DNA of 64,000 nucleotides, from contig CAWIYR010000003.1 of assembly GCA_963840375.1 (NCBI GenBank), positions 218,299 to 282,298 on the forward strand. Direction: 5' to 3'. The notes below the pieces were generated by a model. The model was not told the DNA's origin and searched no databases. It worked only from the letters and a program-made list of their open reading frames with translations. This DNA is from an uncultured Chloroflexia bacterium (GTDB lineage: Bacteria; Chloroflexota; Limnocylindria; Limnocylindrales; CSP1-4). Made by a program: the position numbers and the translations under genes. Positions 1 through 64,000 of the stretch are shown here, piece after piece (within the stretch, counting starts at the first letter, position 1; each line of letters begins with the position of its first letter).

Positions 1-684
1 ATGGACGGCAATCGACGCTGGGCCACCGCTGAAGGCTATGCGCCCGGGATCGGCCACCGGCGGGGCGCCGAGAAGGCGCTCGAGCTCATCGACTGGTGCG
101 CCGAGCTCGGCATCCGCGAGGTCACCCTGTGGGCCCTCTCGATCGAGAACCTCGAGCGACCGGCGGACGAGGTCGGGGCGATCGCCGACGTGGCTGCCGA
201 CGCCATCTCGGCGATCACCGAGGGCCGGCGCCGGACCCGCCTCCCGATCCATCTCCGGGTCATCGGTCGGCGCGACCTGCTGCCCGAGAGCCTCGCGTCG
301 GTGGTCGACCGGTCGGCCGCACTCTCGAGGGACGACGGCTCGATCTCGGTCACGATCGCCCTGGCCTACTCGGGCCGCGACGAGCTCCTCGAGGCGTTCC
401 GATCGACGGTCCGGCAGGCCGTGGCCGCGGGCGTTCCGGCGGACCGCCTGGCCGACCAGCTGACCGCCGAGGACCTGGCGGCGCACCTGTACACCCAGGG
501 CTCGAGCGACCCGGACCTGATCATCCGGACCTCGGGCGAGGTGCGTCTCTCGGGCTTCCTGCCCTGGCAGAGCGTCTACAGCGAGTACCACTTCTGCGAG
601 GCCTACTGGCCGGCCTTCCGCGAGATCGACTTCCTCCGGGCGATCCGGACCTACCAGCTCCGCGCCCGCCGCTTCGGTCGATAG
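1..684 (+). CDS. uppS: Undecaprenyl-diphosphate synthase (cis-prenyltransferase), 5' end truncated by the window edge
   Basis: The DGNRRWA motif and the ...IRTSGE.RLSGFLPWQ... core are characteristic of UppS. The ORF runs to a TAG at 682-684. Confidence 0.9.
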   Translation: MDGNRRWATAEGYAPGIGHRRGAEKALELIDWCAELGIREVTLWALSIENLERPADEVGAIADVAADAISAITEGRRRTRLPIHLRVIGRRDLLPESLASVVDRSAALSRDDGSISVTIALAYSGRDELLEAFRSTVRQAVAAGVPADRLADQLTAEDLAAHLYTQGSSDPDLIIRTSGEVRLSGFLPWQSVYSEYHFCEAYWPAFREIDFLRAIRTYQLRARRFGR

Positions 685-773
685 CGACAGACGGACCTGT
701 CGCGCGTCGGTTCAGCAGGACTACGCTCTGCGCCGACACCTCACGGAGCGAGTCCCGGTCGGGAGGACGACGC

Positions 774-1415
774 ATGCCGGAAGGGGACCGGCCCACGACG
801 GGCGGACAGGGTCTGTACCGGCTGAAGCCGGCCTCGCAGCGGCTCGTCGAGCCCTTGGCCGACGGCCTTGCCCGGCGAAGGGTCTCACCGGACCTCATCT
901 CGGCCGCGGCCGTCGTGACCGCCGCCATCGGCGGAGCCTGCCTGGCCGGCTCGACCGCGATGCCGAGCCTGCTCCTCGTCGTCCCGTTCCTGGCGGCCGC
1001 CCGGCTGATCCTCAACCTCCTCGACGGGATGGTCGCCCGACGGACCGGCACCGCTCGCCCGATGGGCGAGGTCTGGAACGAGGTCGGCGACCGCCTCGGG
1101 GACATCGTCTTCATCGGCGCCCTGGCGCTCGTCCCCGAGGTGGGGCCCGGGCTCGCCCTGGGGGCCGCCATGGCCGCCGTCCTCGCCAGCTACGCCGGGC
1201 TGGCGACCCGGGCGGCCGGCGGTCGCCGCCTGTACGGGGGCGTCCTCTCCAAGCCCGGTCGGATGATCGTCCTGGCGGTCGCCGCCCCGCTCGCATTCCT
1301 GGCCGGCGATCCGCGGATCCTCGCCGTGGCCGCCGCGATCCTGCTGGTCGGCGGGGTCGTCACGCTCCTCCAGCGGCTTCGAACCGCGCTGCACGAGCTC
1401 GGTCATGCCGGCTGA
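774..1415 (+). CDS. CDP-alcohol phosphatidyltransferase family protein
   Basis: ATG at 774 is preceded by GGGAGG. The DG(x)2AR...G...G(x)3D(x)3D motif (DGMVARRTG...GEVWNEVGDRLGD) sits in a multi-TM protein, and the stop overlaps the start of the next gene. Confidence 0.8.
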   Translation: MPEGDRPTTGGQGLYRLKPASQRLVEPLADGLARRRVSPDLISAAAVVTAAIGGACLAGSTAMPSLLLVVPFLAAARLILNLLDGMVARRTGTARPMGEVWNEVGDRLGDIVFIGALALVPEVGPGLALGAAMAAVLASYAGLATRAAGGRRLYGGVLSKPGRMIVLAVAAPLAFLAGDPRILAVAAAILLVGGVVTLLQRLRTALHELGHAG

Positions 1416-2340
1416 CCTGATCGTCGACCCGCGGACCGTCCCCGGCGCCGATTACGCCGCCGGCGCGATCCTCGTCCTGCTCGGCGTGACCCTGATCAGC
1501 GTGCTCGTCGCGGGCGGTCTCGGCCGCGGCGGCGCGAGCCCGGGCACGCTCCTGAAGCGCTGGGTGACCTGGGCGGTCCTCGCGCCGCTGTGGTGGCTGG
1601 CCGTCTTCTGCGGGCCGCTCCCGGTCGCGGTGGTCGTGACGATCTTCGCCGTGGTCGGCCTGCTCGAGTTCGCCCGGCTGACCGACCTGCCCGAGGCACA
1701 TCGCCGGCTGCTGCTCGGAGCGGCGCTCCTGTCCGGGGTCCTCAGCCTGTTCGGGTCGACGGCGCTCCTCGCGGCCGTCCCGATCCTCCTCCTGGCCGGG
1801 ATGCTCCTGCCGGTCCTCTTCCCCGACATCCGGTCGGCGGTCCGGCACCTCGCCTTCGGAGCCCTGGCCTTCGGGTACCTGCCGCTCCTCCTGGGACACG
1901 CCGTCCTGATCGTCGAGGACCTGACCGGTGGCGCCGGGATCCTCTTCGCGACCGGGGTGGCGGTCGCCTTCTCGGACATCGGGGCGTACGTCGCGGGACG
2001 GACCTTCGGGCGACACCCGCTGGCGCCGACGATCAGCCCGAACAAGACCGTCGAGGGGCTGGCCGGCAACCTGGTCGGAGCCGTGATCGGCTACGCCATC
2101 TTCCTGCCGGTCCTGCCGACCCTGTCGCCCGTCCTGCTGGCCGCCCTGCCGATCGTCGTCGCGCTCGGCGCGGTCTGGGGCGACCTCTTCGAATCGGCCC
2201 TGAAGCGCGAGTTCGGCACGAAGGACACCGGCACCTGGCTGCCCGGCTTCGGCGGCCTCCTCGACCGGATCGATTCGCTGATCCTCGTCGTCCCCCTCAT
2301 CTACTACCTGTTCCGGGCGGCGGGAGTGCTCAAGCCATGA
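1405..2340 (+). CDS. cdsA: Phosphatidate cytidylyltransferase (CDP-diacylglycerol synthase)
   Basis: C-terminal CdsA signature ...KREFGTKDTGTWLPGFGGLLDRIDSLILVVP..., polytopic membrane protein. Confidence 0.85.
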   Translation: MPADLIVDPRTVPGADYAAGAILVLLGVTLISVLVAGGLGRGGASPGTLLKRWVTWAVLAPLWWLAVFCGPLPVAVVVTIFAVVGLLEFARLTDLPEAHRRLLLGAALLSGVLSLFGSTALLAAVPILLLAGMLLPVLFPDIRSAVRHLAFGALAFGYLPLLLGHAVLIVEDLTGGAGILFATGVAVAFSDIGAYVAGRTFGRHPLAPTISPNKTVEGLAGNLVGAVIGYAIFLPVLPTLSPVLLAALPIVVALGAVWGDLFESALKREFGTKDTGTWLPGFGGLLDRIDSLILVVPLIYYLFRAAGVLKP

Positions 2341-5046
2341 GCGAGGAACGGATCCTGGTGGGGCCGCCGGTCCCCGAGTCGCTCCGCGAGCTGACCGGCG
2401 AGACCCTGATCGAGCTCCTCGAGCGGGCGGTCGAACGCGATCCCGACGCCTCGGTCTTCGTGATGCCGCGGGGCCTCCGGCTCGAGCGCTGGACCTACCG
2501 CGACCTCGAACGGAGCAGCCGGCAGGTGGCCGTCACGCTCGCCGGGCGCGGGGTCGGGCCCGGTGCCCGGGTCGCGACCTGGGCGGCCAACGACCCCTGG
2601 CTCGTGGCCGCCTACTTCGCGGTCTGGCGGCTGGGCGGATCGGTGGTCCCGCTGGACCTGCGGATGGCGCCGGACGTCGCGATCCGGATCGGGCGGACCG
2701 TCCGGCCGGCCCTCACCCTGGCCGGCGCAGGCGGTGAGCGTCGAGGACGCGGCAGCGCTCGGCGCGCCGGTCCTGCGGGTCGACGCCGGGACGTTGCTGG
2801 GGACCGCCGGGGCGGACCAGGCTGCGCCCCGCGGGGACGACCCTGGGGCAGGCGCGAAGCCCGTGAGCGCCTCGATCACGGTGGCCCCCGACACGCTCGC
2901 CGAGGTCCTGTTCACGAGCGGGACGACGAGCGACCCGAAGGGCGTGATGCTGACCCACGGCCAGATGATCCACAACGCCCGGACGATCGCCCTCACCGCC
3001 GGGATCCGCCGCGAGCGGGCCCTCGCGCTCATCCCGCTCTCCCACATGTACGGCCAGATCGTGCCCCTCCTGTATGGGCTGCTCACCGGCTCGCAGCTGA
3101 CCTTCCTGCCCGCCCTCACCCCGTCGGCGCTGATGGCGGCGATGCGACGCGACCGGGTCACGGTCATCACCGCGGTGCCCCAGCTGCTCAAGCTCCTCAT
3201 GGACGGGATCGAGGCCGAGGCGAACCGCGAGGGGCGACTGGACCGACTCCGGCAGATCCGCCGGATCGCCCTCGTCCTGCCCATCCCCGTCCGGCGGCTC
3301 CTCTTCCGCTCGGTCCTCGAGCGCTTCGGCGGGGAGCTCCGGACGATCACCTGCGGCGGCGCGGCCCTTTCGGCCGACCTCCAGCTCGCCTGGGAGGCGC
3401 TCGGGATCGTCATCGTCCAGGGCTACGGCGCGACCGAGTGCGCCACGATCGCCGGTCACACCCGGACCGCCCGCCGGGCCGGGACCGTCGGGCCACCGCT
3501 GGCCGGGATGGAGGTCCGGATCGGGTCGGACGGCGAGCTCATCGCCCGGGGGCCCAACGTCATGCTCGGCTACTGGGACAAGCCCGAGCAGACCGCCGAG
3601 GTCATCGTCGACGGCTGGGCACATTCCGGCGACGCCGCCGAGATCGACCCCCATGGCGACCTCATCATCCACGGCCGCACCCGGGACCGGATCGCCCTGC
3701 CGAACGGTCTGAAGGTCTACCCCGAGGACGTCGAGGCGGCGATCGTCGAGGCCGGCTCCGTCCGGGCCGCCGTGGTCTTCGAGGCGAGCCCGGGTCGACT
3801 CGCCGCGGTCCTCCTGCCGGCCGATCCCGCTGCGGCGGACGCCGACCTCGACGGCGCGGTCGAGCGCGCGAACCACGCCCTCTCGCCCCACCAGCGGGTG
3901 CGACGCTGGGTCCGCTGGCCGGACCCCGAGCTGCCGCGGACGCACACCCTCAAGGTTCGCCGGGCCGAGGTGCTGGCCTGGTACTCGGCCGATGCCGGCA
4001 CCACCGGGTCCACGACGACACCGGAGACCGAGGCGACCGACGAGCGGGCGAGCCCCGGAGCGTCCGGCGGCGGCGCCGGTCCCGGACGGCGCTCCGGGTC
4101 GTCCCCGACCGCCGACGGATCGAGGGTCGTCCCGACCTCCGCCGAGGCCGTGCTTCCGGCACTCATCGACCTGGTCGCCCACGTCGTCGAGGCTGGTGGG
4201 CACCCGAGCTCCCCGATCGGGCCGACGACCACCCTCGAGGCCCTCGGCTTCGACTCCCTCGGCCGGGTCGGGCTGGCGATCCAGATCGAGGATCGCTTCG
4301 GCTCGTCGCTCGATGACTCGGACATCGCGGGCGCCGAGGATATCGCCGGGCTCGCCCATGTCATCGTGGCGCGACGCGATGCCGCCCCGCCCCCGGAGCC
4401 ACCCCGCTGGGCGCACACTCCGCCGGCGAAGACGGTCCGGCGCTGGCTCGACCGGCTTGTCACCGGCCCGGTCGTCGCGATGATCGCCCGCCCCCGGGTC
4501 GACGGGCTGGAGCACCTCGCCGGGCTCGACGGCCCGTTCCTGCTCTGCCCGAACCACGCCAGCCACCTCGACGCGCCGACGCTCCGGTCTGTCCTGCCGG
4601 CCGCGGTGCGCGACCGGACCGCGATCGCGGCCGCCGCCGACTACTTCTTCGCCGGCGGCCTCCTGGGACCCGCCGTCGCGCTGGCGACCGGGGCGTTCCC
4701 GTTCGGCCGGACCGAGCACGTCCGCTCGTCGCTGGAGCGGGTCGGGTCGTATGTCGACGCCGGCTGGAACGTCATCGTCTTCCCGGAGGGCACCCGCTCG
4801 ACGACCGGCCGGCTCGGGCCGATGAAGGCCGGGATCGGCCTGCTCGCCACACAGCTCGGCGTGCCGGTCGTGCCGATCGGGATCCGCGGCGCCGACCGGA
4901 TCCTGCCGAAGGGCGCCACCCTGCCGCGGTGGCGGGGGCGGGTCGGCGTCCGGATCGGCGAGCCGCTGACCTTCGAGCCCGACTGCCCGGTGCCCGAAGC
5001 GACCGCCCGGATCGAGGCGGCGATCCGGGGTCTCGTCGGGGCTTGA
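2337..5046 (+). CDS. Fused fatty-acyl-AMP ligase/acyl-CoA synthetase, carrier (PP-binding) domain and lysophospholipid acyltransferase (PlsC-like); interrupted by one +1 frameshift near 2722-2735
   Basis: The N-terminus (MSEERILVGPP...VVPLDLRMAP...RPALTLAG) reads in frame 0 from 2337; sense then continues in frame 1 (AQAVSVEDAAALG...LFTSGTTSDPKGVMLTH...). The product has an AMP-binding core, a GFDSL phosphopantetheine-attachment motif, and NHASHLD (HX4D) plus FPEGTRS acyltransferase motifs. Confidence 0.7.
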
Positions 5047-5047
5047 G

Positions 5048-6382
5048 ATGGCGCTCCGGGCGCTCTCGAACGCGGAGTACGTCGCGGACGTCGTCGGCGC
5101 CGCCCTGGCCTACCCCGCCTACCGGCGTCGGGAATCCTGGTCGACCGATCGGCTCCGGGCGTGGCAACTCCGTCGGGTCCGGTCGCTGGTCGACCGGGCC
5201 TACGCCTCGGTACCCGTCTACCGGGAGCGCTACGGTGCAGCGGGCTACCACCCGGGCGACATCCGGACCTGGGATGACTTCGCTCGCCTGCCGACCATCA
5301 CGAAGGTGGATCTCGTCGGCGCGTACCCGGAGCGGTCGGTGGCGGCCGACACCCCGCTGGCCCGCTGCCTGATCTCGACGAGCTCCGGGTCGACCGGTCG
5401 GATGATGGAGATCCCCCACCGAGCCGACCGGCTCTGGCCCTATGTCCTGGTCACCGAGCGCCTGTTCCGACGCCTGGCCGGGCGCTACCCACCGAGCTGG
5501 CGGCAGGCCTACATCTACACCTCGCCCTATCCGGTCCGTGGCTCGCTCGGGCTCTACCCGACGACATTCATCCCGACCGCGGACGACCCGGCGCCGATGC
5601 TCGACGCGCTGCGGCGCTGCCGGCCCCGGCTCCTGGCGGTCTATCCGACCGTCCTGCGCGACCTCCTGGCCGCCGACGCCGCGACGATGCGGGCCCTCGG
5701 GCTGCAGGCCGTCGCCGTCTCGAGCGAGCACTCGACGGCCGAGGAGCGTCGCGGTTGGACCGAGCTGCTGGGCTGCCCGGTCGGCGACCAGTACAGCAGC
5801 GAGGAGCTCGCCTACATCGCGGCCGAGTGCGTGGCGGGGACCTACCACCTCGTCGAGGACCTGACCCTCGTCGAGATCCTCGACCCCGACGCCGATCGAC
5901 CGGTCGACGGGATCGGCGAGGTCGTCGGGACGGAGCTCCACAACCGGACGATGCCGTTCATCCGCTACCGCCAGGGCGACCTCGCCCGGGTCGAGATGGG
6001 GACCTGCCCCTGCCGTCCGACGGCCGGTCCGGTCCGCCGGCTGACCGAGCTCGCCGGGCGAGCCAACGACGGCTTCATCCTGGCTGGCGGGCGGACGCTG
6101 TCGCCGGGCTTCCTCCTCGACGCCTGCTACCGGGCGATCCTGCCCCGACCGGCCGAGGTGGCGGCCTACCGGCTGGTCCAGACGGCGCCGGATCGGGCCG
6201 TCCTGGAGGTCGTCCCGGGCCCGACCTGGGACGAGGCGAGCGCCGGGCGGCTCGGCGCGGCGCTGGCCGCCGAGCTCCCGCTCGACCTTCGGGGCGACGT
6301 CCGGGTCGTCGAGCGGCTCGACCGCGCCGAGGCCGGCAAGCGGGCGACGATCGTCCGCCATCGGTCGCTCAGCGCAGCGTGA
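5048..6382 (+). CDS. Adenylate-forming enzyme of the phenylacetate-CoA ligase / coenzyme F390 synthetase (PaaK/CapK-like) family
   Basis: P-loop-like STSSGSTGRMMEIPH motif and overall PaaK-like layout; start codon lies 1 nt after the previous stop, suggesting translational coupling. Confidence 0.75.
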   Translation: MALRALSNAEYVADVVGAALAYPAYRRRESWSTDRLRAWQLRRVRSLVDRAYASVPVYRERYGAAGYHPGDIRTWDDFARLPTITKVDLVGAYPERSVAADTPLARCLISTSSGSTGRMMEIPHRADRLWPYVLVTERLFRRLAGRYPPSWRQAYIYTSPYPVRGSLGLYPTTFIPTADDPAPMLDALRRCRPRLLAVYPTVLRDLLAADAATMRALGLQAVAVSSEHSTAEERRGWTELLGCPVGDQYSSEELAYIAAECVAGTYHLVEDLTLVEILDPDADRPVDGIGEVVGTELHNRTMPFIRYRQGDLARVEMGTCPCRPTAGPVRRLTELAGRANDGFILAGGRTLSPGFLLDACYRAILPRPAEVAAYRLVQTAPDRAVLEVVPGPTWDEASAGRLGAALAAELPLDLRGDVRVVERLDRAEAGKRATIVRHRSLSAA

Positions 6383-6827
6383 AGTAGGCGCCGTAGATGA
6401 CGACCATGAGCCCCACGTACCCTGCCATGACCGCCCGCGGGTGGCGGCCGATCGGACGCCGGAAGACGGTCCCCACGACCCAGGCCACCGCGGCCGAGAG
6501 CCCGACCCGTTCGAGCCGGTTCAGGGCGACCATCAGCAGGACGCCCCCGAGCGGCTGGCCGAGGAGCGCCGCCTCGTGGATGTAGAGCTTGACCGGGAGA
6601 CCCTGGAGGGGGCCGTTCAGGAACGCCCCGAGCCCCTGACCGCCGAGCTCGCCCGACGCGGTCGCCAGATCGACCGGGCGGATCCCCGGGAGGGCCGCGA
6701 TGGCCTCGCCGAGGACGGGCCAAACCGGGGTGAGCCACCACAGGACGGTCGCGCCGACGAGCGCACCGGCGACCGTCGCCAGGAGGACCTTGAGCGTCCG
6801 CCCGGGAGCGAACAGGGCCACGAACAT
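6369..6827 (-). CDS. DedA/YqaA-like (SNARE-associated) membrane protein; N-terminus unresolved (homology continues upstream to about 6935 without an in-frame start codon)
   Basis: C-terminal part of minus ORF 6369..7730: ...LLFLVPDLWVMFVALFAPGRTLKV...GIRPVDLATASGELGG... is YqaA-like. The only in-frame canonical start is the ATG at 6827; the first TM and ~10 hydrophobic residues before the VP motif lie upstream of it. Confidence 0.45.
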   Translation of the reverse strand: MFVALFAPGRTLKVLLATVAGALVGATVLWWLTPVWPVLGEAIAALPGIRPVDLATASGELGGQGLGAFLNGPLQGLPVKLYIHEAALLGQPLGGVLLMVALNRLERVGLSAAVAWVVGTVFRRPIGRHPRAVMAGYVGLMVVIYGAYFTLR

Positions 6828-6920
6828 GACCCACAGGTCGGGGACCAGGAAGAGGAGCGACGCCTCGGCGGCGCCCCAGCCGGCCGCGACCCAGAGCGCA
6901 CCGGTGGAGGCGGCGATCCG

Positions 6921-8205
6921 GTGGATGGTCGAAGGGGAGCGCGGCTCGGCGTCGCGGCCCGTGGTCGCGCCGGGTGGCGCGTTCGCGTCGGAAGCAGGCG
7001 CCGCCGCGGACTGCGTCTGCGCGCCCGCCTCACCGCCCTGCGTTCGGGGATCGTCTACAGCCGGGTCTGGGAGGACGACCGGGTCGACCGGCTGGCCCTC
7101 GCGATCGAGCCCGGCGACCGGGTCCTCGTCGTCGCCTCGGCCGGCGACGTCGCCCTTCATGCCGCGCTCGACGGCGCCCGAGAGGTCATCGCGGTCGACC
7201 GGAACCCCGCCCAACTCCACCTCCTGGAGCTCAAGCTCGCCGCACTTCGGACGCTCGACGCAGATGCGTTCTGGACACTCTTCGGCGAAGGCCGCTCGCC
7301 GGCCGGCGCCGCCTGGTACGACCGGCTGCGACCGGCGCTGCCGCCTCCGAGCCGGCGGTACTGGGACCGGCACGCCGGGCTGTTCGACCTGGGACTGATG
7401 CACCAGTCCCGGGTGGAGCTGGGCCTCCTCCTCCTCGGTCCGCTCGTTCGTGGGATCGCGGGCCGGCGGGACTTCGCCCGACTGATCGAGGCGCCCGATG
7501 TCCGGGCCCAGGGACAACTCTACGCCCGCCGCTCGGCGCGACGCCTGTGGAATCCGGTCACCCGCCGGGCGATCCGGTGGAGCGGGCTGCTGGCCCTGCT
7601 CACGATGAACCGCGAGCAGTGGCGCCTGGTCGGTCGACGACCGCTTCCTCGACGGCTTCGAGGAGCGGGTCGCCTCCCTCGTTGACCGCGAGCTCGTCCG
7701 CGAGAACCCGTTCTGGTGTCGCGTCCTCACCGGGCAGCCGTGCGAGCAGGCTCACGAAGTCGCCTATCTGGCGCCCGGGGCGTTCGAACGTCTCGGCGGC
7801 TGCGCCCCGGCGATCCGGCCCCGGCTCGGCCCGCTCGTGATGATCCTCCGGGGCGAACCCGACGCGAGCCTCGACGCGATCGATCTCCTCGACGTCCCCG
7901 ATTGGCTGCAGCCGCCGGCCCGGCGTGAGCTCTGGGGCGAGGTCGGCCGGGTCCTCCGGCCGGGCGGGCGGTGCCTGACCAGGTCGATCTCGCGACGGCC
8001 GGACCTCCCCGGCCCGGGTCGCGGCCTGGTGCTGGACGGGCCGCTGTCGAGGCAGCTCACCGCGATGGAGCGGACGGCCGTCTACGGCTCGGTGACCGTC
8101 CTCCGGAGGGCCGCGGTCGAGTCAGGCCCGGCCGGCCGGCCGGTCGCCGACGCGCCGGTCAGCGTCGGGCCGATCAGCGCCGGGCCGGTCGCCACAGCGC
8201 GGTGA
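6921..8205 (+). CDS. DUF3419 / BtaA-like protein (family of S-adenosylmethionine:diacylglycerol 3-amino-3-carboxypropyl transferase); frameshift near 7609-7627, start uncertain
   Basis: IVYSRVWEDD, VLVVASAGDVALHAAL, VIAVDRNPAQLHLLELKLAALRTLD and FWTLFG read in frame 0; ENPFWCRVLTG...DAIDLLDVPDWL... continues in frame 1 to the stop at 8205. The nearest in-frame canonical start is the GTG at 6921. Confidence 0.55.
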
Positions 8206-8659
8206 TCGTCGAGCCCGGGAGGAAGCCCTCGAACGAGCCCACCGGCTCGAACCCGAGGCGCCCGTAACGGGCGTCATCGGCTGGGTTCGTCGACTCGAGG
8301 TAGGCCGGCATCCCCTGGCCGTCGATCAGCTCCAGGTTGTCCGCCAGCAGACGCATCCCGTGACCGGCACCACGATGGTCCGGGTGCGTCCCGAGCAGGC
8401 TCAGATAGTGGTGCGGCTCCGACCGGTACCCGGGGCGCCCGCCCCGGGTAGCCGCCGCGCCCGCCTGGGCCGACGAATCGTGACAGGTGACCACCAGGCG
8501 GGCACTCGACAGCGGAGACCCGCCTCTCGAGGCCTCGCGAACCCGCGATCCATCCCGGGCCACGCTCACGCCGGGCGATCCATCCGTTCGAGAAGCCCGA
8601 ACCAGGGCCCGAGCGGGGCTCGGGCGGTGACGAATGACCGGGTGATGGGCATCTGACAA
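8174..8659 (-). CDS. GNAT family N-acetyltransferase (C-terminal half is clearly GNAT; N-terminal half atypical and possibly disrupted)
   Basis: YLSLLGTHPDHRGAGHGMRLL...AYLESTNPADDARYGRLGFEPVG matches GNAT motifs A/B; the N-terminal 80 aa are Arg/Ser-rich and not GNAT-like. Confidence 0.45.
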   Translation of the reverse strand: MSDAHHPVIRHRPSPARALVRASRTDGSPGVSVARDGSRVREASRGGSPLSSARLVVTCHDSSAQAGAAATRGGRPGYRSEPHHYLSLLGTHPDHRGAGHGMRLLADNLELIDGQGMPAYLESTNPADDARYGRLGFEPVGSFEGFLPGSTITALWRPARR

Positions 8660-8665
8660 GAAGCG

Positions 8666-8718
8666 GGCCCCCGGCGCGAGATCATGGCCCCCGGCGCGGG
8701 ATCATGGCCCCCGGCGCC
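8666..8718. repeat. 20-bp tandem direct repeat, about 2.6 copies (ggcccccggcgcg[a/g]gatcat)
   Basis: Visible directly: gcccccggcgcgagatcatggcccccggcgcgggatcatggcccccggcgcc immediately upstream of the GNAT start. Confidence 0.6.
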
Positions 8719-8758
8719 GAACGGGGCCGGGGCCGCCACCGAGCCGATGTCGCTCTGG

Positions 8759-8782
8759 ATATTCCGATCGCGATCGGAATAT
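8759..8782. promoter_or_regulatory. Perfect 24-bp palindrome ATATTCCGATCGCGATCGGAATAT (candidate operator for a dimeric regulator)
   Basis: Exact reverse-complement symmetry, and AT-rich relative to its surroundings, in the long GNAT/nrdJ intergenic region. Confidence 0.45.
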
Positions 8783-8961
8783 CGTACGGACGTTCGATTT
8801 CGGCGATCCCACGACCCTCCGTGCCGGTGCCATCCGAGCTCCCGCCAGGCTCACACCCAGCCACCGCGCCATCCGTTCGTCCACACTCCGTCCACCGTCG
8901 CCGACGACTCGTCCACAGCCCGATCGGGAGCTGTCCACCGCGGATGCCCAATTCATCCACA

Positions 8962-9012
8962 GCCACAGCATGTAGCGGTACGATGGTCCGGCGCACCACT
9001 ACATCTTGTGTT
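8962..9012 (+). promoter_or_regulatory. Two tandem NrdR-box-like sites upstream of nrdJ
   Basis: acagcATGTAGcggt and CACTACATCTTGTG both approximate the NrdR box consensus acaCwAtATaTwGtgt. Their centre-to-centre spacing is about 31 bp, the usual tandem arrangement, and they lie about 350 bp upstream of the nrdJ ATG. Confidence 0.5.
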
Positions 9013-9356
9013 TCGGGGGTTGACTGCGGCCGGAGCGGGAGGTATCGTAGGAGGGTCGCTCGCCCGCGAGGGAACGCGCCGGAACGACCGCTCGGGACCG
9101 CTCGGATCGCGGCTCCAGGGTCGACCCGGGACCCGCCCGGAACGACGATCACGGAGGACCGGTCGCAGCTACGCCCGACGGGCACCACCAGAGCGAGTGG
9201 ACCCTCGACCCGGGCACGGACAAGCCTCCGGACCCAGTCCATCGACCCACCGGCATCGTGGGTCCCAGCCGCCGCATCAAGCCCCCGTCAGCCCCACCGA
9301 CCCCGGCGGAGACCGGGGACCCGCACCCGCCCAGCGCGTTGGAGGAGAGAGCAACG

Positions 9357-12300
9357 ATGGCCCGAGCCGCCGTCCAGGGAGTCCCGGTGATGGAACAGCC
9401 CAAGTCCACCGGTCGGAAGACGCCGCACCGCCACCACGGCCCGTACGGGGTGAGCTTCAACGGCCAGAACCCGGACGGCAGCCCCGCCAGGGGCCTGACC
9501 TTCGAGCGGCGCTGGACCCGGCCGGGCGTCCATCCCTACGACGAGATCCGCTGGGAGACCCGGACCGCGACCATCGGCAACGAGTCGGGCAAGCTCGTCT
9601 TCGAGCAGAAGGACGTCGAGGTCCCGGAGTTCTGGAGCCAGCTGGCCACCAACGTCGTCGTCAGCAAGTACTTCCGCGGCCACCTCGGGCACGCCGGAGC
9701 GCGAGACGAGCGTCCGCCAGCTCATCGACCGGGTCGTCAACACGATCGCGGCCTGGGCCGAGACCCAGCGCTACTTCGCGACCGACGCGGACCTGCGAGA
9801 CGTTCAAGGCGGAGCTCACCCACCTCCTGGTCCACCAGAAGATGAGCTTCAACTCGCCGGTCTGGTTCAACGTGGGGATCGAGCAGAAGCCGCAGTGCTC
9901 GGCCTGCTTCATCAACTCGGTCCAGGACTCGATGTCCTCGCATCATGGACCTGGCCAAGACCGAGGCGATGCTCTTCAAGTTCGGCTCGGGCGCCGGCTC
10001 CAACCTCTCCCCCATCCGCTCCAGCCGGGAGAAGATGTCGGGCGGCGGCACGGCCAGCGGCCCGGTCAGCTTCATGAAGGGCTACGACGCCTTCGCCGGC
10101 GTGGTGAAGTCGGGCGGCAAGACCCGGCGCGCCGCCAAGATGGTCATCCTCGACGTCGACCACCCGGACATCCTCGACTTCATCGACTCGAAGAAGCACG
10201 AGGAGGAGAAGGCCTGGGCGCTCATCGAGATGGGCTACGACCCCAGCTTCACCGGCGAGGCCTACGGCTCGGTCTTCTTCCAGAACGCGAACCACAGCGT
10301 CCGGGTGACCGACGAGTTCATGCAGTCGGTGGTCGACGACCGCGACTGGACCACCCACGCCGTCGTCGACAAGAAGCCGATGGGCACCTACAAGGCGCCG
10401 CGACATCTTCCGCCGGATGGCCGACGCCGCCCACCTCTGCGGCGACCCCGGGATCCAGTACGACACGCACGATCAACGACTGGCACACCTCGCGCGAACA
10501 CGGACCGGATCTACGCCACGAACCCGTGCTCCGAGTACATGTTCCTCAACGACACGGCCTGCAACCTGGCCAGCCTCAACCTCATGAAGTTCGTCCGCGA
10601 GGACGGTGAGTTCGACGTCGAGGCCTACCGCTACGCCGCCGGCTGACGATCACCGCCCAGGAGATCCTCGTCGACAACGCGTGCTACCCGACGCCGCGGA
10701 TCGAGGAGAACTCCCATCGCTTCCGGCCGCTCGGGCTGGGCTACGCCAACCTCGGCGCGCTGCTCATGAGCCGCGGCCTGGCCTACGACAGCGACGAGGG
10801 CCGGGACTACGCCGCCGCCCTGACCGCGATCATGCACGGCGAGGCGTATCGCCAGAGCGCGATCATCGCCCGCGACCACGGCGGCCCGTTCGCCGAGTAC
10901 AAGGTCAACGAGCAGCCGTTCCTGCGGGTCATCGGCAAGCACCGCGACGCGGCCTACCGGATCCCGGCCGACCAGGCGTCCCGGCCGACCTGCTGGCGGC
11001 CGCCCGGGTCGTCTAGGACGAGGCCCTCGAGCTGGGGCCGGCAGCACGGCTACCGCAACGCCCAGGTCACCGTCCTGGCCCCGACCGGCACGATCGCCTT
11101 CATGATGGACTGCGACACCACCGGCATCGAGCCGGACATCGCCCTCATCAAGTACAAGAAGCTCGTCGGCGAGGGCTTCCTCAAGATCGTCAACCAGACG
11201 GTCCCGGCAGCGCTCAAGAAGCTCGGCTACGCGCCCGACCAGGTCGAGGAGATCCTCGCCTACGTCAACGAGCGCGAGACGATCGAGGGCGCCCCGCACG
11301 TCAAGCCCGAGCACCTGTCGGTCTTCGACTGCGCGTTCAAGCCGGTCAACGGCGAGCGGTCCATCCACTACATGGGCCACGTCCGGATGATGGCCGCCGT
11401 CCAGCCGTTCCTCTCGGGCGCGATCAGCAAGACCGTCAACATGCCCGAGGCCGCCACCACCGAGGAGATCGAGCAGGTCTACCTCGAGGGCTGGAAGCTG
11501 GGTCTCAAGGCGATCGCGATCTACCGCGACGGCTCCAAGCGCAGCCAGCCGCTGAGCACGGGCAAGAAGAAGGACGACGAGGCCGACGCCGGGGTCGTCG
11601 CCGAGCTCCGGGCCCAGCTCGCCGCGGCCCAGGCCGAGGCGAAGAAGCCCCACCGGCATCGGCTGCCGACCGAGCGGACCGCGATCACCCACAAGTTCGA
11701 CATCGCCGGCCACGAGGGCTACATCACGGTCGGGCTCTACCCGGACGGCCAGCCCGGCGAGATCTTCCTGAAGATGGCCAAGGAGGGCTCGACCGTGTCG
11801 GGCCTGATGGACACCTTCGCGACCTCGGTCAGCCTCGCCCTCCAGTACGGCGTGCCGCTGCGCGACCTGGTCAACAAGTTCGCCCACGTCCGGTTCGAGC
11901 CGAGCGGCTTCACCGGCAACCAGGAGATCCCGATCGCGAAGTCGATCGTCGACTACATCTTCCGCTGGATGGGCAGCCGCTTCCTGCCGGCCGACGAGAA
12001 GGCCCAGATCGGGCTGATCGACCGTGCCGCGGTGACGGACGCCCCGGCCGCCGGCGGGTTCGGTGGCGGCTTCGGTGGGTTCGCCTCACCGGCCGCTGAC
12101 GCCCGACGGCCGAGGAGGGCCCGTCGGCCATCGACGAGGCGGTCGAGCCGCCGTCCGACCGAACCGCGGGCGACCGCGGTCGCCGCCGAGCCGGCGCCGG
12201 TCGCCAAGGCGGCCCTGCCGGTCGTCGAGTCGGCTGCCACCAACGGTCACGCGAACGGCAACGGGAACGGCAAGGCCAACGGGAACGGCAACGGTCACGC

Positions 12301-12454
12301 CCTGAGCGCGATCACCGCCTCGCTCGGGACGACGAAGGTCTCCTTCACCGTCCAGGAGGACGCCCCCAGCTGCGCCGAGTGCGGCTCGATCATGGTCCGC
12401 AACGGCAGCTGCTACAAGTGCCTCAACTGCGGCAGCACGAGCGGCTGCAGCTGA
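9357..12454 (+). pseudogene. nrdJ: Adenosylcobalamin-dependent ribonucleoside-diphosphate reductase (class II RNR) NrdJ; as written it is broken by at least 8 frameshifts, probably sequencing or assembly indels rather than decay
   Basis: Strong SD (GGAGGAGAGAG) before the ATG at 9357. Conserved NrdJ sense (FEQKDVEVPEFWSQLATNVVVSKYFRG; ETFKAELTHLLVHQKMSFNSPVWFNVG; GSGAGSNLSPIRSSREKMSGGGTASGPVSFMKGYD; NPCSEYMFLNDTACNLASLNL; LAPTGTIAFMMDCDTTGIEPD; AIAIYRDGSKRSQPL; C-terminal CxxC...CxxC tail) jumps between all three forward frames at roughly 9695, 9800, 9940, 10400-10500 (two), 10640 and 10975-11035 (two). Confidence 0.85.
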
Positions 12455-12474
12455 ACCCCTCCCCGAACCAGCGA

Positions 12475-12504
12475 CCGAAGGCCGGGCGATGAGCCCGGCC
12501 TTCG
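12475..12504. terminator. GC-rich hairpin (11-bp perfect stem, 5-nt loop) between convergent nrdJ and the response regulator gene; likely bidirectional intrinsic terminator with no U-tract
   Basis: gaaggccgggc-gatga-gcccggccttc. Confidence 0.5.
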
Positions 12505-12570
12505 ACGTCGTAGCGGCCCGAGGTCTCGCGAGGCCACCCGGATCCCCGTCGGGGCCGACCCCCAGCCGAG

Positions 12571-13203
12571 CTAGAGCTGCGGCTCGAGCCAGCCTTTCTC
12601 TCGAGCGATCCGGGCAGCCTCCGCGCGGTTGCGGGCTCCGACCTTCTGGATGGCCGCCGACAGGTGGTTGCGGACCGTCCCCTCGGTGAGCGACATCGCG
12701 CCGGCGATCTCGGCGATCGTGCCGCGCTCACTGGACACGGCCAGGACCTCCCGTTCGCGGTCCGACAGCGGGTTGTCGCCGTCGGCGAGGGCATCGAGCG
12801 CGAGTCCAGGGTCGACCACCCGCTGACCCGCCGCGACCCGTCGGATCGCGACCGCCAGGTCCCCTGCCGGGGCGTCCTTGAGCACGAACCCGGTCGCGCC
12901 CGCCTCCATCGCCTGGCGAAGGTAGCCCGGCCGACCGAACGTCGTCATGATGAGGACACGACAGCCCGGGACCGCCCGACGCAGCGCCGCCGCGGCCGAC
13001 AGGCCGTCGAGCCCGGGCATCTCGATATCGAGGACGGCGACATCGGGTCGGCCCTCGAGGGCCGCTGGTACGACCTCGTCGCCGCGAGCGCACTGGGCCA
13101 CCACCTCGAGGTCGGGCTCCATCGACAGGAGGGCGGCGACGGCGCCGCGGACCATCGCCTGGTCCTCGGCGATCAGGACCCGGATCGACGACTGCCGACT
13201 CAT
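12571..13203 (-). CDS. Two-component response regulator, NarL/FixJ (LuxR-type HTH) family
   Basis: REC domain (IRVLIAEDQAMVR...DVAVLDIEMPGLDG) plus C-terminal LuxR HTH (LSDREREVLAVSSERGTIAEIAGAMSLTEGTVRNHL). Confidence 0.9.
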   Translation of the reverse strand: MSRQSSIRVLIAEDQAMVRGAVAALLSMEPDLEVVAQCARGDEVVPAALEGRPDVAVLDIEMPGLDGLSAAAALRRAVPGCRVLIMTTFGRPGYLRQAMEAGATGFVLKDAPAGDLAVAIRRVAAGQRVVDPGLALDALADGDNPLSDREREVLAVSSERGTIAEIAGAMSLTEGTVRNHLSAAIQKVGARNRAEAARIAREKGWLEPQL

Positions 13204-14327
13204 CCCAGGGCCCCTTCACCGTCGGACACCGGTACCCTCGCCAGCAGCCGGTAGCCACCCGTCGGGAGGGGGCCGGCCTCGAGACGGCCGCCGACGAGCT
13301 CGAGCCGCTCATGCAGACCGCGCAGCCCGGATCCGCCGTCCGCATCCCCATTCGCCGCTCGGGCCGGAGCGCCAGGTCCGCCGGCTCCCGGGCCATCGTC
13401 GACGACCTCGAGCTCGACGGACCCGCCACGCCGCTCGGTCCGGATCGATCCGTGCCGTGCCGCGCTGTGGCGGACCACGTTCGTGACGGCCTCGCGGACG
13501 GCCCAGGCGAGGATGGCATCCTCCGGGGCCGGCAACGTCCCGGCACGATTCTCGATGCGCGGCTCGATGCCCGCGGCCTCCAGGGCCCGCCGAGCGCCCG
13601 CGAGCTCGGCGTCGAGGGTCGGCTGGTGATAACCGCGGACGGTCTCGCGTACCGAGGCGAGCGACTCGCGGGCGACCTGCTCGATGTCGGCGATCTCGGC
13701 CCGGGCCCGCTCGGGGTCGCCGGGGAGCAGCCGGCCGGCGAGCTCGCTCTTGATCGCGATGAGCGACAGGCTGTGGCCCAGCATGTCGTGGAGGTCGCGG
13801 GCGATCCGGTCGCGCTCCTCGGCGACCGCGGCGGCGGCCAGCTCTCGTCGGGCGGCATGCAGCTGGAGGTTCGTCCGGCGAAGCGCAGTGGCCGAGAAGA
13901 CCGTGAGCCCGATCGTGGAGATCGAGACCCCCTGGAGGAAGGCCCCGGCTGCGTCGCCGGTCGACTGCTGGAAGCTCAGCCCGCCAAGGATCCCCGCGAC
14001 GACGATGAGGACGATCGCGCGCCGATCCGGCTGGAGCAGGCTGGCTGCCGTCGACGCGTAGTAGAAGAGGACGATCCACCCGGCCGAAGGGTCGTGGAGG
14101 GACGCCCCCGTCGCGATCAGGATGAGCGCCACGTCGGCGAGCGCCGCGATGGGGCTCGATCGCCAGCGGTGCCCGGCAGCGCGGCGGGCGAGTCCGCCGA
14201 GCAGGCCGGCGAAGATCGCGGCGGCCGCCAGGACCAGGATCGCGTCGACCGGCTCCGTCGGGGTGGAGAGGACGCGGATGACCGGGTAGGCGATGAACAG
14301 GAGGCCCGCGAACCGGAAGAACGGCAT
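13200..14327 (-). CDS. Sensor histidine kinase (HisKA_3/NarX-DesK type) with an N-terminal multi-TM sensor
   Basis: ATG at 14327 (MPFFRFAGLLFIAY...); H-box ERDRIARDLHDMLGHSLS; HATPase_c GxGxG region; 4-bp ATGA overlap with the downstream response regulator. Confidence 0.85.
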   Translation of the reverse strand: MPFFRFAGLLFIAYPVIRVLSTPTEPVDAILVLAAAAIFAGLLGGLARRAAGHRWRSSPIAALADVALILIATGASLHDPSAGWIVLFYYASTAASLLQPDRRAIVLIVVAGILGGLSFQQSTGDAAGAFLQGVSISTIGLTVFSATALRRTNLQLHAARRELAAAAVAEERDRIARDLHDMLGHSLSLIAIKSELAGRLLPGDPERARAEIADIEQVARESLASVRETVRGYHQPTLDAELAGARRALEAAGIEPRIENRAGTLPAPEDAILAWAVREAVTNVVRHSAARHGSIRTERRGGSVELEVVDDGPGAGGPGAPARAANGDADGGSGLRGLHERLELVGGRLEAGPLPTGGYRLLARVPVSDGEGALG

Positions 14328-14355
14328 CCCGCTGCCCGCCCGGGGCAGCGCCTCG

Positions 14356-15147
14356 TCAGGCACCGGAGCCCGCCTCCGAGGTCCGGTACCGCCAGACGAC
14401 GAGCGCGCCGAAGATCGCGGCGTACGCGCCGAGGACCGCCAGGTCGATCGGGGACGGCGGCTGGCCGGTGACCGCTGCCCGGCCGAGGTCGGCCAGCCGG
14501 AACGACGGCAGCATGCGACCAATGGTAGCCAACGCGTCCGGGAACGACGAGAGCGGTGCCCATAGTCCGCCGAGGATCGACAGCGCGAAGAAGCAGATCA
14601 TCATCGCGCCCTGGGCGCTGTCGGCGTCGAAGACGTAGCCGATGAGCAGGCCCAGGGCCGCGAACGGCAGCGAGCCGAGCACGAGCGAGCAGAAGACCTG
14701 GACCCAGTCGGCGGCGGACAGGCGGACGTTGTCGACGAGGAAGCCGGCCAGCAGGACCGCGGCGACCGCGGGGACCGTGACGACGTAGGCCACCAACAGC
14801 TTGGCCGACACGTAGCCGACCGCCGACAGGGGGGTCACGCGGAGCTGGCGGGCCCAGCCCGAGGCGCGCTCCTGGGCGATGATCACCGCGCCGCCGAGGG
14901 CCGCCGCGATGGACGCATAGGCCGCCATCGAGACCATGAAGTAGGTTCCCCAGGTGGTCCCGTCGATGGGCGCGTCGGCCCGGGCGGCCCCCTGCGAGAG
15001 CACGCCCGTGTAGAGCAGATAGAAGACGGTGGGGAAGGCCACTGCGAACAGCAGGTAGCGCCGGTTCCGGAGGGCTCGCCGGAATTCGAGGCGGACGAAC
15101 GCCGCGAACGGTGGCAGCGCGCCGGGACGGTCGACACTGGCGATCAT
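14356..15147 (-). CDS. ABC-2 type transporter permease
   Basis: Six predicted TM segments and typical ABC-2 permease composition; 4-bp overlap with the upstream ATPase gene. Confidence 0.8.
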   Translation of the reverse strand: MIASVDRPGALPPFAAFVRLEFRRALRNRRYLLFAVAFPTVFYLLYTGVLSQGAARADAPIDGTTWGTYFMVSMAAYASIAAALGGAVIIAQERASGWARQLRVTPLSAVGYVSAKLLVAYVVTVPAVAAVLLAGFLVDNVRLSAADWVQVFCSLVLGSLPFAALGLLIGYVFDADSAQGAMMICFFALSILGGLWAPLSSFPDALATIGRMLPSFRLADLGRAAVTGQPPSPIDLAVLGAYAAIFGALVVWRYRTSEAGSGA

Positions 15148-16169
15148 CGTTCTCCTCTCTCTGGGTGGTCGCGGTCGGTCAGGGCGAGGAAGGCGTCCTC
15201 GAGTCCGGCGCTCCGGACTTCGAGATCGCGGACGTGGAGGCCGGCGACGTACAGGGCCCGGACGGTCGCGTCGGCGTCGTCGCTGGCCAGCTGCACGGCC
15301 GTCCCGTGGATCTCGACGGCGGTGACGCCGGGGAGCTCGGCCAGGGTCGCGGCATCCGGAGCGCCGGACGTCGCCAGGTCGAACCTGACGGTACGGCCGG
15401 TGACCTGCCCCCGGATCGCCCGGCCGGTCCCGTCGGCGACCACCCGGCCCCGGTCGAGGACGACGACCCGGTCGGCGACCTGGTCGGCCTCCTCCAGATA
15501 GTGGGTCGCGAACAGGATGGTCCGGCCCTCATCGGCCGAGCGCCGCATGTCGGCCCAGAAGGATCGCCGGGTCTCGACGTCCATGGCCACCGTCGGCTCA
15601 TCCAGGAAGACCAGATCCGGGTCGCCCGCGATCGCCAGGGCGAACCGGACGCGTTGCGCCTCACCTCCGGACAGCCGATCCGCGGTCCGGTCGACGAGTC
15701 CGCCGAGTCCGGTCCGCTCCAGGAGCGCCTCCCGAGCGAGCGGGTTCGGATACAGGCGACGGGCGAAGTCGACGAGCTCGCCGACCCGGACGTTGGCGGG
15801 CAGCGCCGCCTGCTGGAGCATCGCCCCGACGCGGCCGCTCGCGAGCGCGGCCCGGGGCGCCAGTCCGAGCGTCGTGACCCGACCTTCGGTCGGCTCGAGC
15901 AGACCGAGCATGAGTCCGATCGCGGTGGACTTGCCGGCACCGTTCGGGCCGAGCAGGGCGACGGTCTCGCCCGACGCGATCGACAGGTCGAGCGAATCGA
16001 GCGCGGTGACCTCGCCGAACCGGCGGGTCACCCCGCTGAACCCGATCGCGCCGGAGGCGATGGCCTGCTGGGTCCTCGCGGCGACCGGCATCGGCGATGG
16101 AAGGGTGGAACCCTGCATGAGCGGTACCTCGTGGGGGCGAGTGGTCATGCCAGGAGTCTCGCCCTCCAC
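15144..16169 (-). CDS. ABC transporter ATP-binding protein
   Basis: Walker A GPNGAGKST, signature LSGGEAQRV, Walker B LVFLDEPT; the start is either 16169 or the MTTRP ATG at 16148. Confidence 0.85.
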   Translation of the reverse strand: MEGETPGMTTRPHEVPLMQGSTLPSPMPVAARTQQAIASGAIGFSGVTRRFGEVTALDSLDLSIASGETVALLGPNGAGKSTAIGLMLGLLEPTEGRVTTLGLAPRAALASGRVGAMLQQAALPANVRVGELVDFARRLYPNPLAREALLERTGLGGLVDRTADRLSGGEAQRVRFALAIAGDPDLVFLDEPTVAMDVETRRSFWADMRRSADEGRTILFATHYLEEADQVADRVVVLDRGRVVADGTGRAIRGQVTGRTVRFDLATSGAPDAATLAELPGVTAVEIHGTAVQLASDDADATVRALYVAGLHVRDLEVRSAGLEDAFLALTDRDHPERGER

Positions 16170-16291
16170 CCCCTCGAGTCGAAGTCACGCCCATCCGGAA
16201 CCCGTCGTTACGCCGCCGGATGCGTCGGCGTGACGCGTGTCATGCCGACGCAGGAGGGCGCACCTGCGGCGCGTCGTCGGGTGTCAGCCCG

Positions 16292-16726
16292 TCAAGGCAG
16301 GTCCGGCGTCCGATCGCGGGCCATCAGGATCGCCACCCGCTCCTCTCGCGACATCGCCGCGACCCGGGCCGCCTCACGAGCGAGTGCCTCGAGCTGCACC
16401 TCGGGGATCGGGTCGCCTTCGCGGTAGGTGACGAAGCGGACCTTGCGGAGTCCGAGATGGGCGCCCTCGAGGAGCCGCTCCGGGTCGGACAGGTAGGTGC
16501 CCACCTCGAAACCGAGATGGACGTGGATCGGCTCGGGCGCGACGTAGGCGAAGTAGACCGTCCGGCGCCCGACCGGGAGGTCGTAGCCGATGAGTCGCCA
16601 GCCCGGGCGGACCCGTTCCACGGCCTCGGGTGCCGCCCGCCGAACGATCGCCCGAAGCCGGTCGGCAGCGGCATGGATCCGGTCCGGGTAGGACTCGAGG
16701 AAGAGGTCGGGCGGGATCGGGTCCAT
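16292..16726 (-). CDS. DUF1801 (YdhG-like) domain protein
   Basis: The sequence from MDPIPPDLFLESYPDRIHAAADRLRAIVRR... to ...TYREGDPIPEVQLEALAREAA is typical of DUF1801; ATG at 16726 by in-frame arithmetic. Confidence 0.7.
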   Translation of the reverse strand: MDPIPPDLFLESYPDRIHAAADRLRAIVRRAAPEAVERVRPGWRLIGYDLPVGRRTVYFAYVAPEPIHVHLGFEVGTYLSDPERLLEGAHLGLRKVRFVTYREGDPIPEVQLEALAREAARVAAMSREERVAILMARDRTPDLP

Positions 16727-16770
16727 GGCAGCGTCATGATGCACCGGGTCGGTTCCGGCACAATCGGCCG

Positions 16771-17880
16771 GTGACCGCCGACGTCCTGAGCCTGCGGGCC
16801 CTGAACCGGGCGACCCTGGAGCGCCAGTCCCTGCTCCGGCGGTCGGCGATGACACCGCTCGAGGCGGTGCGGCACCTCGTCGGGTTGCAGGCCCAACTGC
16901 CGCTGAACCCGTACCTCGGCCTGTGGTCCCGGATCGAGGGCTTCGATCCGGCCGAGCTCGGCCGGCTGATGGAGGATCGGCAGGTCGTCCGCGCGCCGGT
17001 CATGCGATCGACGATCCACCTCGTCACGGCGGACGATTGCCTGCCCCTGCGCGCCCTTGCCCAGCCGGCCCTCGATCGCCAGCTCGAGCGCCATCGCGAG
17101 TACGCGCCCAGGCTCCGGGACGTGGACGCCGACGCGGTCATCGCGTTCGCCACGCCGCTGCTCGAGCGACCCCACACGCTCGCCCAGCTCCGCGCGGCCC
17201 TCAAGGGGCAGTTCCCCGACCGCGACCCCGCAGCCCTCAGCCTCCTCTGTCGCAACCGGCTGACCCTCGTCCAGGTCCCACCACGCGGCGTGTGGGGACG
17301 GACGGCGCCGATCACCGTGGCTACGGCGGAGGCGTGGACCGGCCGGGCGCGGCCCGGGCGTCCGTCGATCGACGGGGTCGTCCTCCGCTACCTCGCCGCC
17401 TACGGTCCGTCCTCGGTCGCCGACGTCGCCGCATGGTTCGGGCTCACCGGGCTGCGCGAGGTGCTCGAGCGGCTCCGGCCTCGACTGCGCACGTTCCGCG
17501 ACCCGAAGGGCCGCGAGCTCTTCGACCTGCCGGACGCGTCACGACCCGACCCGGACAGCCCCGCCCCGGTCCGCTTCCTGCCCGAGTACGACAACGTCCT
17601 GCTCTCCCACGCTGACCGGTCACGGTTCGGGTTCGACGCCGTGGCCGCGGCGTGGATCGCGCCGCCGGTCCAGGGGACGACACTCCACGACGGCCGGGTC
17701 ATCGGGACCTAGTCGATCGAGCGCGACCGCGGCGCCGGGCGGTCGACCCTGACGATCCGGGCGATGGCCCCGCTGACGACGGCCGCGACGGCGGAGGTCG
17801 AAACGGAGGGCCTCGCCCTCCTCGGCCTCCTCGAGCCGTCGGCCGTGGCCCACGCCGTCCGGTTCGCCGCGCTGGCCTGA
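16771..17880 (+). CDS. Winged-helix DNA-binding protein of the YcaQ/DUF1006-like family (crosslink-repair glycosylase-like), interrupted by an in-frame TAG at 17710-17712
   Basis: GTG at 16771. Family sense continues for 55 codons beyond the TAG (...HDGRVIGT*SIERDRGAGRSTLTIRAMAPL...AVRFAALA) to a TGA at 17878-17880. The TAG sits where a Trp (TGG) would be expected. Confidence 0.6.
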
Positions 17881-18059
17881 CCGGGCTCGGTCGACCGCGC
17901 CCGACCTGGCGGCCGCCGCTCGTCGAAGACCGACGGGTCGGGGTCGGCGGCCCCCAGAAGCGGCATGGTCTCGGCTCGATCCGCCGTCGCCTGACATCAT
18001 GACGTCGCCGGCCACGCGATACTTGGGGGCCTCACCCCCGTCCGGTCCAGGGAGCACGA

Positions 18060-18653
18060 GTGGATCAGCTGATCGGGAACGGCTGGCGCGCGATCGGCGT
18101 GCTCCTGGCGGCGGCCCTGCCGGCCATGGCCGTGTGGACCGTCCTGACCGCCAGCCGCGCTCGACGGCTCGATCGGATGACGGCGATGCGGTCGTCGGCG
18201 CTCGACGTCGGGGTGGGCTGGTCGCTCGTGGTGATCGCGGTCGTCGGGCTTCGGCCGGGCTTCGGCGAGACGCCCGACTGGGGCCAGTGGAACCTCGTGC
18301 CGTTCGTCGACCTGCTGCGCAGCCTCCGCCAGGCGGACTGGGTGCGCGAGATCGCGATCGCGAACCTCGTCGGCAACGTCCTCTTCTTCGTGCCGTGGGG
18401 GATCGCGGCCGGCCTGCGCTTCCCGACCATGCGCTGGTGGCTCCTCATCGCCGCGACCGCGGCGCTCTCGCTGGCCGTCGAGATCGGTCAGGCGGTCGAG
18501 GCGAGCGGACGGATCTCGGATGTCACCGACGTCCTGATGAACACGCTCGGCGGTGCGATCGGGTTCGGCCTGGTCCGTCTCGCCCAGCTGCTCCAGCGCC
18601 GCCGGGTCGCCGCCCGACGGGCGGCTACACGAACAGCGCCACCAGGGCGATGA
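18060..18653 (+). CDS. VanZ-like family membrane protein
   Basis: NLVPFVDLLRS...NLVGNVLFFVPWG...EIGQAVEASGRISDVTDVLMNTLGG are VanZ motifs; GGGAG lies 6 nt before the GTG start. Confidence 0.75.
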   Translation: MDQLIGNGWRAIGVLLAAALPAMAVWTVLTASRARRLDRMTAMRSSALDVGVGWSLVVIAVVGLRPGFGETPDWGQWNLVPFVDLLRSLRQADWVREIAIANLVGNVLFFVPWGIAAGLRFPTMRWWLLIAATAALSLAVEIGQAVEASGRISDVTDVLMNTLGGAIGFGLVRLAQLLQRRRVAARRAATRTAPPGR

Positions 18654-19002
18654 GCGGTGGCACGGCCTGGATGAGCCCCGACCGGACGAAGCGCCGGTCG
18701 GAAGCCATCAGCACGATCCCGGCGGCGGCCATCGAACCGCAGGCCAGCAGGACGAGCGCCCGACCGGCTTCGACGTAGCCGAGGTTCGCGGCGATCACCC
18801 CGCCGATCGCGCCGATCGCGAGGAACAGGTTGTAGAAGCCCTGGTTGAAGGCCATCGGGCGAAGGAGCTCGGCGTCGGCCTGCGACCCGACGAGGAACCG
18901 GCGCCAGGTGGCCGGTCTCGTGAACGTCACGCTCTCGAGATAGAAGAAGAAGACGTGGATGAGCGCCGCGACGACGGCGAAGATCTCGGTGAGGGGACTC
19001 AT
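18625..19002 (-). CDS. DUF1304 family small membrane protein
   Basis: Four hydrophobic segments with typical DUF1304 length and composition; the 3' end overlaps VanZ by 29 nt (convergent). Confidence 0.6.
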   Translation of the reverse strand: MSPLTEIFAVVAALIHVFFFYLESVTFTRPATWRRFLVGSQADAELLRPMAFNQGFYNLFLAIGAIGGVIAANLGYVEAGRALVLLACGSMAAAGIVLMASDRRFVRSGLIQAVPPLIALVALFV

Positions 19003-19038
19003 CGGGGCATCGTAGCGGCCGACGTCACCGGGATGTCT

Positions 19039-19464
19039 TCAGGCCCAGTCGCCGAGACCTGAGACCTTCTCGACGGCGACCCGGATGACGAACCCGGGCG
19101 GCGGATCCGCCATCGGCGGGAACCGGACATCCGGGCCGAGGTAGACATGGGCCAGGCGCTGAAGCAGCTCCGGCGCGCCACTCTCGGTCACCCGGGCACG
19201 GCCGCGCAGGACGAGGTAGCGGTCGAGACCGTATTCGTCGCGTCCGGGTGCCTGGAACGAGAGGGCGATCCGGGGATCCGCCCGAAGGTTGCGCAGCTTG
19301 CGCTGGTCGCCGAGGGTGCCGATGACGATCTCGTCGTCCTCGACCCCGACCCAGGCCATCGAGACGTCCGGATCGCCGTGGCCGTTGATCGTCACGACGT
19401 GGGCGAGCGGACCGGTGGCGAGGAAGTCGACCACGGAACGAGGCAGGGGCGTCATGACCCGCAT
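19039..19464 (-). CDS. Pyridoxamine 5'-phosphate oxidase-like / F420-dependent (PPOX class) protein
   Basis: LAHVVTINGHGDPDVSMAWVGVEDDEIVIGT...RADPRIALSF... resembles the TIGR03618-type split-barrel fold. Confidence 0.65.
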   Translation of the reverse strand: MRVMTPLPRSVVDFLATGPLAHVVTINGHGDPDVSMAWVGVEDDEIVIGTLGDQRKLRNLRADPRIALSFQAPGRDEYGLDRYLVLRGRARVTESGAPELLQRLAHVYLGPDVRFPPMADPPPGFVIRVAVEKVSGLGDWA

Positions 19465-19479
19465 CCTACCGCCCGGGCG

Positions 19480-19962
19480 TCAGCCCGCCGGGTCGGCCTC
19501 CGGCGCGGTCACGTCGGCGACCGTCGCATCGAGCGCACGGACGAGGTCGGTCGGGGCGAGGTGGACGTTCACTCCCCTTGCGCCGCCCCCGATCGCGACG
19601 ACCGCTCGTTCGAGGATCGAGGCGTCGGCGACGACCGGCCAGGCGCGACTGGCGCCGAACGGGGTGATCGCGTAGCGGACGTAGCCGGTCACGGCGAGCG
19701 CCGCATCCGCGTCGGGCAGCGAGAGCCGGTTCACCCCGAGATGGGCGCGGAGCTTCGGCCAGTCGAACCGACGGCCGGCCGGCACGAGGACGAAGACGTA
19801 GTCGTCCTCACCGCGCCGGACGATGATCGTTCGGAGGAGCGAGCCCAGCTCGATCCCCTGCATCGCTGCGCTCTCCTCCGCGCTGCCGGCGGGCTCGGTC
19901 CGGACGACCCGGTACGGGACGTCGACGCCGGCGAGGGCCGGCAGGGTATCGGGGTCGATCAT
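19480..19962 (-). CDS. YbaK/ProX-type aminoacyl-tRNA deacylase domain protein
   Basis: ...YVFVLVPAGRRFDWPKLRAHLGVNRLSLPDADAALAVTGYVRYAITPFG... is a YbaK-like editing domain. Confidence 0.7.
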   Translation of the reverse strand: MIDPDTLPALAGVDVPYRVVRTEPAGSAEESAAMQGIELGSLLRTIIVRRGEDDYVFVLVPAGRRFDWPKLRAHLGVNRLSLPDADAALAVTGYVRYAITPFGASRAWPVVADASILERAVVAIGGGARGVNVHLAPTDLVRALDATVADVTAPEADPAG

Positions 19963-20162
19963 CGGGCGATGGTAGCGGGCATCGGGCGGGGGAGCGCGGC
20001 TCGAGGAGGGCCGCCGCGGTCGCTCCGGTATGACGTACGCCCGCCTGGTGGTGGCCTGTCAAGAACGAGGCCGTCCAGAGGGTTCGAAGGGCACGGGCAG
20101 CCTGTTCAGGTTCGGGAGCCGCCGCACGGCCCGGACCGGCGGAGCCGCACCACTGGACCCCC

Positions 20163-21891
20163 TCAGCCCCCCTTCCCGGTCCCCTGCCAGTCCTTGAGGA
20201 TCTGGCCGGCGGCGAGCTTGCCCGGCGCTCCCACCACGCAGCCGCCCGGGTGGGTGCCCGAGCCGCACTGGTAGTAGCCGTCGATCGGGGTCCGGTATTG
20301 CGACCAGCCGGGGGCCGGACGGAACATGAACATCTGCGGGGCGAGCAGCTCGCCGTGGAAGATGTTGCCCTCCGACAGGCCGGCGACGCGCTCGATGTCG
20401 AGCGGGGTGACGACCTCCCGCTGGAGGACGAGGTCGCCGAAGCCCGGGAAGAACGACTCGAGGGTCCGCTGGACCGTGTCACCCAGGTTCTGCCGCTCGG
20501 CCTCCCAGTCGCTCTCGCGCAGCTTGTAGGGCGTGTACTGGACGAAGCAGCTCATGACCGCCTTGCCGGCCGGGGCCATGTCCGGGTCGACCATCGACTG
20601 GATCGCGCAGTCGAGGTACGGCCGGTCCGAGTACCAGCCGTACTTCGCCGCGTCGAAGGCGCGCTCGAGGTACTCGAGCGACGGGCCGATGTTCGTGAAG
20701 CCACGGTACTGGTCGGTCCGGTCCCCGAGGGCCGGGTAGCGCGGCACGCCGTCGAGGGCGAAGTTCACCTTGGACGACGTCCCCTGGAAGCGGTACCGCT
20801 CGATCGTCTCGACGAGGTCGGCCGGCAGCTCGCGCGGCTCGACGAGCTCGAGGAACGTCCGCCGCGGGTCGAGCGCCGAGACCACCACCTTGGCCCGATA
20901 CTCGCGGCCGTCGGCGAGGACCACGCCGGTCGCCCGGCCCCCCTTCGTGATCACGTGGTCGACCGGCGACTCAAGGGCGATCTCCGCCCCGAACGAGCGG
21001 GCGGCCCGGGCCAGCACCTGGGTGAACCCGCCGTTGCCGCCCTTGTGGAACGACCACGCCCCGAACTCTCCGTCGTGCTCGCCGAGGAGGTGGTAGAGGA
21101 GGACCAGCCCGGACCCCTGCGAGTACGGCCCCACCTTCGTGCCGATGATGCTCGACGAGGCCATATAGCCCTTGAGGATGTCCGACTCGAAGTAGTCGTC
21201 GAGGAAGTCGGCAGCCGACCCGGTCAGCAGCCGGACCGCATCGTGGAGGACCTTCTTGTCGAGGCTGCGGAACCGCTGGCCGAGGGCGGCCAGCGCCAGC
21301 CACTCCTCGGGATCGTCGCTGAAGATGTCGGGCGGGACCTGGTCCATGAGCGGCTTGAAGACCTGGAGGACCTTCGTGATGTCGTGGTTGAAGGCGTCGT
21401 AGGCGTCGGCGTCATGCCGGCTGTGCCGGGCGATCTCCCGGTGGTTCTCGCCGTGGTCCTGGCCAAGGAGCAGGTAGTCGCCGTCCTCCATCGGGCAGAA
21501 CGTCGTCGGCATGAGGATCGGCATGAAGCCGTGCTTCGTGAGCTCCAGGTCCTGGACGATGTCCGGCCGGAGCAGGCTCAGGGCGTACGAGAACGTGGTG
21601 AACCAGTAGCCCGGCCGGAGCTCCTCCGTGATCGCGGCCCCGCCGACCAGGTGGCGACGTTCGAGGATGAGGGTCTTCAGGCCCGCCTTCGCGAGGTAGG
21701 CGCCGTTCGTCAGCCCGTTGTGACCGCCCCCGATCACGATCGCGTCGTACTCGCGATCCGCCGGACCGACGACCGGACGACCGCCGGCGCCGGCGGCGGG
21801 TCGTCCGGTCGGAACCCGTCTTCGAGCCGTGGGTCGCGGTCTTCGTCTTCGGCCGGGTCCGCTTCGGGGCGTCCGTCTTCGTCTTCGGCAT
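20163..21891 (-). CDS. FAD-dependent oxidoreductase of the phytoene desaturase (CrtI/amine-oxidase-like) family; frameshift near 21780-21800
   Basis: ATG at 21891 with GGAGGA 9 nt upstream, directly after the upstream gene's stop (TGAcATG). The Lys-rich N-terminus (MPKTKTDAPKRTRPK...) is in one frame and the dinucleotide-binding motif (EYDAIVIGGGHNGL) plus the rest in another. Confidence 0.75.
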
Positions 21892-21892
21892 G

Positions 21893-23092
21893 TCAGGCGG
21901 TCCTCCGCTCGGGGTTGAAGAGGGGGGTCCGGGTCACGACGGCATCGAAGTACTCGTAGCGGTGAGCGACCGCCAGCTCCAGCTTCACCCGCGAACCCGG
22001 TGCGGACCGGTCGAGCGGGACCCGGGCCAGCGCGATGTGGCGCTGGAGTATCGGCGAGTACATCTGGCTCGTGGCATAGCCGAGCTGGTTGAGCTCGTCG
22101 TCGTAGATGTAGTACTCGTCCTGGACGGGGGTGTGGTCCATCGGCGGGATGAGTCCGGCGGCGTCCCAGATCCGGCCGTACTCGCGCCAGTCGAGAACGA
22201 GCCCGGTCAGCTTCCAGCGTGAGGTCCTGCCGGCCAGCTCGCGACGGATCGCGTCGCGACCGATGAACGCCCGATCGTCGGTCGCGACGTCGCGGAGCAT
22301 CCAGCCGAGGCCGAGCTCGACCGGGGTCGACCGGTCGGCGTCGGTCCAGGCGAAGCGGCTCGAGTGGAAGTCGACATCGAGGAGGAGGAGGCCGGCCTCG
22401 ATCCGGGCCATGTAGAGCGCGGTCATCCCGATCGGCACGATCCCCTGGCCGCGACTCGCCGCCCAGATCGCGTCCCACACGGCGATGGCGTCCTCGGAGC
22501 GGACCCAGACCTCGTACCCGAGATCGCCCGTGAACCCGGTCCGCGAGACGTGGACCGGGACGCCCGCGATCGCGGTCGTCACGAGCCCGAAATACGGGAG
22601 CGCGACGACCTCCGGACTCAGCGTCGCCAGCAACGGCCGCGAGCGCGGACCCTGGACCGCCAGGACCGCCCAGTCGTCCGAGACGTCCTTGACCGCCACG
22701 TCGAGCCGGCCGATCAGCCCCTGGAAGTAGGCGAGGTTCGGCTCGGCGGCGGTGAGCACGAACTCGTCCGGCCCGTGGCGCAGGATGACGCCGTCCTCGA
22801 TGACGAACCCGCGGTCGTCGCACCAGGCCGTGTACTGGGCCTGGCCGGGCCGGCAGGTCCGGATGTCCCGGGCCAGCACCCCGGCCAGGTAGCGCTCCGC
22901 GTCGGGGCCGTGGATCCGATACTTGTAGAGCGGCGACGAGTCGAACAGCCCGGCGCTGTTCCGGATCGCGAAGTACTCCGCCTTCTCGGACAGCTGGTAC
23001 TTCGTGGCCGTCAGGCAGCCCGACCAGTGCTCCCACAGGCCGGTCTCGTTCAGGGGGCCGATCCGCTCGTGGAACGGCGTCGTCCGGATCAT
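21893..23092 (-). CDS. Aminomethyltransferase family protein (GcvT/DmdA-like, folate-binding)
   Basis: MIRTTPFHERIGPLNETGLWEHWSG...SPLYKYRIHGPDAERYLAGVLARD... is a GcvT-like fold; GGAGAGG 8 nt before the ATG at 23092. Confidence 0.8.
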   Translation of the reverse strand: MIRTTPFHERIGPLNETGLWEHWSGCLTATKYQLSEKAEYFAIRNSAGLFDSSPLYKYRIHGPDAERYLAGVLARDIRTCRPGQAQYTAWCDDRGFVIEDGVILRHGPDEFVLTAAEPNLAYFQGLIGRLDVAVKDVSDDWAVLAVQGPRSRPLLATLSPEVVALPYFGLVTTAIAGVPVHVSRTGFTGDLGYEVWVRSEDAIAVWDAIWAASRGQGIVPIGMTALYMARIEAGLLLLDVDFHSSRFAWTDADRSTPVELGLGWMLRDVATDDRAFIGRDAIRRELAGRTSRWKLTGLVLDWREYGRIWDAAGLIPPMDHTPVQDEYYIYDDELNQLGYATSQMYSPILQRHIALARVPLDRSAPGSRVKLELAVAHRYEYFDAVVTRTPLFNPERRTA

Positions 23093-23269
23093 GAAGGGCG
23101 CCTCTCCTACTCGCCGCGGCACGGTCCATCGCGACGCCGACCGCCGCAGTCCCGCGGGCGACCCGGCCGGGTTCGCCTCGTGGCCGGGAACGGTACGAGG
23201 TCGGCGCGGTCGCGCGGGCCGGCGTTCGGGCTGGTGGGACAGGTCCCGCCGGCTCCTCGCGCTCCGGTC

Positions 23270-24452
23270 TCAGCCCCGGCCGACGGCCTCCAGCGCCGAC
23301 GCGAAGCTCCGCAGGCCGGTCTCCACCATCGCATCCGAGGCGGTCAGGCTGATCCGAAGCCAGCCGGGCAGCTCGACGACGCTGCCGGGCAGGACCAGGG
23401 CGCCGTGCTCGGCGAGCAGCTCCGTGAACGCCAGGTCGTCGGCGATCGGCGAGCGGGCCATGACGTAGAAGGTGCCCTCCGGAAGGTTCGTGTCGTAGCC
23501 CATCGCCCGGAGCGCCGGGACCAGCCGGTCGCGCCGACGCTCGAGCGCACCGACGTCGACCGAGAGGGCCTCGAGATCGTCGATGGCGTGCTGGAGGAGC
23601 GCGTTCGGGAACGCGTAGCCGGTCGCGACCTGGGAGACGAAGATCGCCTGGCGGAGGGTCTCGCGGTCGGGCATCGTCGGCGGCACCGTCACGTAGCCGA
23701 TGCGCATCCCCGGCGCGAGCAGCGTCTTGCCGTACGAGTAGGTGACGATCGTGTTCGGGTAGACCTCCGCGGGGCTGTGGAAGGTCCGCCCGTCGAAGAC
23801 GATCCGGTTGTACGGCTCGTCGCAGACCAGGAGGATCGGCCGGTCCCGTCCCGCCGAGGCGCGCTCGAGCATCGCCCCGAGCGCCTCGAGCGATCTCGAG
23901 CGGATAGATCCGCCCGGTCGGGTTGTGCGGGGTGTTGATGAGGACGGCCCGGGTCCGTGGCGTGATCGCCGCCTCGATCGCGGCCGGGTCGAGGTCGAAG
24001 GCCGGCGGCTCCAGGCGGACCGGGATCGGGACGCCGTCCGCGGCGACGACGAGCAGCTCGTAGAAGAACCACGGCGGCGACAGGTAGACCACCTCGTCGC
24101 CCGGCTCGAGGATCGCCCGCATCGTCACGGCGAGGGCCGCGAAGCCGCCGTTCGTCATCGCCACGTCGGCGGGATCCCAGGGCAGGCCGGTCCGCGCCGT
24201 GAGGGTCCGGGCGACGGCCGCCCGGGCGTTCGGCTCGCTCATCTTGTAGGCGAACCAGTCCGGGTCCTGTGGCTCGAGATGGCGCCGGAGGGCGTCGACA
24301 TAGCCCGGCAGCGGCATCTCGTGGGGATTGCCGACCGCGAAGTCGGCCAGCCCGGGCCGGCCCGCCCAGCGGGCGTACACGCCGTCGAAGAACGTGAGGA
24401 AGGGAACGACGGTCGCGGCATATCGATCGAGCCGGCGCAGCGTGGTCGCCAT
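23270..24452 (-). CDS. Pyridoxal-phosphate-dependent aminotransferase (class I/II); frameshift near 23880
   Basis: The N-terminal part (MATTLRRLDRYAATVVPFLTFF...NGGFAALAVTMRAIL...LINTPHNPTGRIYP) is in one frame and the C-terminal part (...ILLVCDEPYNRIVFDG...VTYSYGKTLLAPGMRIGYV...) in another; GAGGAGG 8 nt before the ATG at 24452. Confidence 0.7.
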
Positions 24453-24584
24453 GGGACGCACCTCCTCGGCGGAGGATACCCCGCGGCCGACGCCGGGCAT
24501 GTCCGCCCCACGGCGGCCGTGCGGCCGGGCGGCACTGAGGACGAGCGATGCGGCAAGTCCGAGGTGGCCCAAGACGAACGGGCC

Positions 24585-25076
24585 ATGGCAGGGACACCCG
24601 ACGACGCGGACGATCAGGGCGTGACCACCACCGCGACAGGGACGGTACGGGGCAAGACCGGGACGAAACGTGTCGTCCTCATCGCGATCGTCGTCCTCAT
24701 CGTGGTCCTGGTCGTCCCGCCGCCGTGGTTCGCATCCGGGCAGCCGGTCGGCTGGGTCGGGGCCCGGGACGCCCTCGGGGGCGAGCTCGGCCCGATGACG
24801 ACCCGCGTCGAGGTCGGGGTCTACGCGCCGCCCGAGTCGGACCCGGCCTACGCGGAGTTCGATCCCGGCGCCCCCTCCTGGCTGGGGACACCGACGGTCA
24901 TCTACACCCCCTGGTCGGTGATCGTCACCTTGCACACGAGCGCCGCCTTCGACACCACGAAGCCGCGCGGCTGGAGCTTCGAACCGACGTACGTCCCGGT
25001 CCAGCTGGTCCAACCGCTCCTGGGTCGCACGCTGGTCGACGGCTCGGGTGGCGCGATCCCAGGTCCGGTGCGATAG
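24585..25076 (+). CDS. Hypothetical membrane-anchored protein (single N-terminal TM: KRVVLIAIVVLIVVLVVPP)
   Basis: High GC3 coding-like ORF, divergent from the aminotransferase gene, 163 aa. Confidence 0.5.
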   Translation: MAGTPDDADDQGVTTTATGTVRGKTGTKRVVLIAIVVLIVVLVVPPPWFASGQPVGWVGARDALGGELGPMTTRVEVGVYAPPESDPAYAEFDPGAPSWLGTPTVIYTPWSVIVTLHTSAAFDTTKPRGWSFEPTYVPVQLVQPLLGRTLVDGSGGAIPGPVR

Positions 25077-25137
25077 CCATCCGACCCGACGCACCTGAGG
25101 TGCGACGCCGGTCTCCGCCGGCCGGTCCCGCGGCACG

Positions 25138-26076
25138 GTGGAGCCAAGGAGGGCTCGAGTCCCCTTCGGTCCCCGACGCTATCCTTGGGGGGTGACCATC
25201 TACCGCCTCGACGAGACACCCGGACTGACCGCTCCGGTGCTCGTCGCCGCCCTCGACGGTTGGGTGGATGCCGGGACGGCCGCGACCACCGCCGCCGAAC
25301 GGCTGGCCGAGGGCGGGAGCGTGATCGCCACTTTCGACGGGGACCTCCTGTTCGACTACCGGGCCCGCCGGCCGACCCTGGAGATCATCGACGGCCGGCT
25401 GGCCGAGCTGACCTGGCCGGCGGTCCGCCTCCAGCGGGCCCGGATCGCGGAGCGCGACCTGCTGATCCTCAGCGGCGCCGAGCCGGACTTCCGGTGGACC
25501 GCCTTCTCGGGAGCGGTCATCGAGCTCGCCAGGCAGCTGGGCGTGACCCAGTCGATCAGCCTCGGGGCGATCCCGGCCGCCGTGCCGCACACGCGGGCCG
25601 TGCCGATCATCGGGACGGCCTCCGAGCCCGGGCTCCTGCATGGCTCCGTCCAGCCGGGCCCGACCGGTCACCTGCGGGTCCCGGCGGCGGCGATCTCGGT
25701 GCTGGAGATGGCCCTGGCCGAGGCGGGGATCCCGACCGTCGGGTACTTCGCCCAGGTCCCCCACTACGTCTCGGGTCCCTATCCCGTCGCCGCGCTCGCC
25801 CTCATCCAGGCGCTCGAGCGCCATCTCGGGGTGGAGATCCCGTCCCTCCAGCTGACCGAGGAGGCCAGCCAGATGCGGGCGAACCTCGACGCGGCGGCCG
25901 CGGCCGACACCTCCACGAAGGCCTACATCGAACGACTCGAGGCGATGGTCGACGAGCAGCGCCAACCCGCCGGTGACGAGCTCATCTCGGAGATCGAGCG
26001 CTTCCTGCGGGCCCGCGGGAGCGGTGGCCCTGGGGGTCCCGGCCCATCGGGCGAGGGCGGCGGCCTCCCGAACTGA
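25138..26076 (+). CDS. PAC2 (proteasome assembly chaperone 2-like) family protein
   Basis: PVLVAALDGWVDAG...LLILSGAEPDFRW...LGAIPAAVPHTRAVPIIGTAS is a PAC2-family pattern. GTG starts at 25138 or 25192, with AAGGAGG at 25147. Confidence 0.65.
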   Translation: MEPRRARVPFGPRRYPWGVTIYRLDETPGLTAPVLVAALDGWVDAGTAATTAAERLAEGGSVIATFDGDLLFDYRARRPTLEIIDGRLAELTWPAVRLQRARIAERDLLILSGAEPDFRWTAFSGAVIELARQLGVTQSISLGAIPAAVPHTRAVPIIGTASEPGLLHGSVQPGPTGHLRVPAAAISVLEMALAEAGIPTVGYFAQVPHYVSGPYPVAALALIQALERHLGVEIPSLQLTEEASQMRANLDAAAAADTSTKAYIERLEAMVDEQRQPAGDELISEIERFLRARGSGGPGGPGPSGEGGGLPN

Positions 26077-26096
26077 GGCCGGATCGGAGGCAGACC

Positions 26097-26999
26097 ATGA
26101 AGATCGGAGTCATCGCCCCGCAGGGCTGGCAGGGCGAGTACGACGGCTGGGATCCCTCCCGGGCGTGGCACCGGACGGCCACGGTCGCCCGGCAGGCTGA
26201 GCGGCTCGGCTTCGAGTCGGTCTGGCTGTTCGACCACTTCCACACGATCCCCGAGCCGACCGACGAGATCACCTTCGAGTCGTTCACCTCGCTCTCGGCC
26301 CTGGCGGCGCTGACCAGCCGGATCCGGCTCGGCCACATCGTCATCTGCACCGCGTTCCGCAACCCGGCCCTGACCGCGAAGATGATCTCGACGATGGACG
26401 CGATCAGCGGCGGCCGGATGGAGCTGGGGATCGGCGCCGGCTGGAAGCGCGACGAATGGCAGGCCTACGGCTACGGCTTCCCGCCTACCCGCGAACGTCT
26501 CGAGCGACTCGACGACGACCTCGAGATCATCACCCGGATGCTGGAGGGTGACCGCCACGTCCACGCCACCTACGAGGGCGACCACTCCCAGGTCCACGAC
26601 GCGGTCAACGTCCCGAAGCCGGTCCAGCGACCGCGGGTCCCGATCATGGTCGGCGGCAACGGGCCGAACGTGACCTGGCGGCTGGCCGCCCGGTTCGCGG
26701 ACGAGCTGAACCTCGACGGGATGCAGCCGGACGAAGTCGCCTCCTCGCTCGCGATCATCCGCGAGCGCTGCGAGGAGATCGGTCGCGACCCGGCCAGCCT
26801 GCCGGTATCGCTCCACATCTGGTCGGAGCACTCGGCGGTCGCCGGCCCGGCCCGGGTCGCCCGCCTGGCCGCGTACCGGGAGCTGGGGCTCAGCCGGGTG
26901 ATGACCCTGGTCCGGGCGTCCGCGACGAGCGACCACGCCCTGGAGTCGCTCGCCGACGATGCCCGGGCCGCCGGACTCGAGCTGGCTCCGGCCGGCTGA
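26097..26999 (+). CDS. Luciferase-like monooxygenase (LLM class), probable F420-dependent oxidoreductase
   Basis: ...FESVWLFDHFHTIP...RIRLGHIVICTAFRNPAL...GGRMELGIGAGW... is LLM family. Confidence 0.8.
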   Translation: MKIGVIAPQGWQGEYDGWDPSRAWHRTATVARQAERLGFESVWLFDHFHTIPEPTDEITFESFTSLSALAALTSRIRLGHIVICTAFRNPALTAKMISTMDAISGGRMELGIGAGWKRDEWQAYGYGFPPTRERLERLDDDLEIITRMLEGDRHVHATYEGDHSQVHDAVNVPKPVQRPRVPIMVGGNGPNVTWRLAARFADELNLDGMQPDEVASSLAIIRERCEEIGRDPASLPVSLHIWSEHSAVAGPARVARLAAYRELGLSRVMTLVRASATSDHALESLADDARAAGLELAPAG

Positions 27000-27000
27000 G

Positions 27001-27726
27001 ATGAGCGAGGGAGTCGTCGCGGCCCCGGCCCGCCACCTCCGCCTGCCCGGCACCCGCAACCTCCGGGATGTCGGTGGCTACCCGGCGGGACCGGGACGCC
27101 GGACGCGATGGCGGACCCTGCTCCGGACCGACGCCCTCGACCGCCTCCCGGCCGCGTCGCAGGAACGCCTCCTCGAGACCGGGGTGCGCTGCGTCATCGA
27201 CCTGCGCTGGCCGCACGAGCTGAGCGAGACGCCGAGCGTCTTCGAGCGGTCCGACCGCGTCGCCTACCGGAGCATCCCGCTCCTGGAGGACGACCCGACC
27301 CCCCACCTCGGGCTGGCCGGGATGTACCGCCACATCCTCGACGAACGGACCGATCAGCTCGTCGAGATCGTCCGCGTGGTTCTCGCGCCCGGCGGTCTCC
27401 CGGCGGTCATCGGCTGCGCGGCCGGCAAGGATCGGACCGGGGTCGCGGTCGCCCTGCTGCTCTCGGCGGTGGGAGTCCCGGCCGATGTCGTGGTCGACGA
27501 TTACACGCTGTCCGGGGCCGCCTTCGCCGACGGGGACGAGGACGAGCATCTCGACGACTGGCGCCTCCGGCCGCTCTGGGTGGAGTGCCCGCCGGAGTAC
27601 ATGCAGGCGATGCTCGAGCACCTCGAACATCGCCACGGCGGCGCCGCCTCGCTCCTGCTCGGTCATGGGATCCCGCCGGGCGAGCTCGCGCGGCTGGTCG
27701 AGCTCCTGACCGAGCCGGTCGACTGA
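27001..27726 (+). CDS. Protein-tyrosine phosphatase-like protein (CX5R P-loop)
   Basis: VIGCAAGKDRTG active-site motif; the ATG at 27001 abuts the previous stop. Confidence 0.75.
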   Translation: MSEGVVAAPARHLRLPGTRNLRDVGGYPAGPGRRTRWRTLLRTDALDRLPAASQERLLETGVRCVIDLRWPHELSETPSVFERSDRVAYRSIPLLEDDPTPHLGLAGMYRHILDERTDQLVEIVRVVLAPGGLPAVIGCAAGKDRTGVAVALLLSAVGVPADVVVDDYTLSGAAFADGDEDEHLDDWRLRPLWVECPPEYMQAMLEHLEHRHGGAASLLLGHGIPPGELARLVELLTEPVD

Positions 27727-27992
27727 GGGTGCGAATGGACCGCCGCTGAGGCAGGATTGCCGGCTCCGCCGCCGCCCGGCATCCCGCCGGGGGGTCGACG
27801 CGCCGCCGGTCGAAGGTCTCGATGTCCGGCGGTCCGTTCGCTGAGCAGACCGTAGGCCCGCGACGGGTCGGCGCACACCCGCAGGACGTCCGGGTCGGGC
27901 CTGGACATTCGTCGCAGGGACGGACCCGTGGGACCCCGTCCGATGCGCAGATCTCATGACAAGAGCTGTCATCTATCGGCTATCCTCGGGCG

Positions 27993-28967
27993 ATGCGAGC
28001 CTCACGCCTGGTGACCCTCCTGCTCCTCCTCCAGACCCGCGGGCGGCTGACCGCCGCCGAGCTCGCCGGGGAGCTCGAGGTCTCGGTGCGGACGGTCCAC
28101 CGCGATGTCGAGGCGCTCAGCCAGGCGGGTGTCCCGATCTATGCCGAGCGCGGCCCCCACGGCGGGATCCGGCTGGTGGACGGCTATCGGACCCGGCTGA
28201 CCGGGATGACCCCGGACGAGGCGGAGGCCCTGTTCCTGTCGGGGATCCCGGGGCCGGCCGCCGAGCTCGGACTCGGAACGGTGGTGACCGCCGCCCGGCT
28301 CAAGGTGCTCGCCGCCCTGCCTCCGGAGCTCCGGACCCGCGCATCGCGCCTGGTCGAGCGCTTCCACCTCGACGCATCCGGCTGGTTCCAGGCCGGCGAG
28401 CCGGTGCCTCACCTCGGTGTCCTCTCGGGAGCGGTCTGGGAGACACGTCGGGTCGAGATCGACTATGAACGCGGGGATCGTCGGGTCAGCCGCGTCCTCG
28501 AGCCGCTCGGGCTCGTCCTGAAGGCCGGCGTCTGGTACCTCGTCGCCGCCACCGACGGGCAGGTCCGGACCTACCGCGTCTCGCGGGTCTCCGCCGCCCG
28601 GCCGCTCCCCGACCGCTTCGTCCGACCGGCCCCGTTCGACCTCGCAGCGTTCTGGACCGAGGCGAGCGCCGCCTACGAGCGGGAGGCGTCACGGGTCGAG
28701 GTCACCGTCCGGGTCCGGCCCGACCGGATCGGTGCGCTTCGCCAGGCGGTCGGCGACCGGGCGGTCGACGGCGCGGCGACCCTGGACGAGCCCGACGCGG
28801 AGGGATGGACCCGTCTCCGGCTCACGATGGACTGGCCCGACGAGGTGCCCGGCCGCCTGCTCGGGATGGGCCGCGACCTCGAGGTGCTGGCACCGGCCGA
28901 GATCCGCCGGGGCCTGATCGAGACGGCCCGCGCCACGCTCGAGCGCTACGACGATGGAGCCGCCTGA
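27993..28967 (+). CDS. WYL-domain transcriptional regulator (N-terminal HTH, YafY-like)
   Basis: N-terminal HTH (LTAAELAGELEVSVRTVHRDVEAL), a WYL-type middle domain (VWYLVAATDGQVRTYRVSRV) and a C-terminal WCX-like part. Confidence 0.8.
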   Translation: MRASRLVTLLLLLQTRGRLTAAELAGELEVSVRTVHRDVEALSQAGVPIYAERGPHGGIRLVDGYRTRLTGMTPDEAEALFLSGIPGPAAELGLGTVVTAARLKVLAALPPELRTRASRLVERFHLDASGWFQAGEPVPHLGVLSGAVWETRRVEIDYERGDRRVSRVLEPLGLVLKAGVWYLVAATDGQVRTYRVSRVSAARPLPDRFVRPAPFDLAAFWTEASAAYEREASRVEVTVRVRPDRIGALRQAVGDRAVDGAATLDEPDAEGWTRLRLTMDWPDEVPGRLLGMGRDLEVLAPAEIRRGLIETARATLERYDDGAA

Positions 28968-29003
28968 CCGCGTCGGTCGCACGGCGGCTCCATCGGTCGG
29001 TCG

Positions 29004-29189
29004 TCAGCGGGCGTCGCCGCTGATCGCCGGTCGCAGCGGGTGGGTGATCCGGGTCGGTCGCTCCGTTGGCACGAAGGTGTCCTCCGAACCGGGTGCGAGG
29101 GCATCCCGGACCGCCCGGGCCCGCCGGTCGCGGGCCATCTCTCGTTCCCGGTCCAGGTGGATGAGTCGGGCAAGTTCCAGGTCATGCAT
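29004..29189 (-). CDS. Small hypothetical protein (61 aa), possible last gene of the DUF2089-DUF4097 operon
   Basis: GAGGAG 9 nt upstream of the ATG; charged, helical-looking sequence with no recognisable family. Confidence 0.3.
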   Translation of the reverse strand: MHDLELARLIHLDREREMARDRRARAVRDALAPGSEDTFVPTERPTRITHPLRPAISGDAR

Positions 29190-29337
29190 CGGGACGGCTC
29201 CTCGGTCCTGACGATCGGCGCGATCGCCTGCTGCTGATGACCGGACGATACCGGAGGAACATGCCAGTTCCTGTCAACATCGGTCGCGGTCGTCGATGCG
29301 GGACGGGGCACGCCCTGGAGCGCGACGGTCCGGTGCG

Positions 29338-29712
29338 CTACTCGACGACGATCCGGACGCCGTCGCCGTCGTCCCCGATCGCCTCGAAGACGGGCCCCCG
29401 GGTCCCGTGGGCGACGGCCGTCCGGATCCGGTCCATGGCCTGGCGGGTCAGACCCGGGATCTCCCCGAGGCCGAGCTCGCCGAGCGAGGCCGGCACCCGC
29501 AGGCGGACCCGCACCACGCCCCCCTCGGTCACCTCCAGGCGGAGGGAGCGGCCCGCGGTCGCCGGCCCCGCCGACGCGCCGGACGGGACCCGCTCGGTGA
29601 CCCCCTCCGAGCCCGCGTCGTCGTCGAGGGCGGCGAGGATCGGACCGGCCTCTTCGGCGGTCAGACGGCCCTCGGCGACCAGCCGGAGGACCCGGTCGAG
29701 GGCATCAGTCAT
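29338..29712 (-). CDS. Small protein with SHOCT-like N-terminus (LRLVAEGRLTAEEAGPILAAL), partner of the DUF4097 protein
   Basis: ATG at 29712; 8-bp ATGACTGA overlap with the upstream DUF4097 gene. Confidence 0.5.
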   Translation of the reverse strand: MTDALDRVLRLVAEGRLTAEEAGPILAALDDDAGSEGVTERVPSGASAGPATAGRSLRLEVTEGGVVRVRLRVPASLGELGLGEIPGLTRQAMDRIRTAVAHGTRGPVFEAIGDDGDGVRIVVE

Positions 29713-30778
29713 CGCCGGGCATCCCTTCGTCGATCTCGGCGAGCCGGCGACCGGCCTCGTCCACGTCGATCCGGCCCGCCTCCAGCTCGCGCAGGATGGC
29801 AAGACGGTCGACATCCGCCGATCGCGGGTCACCATCGACGGGTGGCACGGCCGACGCGGTGGCCTCCGACAGGGCCGGGATCGGTTCGGTCTTCGTCGCG
29901 AGCGGAGCCTCGGTCGCGGCCGGTGCCGCGGTCATGTCGGGCGCTGCCGGGCGCGCCGGCGGCGGGGCGGATGATGGCGCCGCCGGAGGGGCGCTGCCGA
30001 CCCGCGGGCCGACGACGGTCAGCCCGCCCGAGATCGACCGGAAGCCCAGCCGCGGCCCTCCCTCGCCGATCCGGATGGTGCGTCGGCCGGGTCCTCCATC
30101 CGAGCGATGGGGCAGGCTCGTCCGCAGGTCCCCGGAGACGGTCCGGCCCTCGACGACGATCGGCCCGGGCGAGACGATCGAGGTATCCCCGGAGATCGTC
30201 TCGATCCAGTGGTCGACATCCCCGGCGAAGGCGCCCTCGAGCCGCAGGTCGCCGCTGGTCGTCTTGACCCGGACCACCCCGAACTCGGGAGCCGTTGCCT
30301 CCAGGTCGGCCGACACGACGCGTGCCTCGAGGTCGAGCCTGGCGTTCGCCCGGACCGCGACATCGCCGGACACGCCGTCGATGACGACCCGGCCGGCCAC
30401 ACCGGTCAGGCGCAGGTCGCCGGAGACGGTGCGATAGCGCTGGTCGCCCTGGAGCCCGTCCCCATGGATCGAGCCGCTCGCGGTCTCGATCCGGAGGGTC
30501 GCTCCGCGCGGGACCTCCAGCTCGAGGTCCTGGGTCCGATCCGTCCGGAACCAGCGGAGACCGATGCCGCCGATCGCGACCGCCTCGACCCGGAGCTCGC
30601 CGGGGCCCCGGACGATCCGGTAGTCGTCGTCGAGGGGCCGCGACCCGGTGCCGCGAAGCCGGACGGTCGAGACGTCGCCGACCCGAAGATCGATCGACCC
30701 ATCGATGCCACGGACGGAGACGGAGCCGTGGGGCCCGATCTCGTGCTCGACCGACGGCGTGGTCTGGCTCAGTGTCAT
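29705..30778 (-). CDS. DUF4097 (putative adhesin-like beta-helix) domain protein with C-terminal SHOCT-like helix
   Basis: Repeated SGDL/SGDV/GSI strands (TVSGDLRLTGVAGRVVIDGVSGDVAVRA...) and a C-terminal ...LAILRELEAGRIDVDEAGRRLAEID. Confidence 0.75.
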   Translation of the reverse strand: MTLSQTTPSVEHEIGPHGSVSVRGIDGSIDLRVGDVSTVRLRGTGSRPLDDDYRIVRGPGELRVEAVAIGGIGLRWFRTDRTQDLELEVPRGATLRIETASGSIHGDGLQGDQRYRTVSGDLRLTGVAGRVVIDGVSGDVAVRANARLDLEARVVSADLEATAPEFGVVRVKTTSGDLRLEGAFAGDVDHWIETISGDTSIVSPGPIVVEGRTVSGDLRTSLPHRSDGGPGRRTIRIGEGGPRLGFRSISGGLTVVGPRVGSAPPAAPSSAPPPARPAAPDMTAAPAATEAPLATKTEPIPALSEATASAVPPVDGDPRSADVDRLAILRELEAGRIDVDEAGRRLAEIDEGMPGDD

Positions 30779-31179
30779 CGGGGTTCCCTCCGAAGTCCTC
30801 GGATCTCGATGGCGGCCTCGTCCGCATCGATCTCGTGCCGGGCGAGCCGTTCGAGGATGGCCTGGCGGGCGGCCGCCGGATCGCCCCCGGTCGAGGCGGA
30901 CGACGACGGGGGGTCGCCGAGGCCGAGCGCCCGGACGAGGGCGTCGACCCGGGCCCGGACGGTCGGGTAGCTGATGCCGAGCTCTCGCTCGACGTCGCGA
31001 AGGTTCCCCCGCGAGCGCAGGAAGCTCTCGAGCAAGGTCATCTGCTCCCGGCCGAGCCGACCGAAGCGCCCGACGCTGAACTCACCCTCCAGGGCGGTGC
31101 CGCAGGTCCGACAGGCGAGGCGGGTGACGATCAGCTCGCCGGAGCAGACCGGACAGGTGGAGATCACATCATGTGTCAT
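30775..31179 (-). CDS. DUF2089 protein (N-terminal zinc ribbon CPVC...CRTC plus HTH)
   Basis: MTHDVISTCPVCSGELIVTRLACRTCGTALEGEF...EQMTLLESFLRSRGNLRDVERELGISYPTVRARVDAL is the canonical DUF2089 pattern; ATGA overlap with the DUF4097 gene. Confidence 0.8.
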   Translation of the reverse strand: MTHDVISTCPVCSGELIVTRLACRTCGTALEGEFSVGRFGRLGREQMTLLESFLRSRGNLRDVERELGISYPTVRARVDALVRALGLGDPPSSSASTGGDPAAARQAILERLARHEIDADEAAIEIRGLRREPR

Positions 31180-31189
31180 CGCATGGCCC

Positions 31190-31306
31190 GCAGATATGAG
31201 TTCCTGATGCGCACATTATGACATGTGACTTTCGTTTTGTCAATGTCATGCACAACTTTGTTGCGTTGCCTTTCGTCCGGCCGCAGTGGCGTACGCTTGA
31301 CCTCCG
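31190..31306. promoter_or_regulatory. AT-rich divergent promoter region with the inverted repeat ATGACAT-N18-ATGTCAT (31218..31249)
   Basis: Locally AT-rich (ttatgacatgtgactttcgttttgtcaatgtcatgcacaactttgtt) in a genome of about 72% GC, between the DUF2089 operon and the GNAT gene. Confidence 0.4.
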
Positions 31307-32146
31307 ATGCAGCTCGAGCGGTTCGACGACCTGGCGGCCTTCCGACGCCGGGCGGAGCCCTTCCTGGTGGCGCGCGAGGCCGAGCACAACCTGCTCCTCG
31401 GGATGACGTCCGCGCTCGGTTCGGCGGCGGAGCACGACCCGGGCCCGGATTACCTGGCGGTGGTCGTCGACGACGGCGTCGTCGTGGCGGTCGCGGGCCA
31501 GACCCCGCCGTTCGGACTCGTCCTCTCGGAGATCGACCGGATCGAGGCGATCGACCTCCTCCTCGACGACGTCGAGGCGATCGGACCGCCGAGCGTCCTC
31601 GGACCGGCCGAACATGCCGGCGGCTTCGCTCGACGCCTCGCCGAGCGTTTCGGCTTCATCGCCGTCCACGAGTCGTCCCAGCGGATCTTCCGGACCACGA
31701 CGATCCGCCCGCCGGTCCCGGCAGCGGGGCACCTCCGGGCGGCGGCGATCGCCGACCGCGACCTCCTCGTCGAGTGGCTGACCGCATTCGAGCGCGAGGC
31801 GCTCGGTGACGACGACCCGATCGGCGTGGACGAGCTCGTCGCCGGGCGACTCGAACGCGGCTGGGCGTTCATCTGGGACGACGACGGACCGGTCTCATTC
31901 GTCGGGATCGGCGGGCGAACGCCGAACGGCGTCCTGCTCGAGGGTGGGTACACCCCGCCGGGTCTCCGCGGTCATGGCTACGGCGGGAACGCCGTCGCCG
32001 CGATCAGCCGCTCACTGCTCGAGGACGGCGCGCTCTTCGTGTTCCTCTTCACCGACCTCGCGAACCCGGTCTCGAACCACATCTACCAGGCGCTCGGCTA
32101 CGAGCCCGTCCGTGACGTCGAGGTCTGGCGCCTCGAGGCGAGGTAG
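31307..32146 (+). CDS. GNAT family N-acetyltransferase (two-domain)
   Basis: C-terminal GNAT core (GLRGHGYGGNAVAAISRSLL...FLFTDLANPVSNHIYQALGYEPV). Confidence 0.65.
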   Translation: MQLERFDDLAAFRRRAEPFLVAREAEHNLLLGMTSALGSAAEHDPGPDYLAVVVDDGVVVAVAGQTPPFGLVLSEIDRIEAIDLLLDDVEAIGPPSVLGPAEHAGGFARRLAERFGFIAVHESSQRIFRTTTIRPPVPAAGHLRAAAIADRDLLVEWLTAFEREALGDDDPIGVDELVAGRLERGWAFIWDDDGPVSFVGIGGRTPNGVLLEGGYTPPGLRGHGYGGNAVAAISRSLLEDGALFVFLFTDLANPVSNHIYQALGYEPVRDVEVWRLEAR

Positions 32147-32166
32147 TCGACGATCCGCCCGGCGAG

Positions 32167-33054
32167 GTGACCCGCGACGGGACGCCGTGGCCCGGGCCCG
32201 CTACGCTCTCCGGGATGCCGCCACCCGTCGCACCCGCGATCCCGATCCGCACGGTCACCGCCACCCGCTACGTCACCCCGTTCCGCGAGGGGGGTTCCCT
32301 GCCGGGACTCATGGAGGCCGACGACGACGGGCTCTACGTCGTGAAGTACCGCGGCGCGGGCCAGGGGCCGAAGGCGCTCATCGCCGAGCTCGTCGCGGGC
32401 GAGGTCGGACGGGCGCTGGGACTGCCGGTGCCGGAGATCGTCCTGGTCGCGCTCGACCCGGCCCTCGGCAAGGCGGAGCCGGACCAGGAGATCCAGGAGC
32501 TGCTCGACCGGAGCGCCGGGCTCAACCTGGGCCTCGACTTCCTGCCCGGCGCCCTCCCCTTCGAGCCCGGGACGGCCGCCGCGCCGAACGCTCCCGTTGG
32601 CGACCGCCCGGACCCCGAGCTGGCCGCGGACATCGTCTGGTTCGACGGACTCGTCACGAACGTGGACCGGACCGCCAGGAACGTCAACCTCCTCGTCTGG
32701 CACCGCCGCCTGTGGCTCATCGACCACGGCGCAGCCCTCTACGTCCAGCACGCCTGGAGCGACCCGGCCGCCCACGCCCGGCGATCCTTCCCACGGATCG
32801 TCGATCACGTGCTCCTGCCCTACGCGGGCTCCATCGCCGCGGCCGACGAGCGCCTCGCCCCGCGGCTGGTGCCCGAGCTGCTCGGCGAGATCGTCGGGGC
32901 GATCCCCTCGGCCTGGCTGGCCGATGGGGCCCGGCCGGCCGGCGACGGATCGGAGAGCGCCCATCGCGACGCCTACGTGGCGTACCTCATGCGCCGGCTC
33001 GAGGGGCCGCGGCCGTTCGTGGAGGAGGCGGACCGTGCCCGGCGTCCGGCGTAG
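32167..33054 (+). CDS. HipA-like / PI3K-PI4K-like kinase-fold protein
   Basis: LYVVKYRGAGQGPKALIAELVAGEV looks like a Gly-rich N-lobe, VTNVDRTARNVNLLVW a catalytic-loop-like motif (DRxxxN) and LWLIDHGAAL an activation-segment-like motif (IDHG); GTG at 32167 or ATG at 32215. Confidence 0.55.
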   Translation: MTRDGTPWPGPATLSGMPPPVAPAIPIRTVTATRYVTPFREGGSLPGLMEADDDGLYVVKYRGAGQGPKALIAELVAGEVGRALGLPVPEIVLVALDPALGKAEPDQEIQELLDRSAGLNLGLDFLPGALPFEPGTAAAPNAPVGDRPDPELAADIVWFDGLVTNVDRTARNVNLLVWHRRLWLIDHGAALYVQHAWSDPAAHARRSFPRIVDHVLLPYAGSIAAADERLAPRLVPELLGEIVGAIPSAWLADGARPAGDGSESAHRDAYVAYLMRRLEGPRPFVEEADRARRPA

Positions 33055-33433
33055 CCCGTTCGAGTACGCCGTCATCCGGGTCGTACCGCGGGTCGACCGG
33101 GGCGAGGCGATGAACGCCGGGATCGTCCTGCACTGCCGGCCGCGACGCTTCCTCGAGGCCATCGTCGAGCTCGACGAGGACATCCTCCGGGCGCTCGCGC
33201 CGGAGTGCGACCCGGCCGCCGTCCGTGCCCACCTCGAGGCGATCCCTCGGATCTGCAGGGGCGACCCGGCCGGGGGTCCGATCTCCGGCCTGAGCCAGGC
33301 CGAGCGGTTCCACTGGCTGGTGGCTCCGTCGAGCACGATCGTCCAGCCGTCGCCGGTCCACACCGGGCTGACCGGCGATCCGGCGGCCACCCTGGACCAC
33401 CTCTTCGGCACGCTCGTCCGCGGGCGCTGGTAG
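33035..33433 (+). CDS. DUF3037 domain protein
   Basis: GTG at 33035 with GGAGGAGG 6 nt upstream; FEYAVIRVVPRVDRGEAMNAGIVLHC... matches DUF3037; overlaps the kinase 3' end by 20 nt. Confidence 0.65.
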   Translation: MPGVRRSPFEYAVIRVVPRVDRGEAMNAGIVLHCRPRRFLEAIVELDEDILRALAPECDPAAVRAHLEAIPRICRGDPAGGPISGLSQAERFHWLVAPSSTIVQPSPVHTGLTGDPAATLDHLFGTLVRGRW

Positions 33434-33443
33434 GGGGCCGGCG

Positions 33444-34733
33444 ATGACGTCCGACGCGCTCCTCATGGTCCGGGCCGGTCGGCTCGTCGACCCGATCGCC
33501 GGCGAGATCCTGGTCGACCGGACGTTCGTCATCCGGGGCGATCGGGTGGAGGCCGTGCTGGCGCCCGGAGCGGTCCCCGTGGAGTCCGGCGACGCCCGCC
33601 GGCTCGACCTGTCGGACCATACCGTGACCCCGGGGCTCATCGACCTCCACACCCACCTCGTCGGCGACCTCCAGTACGAGGACGTCCCGTCGATCGGGGT
33701 GACCGCCGCGAACGAGCTGCTGATGGGCGTCCGGAACGCCAGGGAGACGCTCCGGGCCGGGTTCACGACGGTCCGCGACGTCGGCACGTTCCGGGCGTTC
33801 CTCGACCTCGAGCTGCGTGATGCGATCGACGCCGGCTGGATCGACGGGCCACGGATGCAGGCGGCCGGCGCGTTCGTGACCGTCCCCGGCGGCGGCGGCG
33901 AGGTGACCGGCGACCCGAGCGTGGAGGTGCCCGCGGAGATGCGGGTGGGGCTCGTCCGCACGCCCGAGGACGTGCGCCGGGTCGTGACCCTCCTGTGCGA
34001 CCGCGGCGTCGACGTCGTCAAGGTCATCGCCACCGGCGCCGTGCTGACCGTCGGCACCGAGCCCGGCGAGGTGGAGCTCGACGAGCCGATGCTCCGGGCG
34101 GCGGTCGAGACGGCGGGCGCCCGCGGTCGCTTCGTCGCGGCGCATGCCCACGGCGCCGAGGGGATCCGGGTGGCCGCCCGGGCCGGCGTGCGGACCGTCG
34201 AGCACGGCTCGCTGCTCGACGACGACGGGATCGATCTGCTCGTCCGGCTCGGGACCTACCTCGTGGCCGACGTCTACAACGGCGACTGGATCGCGACCGA
34301 GGGCGCCCGGGCCGGCTGGCCGGCCGAGACGATGCGCAAGAACGACGAGACCACCGAAGCGCAGCGATCGGCCTTCGGGAAGGCCGTCGCCGCCGGGGTC
34401 CGGGTCGCCTTCGGGACCGACTCCGGCGTCTATCCCCACGGGATGAATGCGATCCAGCTCGGCTACATGGTCCGGTACGGGATGACCCCGCTCCAGGCGA
34501 TCCAGGCGGCCACCGCGGTCGCCGCCGAGGCGATGGGCTGGTCCGACCGGGTCGGGGCGCTCGTCGCGGGCCGGTTCGCCGACCTCGTGGCCGTCCCCGG
34601 CGACCCGCTCGCCGCACTCGACGGCTCCGGCCTCGCGGCCTTCCTCGCCCCGACGCTGGTGATGAAGGGCGGTGTCGTCGTCCGCGACGATCGGCCCGAC
34701 CGATCGGCGGTCAGCCCTTCGCGACCGGGATGA
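33444..34733 (+). CDS. Amidohydrolase family metal-dependent hydrolase (imidazolonepropionase / Xaa-Pro dipeptidase-like)
   Basis: DLHTHL metal-binding motif, ...AAHAHGAEG..., ...AFGTDSGV...; typical TIM-barrel amidohydrolase. Confidence 0.85.
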   Translation: MTSDALLMVRAGRLVDPIAGEILVDRTFVIRGDRVEAVLAPGAVPVESGDARRLDLSDHTVTPGLIDLHTHLVGDLQYEDVPSIGVTAANELLMGVRNARETLRAGFTTVRDVGTFRAFLDLELRDAIDAGWIDGPRMQAAGAFVTVPGGGGEVTGDPSVEVPAEMRVGLVRTPEDVRRVVTLLCDRGVDVVKVIATGAVLTVGTEPGEVELDEPMLRAAVETAGARGRFVAAHAHGAEGIRVAARAGVRTVEHGSLLDDDGIDLLVRLGTYLVADVYNGDWIATEGARAGWPAETMRKNDETTEAQRSAFGKAVAAGVRVAFGTDSGVYPHGMNAIQLGYMVRYGMTPLQAIQAATAVAAEAMGWSDRVGALVAGRFADLVAVPGDPLAALDGSGLAAFLAPTLVMKGGVVVRDDRPDRSAVSPSRPG

Positions 34734-35658
34734 CGAGGACGAACCGCCCGTCCTTCCCCGGGTACCTCCCGGTGGGCCGCTTCCAGGGCAGGTAGTCCTC
34801 CGGCAGGAGCCCGACCGGGACGAGGACGTCCGGGCGTCGCGAGGGTCCCCAGATCGTGCTGATCCGCGGATACCAGACGTCCTCGATGCGCAGGGCAGTC
34901 ACCGTGAAGTCGTCGCCCAGGGCCGGGTCGTTCGTCGCCGTGAAGCCGGAGACGACCCAGTTGTGGGCGCCGCGCCAGACGAGCAGGTCGGCCGGCCGAC
35001 CGGTCAGCCGGATCGCCTTCACGGCGGCCTTGACGGCCGCCGCCCGGGTCGGCATGGCGAGGACCTGCCACGAGCCGTAGCCGAGCGAGGTCAGCGTCCG
35101 GGCGATGCCCTCCGGCTCCGGGCCACCGTCCGGCGCCGGTCCCAGCCGTCGGGAGATCCGCTGGAGGAGGGCCTGGGTCTCCCTCGTGGTGTCCGCGCCC
35201 CGGGTCATCACGTTGATCATCGTCTGCATCGCCGCCGGAGCGCACCACGTCACGCGCTTCTCGCTCACGAAGTCGCCGGTCCGGTACAGGTCCATCGCGA
35301 AGGGTCCGGGGCGGGGGGCCGGCTTCAGGCCACCGGTCGTCGACCCGCTCCCGCCCGGCGACGAGGACGGCGTCGCGCTCGGAGCCACGCTCGGTGCGAC
35401 GGACGGCGCCGGTCCGGTCGAGGGCGGGACACCCGAGGCGCCTCCGGACGGGGTGGCCGACCCGGGCCCGGGGGTCGCCACCGGGGCGGACGGTCGGTCG
35501 GTGGCCCCCGGGGTCGCGCCGGCGGCGACGCCCGGCGACCCCGCGGGCGATGACCCGGCCCCGCCGGCCGATCCGCTCGCCGGGTCGCAGGCCGCAGCCA
35601 CCGTGATCGCGGCGAGCAGGAGCAGCGACGCGATCCACCGGTCCATGAGGCCGTCCAT
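34711..35658 (-). CDS. Lipoprotein with a Ser/Pro/Gly-rich linker and a C39-like (papain-fold) peptidase domain
   Basis: Signal peptide plus lipobox (MDRWIASLLLLAAITVAAAC), then a linker, then ...RVTWCAPAAMQTMINVM...WRGAHNWVVSGF... giving a Cys/His dyad pattern. Confidence 0.55.
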   Translation of the reverse strand: MDGLMDRWIASLLLLAAITVAAACDPASGSAGGAGSSPAGSPGVAAGATPGATDRPSAPVATPGPGSATPSGGASGVPPSTGPAPSVAPSVAPSATPSSSPGGSGSTTGGLKPAPRPGPFAMDLYRTGDFVSEKRVTWCAPAAMQTMINVMTRGADTTRETQALLQRISRRLGPAPDGGPEPEGIARTLTSLGYGSWQVLAMPTRAAAVKAAVKAIRLTGRPADLLVWRGAHNWVVSGFTATNDPALGDDFTVTALRIEDVWYPRISTIWGPSRRPDVLVPVGLLPEDYLPWKRPTGRYPGKDGRFVLVIPVAKG

Positions 35659-35743
35659 CGTGGGACGAGCCGGCAGGACGGTCAACTCGCCCGCCGCGGC
35701 CGATCGTGGGCCGCCGGCCCTCGAGCCGGTCGCGCGGCCGTCG

Positions 35744-36373
35744 TCAGCCGGCGTCGCCCGCCCGCATCGTGGCCATCGCGGCAGCGCCGGCCTCGTCGTC
35801 GGTGGCACCGGCCCGCAGGGCGGCCTTGTAGGCCCGCTTGCCGGCCTGGTAGGACGCGAGCGCCTCGGGCGAGTCGACGTCGCCGAGGGTCGGACGGGTC
35901 GGCGCGACCGCCTCCCAGCCGGGCGGCCGGACCTCGAACCGATGGACGATGACGGCGATGATCGACTTCGCCTTCATCTCGCCGATCCCGGGCAGGGCCA
36001 GCAGGCGACGCTCGAGGTCGCGACCGTCCTGCGCCTCGAGCCAGATCCGCCCGGCGTCGTCGCCGTAGTCGCGGGCGACCGCGACGCACAGGGCCTGGAC
36101 CTTGGCGGCCATCGCGGCGGGGAAGCGGTGGAGGGCCGGTCGCTGCCGGAAGACCTCGATGAACTCGTCGGGACCCATCGCCGCGATCCGTCCGGCGTCG
36201 AGCCCGCCGAGCCGGCGCTTCAGCTCGAGCGGGCCGCCGAACGCCTTCTGGACGGTGACCTGCTGGTCGAGGGCGAAGCCGATGAGGAGCGCCAGGGGCT
36301 CGCTCACCAGCAGCCGGTCGGCGTCGTCGTCACCGGTGAAGTAGAGCCGGTCGGGAAGCTTCGAGGTTGCCAT
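35744..36373 (-). CDS. HhH-GPD superfamily base-excision DNA repair protein (TIGR03252-like)
   Basis: ATG at 36373; ...LALLIGFALDQQVTVQKAF...LLALPGIGEMKAKSIIAV... contains a helix-hairpin-helix. Confidence 0.7.
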   Translation of the reverse strand: MATSKLPDRLYFTGDDDADRLLVSEPLALLIGFALDQQVTVQKAFGGPLELKRRLGGLDAGRIAAMGPDEFIEVFRQRPALHRFPAAMAAKVQALCVAVARDYGDDAGRIWLEAQDGRDLERRLLALPGIGEMKAKSIIAVIVHRFEVRPPGWEAVAPTRPTLGDVDSPEALASYQAGKRAYKAALRAGATDDEAGAAAMATMRAGDAG

Positions 36374-36432
36374 CCGGTCATGGTAGCGAGTCGCGACATC
36401 GCCGTCGGTCGGCCTTCCGGCATACTCGTGGC

Positions 36433-37191
36433 GTGGACGCGACGATCGACTGGCTGGGTCATGCCACACTGCTCATCGAGCTCGACGGCGTGCGCATCCT
36501 GACCGACCCGACGATCCGGGAGCGGATCGGGCCCCTCGACCGGAAGGTCCCGCCGGTCCCCCACCACGCCCTCGAGCGGATCGACGCGGTCCTCGTGAGT
36601 CACCTCCACCTGGACCACCTCGACCTGGCCTCGATCCGCCGGCTCGGCGAGCCGCGGCTCATCGTGCCGGCCGGGTCGGGACGGATCTTCCGCGCGGCCG
36701 GGCATCGCGACATCGACGAGGTGGCCCCGGGCGACACGACCACCCACGGGCCGCTGACGATCGAGGTCGTCCGGGCCGACCACAGCGGCTTCCGGCCGCC
36801 GTTCGGGCCGACGGCACCCGCGCTCGGCTTCATCGTCTCGAACGGCCGGCGGCGGATCTACTTCGCCGGCGACACGGCCCTGTACCCGGAGATGGCGGAC
36901 TTCCAGGACCTCGACGCCGCGTTCCTCCCGGTCTGGGGCTGGGGCCCGAACCTCCGCGGCGGCCACATGGATCCGGTCATGGCCGCCCATGCGGCGGACC
37001 TCATCCGCCCGGGCGTCGCGGTGCCGATCCACTGGGGGACCTTCTGGCCGAAGGCCATGGGCAAGGTCCGGCCGGACCGGTTCGTAGGACCGGGCAGTGA
37101 GTTCTCGGTGGCCGCCGGTGAGCTCGCCGCGGGCGTGAGGGTCACGATCCTCACCCCGGGCGAACGGCTCGACCTGGGCCGCCCGGCGTAG
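36433..37191 (+). CDS. MBL-fold metallo-hydrolase
   Basis: VLVSHLHLDHLD metal-binding motif; the GTG at 36433 avoids overlap with the divergent HhH-GPD gene. Confidence 0.7.
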   Translation: MDATIDWLGHATLLIELDGVRILTDPTIRERIGPLDRKVPPVPHHALERIDAVLVSHLHLDHLDLASIRRLGEPRLIVPAGSGRIFRAAGHRDIDEVAPGDTTTHGPLTIEVVRADHSGFRPPFGPTAPALGFIVSNGRRRIYFAGDTALYPEMADFQDLDAAFLPVWGWGPNLRGGHMDPVMAAHAADLIRPGVAVPIHWGTFWPKAMGKVRPDRFVGPGSEFSVAAGELAAGVRVTILTPGERLDLGRPA

Positions 37192-37200
37192 GGTCCAGGC

Positions 37201-38232
37201 ATGCAGGCGCTCCTCCTCGACGGCCCCGCGCCGGCCGCCTCCGGCCCGCTCCGACTGGCCCGGGTCGCCGATCCGGTCCCGGGCGCCGGCGAGCTCCTCA
37301 TCCGTGTCGGCGCCTGCGCCGTCTGCCGGACCGACCTCCAGCTGGCCGAAGGGGACATCGCGGCCCATCGGTCGCCGCTCGTCCTCGGTCACCAGGCCGT
37401 CGGCCGGGTCGCGGCGATCGGGGATCCGGGTCCCGCCGCGACCGATCGCTCGATCGACACGACCGCCGACTGGGCCGTCGGCGATCGGGCGGCCGTCACC
37501 TGGTTGGCCGGCTCGTGCGGGACCTGCCGGGCGTGCCGGTCGGGTCGCGAGAACCTGTGCCGGGAGGCCATCTTCACCGGCTGGGACCGGGACGGCGGGT
37601 TCGCCGAGCTGATGACCGTCCGCGCGGACGTCGCGGTGCCGGTCCCGGACGCCTTCCCCGACGTCGCGGCGGCGCCCCTCCTGTGTGGCGGGGTCATCGG
37701 CTACCGGGCGCTCCGCGTCTCGGGCATCGAGCCGGGCGGGCGGCTCGGCCTCTTCGGGTTCGGGGCGTCGGCACGGTTGGCGATCCAGGTGGCCCGGTCC
37801 TGGGGGTGCGAGATCTACGCCTGGGCCCGGGACCCGCGCGACCGCGCGCGGGCACTGGCGCTCGGGGCCGCCTGGGCCGGGGGTCACGGCGAACCGGGCC
37901 CGGTCCCCCTCGACGCGGCGGTCACCTTCGCCCCGGTCGGCTCGGTCGTCGTCGAGGCGCTCCGGTCCCTCGATCGCGGCGGGGTCGTGGCGATCAACGC
38001 GATCCACCTCGACGGCATCCCCGCCTTCCCCTACGAGGATCTCTGGTGGGAGCGCTCGATCCGGAGCGTCGCCAACGTGACCCGTCGCGACGCCACCGAG
38101 TTCCTCGCCCTCGCCGCGACGATCGGGATCGAGACCGAGCCCGAACCGATGCCGCTCGCCGATGGCGACCGGGCCCTCCTGGCGATCGCCCGCGGGGAGA
38201 TCGCCGGGGCGGCGGTCCTCGTCCCGGGCTGA
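37201..38232 (+). CDS. Zinc-binding alcohol dehydrogenase family (MDR) oxidoreductase
   Basis: GACAVCRTDLQLAEG, GHQAVGRV, CGTCRACRSGRENLC structural-zinc site, and GFGASARLAIQVA Rossmann motif. Confidence 0.85.
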   Translation: MQALLLDGPAPAASGPLRLARVADPVPGAGELLIRVGACAVCRTDLQLAEGDIAAHRSPLVLGHQAVGRVAAIGDPGPAATDRSIDTTADWAVGDRAAVTWLAGSCGTCRACRSGRENLCREAIFTGWDRDGGFAELMTVRADVAVPVPDAFPDVAAAPLLCGGVIGYRALRVSGIEPGGRLGLFGFGASARLAIQVARSWGCEIYAWARDPRDRARALALGAAWAGGHGEPGPVPLDAAVTFAPVGSVVVEALRSLDRGGVVAINAIHLDGIPAFPYEDLWWERSIRSVANVTRRDATEFLALAATIGIETEPEPMPLADGDRALLAIARGEIAGAAVLVPG

Positions 38233-38268
38233 CGACCGGCCATTTCAAGGATCCGAGGAGAGCGCGAC

Positions 38269-38637
38269 ATGACCGACCCGGTGGGCGTCACCGCCCAGAT
38301 CGATGCCATCCTCGCGGCGCTGCCGCCGGATCAGCGCGCCGCATTGCAGGCCCTCCGCCGGACGATCGCGGCGGCGGCGCCGGAGGCCGTGGACACGATC
38401 AGCTACGGGATGCCCGCCTTCCGGTACCGGGGCCGGGCCCTCGTCTCCTATGCCGCCTTCAAGGCACACTGCTCGCTCTTCCCGATGAGCGCGGCGCTGA
38501 TCGAGACGCACCACGATGAGCTCGCCGCCTTCGCCACGGCCAAGGGCACGCTCCACTTCACGCCCGACCATCCGATCCCGGACGACCTCGTGCGGATGAT
38601 CGTTCGCGAGCGGATGGCCCAGATCGATGGGCGCTGA
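38269..38637 (+). CDS. DUF1801 (YdhG-like) domain protein, second paralog
   Basis: ...TISYGMPAFRYRGRALVSYAAFKAHCSLFP... is typical DUF1801. Confidence 0.75.
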   Translation: MTDPVGVTAQIDAILAALPPDQRAALQALRRTIAAAAPEAVDTISYGMPAFRYRGRALVSYAAFKAHCSLFPMSAALIETHHDELAAFATAKGTLHFTPDHPIPDDLVRMIVRERMAQIDGR

Positions 38638-38661
38638 GGTCGGATCAGGGGGCGAGCTCGA

Positions 38662-39345
38662 TCAGCCCCCGAGATCGGCGGTGATCTCCCAGCCGGGGAC
38701 CGTCCCCTCGGGCACCGCCACGACCTGACGGAGGGTGAGCGCGCGATCCGCGTGGTCGGCGACCAGGCACCCGGTGCACGTCCAGGCCACCCGCTGGCTC
38801 CAGTCGGCCGTATCCGCGGTCGCGGTCGTCCGACCGCACACGGTCTCGCCCTCGGTGCGGCCCAGGGACATCGCGACGTCCACCTGCCGGCACGGTCCAT
38901 CGAGCACCCCGGCGGGCCAGGTCTCGAACACCTGGTTCGACGGAGTGCCGACGAGTCGGGCCCCGATGACCGCCCATCGAGCACCGGTCCCCGCCTCCCC
39001 GCCGAACGTGCTCGAGATGCGCAGGTGGTAGTAGTCCTGATCCGGATCACCGTCATGCGGGTCCCGGTAGGCATCCCAGCACAGCTTCATCGTCCCGGCC
39101 GGTCGCTCGATCGGATCGAGACAGGCGGACCCGGACGGCGAGCGCGGGATCGTCTCGGGATCGACGTCGTCGGTCACATCGGGCGCGATCTCGCCCGTGA
39201 GCGCGACGTTGGCGACGATCGTGGACCCTGCGCCGTCCGGGATCGTCGGGGTCCAGCCGGTCCAGACGGTGGCCCCGCCGAGCGCGATGACCGCGAGGAA
39301 GGTCACGATCGGGATCGCCCACGGCGCTCGGGACACCGGGATCAC
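38662..39345 (-). CDS. Hypothetical secreted or membrane-anchored Cys-rich protein
   Basis: N-terminal TM/signal (WAIPIVTFLAVIALGGATVW), six Cys, coding-like GC3. Confidence 0.5.
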   Translation of the reverse strand: MIPVSRAPWAIPIVTFLAVIALGGATVWTGWTPTIPDGAGSTIVANVALTGEIAPDVTDDVDPETIPRSPSGSACLDPIERPAGTMKLCWDAYRDPHDGDPDQDYYHLRISSTFGGEAGTGARWAVIGARLVGTPSNQVFETWPAGVLDGPCRQVDVAMSLGRTEGETVCGRTTATADTADWSQRVAWTCTGCLVADHADRALTLRQVVAVPEGTVPGWEITADLGG

Positions 39346-39764
39346 CTCCTGGTGCTGACGGTCACCGGCATCCTCTCACCCCCCGCGACCCTGTCAAGGT
39401 CGACCGCGACCGATCGTGCGCGGACCGGCGGGTCGACCCGATCCTGATCCGCCAGACCCTCTCGACACCCGGCCGGGGCGGGAGTAGATTCGAGTGGCGA
39501 ACGGTCCGTGGTCGACCGACCGGCGGTCGTCCCGACGGGCCTGGTGAGGCTTCAAGTCCGATGCGCCTCGACCGCAGCAGACCGGGAAGAACCGGACGGA
39601 GCGACGACCCGCGAACGAGCGGGCGATCGCTGCCGATCACGGCGGATGCGTCGCACGGTGCAGCGAACCTCGCCACGATCCCCCGCGCGGGGAACATCTC
39701 GAGCGACACGCGGGCGGGCCTCTGATCGACGCCACGGTGGCCGGAGAAGGCTCCGTGGCGACCC

Positions 39765-39814
39765 GAGAATCGAAGCGAGACCCACGTCTGACCGGGCGTG
39801 GGCCTCCGATTCTC
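39765..39814 (+). promoter_or_regulatory. Nested hairpin in the long 5' leader of the DEAD-box helicase gene
   Basis: GAGAATCG...CGATTCTC outer stem with CCCACG...CGTGGG inner stem, about 130 nt upstream of the TTG start; the putative leader spans about 39350-39940. Confidence 0.3.
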
Positions 39815-39942
39815 CGGCCCTTCGGCTATGCTCCGCGAGACGACCCGCCCCGCCCACGGGGGCGCGGGCGACCGGGCCGACCCGCCCGACGTCGGATGAC
39901 CCGCCCGCGCGGCCTCGGCCCGACGGGCCACAGGAGCCCTGC

Positions 39943-41205
39943 TTGACCTTCGACACCCTCGGCCTCTCGGCCGACATCCTCCGCGCGGTCGCGGAAGAGG
40001 GCTACACGGAGCCCACCCCCATCCAGGAGCGGTCCATCCCGCTCGTCCTCCAGGGCCGCGACATCCTCGCCGCCGCCCAGACCGGGACCGGCAAGACGGC
40101 CGCGTTCACCCTGCCGATCCTGGAGCGCCTGCGGGTCCACGCGAACACGAGCTTCTCGCCGGCCCGCCACCCGGTCCGCGCCCTCATGGTCACGCCCACC
40201 CGCGAGCTCGCGATGCAGATCGCCGAGAGCGTCGGCGCCTATGGACGACACGTCCCGCTCCGCTCGGCGGTCGTCTACGGCGGTATCCCGATCGATCCCC
40301 AGATCAAGGAGCTCCGCTCGGGCGTGGAGATCCTCGTGGCCACCCCGGGGCGACTCATGGACCACGTCGGGCAGCGGACGGTGAACCTGTCGCAGGTCGA
40401 GATCCTGGTCCTCGACGAGGCGGACCGGATGCTCGACATGGGCTTCATCCCCGACATCCGCAAGATCGTCGCGCTCCTCCCGTCGAAGCGCCAGAACCTC
40501 CTCTTCAGCGCGACGTTCTCGGACGAGATCCGACGCCTGGCCCAGGAGTTCCTGCACGACCCCGAGACGGTCGAGGTCGCCGCCCGGAACATCGCGGCGG
40601 AGGGGGTCTCGCAGGTCGTCTACCCGGTCGACCGCGACCGGAAGGAGGACCTCCTCATCCACCTCGTCCGACGCGACAGGATGGAGCAGGTCCTCGTCTT
40701 CACCCGGACGAAGCTCGCCGCCAGCCGGCTCGCCTCGTACCTCGACCGGCGGGGCGTGAACGCGGTCGCCATCCACAGCGATCGGAGCCAGCCCGAGCGG
40801 ACCCGCGCCCTCGAGGACTTCAAGCGCGGGGAGGTCACCTGTCTCGTGGCCACCGACGTCGCCTCGCGCGGGCTCGACATCGAGGAGCTGCCGTACGTCG
40901 TGAACTTCGAGCTCCCGTTCGAGGCCCAGGACTACATCCACCGGATCGGCCGGACCGGTCGGGCCGGCCTGAGCGGCGCCGCGATCTCGCTCGTCTGCAC
41001 CGACGAGGTCGAGCTCCTGCGGGCGATCCAGCGCCTGCTGAAGATGCCCATTCCCTTCCAGATCGTGCCGGGCTTCGAGCCGGACCGGAACATCGTCCCG
41101 CGCCCGATCCGCGGGTTCGGACAGGACGGGGGCGGTGATCGCGGGCATCACGCCCACCACAAGCCGATCCGGGTGCGATCGGGCGGGGGCCGGACCCGGG
41201 GCTGA
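39943..41205 (+). CDS. DEAD-box ATP-dependent RNA helicase (RhlE/DeaD-like)
   Basis: Q-motif (TEPTPIQ), motif [19 protein letters not shown] (VLDEADRM), [13 protein letters not shown]; TTG at 39943 with GGAG 6 nt upstream. Confidence 0.85.
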
Positions 41206-41223
41206 CCCGACCGCGTCGGGTCA
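41203..41223. terminator. Hairpin TGACCCGAC-cgc-GTCGGGTCA spanning both stop codons of the convergent helicase and beta-lactamase-family genes
   Basis: 9-bp perfect stem. Confidence 0.4.
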
Positions 41224-42640
41224 GGGAGCCGCTGAGGGCGATGGCGTCGGTGAGGGTGACGCCGTCGGCGGCAGGGCGATCTTCAGCAGGCCGGCGGTGA
41301 GCGGCCGGAGGTCCACGCCGTTCTGGTTCGCGAGCACGGCGATCGCGACCCCGTCGTTCGGGAGGTAGCGCAGCTCGCCGCGCGTGCCGAGGAGCCGGCC
41401 GCTGTGACCCAGGGCCCGGTGCCCGCCGATCTTCGTGACCTGGACCCCGAGACCGTAGGGCACGAACGGGTGGAAGCGGGCGGTCTTCCGGGCGTCGGCC
41501 ACCGCGGCGGCGAGGGTGGCCGGCTCGAGCACCCGCCCGCCGTAGAGCGCCCGGGCCCACGCCGCGAGGTCGGCCGTCGTCGCGGCGAGGTCGCCGGCCG
41601 AGCCGGCCGCGGTGACGACCGAGGTGAACGGCGCGATGTTCCCGGCCTTGTCGGCGAGCGGGATCGGTCGGGCCGCGGCCGACGGACTGTTGAAGTAGTA
41701 GCCGACCGAGAGCGGGCCCCGTGGCCGCTCGTCGACCTGCACGAACGTATGGCGCAGGCCGAGCGGGTCGAGCAGCTCCTGGCGGACCTGGCTCGCGAAC
41801 GATCCGGGTCCGACCTGTTCGGCGATGAGCCCGAGGAGCAGGTAGTTCGTGTTCGAGTAGTGCCAGCCCTTGCCCGGCGCGAACAGCTGGCGGCCCGACG
41901 TAGCCGAGCGCCTGGGCCGCTGTCCAGGTCGCCCCGCGGTCGGCCAGGAGCGCCTTGTCGACACCCTTGCCGAAGAAGAAGTCGGCCAGCCCGCTGGTGT
42001 GGTCCAGGAGCATCCGGACCGTGACCGCCTTGGGGATCCGGCGACCCGGCTTGCCGATCCGGACGTCCGGCAGGAGGTTCACCACCGGCGTGTCGAGCTG
42101 GACCCGGCCCTCTTCGACGAGCTTCAGGACGAGGGCCGCGGTGAACGTCTTGCTCATGCTCGCGATCGAGAAGGCCGTGTCCGCGGTCACCGCCCGTCGG
42201 GCTGCGACGTCGGCGAACCCGGTGCTGCCGGTCCAGTGGCGCCCGTCCGGCCAGGTGATCGTGACGCTCGCGCCCGGAAGGCGGTAGCGCTTCGCGTACC
42301 GGTCCAGCGAACGCTGGAGCCGGGCCGCCAGGGCCGGGTCGACGGCGGTCGGCGACCCGCCGGGTGACGACGACGCCCCGGGCGTCGCACTCGGCAGTGG
42401 GCTCGCGGTCGGGACGACGACCGCCGACGGCGCGGCCGAGCGGCTGGCGGCGGGCGAGCGGCCCGGTGAGAGCGACGGTCCTGACGTCCCCGCCGTGCTC
42501 GCTCCGAGGCCGTCGCTCGTCGGGGAGGCCGCCGCGCTCGGAGCGACCGGGCCGCCGGTCGAGGACCCGATGAGCGCGGCGATGCCGACGGCCGCCAGGA
42601 CGAGGGCGAGGATCGGCGCGACGATCGACCGGCGAAGCAC
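41221..42640 (-). CDS. Serine hydrolase of the beta-lactamase / penicillin-binding (class C-like) family, secreted; frameshift near 41900-41960
   Basis: GTG at 42640 preceded closely by TATAGT (possibly leaderless). Signal/TM segment, then an Ala/Ser/Pro linker, then SMSKTF (SxxK) in one frame; YSNTNY (YxN) and the remainder in the second frame. Confidence 0.7.
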
Positions 42641-42681
42641 AGGCGGACTATACGGCGCGCGGACCGAACGACCCGCCGGCG

Positions 42682-43182
42682 TCAGCCGACGCGGGCGATC
42701 CGCGCGATACGGGCCCCGGTGAGCCGGACGAGGTCGTCCCCGCGCAGCTCGATGTCGAGGCCCCGCCGGCCACCGCTGACGAGGATCGTGTCGGCCGCGA
42801 TGGCGCGCTCGTCGACGACGGTCGGCAGCCGGCGCCGCTGGCCGAGCGGACTGATCCCGCCGACGACATAGCCGGTCGCCCGCTCTGCCTCGGCCGGGTC
42901 GGCCATCGTCGCCCGGCGACCGTCGAGCGCCGCTGCGAGCGCCTTGAGATCGAGCTCGCGGTCGACCGGTACGACACCGACCGCGAGACGGGTCTCGTCG
43001 ATCCGGGCCAGGAGGGTCTTGAAGACGCGGCCCGGCTCCACGCCGAGCGCCTCGGCCGCCTCGAGGCCCCACGACCCTCGATGGGTGCCGGCTGGCCGGT
43101 CCTCGGGCACGTACTCCCGGACCGTGAAGGTGACGCCCGCCCGACGCAGCGCATCGACGGCCGGTGTCCCCCGGCCGCTCAT
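42682..43182 (-). CDS. Cys-tRNA(Pro)/Cys-tRNA(Cys) deacylase YbaK-like
   Basis: MSGRGTPAVDALRRAGVTFTVREY...VVGGISPLGQRRRLPTVVD... ; ATG at 43182. Confidence 0.8.
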   Translation of the reverse strand: MSGRGTPAVDALRRAGVTFTVREYVPEDRPAGTHRGSWGLEAAEALGVEPGRVFKTLLARIDETRLAVGVVPVDRELDLKALAAALDGRRATMADPAEAERATGYVVGGISPLGQRRRLPTVVDERAIAADTILVSGGRRGLDIELRGDDLVRLTGARIARIARVG

Positions 43183-43429
43183 CGGCTCGCCCTCATCCCG
43201 GCATCTTGCCAGCCAGGACCGCGCCCCGTTGGTTCGGCTTCCCTTGCCATCCCCGGTCAACGTCCGATCCGCGAGACGGTCCTGCTGGCGGGGATCGTCG
43301 CGGGCGCTCCGCTCTCGGGGCGACGGCCCCCTTCCGGGGCCGGCCGCGGCACCAACCGTCCGACCGGTACACTGAGGTCCAGGGAGTGGCGCCGAGCGCC
43401 GGAGCGCGATCCACAGGAGGGACTCGAAC

Positions 43430-44089
43430 GTGGACACGAAGAAGCTGCTGGCCGAGCTCATCGGGACGTTCACATTCTTCATGATCGCCTTCATGGCCGT
43501 CGTGGCGCAGAAGACCTTCTCGTCGACCGGCGACCTGCCGGTGATCGCGTTCGGCTTCGGCTTCGGCCTCCTGGCGGCGATCCAGATCTTCGGGGCGGTC
43601 TCGGGCGGCCACTTCAACCCGGCGGTGACCACGGCTGCGGTCCTCGACCGGCGGATGGACCCGGCGACCGGGGTGGGTTATGTCGCCTCCCAGCTCATCG
43701 GAGGGATCGCCGCCGCGGTCGTGGTCGCGATCGTGTTCGGGACCGAGACGGTAAAGGGCATCGAGACGCTGCCTCAGAATGGTGTCAGCGACATCCAGGC
43801 CCTGCTGCTCGAGACGATCTTCACTGCGTTCTTCGTGCTGGTCATCCTGGTCTCCACGAAGAAGGCTCCGACCCTGGCCGCCATCGTCATCCCGCTCACC
43901 CTGGTCGCGATGCATCTCGCCCTGGTGCCGTTCACCGGTACCTCGGTGAACCCCGCCCGGTCGATCGCACCGGCCGTGATCGGCGGCGACCTGACGGCGC
44001 TGTGGGTCTACATCGTGGGTCCGACCCTCGGCGCGATCATCGGCTGGGCGGTCTACAAGTACGCCACCGGCGAGCCGTCCGCTGCCTGA
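43430..44089 (+). CDS. Aquaporin / MIP-family channel
   Basis: Two NPA boxes (GGHFNPAVT, SVNPARS), six TM segments; GTG start with GGAGGG 8 nt upstream. Confidence 0.9.
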   Translation: MDTKKLLAELIGTFTFFMIAFMAVVAQKTFSSTGDLPVIAFGFGFGLLAAIQIFGAVSGGHFNPAVTTAAVLDRRMDPATGVGYVASQLIGGIAAAVVVAIVFGTETVKGIETLPQNGVSDIQALLLETIFTAFFVLVILVSTKKAPTLAAIVIPLTLVAMHLALVPFTGTSVNPARSIAPAVIGGDLTALWVYIVGPTLGAIIGWAVYKYATGEPSAA

Positions 44090-44576
44090 CGACGAGCCGA
44101 CACCGGGCGGGTCGGGCCCCGGCGCTGCGGCCCTCCTCCGCTCGGTCGGCCTGCTGGCCGATGGTCCGGCGGTCTGGGGCGCGGCCGTCCGCTCGAACCG
44201 GCCTGGCGTCTACATCGTCGAGCTGCCGGAGCCGACGGCCACGGCGCCGATCGACTTCAACGCCGTCGGCCGCTGGATCGAGCGGGTCCCGACGCTGACC
44301 CTGGACGGGAGCCAGCCTACGGGCCGCGAGCTCGCGGCCCGTCTCCGGTCCTTCTGGCTGGCGGACCAGCCGATCCTGTACATCGGCACCTCGGGCGTCT
44401 CGATCGGAGCCCGGATCTCCGCCTCCCTGCGGACGCCGCTGGGCGACCGCCGACCGTACTCGGGCGGGCACTGGCTCCGGACGCTCAGCGGCCTCGACCG
44501 CCTGCGGATCTGGTGGGCCGAGACCGACGCCGTCGAGGAGTACGAGGACGCCCTCCTCGACGCATTCGCCGGGGCC

Positions 44577-45455
44577 GTGCCGGAGCCGGCGGCAGCGGCA
44601 CTCCACGACCGGGCGGTGATCCTTCCGTACGCCAACCTCCAGGCCGCCGACGGCACGCGCAAGGCTCACGGCATCGCCGGGTCGCTGCTCACCGACGAGT
44701 CCGCTGGGCCGGTGACCGACGCCGAGCGCCGGGCGGCGGCCGGCCGGGCCCAGACCGCCCGGGCAGCCGGGCAGCCGGCCGGGCGAGCCGCCACCGGCGG
44801 GCGGTCCGATCCGACCCGGAACACGGGGGTCCTCCGATCACGCTCGGTCCTCACGGCGAGCGGCCGACCGGCAGCACCGCGGAGTCCGCGGGCGGCGGGC
44901 GCCGGAACGTCCGCGTCGAGCCGGGAGACAGGCGGCGCCGGCCGGCAGACGGGTGTCCCGACCGCGGCGCCGACGATCGGCTCGAAGGCGCCAAAGGCGC
45001 CGACCCGACTCTCCGAGGACGGGCTCGCCGCGCTCCGGGCCGAGCTGGACGAGCTGACGAACGTGACCCGCCCGGCGATCGTCGCCCGGATCGCCGCCGC
45101 GCGCGAGCTCGGCGACCTCAAGGAGAACTCGGACTACCACGAGGCTCGGCGCGAGCAGTCGTTCGCCGAGGGCCGGGTCCGGGCCATCGAGGAGCTCCTC
45201 CGGAACGTCGAGATCATCGAGGAGGGGGCCGACGGAGGCCGGGCGCGGCTGGGCTCCACGGTCGCCGTCCTGGGCCCGGACGAGGAGGAGGAGACCTACA
45301 CGCTGGTCGGGTCGAGCGAGGCGAACGCCGCGGCCGGTCGGATCTCCGCCGAGTCCCCGATCGGGGCCGCACTCATGAACGCTGCGGCCGGCGACGAGGT
45401 CGAGGTCATCATCCCGGCCGGACGCCTCCGCTATCGGGTGGTCGAGGTCCGCTGA
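44577..45455 (+). CDS. GreA-domain transcription elongation factor-like protein; the reading frame is open and coding-like upstream to about 44100 (extra N-terminal domain) with no canonical in-frame start codon
   Basis: Complete GreA N-terminal coiled coil and C-terminal domain (ELDELTNVTRPAIVARIAAARELGDLKENSDYHEARREQSF...GSTVAVLGPDEEEETYTLVGSSEANAAAGRISAESPIGAALMNAAAGDEVEV). The first in-frame ATG/GTG/TTG after the stop at 43992 is the GTG at 44577, yet 44100-44576 has strong GC3 bias and a domain-like sequence. Confidence 0.6.
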   Translation: MPEPAAAALHDRAVILPYANLQAADGTRKAHGIAGSLLTDESAGPVTDAERRAAAGRAQTARAAGQPAGRAATGGRSDPTRNTGVLRSRSVLTASGRPAAPRSPRAAGAGTSASSRETGGAGRQTGVPTAAPTIGSKAPKAPTRLSEDGLAALRAELDELTNVTRPAIVARIAAARELGDLKENSDYHEARREQSFAEGRVRAIEELLRNVEIIEEGADGGRARLGSTVAVLGPDEEEETYTLVGSSEANAAAGRISAESPIGAALMNAAAGDEVEVIIPAGRLRYRVVEVR

Positions 45456-45468
45456 CGCCGGACGCGAC

Positions 45469-45496
45469 GAGACCCCGACCCGAGGGCCGGGGTCTC
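45469..45496. terminator. Hairpin GAGACCCCG-(10 nt)-CGGGGTCTC between convergent genes
   Basis: 9-bp perfect stem directly after the GreA-like stop. Confidence 0.4.
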
Positions 45497-45554
45497 ACGC
45501 CGGAGGAGGAGCGGATCGCCCGAGGGCCCGGCCCGAGGGCCGGTCACGGTCCGT

Positions 45555-45716
45555 TCAGGCCGCGACGGCGTGCCGGACCGGGATGAGGCGGTCGATCCAG
45601 CGCCCGCGCTGGCGCGAGCTGCGCTCGACCGTCATGCTCCGCCGCTCGATGGTCGCGTCGCGGAGCATCTCCTGCTGGCGACGGGTGACCTCGATGAAGC
45701 GTTCGACGTGGTTCAC
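45555..45716 (-). CDS. Small hypothetical protein (53 aa)
   Basis: GTG at 45716 preceded by a very strong SD (GGAGGAAGGAGG, 5-nt spacer). Confidence 0.4.
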   Translation of the reverse strand: MNHVERFIEVTRRQQEMLRDATIERRSMTVERSSRQRGRWIDRLIPVRHAVAA

Positions 45717-45873
45717 TGGGACCTCCTTCCTCCCGGTCCGCCGACCTGGCGTCCCTGGGGCTGAGGTCACTATCGCCGCGCGGGGCTCCGGCTTCGAGGG
45801 TCGTTCGTCGAGCCGGGGGGTCGAGGTTCGCGGGCCGCGACGATGGACATTCGTCGACGGCGGCACGACCGGA

Positions 45874-46518
45874 TCAGACGAGCTTGTGCTCGACAGCGTA
45901 GAGGGCGGCCTGGGTCCGGCTCGTCAGGCCGAGCTTGCCGAGGATGTTGCTCACGTACGTCCTGGCCGTGCCCTCGGCGATCCCCAGCTCGTAGGCGATC
46001 TCCTTGTTGCTGAGACCGCGGGCCACGAGCCGGAGGACGTCGCGCTCGCGCTCGGTGAGCGGCTCGACGGGGTCCGGGGCCGGCTTCGCCCGCATCTTCT
46101 GGGCGAGCAGCCGGGCGACCTGCGGATCGAGGGTCATCTCGCCGGCCGCGGCTGCCCGGACCGCTGCGGCGACCTCCTCGGCAGACGCGTCCTTGAGCAG
46201 GTAGCCGGTGGCGCCCGCCTCGAGCGCGGCGGTGACCTTCTCCTCTTCGATGAAGCTCGTCATCGCGACGACCTCGATCTCGGGGTGCTCGTCCTTGATC
46301 CGGGCGATCGCGGTGACGCCGTCCATGTTCGGCATCAGGAGGTCCATCAGCACGACATCGGGCAGGAGCCGGCGGGCCATCGCCACGCCCTCGCTGCCGT
46401 CGCCGGCCTCGCCGACGACCTCGATATCGTCCTGGAGGTCGAAGAAGAGGCGCAGGCCGCTGCGGACGACCGCGTGGTCGTCCACGAGCAGGATGCGGAT
46501 CCGGACGGGTTCGTTCAC
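45874..46518 (-). CDS. Two-component response regulator, NarL/FixJ (LuxR HTH) family
   Basis: IRILLVDDHAVVRSGL...DVVLMDLLMPNMDG... REC domain plus LuxR HTH (LTERERDVLRLVARGLSNKEIAYELGIAEGTARTYVSNIL). Confidence 0.9.
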   Translation of the reverse strand: MNEPVRIRILLVDDHAVVRSGLRLFFDLQDDIEVVGEAGDGSEGVAMARRLLPDVVLMDLLMPNMDGVTAIARIKDEHPEIEVVAMTSFIEEEKVTAALEAGATGYLLKDASAEEVAAAVRAAAAGEMTLDPQVARLLAQKMRAKPAPDPVEPLTERERDVLRLVARGLSNKEIAYELGIAEGTARTYVSNILGKLGLTSRTQAALYAVEHKLV

Positions 46519-46555
46519 GGACGGACTCCCGGTGGTGGGAACGGCGATATCGAGT

Positions 46556-47017
46556 CTACTGCAGGCCCCGCCGGCCGGGCCCGGCGACCGCGTCCGGGTC
46601 CGGGCGTTCGCGACCGGCCGTCTCGATCGCGGCGATGAGCTCGCCCGGGCCGATCGTCTTCGGCAGGTAGCGATCGGCGCCGGCGTCGAGGGTCAGCGAC
46701 TCGAGCGAGTCCGACCAGGTCAGGACGACGATCCGGGTCCCCGGCCAGCGGGTCCGGACGAGCCCGACGAGCCCGAGTCCGGCGTCGATATCGGGCAGCT
46801 TCGGGTCGATCACGAGGACGTCGGCCGGGGTCGACTCGAGGGCCGCGAGGGCCGCGGCGACGTGGCCGACCGAGGCGCTGAGCTCGAGGCCGTCGGCGAG
46901 CCCGACGAGCGCCGCGATGGCGGCGCGGACCCGGCGGTCGCCGTCGACGACGACGACGCGGACCGGGGGAAGGGCGAGCGAGGCCGGGGCGGCGGGAGGC
47001 GACAGTGGTTCGAGCAT
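46556..47017 (-). CDS. Stand-alone response-regulator receiver (REC) domain protein
   Basis: VRVVVVDGDRRVR...DVLVIDPKLPDIDG...; start at 47017 (or 47083). Confidence 0.7.
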   Translation of the reverse strand: MLEPLSPPAAPASLALPPVRVVVVDGDRRVRAAIAALVGLADGLELSASVGHVAAALAALESTPADVLVIDPKLPDIDAGLGLVGLVRTRWPGTRIVVLTWSDSLESLTLDAGADRYLPKTIGPGELIAAIETAGRERPDPDAVAGPGRRGLQ

Positions 47018-47123
47018 GACTCGATCTTCGTCGGTCACGAGCGCCCCCGCCCATCGCCTGAGGGCGGGATCCGACCTCCACATCCGTCATGGTCGGTCAC
47101 CGCAGGTGGTCGGTCCGCGACCG

Positions 47124-50100
47124 TCATCCGGACGTCACTTCGGTCTCGGTCGGCAGGATCGCCCGGACGATGGTCCCGCGCCCGGGCGCGGCCTCGACCT
47201 CCAACCGGCCGCCGGCGCGCTCGGCCCGGACGCGCATCCCGTCGAGGCCAAGGTGGCCGGACCCGACGGACGTCGGATCGAAGCCCGACCCGTCGTCCTC
47301 GACGCTGAGCTCCACCGCTCCGTCGGAGCGGGCGATGGTCAGTCGGGCCCGGGTCGCGCCGGCGTGCTTGACCACGTTGTGGAGCGCCTCCTGGCCGATC
47401 CGATAGAGGACATCCTCGGTCTGGAGGGGGAGCCGGTCGGTCGGATCGAGACAGTCGACGACGATCGAGAGGCCGGTCCGGCCCTCGACGGCGGCGGCGT
47501 GGGTCCGCAACGCCTGGGCGAGCCCATCGCGCTCGAGGCTCCCGGGTCGGAGCTCGAAGATGAGCGCCCGCATCTCGGCCAGGGCGTCACGCTGCAGCTC
47601 GCGGAGCGTCTCGAGCCGCGCGACGGCGGCGACCGGGTCGCGCTCGACGAGGATCTCCACGCTGCGGGTGATGAGGGTCATGCTGAAGAGGGCCTGGGTG
47701 ACGGAGTCGTGGAGCTCCCGGGCGAGGTGGGCACGCTCCTCGCCGGCGGCGATCTCGGCGGCCTGGCGACGGAGCTCCAGCTCGAGCCGGTTCCGGTCGC
47801 GGACGTCGCGGGTGGATCCGTGGACGCCCACCAGGCGCCCGTCGACGACGACCCCGACCGCGGTGATCTCGGTCGGGACCACGGTCCCGTCGGACCGGAC
47901 GAGGTCGAGCGGGACCAACTGCCGCTGGGTCGGCTGGGCGAGGATCCGGGTCCAGCGGTCCATCGCCCGCGGGATCGACACCGGGGCCACGACCGTCGCG
48001 AAGTGACGACCGACGAGCTCGTCGGGGGTCAGCCCGAGGAGCTCCCGGGAGGCCTCGCTGATGAAGGTGAAGACGCCGTCCGGTGAGGCCGACCAGATGA
48101 GATCCGGCGAGGTCGTGGCCAGGCGACGGTGGCGCTCCTCCGACGCCTCGAGACGCCCCCAGAGGCGGGCGCTGGCGAGGGCCAGGGCCGCCTGGCCGGC
48201 GAACGCCTCGAGGATGGCGATCTCGTCGGGTCCGAACGCGTCCGGCCGCTCGGAGAACACCTCGAGGGCCCCGAGCACCTCGTCCTCACCGAGGAGGGGC
48301 GCGGCGACGAGCGAGCGGATCCCGGCCCGACGGATGAAGTCGTCGGCCTCGGCCTCGTGCTCGATCGACTCGTCGGCGAGGTAGTCGCCGGTGACGATGA
48401 CCCGCCGCTCGGCGACCGCCCGGCCGGAGATCCCCTGGCCGACCGGCAGCTCCTGCTCCCGGACCCGCTCCCCGCCGACCCGCTGGGACAGGCCCGCGTC
48501 GTAGGTCGTGCGCAGCGTGCCTCGCTCGGCGACCACCAGGTCGAGGAGCGCCCCGTGGCCGCGCAGGATCCGGATCGCCTCGTCGACGACGAGGTGGAGG
48601 ACCGTCTCCGGGTCGCGGGTGCCCACGAGGCTGGTGGCGATCTCGCGCAGGGCATGCTCCATGTCGGCGCGTCGGGCGACGTCGGCCGCCGACCGGTTGA
48701 GCCGCTCGATGAGGCCGGCGTTCGTCACGGCGATCGTGGCCAGGTCGGCGATCGTCCCGATGATCCGCAGCTCGTCCGGTCCGAAGGCGTCGCGTCGCAG
48801 CGCGTGGACGTTGAGGACCCCGACCGGGCCGGCATCGGTCGCGAGCGGAGCCGCCATGACCGAGTGGATCCCCTCGCTCGCGATGAAGGCATCGCGGGAG
48901 GGCTCATGGTTGAAGCTCGGATCGGTGAGGTAGTCGCCGGTCGCGATCGGCCGACCCTCGGCGAGAGCCCGGCCGGAGATCCCGACCCCGACCGCGGTCT
49001 CGACATCCATGAGCGCCGGCGCGTTCACGTCGTTCTGGGCGACCCCGACCGCGAACCAGAAGCCGCTCCCGGACCCGACCGGGGTGAGCAGGTCGATCGT
49101 GGCGCCCTCGGCGTCGAGCAGCCGGCCGGCCTCCGCGGCGGCCTGCTCGAGGATCGTCGCCGGGTCGTGCAGGGCGGTGATCCGGGCGGCGATCTCGCGC
49201 AAGGCTCGTTCCGTCTCGGCCCGGCGGGCCACGTCTTGACGGGAACCATCGAGCGCCTCGATGAGCCGCGCGGTCGCGATCGCCACCGAGACCTGGGTCG
49301 CCAGGGCATCGAGCAGCTCGGCGTCGAAGGCGTCGAAGGCGTCGGGGGTCGACGAGCCGACCGACAGGACCCCGATGGTCCCGTCCTCACCCGAGAGCGG
49401 CACCGACAGGACCGAGCGCAGCCCGACGGCCGCGACGTAGACGTCCTCGGCGGCATCGTGCTCGAAGCCGGTGTCGAGGAGGTAGTCGCCGGTCGAGTAC
49501 CGCTCACCGGTGGCCACGACCCGGCCGCCGACCCCGGTGCCCGCCGGCCGCCCGGCCCCGGCCCTTCGGTCGGGCGGGGTCCGCCGGTCGCGTGACGACA
49601 TGTAGGCGACCCGGAGCTGATCGGTCGCGGCGTCGATGAGCTCGATCCGGGCCTGATCGGCACGGAGGAGCCGGACCGACTCGTCGACGGCGTGCTGGAT
49701 GACCTCGGCCGGCGCCCGGATCGATGAGATCCGGGCGGCGATCTCGCGCAGGGACCGCTCCGCGTCGGCCCGCCGGGCGACCTCACCCCGGGATCGATCG
49801 AGGGCCTCGATGAGGCGGGCGTTCGTCAGGGCGATCGCGGCGTGGTTGGCGATCGACTCGAGGACCCCGGCGTCGGCCTCGTCGAAGGCGGACGACCGGG
49901 TGGAGAAGACCGTGAGCGCACCGAACGGCCCATCCTCGCCGACGAGGGGGGCGGCCATGACCGACCGGATCGCCTGGTTCCGGATGTAGACGTCCGATCC
50001 GGAGCCGTGCCGGAACCGGTCGTCGGCCAGGTAGTCGCCGGTGAAGAACGTCCGGTTCTGGGCGACGGCCAGACCCGAGACCCCGGTGTCGAGCGTCTCG

Positions 50101-51461
50101 TCGGGAGTGTCCGGCCACTCCTCCTCGCTGGGGTGGACCCCGCCCGACATGTACGCGCCCCGGAGGAGACGCAGGCTCGGTTCGATGAGGTCGATCCGGG
50201 CGCCGTCCGCCCCGAGGAGACGAGCGGCCTCGTCCACGGTCTGCTGGACCACGGAGCCCGGCTCGCGGATCGCGCTGATCCGGGCGGCGATGCCGAGGAG
50301 GCTCCGCTCGACCTCGGACCGGTGAGCGAGCTCGGCCTGGGACTCGGTCAGGTCGGCCATCCGACGGGCGGTCGTCAGGGCCACCGCCGCGTGATCGGCC
50401 AGCGCTCCGACGAGCGCGGCATCGTCCGGGTCGAAGGCGTCCGGCCGGGTCGAGTAGACCTCGAGCGCGCCGAGCGGCCGGGCGTCGTCGCCGATCGGGG
50501 CGGCGATCATCGATCGGAAGCCGGTGACCGCGAAGAAGTGGTCGGACTCGGCGGACCTGGGGAACTCGGCGACGAGGTCGTCGCCGGCCACCAGGACGGT
50601 CCGCTGCTCCACGGCGCGCCCGGTGAGGCCGACACCGATCGGCAGCGTGTAGTCGCCGATGTCCTCCGGTCCGAACCGGTCGGAGAGACCCGAGTCGTAG
50701 GCCCAGGCCAGGATATGCGTCCCGGGCTGGAGGACGTCGAGGACCGCCCCGTCCCCGTCCACCAGCCGGTTCGCCTCGTCGACGACGTACTGGAGCAGGT
50801 CGGCCGGGTCGGTGATCGCCGCGAACCGGGCGGCGATCTCGCGGAGCGACCGTTCGTTCTCCGCCCGCCGGGCCAGCTCCATCCGGGAGCGCCCGAGCTC
50901 GTCGATGAGGCGCTCGTTGGCGACCGTCCCGGCGATGTGATCAGCGAGGGTGCCGAGGAGCGTGACCCTCGCCTCGTCGAACGCCGCTGGGCGATCCGAG
51001 TAGACGGCAAGGACTCCGGCCGCCACGGCGTCGATGACGATCGGGACCGCGACCATCGCCCGGATGCCGAGCTGGCGGACGGCTGCCGCCTCGGTCCGAC
51101 CCGGGACGAACGAGCGATCCTCGAGGTAGTCGTCGGTGACGACCGGACGGCCGGAGACCATGGCCTTGACGAGGATGCCGTCGAGCTTCCTGGGGTCCCG
51201 CAGGGTCGCCTGCCAACGGGCCAGGCGATCGGCCGGGAGCGGCTCGGCGGTCGCGGAAAGCAGGACACCGTCGGGACCTTCGCCCCGCAGGAAGACGAGC
51301 CCACCCCGGGCGGAGGTCAGTCGGACGGCCTCGTCGACGGACCGCCGGGGCGACTCGTCGCGCGGCGCGGGGGCGCGATCGACGAGCGGCGCGCTGGCAG
51401 GGTCGGCGGTGGTCACGGCGGGCCCACGATACGTCACCCGCGCGCGCGTGATGCTCGACAT
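47124..51461 (-). CDS. Very large cytoplasmic sensor histidine kinase with about seven tandem GAF domains, a PAS-like segment, HisKA_3 and HATPase_c
   Basis: 1445-aa ORF with repeated GAF-linker modules (ELARRAENERSLREIAARF..., EVARRADAERSLREIAARI..., DVARRAETERALREIAARI...), H-box EERAHLARELHDSVTQ and C-terminal GxGxG ATPase. Confidence 0.85.
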   Translation of the reverse strand: MSSITRARVTYRGPAVTTADPASAPLVDRAPAPRDESPRRSVDEAVRLTSARGGLVFLRGEGPDGVLLSATAEPLPADRLARWQATLRDPRKLDGILVKAMVSGRPVVTDDYLEDRSFVPGRTEAAAVRQLGIRAMVAVPIVIDAVAAGVLAVYSDRPAAFDEARVTLLGTLADHIAGTVANERLIDELGRSRMELARRAENERSLREIAARFAAITDPADLLQYVVDEANRLVDGDGAVLDVLQPGTHILAWAYDSGLSDRFGPEDIGDYTLPIGVGLTGRAVEQRTVLVAGDDLVAEFPRSAESDHFFAVTGFRSMIAAPIGDDARPLGALEVYSTRPDAFDPDDAALVGALADHAAVALTTARRMADLTESQAELAHRSEVERSLLGIAARISAIREPGSVVQQTVDEAARLLGADGARIDLIEPSLRLLRGAYMSGGVHPSEEEWPDTPDETLDTGVSGLAVAQNRTFFTGDYLADDRFRHGSGSDVYIRNQAIRSVMAAPLVGEDGPFGALTVFSTRSSAFDEADAGVLESIANHAAIALTNARLIEALDRSRGEVARRADAERSLREIAARISSIRAPAEVIQHAVDESVRLLRADQARIELIDAATDQLRVAYMSSRDRRTPPDRRAGAGRPAGTGVGGRVVATGERYSTGDYLLDTGFEHDAAEDVYVAAVGLRSVLSVPLSGEDGTIGVLSVGSSTPDAFDAFDAELLDALATQVSVAIATARLIEALDGSRQDVARRAETERALREIAARITALHDPATILEQAAAEAGRLLDAEGATIDLLTPVGSGSGFWFAVGVAQNDVNAPALMDVETAVGVGISGRALAEGRPIATGDYLTDPSFNHEPSRDAFIASEGIHSVMAAPLATDAGPVGVLNVHALRRDAFGPDELRIIGTIADLATIAVTNAGLIERLNRSAADVARRADMEHALREIATSLVGTRDPETVLHLVVDEAIRILRGHGALLDLVVAERGTLRTTYDAGLSQRVGGERVREQELPVGQGISGRAVAERRVIVTGDYLADESIEHEAEADDFIRRAGIRSLVAAPLLGEDEVLGALEVFSERPDAFGPDEIAILEAFAGQAALALASARLWGRLEASEERHRRLATTSPDLIWSASPDGVFTFISEASRELLGLTPDELVGRHFATVVAPVSIPRAMDRWTRILAQPTQRQLVPLDLVRSDGTVVPTEITAVGVVVDGRLVGVHGSTRDVRDRNRLELELRRQAAEIAAGEERAHLARELHDSVTQALFSMTLITRSVEILVERDPVAAVARLETLRELQRDALAEMRALIFELRPGSLERDGLAQALRTHAAAVEGRTGLSIVVDCLDPTDRLPLQTEDVLYRIGQEALHNVVKHAGATRARLTIARSDGAVELSVEDDGSGFDPTSVGSGHLGLDGMRVRAERAGGRLEVEAAPGRGTIVRAILPTETEVTSG

Positions 51462-51478
51462 CCGTCGGGTCGGACCAT

Positions 51479-51496
51479 CGACATCTGTGGATGTCG
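51479..51496. promoter_or_regulatory. Inverted repeat CGACATC-tgtg-GATGTCG, with a third CGACATC half-site overlapping the HK start codon; candidate operator between divergent genes
   Basis: Perfect 7-bp arms 17 nt upstream of the HK start (51461). Confidence 0.35.
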
Positions 51497-51625
51497 GACG
51501 CCGTCCTTCATCGGGCGAGCGGGTCGTCGTTCCGCGCTGTCGGGCTCCGCCGCGCGGCCCGGAGACTCCGGACAGCGGCGGTCGTCCCGAACCGCCACAC
51601 CGGACGAACTCCCTGGAGGACCACG

Positions 51626-52069
51626 ATGACCAGCTCCGCTCGCTCGACGGCCGGCCCCGGCGCCGTCGATGTCGCCATCCGCCTCGCGATCGTCGGCCTG
51701 ACCCTGGCGACCGCCTACGTCCACTCGACCCTCGGCGGCCTCATGTTCACGGCCAACGCCGTGGGCTTCGCGGCCCTTGCCGTTGCGATGATCGTCCCCG
51801 TCCCGATCGCGGCCCGCTACCGCGGTCTCATCCAGCTGGCGCTCGGTGGCTTCGCCGCGGCGACGATCGGCGGCTGGCTGATGTTCGGCGCCCGCTACTC
51901 GACCGGATACATCGCCACCGGGATCGAGCTCGCGATCGTCGCCCTCGTCGCCGTCGCGACGTACCGCGCCTACGGCAGTCCGGTCGCCATGGCCCGGTCA
52001 GTGGTCGCCATCGCCCGGTCCGTGGTCGCCCGCGTCGCCCGACCCTCGAGCGCCGGCGCGCCGGCCTGA
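51626..52069 (+). CDS. Hypothetical small integral membrane protein (about 4 TM)
   Basis: GGAGG 6 nt before the ATG at 51626; hydrophobic helices. Confidence 0.5.
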   Translation: MTSSARSTAGPGAVDVAIRLAIVGLTLATAYVHSTLGGLMFTANAVGFAALAVAMIVPVPIAARYRGLIQLALGGFAAATIGGWLMFGARYSTGYIATGIELAIVALVAVATYRAYGSPVAMARSVVAIARSVVARVARPSSAGAPA

Positions 52070-52128
52070 CCCCTGCGACCGTCGACCACCCGCGGGCCAC
52101 GACCCGCGTCACCAAAGGAGATCCTTCG

Positions 52129-52521
52129 ATGACCCGCATCCTCTCGCGAGCCACCTTCGCCGGCGCCCTGCTCCTGGTGGCGCTCACCGCCGCCGCCTGC
52201 GGCCAGGCCTCGGGCGCCCAGCCGGCGAGCGCCGGCCCGGTCGACCCCGACGCCGTGAAGATCGTCGCCAGCGGCCAGTCGTTCGTGACCGCGGACGTCG
52301 CGGCCCCGGCCGGCCGGCCGTTCCAGATCTCGTTCGAGAGCCGGACCGGCGACCCGCACGACATCGCGATCGGCGCCGACGGATCGGACCCGGTCTTCCG
52401 CTCCGACGTCTACTCGGGCCCCGGAACGACCACCTTCCAGGTCCCGGCCCTGGCCGCCGGGACGTACACGTTCAAGTGCGACGTCCACCCCGGCATGACG
52501 GGGACCATCACGGTCAGGTAG
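52129..52521 (+). CDS. Cupredoxin-like (type 1 blue copper, plastocyanin/pseudoazurin-like) lipoprotein
   Basis: Signal peptide with lipobox (LTAAACG), a copper site (DPHD...KCDVHPGM: His, Cys-x2-His-x2-Met), and AAAGGAG 8 nt before the ATG. Confidence 0.75.
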   Translation: MTRILSRATFAGALLLVALTAAACGQASGAQPASAGPVDPDAVKIVASGQSFVTADVAAPAGRPFQISFESRTGDPHDIAIGADGSDPVFRSDVYSGPGTTTFQVPALAAGTYTFKCDVHPGMTGTITVR

Positions 52522-52553
52522 CGACCGTCCCAACCCGTCGCCCCGCCCTCCTC

Positions 52554-52588
52554 CGAACGACCCCTGGCCCCGGGCCAGGGGTCGTTCG
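52554..52588. terminator. 16-bp perfect-stem hairpin (cgaacgacccctggcc-ccg-ggccaggggtcgttcg) between convergent genes
   Basis: Seen directly in the sequence. Confidence 0.5.
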
Positions 52589-52633
52589 CACGTGCGCCGG
52601 CCCATGGCCCGGAGCCGGGGCGCGGTCCCGCCG

Positions 52634-53437
52634 TCAGCTCGGGGCGGCGAGGTCCCGCCGCGGGAAGATCGCCAGGGCGGCCGCGACGGCGACGACGATG
52701 ACGGCCGTCGGGGCGATCCAGTCGGCCGGCGGCATCGTCCCGGCGAGCGCGCCCCGCGGATCGAGGTAGTGGAACAGCGACCACGGCTGCAGGCCGCGGG
52801 CATCGGGCCAGAGCGACCCGAGGATCTCGAGGAAGTATGAGACGAGAACGACGGTCAGGCTCACCGTCAGGGCCGGCGAGAGGCGGTCGAACGAGACGGA
52901 CGCGAGGAGCGAGACCGCGCCGATCGCCACGAAGACCAGGCAGGCATTGAGCCACATCAGGGCCAGCCGGTCCGCCCCGAGGGCGCCCAGCTCGCCGCTC
53001 ATCGCCGATCCGACCACGATACCCGCGACCTGGGCGGTGATCGCGAGCACGGTGAACACGATGCTGGCCGCCAGCAGGGTGAGGTACAACCGTCGACGCG
53101 AGATCGGCCTGGCCAGAAGCACCTCGAGGGTCCCGCGCTGCCGCTCGCCGGCGACCGCATTGACCGTGAACCCGAGGGCGAAGACGAGGACCATCGCCAC
53201 GGCCATGGGGTGGATGAACCCGATGGCCACGACGCCCTCGAGGCTGAACATGTCCCCGCCGCCGAAGCTCATCAGCTGCTTCGGGATGAGGCCGGAGTCG
53301 ACGATGAACGAGATCTGGGCCTGGAACGCCTTGTAGATGACCGGCATCAGCGAGCCCCAGATCGCGAGCGCGACGGCGACCACGAGGAGCTTGAGGCGCT
53401 GCGCCTCCCAGGTCCGGACGAAGAGGGCGCGGCTCAT
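52634..53437 (-). CDS. ABC-2 type transporter permease
   Basis: ATG at 53437; six TM segments; ATGA overlap with the ATPase gene. Confidence 0.8.
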   Translation of the reverse strand: MSRALFVRTWEAQRLKLLVVAVALAIWGSLMPVIYKAFQAQISFIVDSGLIPKQLMSFGGGDMFSLEGVVAIGFIHPMAVAMVLVFALGFTVNAVAGERQRGTLEVLLARPISRRRLYLTLLAASIVFTVLAITAQVAGIVVGSAMSGELGALGADRLALMWLNACLVFVAIGAVSLLASVSFDRLSPALTVSLTVVLVSYFLEILGSLWPDARGLQPWSLFHYLDPRGALAGTMPPADWIAPTAVIVVAVAAALAIFPRRDLAAPS

Positions 53438-54402
53438 CCCGACCCCAGCGGTTCGGTCGAGAGGTCGTCGGCATCGCCGGTGTCCTCGCCCTCGTAGAAC
53501 TCGAGGAACGCCTCCTCGAGGTGGGCCGGCTCGATCGTCAGGTCGGTGACGGCGACGCCGTCGAGCGCGTGGAGGAACGGCGCGACGTCGCCATCGAGGC
53601 GGCAGCTGAGCAGGCCGTCGTGGACGGTCAGACCGCTCACCCCCGGCACCGTCGAGAGGTCCGGCGGCACCCCCCGGACGCGGAGCTCGACGTGGCGCTT
53701 GCGGCGCTCGAGGAGCGGACCGATGTCCTCCAGGGCGACGAGCCGGCCGCGCCGGACGATCGCCACGCGATCGCAGACCCGCTCGACCTCGGAGAGGACG
53801 TGGGACGAGAAGAAGATCGTCCGGCCGGCCGCCCGGAGGTCGTCGAGGATGTCGTAGAACGCCCGCTGCATGAGTGGGTCGAGGCCCTCCGTGGGCTCGT
53901 CGAGGATGGCCAGCTCGGGGTCGTGCTGGAGGGCCTGGATGATGCCGATCTTCTGGCGCATGCCGCGCGAGTAGTCGCGGACCGGACGGCGGAGGGTCCG
54001 GGCGGAGAGCTCGAGACGGTCGAGGAGCCCGGACCGGGCGGTCGGTGGCCCGTCGTAGAAGCGCCCGAGGTAGTCGAGCAGGTCCGACCCGGTCAGCCCG
54101 TCGTAGAGGGCGATGCCCCCGGGCAGGTAGCCGACCCGCCCTCGGATCGCCACCGAGTCCACCCGGCTGTCGAGGCCCAGGACCTCCGCGCGTCCGGCGG
54201 TCGGGTGGAGGAACCCGAGCAGAAGCCGGATCGCCGTGCTCTTGCCCGCCCCGTTCGGCCCGAGGAAGCCGAAGACCTCGCCGGGGTGGACGGTGATCGA
54301 CACGTCGCGCAGGGCGACGACCTCGTGGGACGCCGGCAGGGGTCCGCGACGCGGACGGCCGTACCGCTTGGAGAGGCCCTCGGTCCGGATCGCATCCACC
54401 AC
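53434..54402 (-). CDS. ABC transporter ATP-binding protein
   Basis: Walker A GPNGAGKST, signature YSRGMRQKI, Walker B LAILDEPT. Confidence 0.85.
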   Translation of the reverse strand: MVDAIRTEGLSKRYGRPRRGPLPASHEVVALRDVSITVHPGEVFGFLGPNGAGKSTAIRLLLGFLHPTAGRAEVLGLDSRVDSVAIRGRVGYLPGGIALYDGLTGSDLLDYLGRFYDGPPTARSGLLDRLELSARTLRRPVRDYSRGMRQKIGIIQALQHDPELAILDEPTEGLDPLMQRAFYDILDDLRAAGRTIFFSSHVLSEVERVCDRVAIVRRGRLVALEDIGPLLERRKRHVELRVRGVPPDLSTVPGVSGLTVHDGLLSCRLDGDVAPFLHALDGVAVTDLTIEPAHLEEAFLEFYEGEDTGDADDLSTEPLGSG

Positions 54403-54549
54403 GCCCCAAGGCTACAACGCGCCGTCGGACCGGCGGTCGGGCGGGCCGCGCCATGACCCGTTCGGTCGGCCCGGGGCTGGTCCTGTCGGGTACTGGAGCG
54501 GGGCCCGGAAGCAGGGCATCGTGCTAGCCTCACCCGCTGGAGACGTTCC

Positions 54550-55889
54550 TTGTCCGTGCCCGACCGGCGACCGCTCCGACTCCGCCCGCACGCCCGAGCG
54601 ACGACCGCGACCGTCCTGGCCGTCGTCGGGGCGATGCTCGTGGGCGGGTCGTTCGCGGCGGCCGCCGCCCCGACGCCGACGCCCAGGGTCGATCCCGCGC
54701 CGCCGCCGCCGACGACGATCACGTTCTACGGACGCGGCTACGGCCACGGGGTCGGCATGTCGCAGTACGGGGCCCGGGGTCGGGCGCTGGCCGGCCAGGA
54801 TGCGGCGACGATCCTGGCCCACTACTACCGGGGCACGACGCCCGGCGCCACCAGCCCCGACCCGCGCGATCCGGGTCCTCGTGCTCCACGCGTTCAGGCC
54901 GACGACCGCGGTCCCGCTCCGGCTCTACGGGCGAGGCGGGACGTGGACGATCGACGGCGTCGCCGGGACGTTCCCGCCCGGCGCGAGGCTCCTCGTCACG
55001 CGAGACGTCGACCGGCTTCCGCATCTCCGTGCGGAGCGTGGCCGGCGTCACGCTCCTGAGTCGGTCCACGGCCGCCGACCTCCGGGTCCGACCCACGAAC
55101 CCTGAGAGCGGGCGGATCCAGGTCTGGTCCAAGCCGGGCTCCTACGACACGTATCGCGGGGTCATCCGGATCCGGGCCGCGTCCGGCGGCATCGACGCCA
55201 TCGACGAGGTCGGGCTCGACGCCTACCTCCTGGGCGTGGTCCCGGCCGAGATGCCGTCCAGCTGGCCGGTCGAGGCGCTCAAGGCCCAGGCGATCGCCTC
55301 GCGCAGTTACGCCGCCCGCCGGCTTCACCCGAAGACCGGGACCTGGGACCTGTACGACGACACGCGGAGCCAGGTCTACCGTGGCTCGCTCGCCGAGAGG
55401 CCGGGGACGACCGCGGCGGTCGGCGCGACCGCCGGGCAGGTCCTCCGGAGCGGCACGGCGATCGCCAACACCCTCTACCACTCGACGGGCGGGGGCGCCA
55501 CCGAGGACAACGAGAACGTCTTCGTCTCCGCGACCGGCGCCATCGTGGCCGGACCGGTCTCGTATCTGCGAGGCAGCGCGGACCGGGCTCCCGACGGGAC
55601 CGCGTACGACGCCGCCGCACCGCGAGCGACCTGGCAGACCGCCGCCTACACGATGGACGAGCTGTCGACGATCTTCGCCGGGGACGCTCGAACGAACGTC
55701 GGGAGCCTGACCGCGCTCGACCTGACCCGGGTGGGGGTCTCCGGGCGGCTGATCAGCGTCACGCTGACCGGCAGCCTCGGGGCGAAGACCGTCGCCGGCG
55801 ACGTCTTCCGGTCCGTGTTCAACAGCCGATCGCCGGCCGCCGATCCGGCCATGTGGAGCACGCTCGTCTCGACCGAGCCGATCCCCTAG
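54550..55889 (+). CDS. SpoIID/LytB-domain protein (peptidoglycan amidase enhancer-like), secreted; two frameshifts near 54850 and 55030
   Basis: Signal peptide, then GYGHGVGMSQYGARGRA in frame 1; IRVLVLHAF...LRLYGRGGTWTIDG in frame 2; ...LDAYLLGVVPAEMPSSWPVEALKAQAIASRSYA... in frame 0. Confidence 0.7.
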
Positions 55890-55947
55890 CGACCAGCCGG
55901 GGACCCGGGCCGCGCCATCGCGCCGCGGACCACTATCCTGCCGGTCC

Positions 55948-56559
55948 ATGGACCACCCGCCCGCTGAGCCCGGCTTCGACCCGTCCCTGCCCCGCTGCAG
56001 CTGGGCGGGCGCCGACGGCCCGCGGCCGGACCGGCTGATGGTCGCCTACCACGACACCGAGTGGGGCGTGCCGGTCCACGACGATGTCGAGCTGTTCGAG
56101 CGGCTCGCGCTCGAGGGCTTCCAGGCCGGCCTCGCCTGGTCGACGATCCTCCGCAAGCGGGAGGCGTTCCGGCTCGCGTTCCGCGGCTTCGACCCGGCGG
56201 TCGTCGTCGGCTTCGGCCCGACCGACCGCGAACGCCTCCTGGCCGATGCCGGGATCGTCCGCAACCGGGCGAAGGTGGACGCGACGATCGCCAACGCGGC
56301 ACGGTTCCTGGCGGTCGTCGCGGAGTCGGGATCGTTCGCGGCCTACCTCGCCGAGAAGGTCCCCGGGCCCGTCCGCGCGGTGGCCCCGGGGACGACGCCG
56401 GCCGACCTCCCCGCCCGGACCGACGCCTCCGACCGGCTGTCCACGGACCTCCGCCGACGCGGCTTCGGCTTCGTCGGCTCGACGATCGTGTACGCCTTCA
56501 TGCAGAGCGTCGGCCTCGTCGACGACCACCTCCCGGACTGCTTCCGCTACCGGGGCTGA
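55948..56559 (+). CDS. tag: DNA-3-methyladenine glycosylase I
   Basis: CSWAG...YHDTEWGVP...FERLALEGFQAGLAWSTIL... is Tag family. Confidence 0.85.
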   Translation: MDHPPAEPGFDPSLPRCSWAGADGPRPDRLMVAYHDTEWGVPVHDDVELFERLALEGFQAGLAWSTILRKREAFRLAFRGFDPAVVVGFGPTDRERLLADAGIVRNRAKVDATIANAARFLAVVAESGSFAAYLAEKVPGPVRAVAPGTTPADLPARTDASDRLSTDLRRRGFGFVGSTIVYAFMQSVGLVDDHLPDCFRYRG

Positions 56560-56572
56560 GGCGCGACCGCGT

Positions 56573-57076
56573 TCACGGCAGCCGAGAGGCGAACATCCGT
56601 CGTGGCTCGATCCGGAAGTAGGTCGCCGAATCGGTGGCCCAGTCGATCCATCCCGGACCGTAGCGTGGCGCGTACACGTCGACGAGCGTCTCGCGGAACG
56701 CCTGCTCGGCCGGGTCGGCCAGGTCGATGCGGACGGCCCGCCCATGGATGATGACGACGATCCGCTCGCCCTCGAGATAGGTGGCGCTGACCGCCGGCCG
56801 CACCGCCAGGTGACCGGCCCGAACGGAGCCGGGCGACGTCGCGAAGTGGATCCGGCCACGGTGGAAGATCCCGTCGGCGGGGGCGGTGAGTGGAGCGCCG
56901 GCGGCCGTCACGGTCGCGATCACGAGGACCCGCACCCCGGTGAGCAGGTCCGCGACCTCGCCCGCGGACAGCCGGGCCGCGTCGGCGAAGACCTCGCGGA
57001 GATGGACGCCGGCCGTCCCTCGACTCTCGTCGAGAAGGGCCTGGAGGGCCTCGAGGTCATCCTCCGTCTCGTGCAT
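56573..57076 (-). CDS. Pyridoxamine 5'-phosphate oxidase-like FMN-binding family protein
   Basis: Split-barrel-type sequence (...VLVIATVTAAGAPLTAPADGIFHRGRIHFATS...). Confidence 0.65.
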   Translation of the reverse strand: MHETEDDLEALQALLDESRGTAGVHLREVFADAARLSAGEVADLLTGVRVLVIATVTAAGAPLTAPADGIFHRGRIHFATSPGSVRAGHLAVRPAVSATYLEGERIVVIIHGRAVRIDLADPAEQAFRETLVDVYAPRYGPGWIDWATDSATYFRIEPRRMFASRLP

Positions 57077-57132
57077 CGCGGGTCAGCGCAGGCCGGGCCG
57101 CGCGATCACGCCACGGCCCCGGGCGGCGCCGC

Positions 57133-57570
57133 TCACTGGACGCAGAACTCGTTCCCTTCCGGGTCGTTCATCCGGACCCAGTACTCGCCCCGGAGATCCA
57201 TGGCCCCGCGCTCGTCGGTCGCACCGAGGGCCTTCAGGCGGGCGACCTCGGCATCGACCCGTGGGCGCCGCTCCGCGACGGGTACGCCATGATCGCCACT
57301 CACGTTGAGGTCGAGGTGCAGCCGGTTCTTGGCGACCTTGCCCTCGGGGACCTTCTGGAAGAACAGCCGCGGCCCGACCCCATCCGGGTCCTGGATGGCC
57401 GAGGCGTCGTTCCAGCTCTCCTCGGGGATGCCCTGGGCGCGCAGCCAGTCGTCCCAGGAGGCGAAGCCCTCGGGCGGGTCGGGCTGGATGTAGCCGAGGG
57501 CCGCCAGCCAGAACTCGGCCTGTCGGGCCGGGTCGGCACAGTCGAACACGATCTGGACACGGGTCGCCAT
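57133..57570 (-). CDS. VOC (glyoxalase/bleomycin-resistance-like) family protein
   Basis: MATRVQIVFDCADPARQAEFW...LHLDLNVS...GNEFCV; ATG at 57570. Confidence 0.7.
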   Translation of the reverse strand: MATRVQIVFDCADPARQAEFWLAALGYIQPDPPEGFASWDDWLRAQGIPEESWNDASAIQDPDGVGPRLFFQKVPEGKVAKNRLHLDLNVSGDHGVPVAERRPRVDAEVARLKALGATDERGAMDLRGEYWVRMNDPEGNEFCVQ

Positions 57571-57623
57571 CCGGGTCTCCTCCGCTGCGGTCGTGGTCGC
57601 CCAGTGTGCCTCGAACGGGGGAC

Positions 57624-60457
57624 CTAGCGCAGCGATATCGAGGAGGCCGTGACGTTCCGACCGCGGGACCGGTCGCTGCCGCCGACCGTCAGGCTCATCG
57701 CGCCGGCCCGGCCACCGCGATGGATCGTCCAGGTCGCCCGGTAGGTGGAGCCGGACACGTGCTTGAGGGTGAGCGCGTAGGGCGCCAGGCCCGGCTGGCG
57801 GACCGTGAGCCGCGGGCTCCCGGAGAGGGGCTCGGTCGAGACGACCGTCACCGTGAGCCGGGCACCACGCCGGGCCCTGGCCACCGAAGGCCGGATCTCG
57901 AAGGCCGCCGCTCGTACGGCGGCGACGTGCGTCTCGCTCGCGTCTCCGACGGCCGCCCGGACCACGAGCCGGTAGACGCCCTGCGGGGCGAAGCCCCGGC
58001 GTCGGTCCGACCGTCCCAGGCCACCGCGACCGGTCCCGTCGGATACGGGCCGGCGATCGTCCGGACCGCGAGGCCCCTGGCATCGAGCACGCGGAGCTCG
58101 ACCTCGGCCGGGGCGCGAAGGGTGAACGCGGCACCGGTCCGGGGCGCCAGAGCGTCGCCGTCCTGCGGGAAGAAGCGCGCCGGCGTCGCGGCCAGGCCGA
58201 CGAACGACCCGAAGACGGAGACGTCCACGGAGGCCGTCGGACCGGCGTTCCGGGCCCGGTCGAGCGGGGTGAGGGTCAGCGTGTAGTCGCCGTCGGGGAC
58301 CACGTGGCCGGCGTCGTCCCGACCGTCCCAGACGACCGACCCGGAGCCGGCCCTGGGGGCGCCGGTCGTCAGGGTGCGGAGCGTCGATCCGCCGGTCTTC
58401 GGGGTCACCGCCAGCCGCACTGCGCCGGGCTCGCTGATCGCATGGCTCACGGCGACGGTGTCGGCGATGCCGTCGCCGTTCGGCGAGAAGATCGTGCGCG
58501 AGACGGTCACCGAGCCGTCCGGGCCGAGCGACGGCGCGGTCCGGTCGATCGTGAACCGGGTGGTCTTCACGGCCTCGGCCCGCCCGGTGACGTCGATCGA
58601 GCGGTAGGCGACGGTGTGGACCCCCTCGGTGGTGACGATGATCGGACCGGCGTACGGCGTGAGCGGGGCGCCGTCGAGCGAGATGAAGGTCGACGCGACG
58701 CCGCTCTGGGCGTCGGTCGCGCTCAGACCGACGGTGACGTCGTCGCGGAAGTAGCCCGCCTCGCCGACCGGGCCGGCGAGGTCCGCGCTGGTCACCGGGG
58801 CGGTCACGTCGACCCGGACGGCCACGCTCCGTGCGGTCTCCACGTTGCCGGCCCGGTCGGTGGACCAGTAGCGCAGCCGGTGGTCGCCGGAGCGGGCGAT
58901 GACGACCGGACCCGTGTAGCGCGTCGCCGCCCCGCCGTCGAGGCTCCAGGCCGTGCCCCGGAGCCCGCTGAGGGCATCGCGGCCGGCGAGGGTGACGGTC
59001 GCCGCGGTCGCGTACCAGCCGCTGGGATCGAGCGTCCCGGTCACGCTCGACGTGGTCTGCGGCGCGGTCGCGTCGAGGACGAACCGACCCGACAGGGTGA
59101 ACGGCGCCGGGTTGTTGCCGGCCGGCTCGCGACCCGCGTACGCCCACGTGTAGGTGCCGTCCGGGATCAGCGTCCCGCCCGTCCCCCGGAGGTTCCAGTC
59201 GAAGACGGACCAGGCGTCGGTCCCCGCCAGGGTCCGGACGACGGCCCCGCCGGCATCCCGGACCTCGATCGTCCCGTCGAGCGGCTCGGAGGCGCGGACG
59301 ATCACGTGGAAGGTGTCGTGGACGTAGTCGCCGTTCGGCCCGATGAGGACGCCCGGCGGGTCGTAGTCGTAGAGCCGGGCCGGCGTCCCGTCGACCGGGA
59401 CGAGCGCGTCGGCGCGGACGTAGCCGACCAGGTCGGGAGCGTCGAACGGGTGGACTCGGACGACCCGACCGCCGTCCGGGAGGGCCGCCGCGTCGGCGAC
59501 GATCCGCAGCCGGCGGCCGGCCTCGAGCGGGGCGATGACGCTGCCGAGCTCGGGATCCGCGAACAGGTCGCCGGCGGTCGCGACGTCCCCGGCGCCGCCG
59601 ACGACGATCGTCGGGGGCACGACGTCGGTCGGAAGGTAGGCCGTCCGGGTGACCATCGCCGCGGTGAGGCCCGGGTCGAAGACCGCCGAGTGGTACCACG
59701 GCCCGCGACTGACGCTCGTCGGGTCCATCAGGGCCCGGGCCCCGGTGGTCCGGAACGAGTCCCAGGCGATGTCGTGGCCGTGATAGGTCGGCGCGGCATG
59801 GAACAGGGCGTTCATCCCGAGCGACGAGGTGAAGAGCCGGCGGAGGTACGTCGTCTGGGGGTGATAGGCGTCGGCGATGACAGCCCGCGCGCCCGCCGCG
59901 AAGAACCCGGCTCCGTAGTTCTCCACCCGCGCCTTCTTGTCGGACAGTGACCCCGTCGCCAGCCCCGGCTCGGTGTTGCCCGACGCGTAGCAGAGGTGGA
60001 AGAGGAGGACCACCGCGTTGGGTGCCAGCCGGATCTCGGAGCCGACCTGCGCCTCGCCGTAGTAGACGTGGGTGGTCCCGTTCGCGCCGGTCGGCGGGTC
60101 GAGACCGAAGCCGTTCTGGGTGAACGGCCAGAGCGCATCCCGGTAGCGGGACGGCCAGCCGTTGCCGTGCCCCAGGTAGATGAGGATCGAGGCCCCCTGC
60201 GCCGCGGCCCGGACGGCCGACCAGGTCGCCCGGGGCGTCTTGATGACGACGACGTTCCTGGTGTACTTCCGGGCGACCGCGGCGAGCGCATCCGCGTCGG
60301 CCTTGTAGTGGGCGTTGTACGAGCCGACCGGGCCGACGACGATCACGACCTTCGGGTTCACCGCCGCGGATGCGGCGGCAGCCGGGTGGACCGTGGCCAG
60401 CGGAAGGAGCAGGCCGAGGGCGACGAGGACGGCGACGATCGGTCGGATCATGGGCAC
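57624..60457 (-). CDS. Large secreted protein with an N-terminal clan-CD-like cysteine peptidase domain (gingipain C25 / clostripain C11-like His-Gly ... Cys dyad), followed by multiple Ig-like (Big/FlgD-Ig) domains; frameshift near 57990-58020
   Basis: Signal peptide, then IYLGHGNGW and LLFHLCYASG (His/Cys dyad pattern); repeats ...FSPNGDGIADT...VWDGRDDAGHVVPDGDYTLTL...; the C-terminal 120 aa read in the frame of ORF 57624..59699. Confidence 0.65.
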
Positions 60458-60542
60458 CGTCTACCCTGACAGCCGGCGGCGCTGTCGGCCATAGGGCAGA
60501 CGGGCCAGTCCGGCCCCGGACGTCCGAGTCCGGGCCGTCGCT

Positions 60543-60866
60543 TCACCGGGGCAGCAGGTAGAGCGCCATCACGAGCGGGGTCCGGGCGGCGATGCCGTGC
60601 CGGGTATCCGGGGCCATCCTGAGCCAGGCCCCGGCGCCGAGCCGGTGGGATCCTCCGCCGACGGTCACGTCCGCCTCTCCGGACAGGATGTGGACGATCG
60701 TCGGACGGGCCGAGGTGTGCTCGGTCAGTGCCTCGCCCTCCGCGAAGGCGAACAGCACCAGCTCCACCCCGTCGCCCTCGGAGACCGTCTGGCTGTGGAT
60801 CCCGCGACGCGGGATCGGCGCCTCCTCGAGCAGGTCCGCGAAGAGCTCGTACGCCGGAGCGTTCAT
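60543..60866 (-). CDS. Cupin-domain protein
   Basis: ...HTSARPTIVHILSGEADVTVGGGSHRLGAGAWLRMAPDTRH... is a cupin beta-barrel. Confidence 0.7.
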   Translation of the reverse strand: MNAPAYELFADLLEEAPIPRRGIHSQTVSEGDGVELVLFAFAEGEALTEHTSARPTIVHILSGEADVTVGGGSHRLGAGAWLRMAPDTRHGIAARTPLVMALYLLPR

Positions 60867-60888
60867 CGCCCCACGATAGCGCGGCGGG

Positions 60889-61761
60889 TCAGAGTTCGCG
60901 ACGTCGGAACGACAGGATCGCCAGGCCGAGCGTGCCGGCGACCCAGACCAGGCACCAGCCCAGGAAGGCCGGCCCCGGACCGGTCGATGCGAAGAACGGG
61001 TTGGCCTGGAGCACCCGGAGCGAGCGGCCCTCGGTCATCAGGGCGATCACCGCGCCCGGCTCGAGGGCGAAGATCGTCGCCCGCCACAACCCGTCGGACG
61101 GGAACGCGATCCGGACCATCCGGCTGACGGTCTCCAGGGACTCGACGCCGAGCGCGCTGCCGACCCCGCCCAGGACTCCGAGGCCCCAGGCCAGCCCGAA
61201 CAGGACCACCGCGACGGCGCCGCTCGCGATCGCGGGCATCCGCGTCCCGAGCAGGACGGTCACGGTCAGGACCACGACGGCCTGCGCCGCGAGCCCGCCG
61301 GCGGCTCCGAGCGGATCGGGTGGTCCGTAGCCGGAGACGAGCCGCAGGGCGGCGATCTCGCCCAGGCCGGCTGCCACGCCGTAGCCGGCGACGACGATCG
61401 CCAGGCCCGTCCATCGACCGAGCAGCCAGGCGCCCCGGCCGATCGGCCGGGCGAGGATCGCCAGGAGGACCCCCGACTCGATGTCGGCCGCGATCGCCGG
61501 GGCGCCGATGAACGCCGCGGTCGCGGCGAGGATGAAGCTGAACATGAACGCGCACAGGACGAGGACCTGGCTGACCCCCAGCTGGAGCTCGAGCTCGGTC
61601 GTGCCCCGGGCCCGCGTCTCGCTGACCAGGAAGTGGAAGCCGAGTCCGCTGAGGACGACGACGATGGCGGTCAGGGCGATCAGGGCCCACAGGGTCCGGC
61701 GACGGAGGGTCTCGAAGAGGGTGACCCGGACCCCGATCGCGACCGTGCGCAGGACCGTCAC
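60889..61761 (-). CDS. ABC-2 type transporter permease
   Basis: GTG at 61761 overlapping the ATPase stop (GTGA); six TM segments. Confidence 0.75.
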   Translation of the reverse strand: MTVLRTVAIGVRVTLFETLRRRTLWALIALTAIVVVLSGLGFHFLVSETRARGTTELELQLGVSQVLVLCAFMFSFILAATAAFIGAPAIAADIESGVLLAILARPIGRGAWLLGRWTGLAIVVAGYGVAAGLGEIAALRLVSGYGPPDPLGAAGGLAAQAVVVLTVTVLLGTRMPAIASGAVAVVLFGLAWGLGVLGGVGSALGVESLETVSRMVRIAFPSDGLWRATIFALEPGAVIALMTEGRSLRVLQANPFFASTGPGPAFLGWCLVWVAGTLGLAILSFRRREL

Positions 61762-62699
61762 CCGACCCGGCCCCCCGCGATGAGGCCGAGGAACCGCTCC
61801 TCGAGGGACGCCCGCTCCGGCTCGACGGCGTGGATCCGCCCGCCGGCCGCCACAACCGCGGCGACGAGCTCGGGGATGCGATCCGGCGCGAAGGGACGGA
61901 AGGCCAGCCAGTCGCCGTCGGCGGCGTGCGGACCGAACGCCGCGAGACCGGCCCGTGCCGCGGCGTCCAGGCCGGTCACCCGGAGCCGGACCCCGTCGCC
62001 GCCGAGCATCTCGTCGAGGGTCCCGGCCGCGACGACCCGCCCGGCGTCCACGACGGCCACCCGGTCGCAGACGAGCTCGACCTCGCTCAGGAGGTGGGAG
62101 TTGAGGAAGACCGTGGCACCACGGTCGCGCGCCGCCCGGATGATCCCGCGGACCTCGGTCCGGCCGAGCGGATCGAGGGCCGAGGTGGGCTCGTCGAGGA
62201 GGACCAGCTCGGGACGGCCGAGCAGCGCGGTCGCCAGCCCGAGCCGCTGCTGCATCCCCTTCGAGTACGTTCCGACGAGGTCGTCCGACCGATCGGCCAG
62301 GCCGACGGTCTCGAGGGCCTCCGCCACGGCAGCCGGTCGCGCGACCCCTTCGAGGCCGATGAGACCGGCGTGGAACGCGAGGACCTCGCGTGCCCGCATC
62401 CAGGGCTGATAGCGGAACATCTCGGGCAGGTAGCCCACCCGGCGACGGGCCTCGCGGTCCCCGAGCGGTCGTCCGAGGACGGTCCCACCGCCCGAGGACG
62501 GCGGGGTGAGGCCGAGGAGGAGCTTCACCGACGTCGTCTTGCCGGCGCCGTTCGGACCCAGGAAGCCGAAGACCTCGCCGCGCTCGACCCGCATCGTCAG
62601 CCCGGCGAGGGCGGTCGTCCGGCCGTAGCGCTTGACGAGATCGTGGGTCTCGATCGCGGGCGCGAGGTCGATCGCTGAAGGGGACGGCATGGCGGCCAT
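61758..62699 (-). CDS. ABC transporter ATP-binding protein
   Basis: Walker A GPNGAGKTT, signature YSKGMQQRL, Walker B LVLLDEPT; ATG at 62699. Confidence 0.85.
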   Translation of the reverse strand: MAAMPSPSAIDLAPAIETHDLVKRYGRTTALAGLTMRVERGEVFGFLGPNGAGKTTSVKLLLGLTPPSSGGGTVLGRPLGDREARRRVGYLPEMFRYQPWMRAREVLAFHAGLIGLEGVARPAAVAEALETVGLADRSDDLVGTYSKGMQQRLGLATALLGRPELVLLDEPTSALDPLGRTEVRGIIRAARDRGATVFLNSHLLSEVELVCDRVAVVDAGRVVAAGTLDEMLGGDGVRLRVTGLDAAARAGLAAFGPHAADGDWLAFRPFAPDRIPELVAAVVAAGGRIHAVEPERASLEERFLGLIAGGRVG

Positions 62700-62770
62700 G
62701 GTCCCACAGACTCGCCGGCGCGCCGAGGTGTGACACACGAGCTGTCACGAGGGCCCGGCACGATCGGTCC

Positions 62771-62971
62771 ATGAACACGCCATCGAACGCCAGGAACGCC
62801 ACGGTCGCCCTGGATTGCCCATGGTGCGCCGAGCCGCTCCGGTCGAGCCTCGACGAGCTCAGCGACGGGTTCGCCTGTCCGGCCTGCCTGGTGGAGGTCG
62901 TCCTCTTCGACTCGGCTCCCGTGGCCGGCCAGCGCGCCGATCGGCCGGTCGCCCGCCCGCTCGCCGCCTAG
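62771..62971 (+). CDS. Small zinc-ribbon-like protein (CPWC...CPAC)
   Basis: Two CxxC pairs in a 66-aa ORF; 4-bp convergent overlap with the next gene. Confidence 0.4.
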   Translation: MNTPSNARNATVALDCPWCAEPLRSSLDELSDGFACPACLVEVVLFDSAPVAGQRADRPVARPLAA

Positions 62972-63756
62972 GCGATCCGGACGGTGGCGGCGCCACCGGA
63001 GAAGCGGACGAGGACCCGGTCCGAAGCGGCCCCGAAGCCGGGCGTCTCTGTCCGGCCGTCGACCGAGGTCAGGCCGCCGCTCGTCTCGAGCCGGTACTCG
63101 ACGCCCGCCGGAGCCTGGAGGTCGAACTGGGCGGCGCCACCGGTCAATCGGATCTCGACGGTCCCACGGGGCCTGGGCAGGACGATCGAGGCCCGGGCCG
63201 CTCCGATCTGGACCCGGGCGCCGGCCACGGCGAGCGTCGAGAGATCGACTCGGAATTCGCCCGCCCCGCCGTTCATCGTGAACATCGTCGGGACGGCGGG
63301 GGCGATGCGAACGGTCCAGTCCGCCCCGCCGCGCCATGCGTCCGGCCACCAGGCCACGTCCTGGCGGAGACGGACCCGCGCCCGGTCGCCGACCCGCTCG
63401 ATCCGGGTGGCGATGTCGTCATCCGTGGACGAGACCTCCACGAGCCGGCCGGCCGAGGCGCCGCCCTCGATCCGGAACCGGCCGGCCCCGACGCTCAGGT
63501 CCAGCTCGAGACGCGAGGATCCCTCCACGGGGACCTCCGAGGTGCTCGCCGTGCGGCGACCTGGCCTGACCGCCCCGAGCAGGAGGACCGCCCCGACGCC
63601 GATGATGAGGATCGGCCAGATCATGCTCCAGGCCACCCGGATGACCCCCATCTCGCCGAGGAGGTAGACGCACCCGATGGCGATGAGGACGATCCCGAAG
63701 AGCTCCGCGCCGCGCCAGCCGCGTCGGCGACGGCGCGCATCCCGGTCGCGCGACAT
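62968..63756 (-). CDS. LiaF-like / DUF2154-type cell-envelope stress-response membrane protein
   Basis: N-terminal 2 TM (LFGIVLIAIGCVYLL...WPILIIGVGAVLLL) plus a C-terminal beta-rich domain typical of LiaF-like proteins. Confidence 0.6.
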   Translation of the reverse strand: MSRDRDARRRRRGWRGAELFGIVLIAIGCVYLLGEMGVIRVAWSMIWPILIIGVGAVLLLGAVRPGRRTASTSEVPVEGSSRLELDLSVGAGRFRIEGGASAGRLVEVSSTDDDIATRIERVGDRARVRLRQDVAWWPDAWRGGADWTVRIAPAVPTMFTMNGGAGEFRVDLSTLAVAGARVQIGAARASIVLPRPRGTVEIRLTGGAAQFDLQAPAGVEYRLETSGGLTSVDGRTETPGFGAASDRVLVRFSGGAATVRIA

Positions 63757-63875
63757 GCACACTCCTCCCATGACGACGATCCGGTCCAGCCTAGCGAACC
63801 GACGGCCGGCCGACCACTGCCGAGCGGCACCCGGTGACCGCCGGGGGGATGCGTGCCGATGAGGCGGAGCGGACG

Positions 63876-64000
63876 ATGAGCCGGGCCGAGCTCGACGCGC
63901 TGTCGAGCGCCATCGTGGCAGCCGGGCGGCGGCTGGGGGCGAGGGGTCTGATCGTCGCCGGCGAGGGCAACCTCTCGGTCCGGCTGGGCGATCGCATCCT
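63876..64000 (+). CDS. Class II aldolase/adducin-family protein (fuculose-phosphate aldolase / MtnB-like), 3' end truncated by the window edge
   Basis: ...GARGLIVAGEGNLSVRLGDRIL is the N-terminal motif of class II aldolases. Confidence 0.45.
   Translation, partial: MSRAELDALSSAIVAAGRRLGARGLIVAGEGNLSVRLGDRI

Follow-up and report, generated by a model that had tools for sequence, protein, structure and literature searches.

A HipA_2-family kinase gene overlapping a DUF3037-only gene in a Limnocylindrales genome: a short-partner branch of the HipAD family

Two overlapping genes in the window, by which we mean the whole 64,000-nt stretch of DNA that was analysed, encode a protein kinase of the HipA/CtkA fold and a protein consisting of a DUF3037 domain. 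The pair is only a distant relative of HipAD and represents a short-partner branch of the HipAD family that is chromosomal and highly conserved. Its place in the superfamily of HipA_2 + DUF3037 pairs, which takes in HipAD, DS-6 and PDC-M66, is close to certain.

The gene pair and its junction

A previous sequence-only reading of this DNA had described two open reading frames (ORFs) sharing 20 nt, the second one preceded by its own Shine-Dalgarno sequence (SD), with a GNAT gene and an amidohydrolase gene flanking them on the same strand. All of these features were recovered (Table 1). The pair is separated by 68 nt from the upstream gene and by 10 nt from the downstream gene, both on its own strand. 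For the amidohydrolase protein, the nearest model was Xaa-Pro dipeptidase, with a score below the cut-off of that model.

The mechanical ORF of the kinase opens at a GTG codon. Because kinase homologues are about 255-280 aa long and a 99%-identical one has 279 aa, translation probably starts at ATG 32215 and not at GTG 32167. The GTG at 33035 is supported as the start of the DUF3037 gene by the length of the partner homologues (131-132 aa). The G+C content of the window is 72.9%. An antisense ORF at 32098..33411 was rejected as a high-GC artefact; GC3 was 0.84 there versus 0.92 for the forward frame.

Table 1. Coordinates of the gene pair, its flanking genes and its sequence features within the window.
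Feature	Position	Strand	Basis or remark
GNAT gene	31307..32146	+	5' of the kinase gene
Kinase, mechanical ORF	32167..33054	+	GTG start, 295 aa
Kinase gene (ORF A, HipA_2-family Ser/Thr kinase)	32215..33054	+	279 aa from ATG 32215
Gly-rich loop E25-G-G-S28-L-P30, candidate nucleotide-binding loop	32287..32304	+	Conservation
K44 in VVK, candidate ATP-binding lysine	32344..32346	+	Invariant in 81/81
Catalytic loop D151-R-T-A-R-N156 (DRTARN)	32665..32682	+	D151 and N156 invariant in 81/81
I-D170-H-G (IDHG), metal-binding DFG-like motif	32719..32730	+	D170 invariant in 81/81
Shine-Dalgarno sequence GGAGGAGG of the DUF3037 gene	33021..33028	+	Inside the kinase V-E-E codons, 6 nt before the GTG
Overlap of kinase 3' end and DUF3037 5' end, 20 nt	33035..33054	+	ORF coordinates
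DUF3037-only gene (ORF B), putative kinase-binding or neutralising partner	33035..33433	+	GTG start, 132 aa
Amidohydrolase gene	33444..34733	+	3' of the DUF3037 gene

The kinase C-terminus F-V-E-E-A is conserved and is coded by ..TTCGTGGAGGAGGC.., which gives a GAGGAGG SD located 5-6 nt upstream of the DUF3037 start codon, (G/A)TG. An SD-like element was present at the junction in 75 of 81 loci belonging to many phyla, low-GC cyanobacteria included, and the two genes overlapped by 8-23 nt in 74 of the 81. Apparent overlaps of 101, 182 and 821 nt at three loci were regarded as artefacts of simple stop-codon parsing and not as gene fusions. Since the overlap and the embedded SD are kept across phyla, even in Microcoleus with its GC-content of 45%, selection for translational coupling is indicated. 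Judged from the sequence, the 20-nt overlap in the window points to such coupling between the kinase and DUF3037.

The linkage extends to gene content. In all 84 related loci, which come from at least eight phyla, the DUF3037 gene lies directly 3' of the kinase gene on the same strand. A search for a third conserved gene across these loci found none; the next commonest neighbour, present in 19 loci, reflects lineage synteny. Pairwise divergences of the kinase and of DUF3037 are correlated (r = 0.71, Mantel p = 0.001). The pairing is not a chance one, and the tight coupling proposed earlier is borne out both by the conserved junction and by the neighbourhood of the related loci.

The kinase and its DUF3037 partner

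Profile searches placed ORF A in a single Pfam family, HipA_2 (PF20613; 66.8 bits, cut-off 27, E = 2.3e-18), and further matched it to PADLOC PDC-M66A (E = 1e-20) and PHROG 3162 (E = 1.7e-22). The Pfam search returned no HipA_C, HipA_N, PI3_PI4_kinase, APH or other small-molecule kinase family. The NCBIfam search matched neither the kinase nor the DUF3037 protein, and a PDB-chain sequence search with profiles of both proteins yielded nothing meaningful (E = 0.83 and 0.31). An AlphaFold2 model of the kinase was built from 42 homologues (pLDDT 81, pTM 0.84). In a Foldseek search against the PDB, its best match was CtkA (3akk/3akl; E = 1.5e-4, TM about 0.5), followed by Fam20A, Shewanella HipA, PI4KII-alpha and HipT; the HipA and HipT entries were 4pu4 (E = 7e-3) and 8ezs (E = 2.4e-2), respectively. 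The protein had earlier been called PI3K/HipA-like. The HipA part of this description stands, carried by the HipA_2 family and the CtkA/HipA fold, while the PI3K part is reduced to a weak fold similarity, and neither the PI3_PI4_kinase nor the HipA_C family was found.

The active-site motifs pointed out from the sequence, namely Gly-rich sequence (EGGSLPG, GAGQGPK), a DRxxxN motif (DRTARN) and IDHG, were all found in ORF A. Around the candidate nucleotide-binding loop, R24, G26, S28 and P30 were invariant in 81 of 81 sequences and E25 was present in 80. Model confidence (pLDDT) was low at residues 25-27, as expected of a flexible loop, and S28 is a candidate autophosphorylation site. E58 was likewise invariant in all 81 clade sequences. 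Because K44, E58, D151, N156, D170 and S28 are all invariant, the clade kinases look catalytically intact and not like pseudokinases; at the level of sequence, they appear catalytically competent.

Correspondence with E. coli HipA was traced by motif order and by eye. By its order along the sequence, K44 would be equivalent to the lysine of HIIK181 in E. coli HipA. The by-eye alignment sets IVWFDGLVTNVDRTARNVNLL..RRLWLIDHGA opposite FQWLIGATDGHAKNFSVF..YRLTPFYDII of E. coli HipA; in it, D151 would pair with D309 and N156 with N314 (D309-G-H-A-K-N314), and D170 would pair with D332 (LTPFYD). Comparison of the kinase profile with E. coli HipA by hhalign was not significant (E = 0.053, 17 columns aligned). 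Consequently, we do not assign the kinase to canonical HipA at the level of sequence.

ORF B matched Pfam DUF3037 (PF11236) from end to end (141 bits, E = 2e-41, profile positions 1-118 of 118), in agreement with its earlier identification. The protein aligned to positions 4-129 of 281 in PADLOC PDC-M66B (E = 2e-7) and to positions 3-130 of 279 in PHROG 5137. The median partner length in the clade is 132 aa, and the Bacteroides partner, with 127 aa, also spans just the first ~130 positions of PDC-M66B and PHROG 5137.

The AlphaFold2 model of the partner reached a pLDDT of 85. Its comparison with the PDB by Foldseek gave no significant match (best E = 0.49), and the partner is therefore not recognisably HipB-like, HipS-like or of a known DNA-binding fold. 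A DNA-binding domain, which would allow autoregulation, was not detected by Pfam and PDB fold searches. Matches of the model to oligoribonuclease were rejected as noise (E ≥ 0.5, probability ≤ 0.15). Among the BFVD viral structures, only unnamed phage proteins of 261-287 aa were matched (probability 1.0, TM 0.57-0.62). Six polar residues of the partner, R22, E24, N27, R91, W94 and H109, are invariant.

Relation to HipAD and other kinase systems

DUF3037 is strongly associated with HipA-like kinases (PMC12548924). A HipA-like/DUF3037 cassette located beside Retron-Sda1 protects E. coli from phage Bas51, and the retron is not needed for this protection; deletion of the kinase abolishes defence, deletion of DUF3037 is toxic, and the DUF3037 protein's C-terminal region resembles a retron DNA-binding protein (PMC12548924). 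The validated system DS-6 (DefensePredictor) consists of a HipA-family kinase and a DUF3037+DUF1829 protein. A catalytic mutant of DS-6A loses defence, and AlphaFold3 predicts a complex of DS-6 A and B (PMC13092281). As cited in PMC13092281, DS-6 was renamed HipAD after Brenes and Laub (2025), and HipAD is there the pair of a toxin, HipA, and an antitoxin, HipD, carried by lambdoid prophages of E. coli.

HipA_2 + DUF3037 pairs were recognised as anti-phage kinase toxin-antitoxin systems only in 2025-26. The tested examples are all mobile enterobacterial or retron-linked ones, with a two-domain partner. Since homologous pairs were shown to be anti-phage in this period, the sequence-only reading is outdated in stating that no function is established for the pairing, which corresponds to the PADLOC phage-defence candidate PDC-M66 and has been validated both in DS-6/HipAD and in the cassette beside Retron-Sda1. 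Its guess at a toxin-antitoxin-like module fits what experiments showed for homologous pairs (PMC12548924, PMC13092281).

In the annotation of phage PhiR5_1 (PV340545.1), a "HipA toxin" of 249 aa is followed by a "HipD antitoxin" of 275 aa with a 4-nt overlap. This type of HipAD occurs at ≥99% identity in 284 of 5,426 complete E. coli genomes, which marks phage HipAD as a recently spread accessory element. The two phage genes lie directly downstream of cI, the place where lambda carries rexAB.

Phage and window alike have a HipA_2 kinase gene followed by an overlapping DUF3037 gene on the same strand. Both pairs fall into PHROG 3162 and 5137 and match the same PADLOC candidate models, the window proteins corresponding to PDC-M66A and PDC-M66B, and the catalytic DRT...N and IDH motifs are common to the window kinase and phage HipA. 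The window kinase is 27% identical to PhiR5_1 HipA (E = 3e-14), and the window partner is 19% identical to the N-terminal half of PhiR5_1 HipD (E = 1e-4). However, the 275-aa HipD matches PDC-M66B and PHROG 5137 over the full length, whereas the window partner is without the C-terminal ~150 aa. In the tested systems, this half is DUF1829 (DS-6B) or a region like a DNA-binding protein, the latter being the difference from the Retron-Sda1 partner. None of the neighbouring genes of the clade loci supplies the C-terminal half of HipD. In further contrast, HipAD is accessory and prophage-borne, while the window clade is chromosomal, divergent and tracks taxonomy.

With HipBA, the window pair shares the kinase fold class, catalytic-loop and metal-binding motifs that align by eye, and the design of a two-gene kinase-toxin system. 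The window kinase (homologues ~255-280 aa) differs from E. coli HipA in being without the HipA N-terminal subdomain. HipB is an upstream Xre-HTH antitoxin, whereas the window kinase has GNAT upstream and its partner downstream, and the partner has no HTH Pfam match. As to HipBST, the partner model had no HipS match, although HipS-HipT structures were in the searched PDB set. The ten Hip kinase gene organisations surveyed in PMC8262856 do not include HipA_2 + DUF3037, and the term DUF3037 was not found in that paper. CtkA (JHP0940), the pro-inflammatory Ser/Thr kinase of Helicobacter pylori, is similar in size (about 280-300 residues), but its sequence identity to the window kinase is just 12-15%. 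CtkA is a secreted, stand-alone effector and is not known to have a DUF3037 partner.

Distribution, genomic context and possible role

Close relatives of the kinase number more than 8,000 at the 90% cluster level. At the 50% level, 5,218 clusters were obtained at E ≤ 1e-3, 2,472 at E ≤ 1e-10 and 708 at E ≤ 1e-30. The two signature peptides of the clade were used as the query in a scan of 185,579 species, each represented by one genome, and were found in at least 594 of them. The best 80 of these at least 594 species belong to Chloroflexota, Actinomycetota, Acidobacteriota, Cyanobacteria, Gamma- and Betaproteobacteria, Myxococcota, Verrucomicrobiota and Ignavibacteria; plasmid records add Bacteroidota to the range.

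Within the clade, the mean identity of the kinases is 61% (minimum 46%) across at least eight phyla, and that of the partners is 55%. Nearest relatives are mostly found within the same phylum, with some crossing between phyla, such as Verrucomicrobiia versus Limnocylindrales at 81%. A scan of 2.9 million viral contigs in IMG/VR with the signature peptides returned zero members. The pair of this clade is chromosomal, strongly conserved and for the most part inherited vertically, and not prophage or island cargo.

Ordinary genes surround the pair in the window. Besides GNAT and the amidohydrolase, they encode a WYL regulator, a DUF2089/DUF4097 pair, an MBL-fold hydrolase, an alcohol dehydrogenase and a DEAD-box helicase. 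Scanning of the window revealed no compositional island, tRNA gene, Rfam element or GC shift, and no second copy of the pair. Upstream of the kinase, the search for an operator-like inverted repeat gave nothing beyond weak repeats (73-75%), as are usual in high-GC DNA, and no sigma-70-like promoter was found on the + strand. In related Chloroflexota contigs, genes for ribonucleotide reductase, PAC2, a GreA-like protein and a DEAD helicase lie near the pair; in Bacteroides (the pair of B. finegoldii), glycoside hydrolase genes surround the pair. In a census of 148 flanking ORFs from ~78 species, F420H2 quinone reductase, MFS and ABC transporters ranked highest among the Pfam families, and the top 25 included no integrase, transposase or other mobile-element family. 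PADLOC defence matches among the flanking ORFs were sporadic only. GNAT and amidohydrolase genes were not conserved as recurrent partners across the related loci.

By analogy with the tested pairs, we lean, with modest confidence, towards a kinase-inhibitor (toxin-antitoxin-like) module. The module is self-contained and formed by two genes, the DUF3037 gene starting inside the kinase gene behind an SD set in the FVEEA codons; with such a start, the kinase and DUF3037 should be made together in a fixed ratio. As in the homologues, the DUF3037 protein would bind the kinase and keep it inactive. Infection or stress would then deplete or displace DUF3037, so that the restraint on the kinase is lost, and the freed kinase may phosphorylate an essential host protein, leading to growth arrest. 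Phage defence as the main role of the pair in its source organism is a more tentative proposal.

Several observations run against the toxin-antitoxin reading. The mean kinase identity of 61% and the same-phylum nearest relatives are atypical of toxin-antitoxin and defence genes. The flanks are ordinary and metabolic, with no GC anomaly; IMG/VR held no member of the clade, and the partner is without the C-terminal half of HipD. Identity to the validated proteins is only 27% for the kinase and 19% for DUF3037.

The main rival, a possible but not a probable explanation, is a housekeeping signalling complex, in which the kinase acts on a normal cellular target or on DUF3037 itself and not as part of a toxin-antitoxin system. 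DUF3037 would be indispensable to such a complex, whether as regulatory subunit, adaptor or substrate, and purifying selection would maintain the pair for core physiology, for example for growth or stress control in soil bacteria, a role that we likewise consider doubtful. Conservation unusually high for a defence or toxin-antitoxin gene, and a phylogeny that largely follows taxonomy, argue for it. The partner is also about as conserved as the kinase (55% versus 61% mean identity); antitoxins usually diverge faster. The same explanation is consistent with the ordinary chromosomal surroundings in Chloroflexota, Bacteroides and others, with the local synteny that related genomes show for a WYL regulator, an HhH-like gene and a DEAD helicase, and with the absence of the clade from the viral contigs. 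The invariant polar residues of the partner hint at more than a simple plug. However, every tested HipA_2 + DUF3037 pair is a toxin with its neutraliser and is anti-phage (PMC12548924, PMC13092281). Furthermore, the neighbours change between lineages, as in a portable cassette, some nearest relatives cross phyla, and the distribution is patchy, as indicated by at least 594 carrier species of 185,579.

A bolder form of this explanation, which we also hold to be rather unlikely, is that the short-partner clade constitutes a Ser/Thr-kinase signalling pair, so far unrecognised and maintained by vertical inheritance, with an obligate DUF3037 subunit or substrate, serving neither defence nor addiction. 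Such a pair would, with similarly low confidence, be common to soil Chloroflexota, Actinomycetota, Acidobacteriota, Cyanobacteria, Bacteroidota and Proteobacteria. It is equally tentative that the mobile two-domain HipAD would derive from the short-partner clade, or that the reverse took place by domestication.

Far less probable is a kinase of lipids or small molecules, resembling PI3K/PI4K or aminoglycoside kinases, for which DUF3037 would present the substrate or serve as an accessory protein. Lipid and small-molecule kinases have the DxxxxN and DxG motifs in common, and the weaker Foldseek matches of the kinase model (E from 1e-2 to 3e-2) include PI4KII-alpha (4hnd, E = 1.2e-2) and Vps34 (E = 1.7e-2). 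This function is disfavoured by the Pfam result, which lacked any PI3_PI4_kinase, APH or other small-molecule kinase match, by the best structural matches, which are the protein kinases CtkA and Fam20, and by motifs closest to those of HipA; moreover, no metabolic gene consistently co-occurs with the pair. Fortuitous adjacency of unrelated genes sharing an operon with GNAT and amidohydrolase would fit four window genes on one strand with gaps of 68 and 10 nt, but its probability is negligible given the co-occurrence in 84 of 84 loci, the conserved overlap and SD, the correlated divergence and the lack of recurrence of the GNAT and amidohydrolase neighbours.

The window reveals a branch of the family that is much larger, chromosomal and strongly conserved, with a minimal, DUF3037-only partner. 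If the branch is still a toxin-antitoxin system, the DUF3037 domain alone would be the neutralising element, with the C-terminal half of HipD as an addition that perhaps serves sensing or the binding of DNA. Otherwise, one ancestor would be common to a signalling kinase conserved in bacteria and to a toxin used in defence. The branch lends itself to a clean test of two questions, namely whether a HipA_2 kinase is neutralised by DUF3037 on its own and whether the branch is immune, addictive or physiological in nature. Its culturable carriers include Bacteroides, Lysobacter, Archangium, Dictyobacter and Streptomyces.

Dual constraint at the kinase/DUF3037 junction

The C-terminal peptide F-V-E-E-A of the HipA_2 kinase was conserved, with the junction observed in the window and in the 84 related loci (L001-L084) that carry a DUF3037 gene directly downstream of the kinase. 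At the junction (window positions 33010-33037), the codons of this peptide also supply the downstream gene with its Shine-Dalgarno sequence (GAGGAGG). Even in cyanobacteria of 45% GC, the string TTCGTGGAGGAGGC was retained. Given this double use of the codons and the retention of the string at such GC-content, the junction DNA is constrained twice, by protein coding and by ribosome binding.

Genes flanking the pair

Features in the vicinity of the pair, by location and strand
Feature	Location	Strand	Remark
HTH-WYL-WCX regulator	window 27993-28967	+	PafBC or defence-associated regulator type
DUF4097 'toastrack' gene	window 29705-30778	-	
DUF2089 Zn-ribbon/HTH gene	window 30775-31179	-	
Sigma-70-like promoter	window 31243-31215		TTGACA-17-CATAAT, 11/12 matches
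Gene for 365-aa protein	window 34711-35808	-	N-terminal region rich in Ala/Pro/Ser/Gly
Gene for 241-aa protein	window 35744-36469	-	
DEAD-box helicase	window 39508-41205	+	
DEAD-box helicase	L001 12956-14257		
DEAD-box helicase	L004 14783-16039		

The WYL regulator gene lies approximately 3 kb upstream of the pair. In 14 related loci an orthologue was found with comparable spacing from the pair, which identifies this proximity as lineage synteny rather than a universal partnership. In the window, as in the related Chloroflexota contigs L001 and L004, the helicase gene is found 4-6 kb downstream of the pair, which probably reflects conserved chromosomal synteny of the lineage; both contigs also encode a 430-aa GreA/GreB-like protein nearby.

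The DUF2089 and DUF4097 genes overlap by 4 nt (window 29705-31179) and resemble a small stress-response operon, with the sole strong sigma-70-like promoter of the region located just upstream of the DUF2089 gene. The 365-aa and 241-aa proteins had no match in Pfam. Both are apparently products of real genes, and 19 related loci also encode the 241-aa protein in the vicinity of the pair.

Phage-borne and cross-phylum relatives

In phage PhiR5_1 (PV340545.1), a lambdoid phage, a validated HipA/HipD pair, distantly related to the kinase/DUF3037 pair, is located at 3060-5511, directly downstream of the cI repressor gene. In lambda this position is held by rexAB, so that the site may recurrently take up morons or defence genes.

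Kinases from a Verrucomicrobiia MAG (L062) and a Limnocylindrales MAG (L071) shared 81% identity, clearly above the usual between-phylum level in the clade. The explanation is either that the gene was recently transferred horizontally or that a contig was mis-binned.
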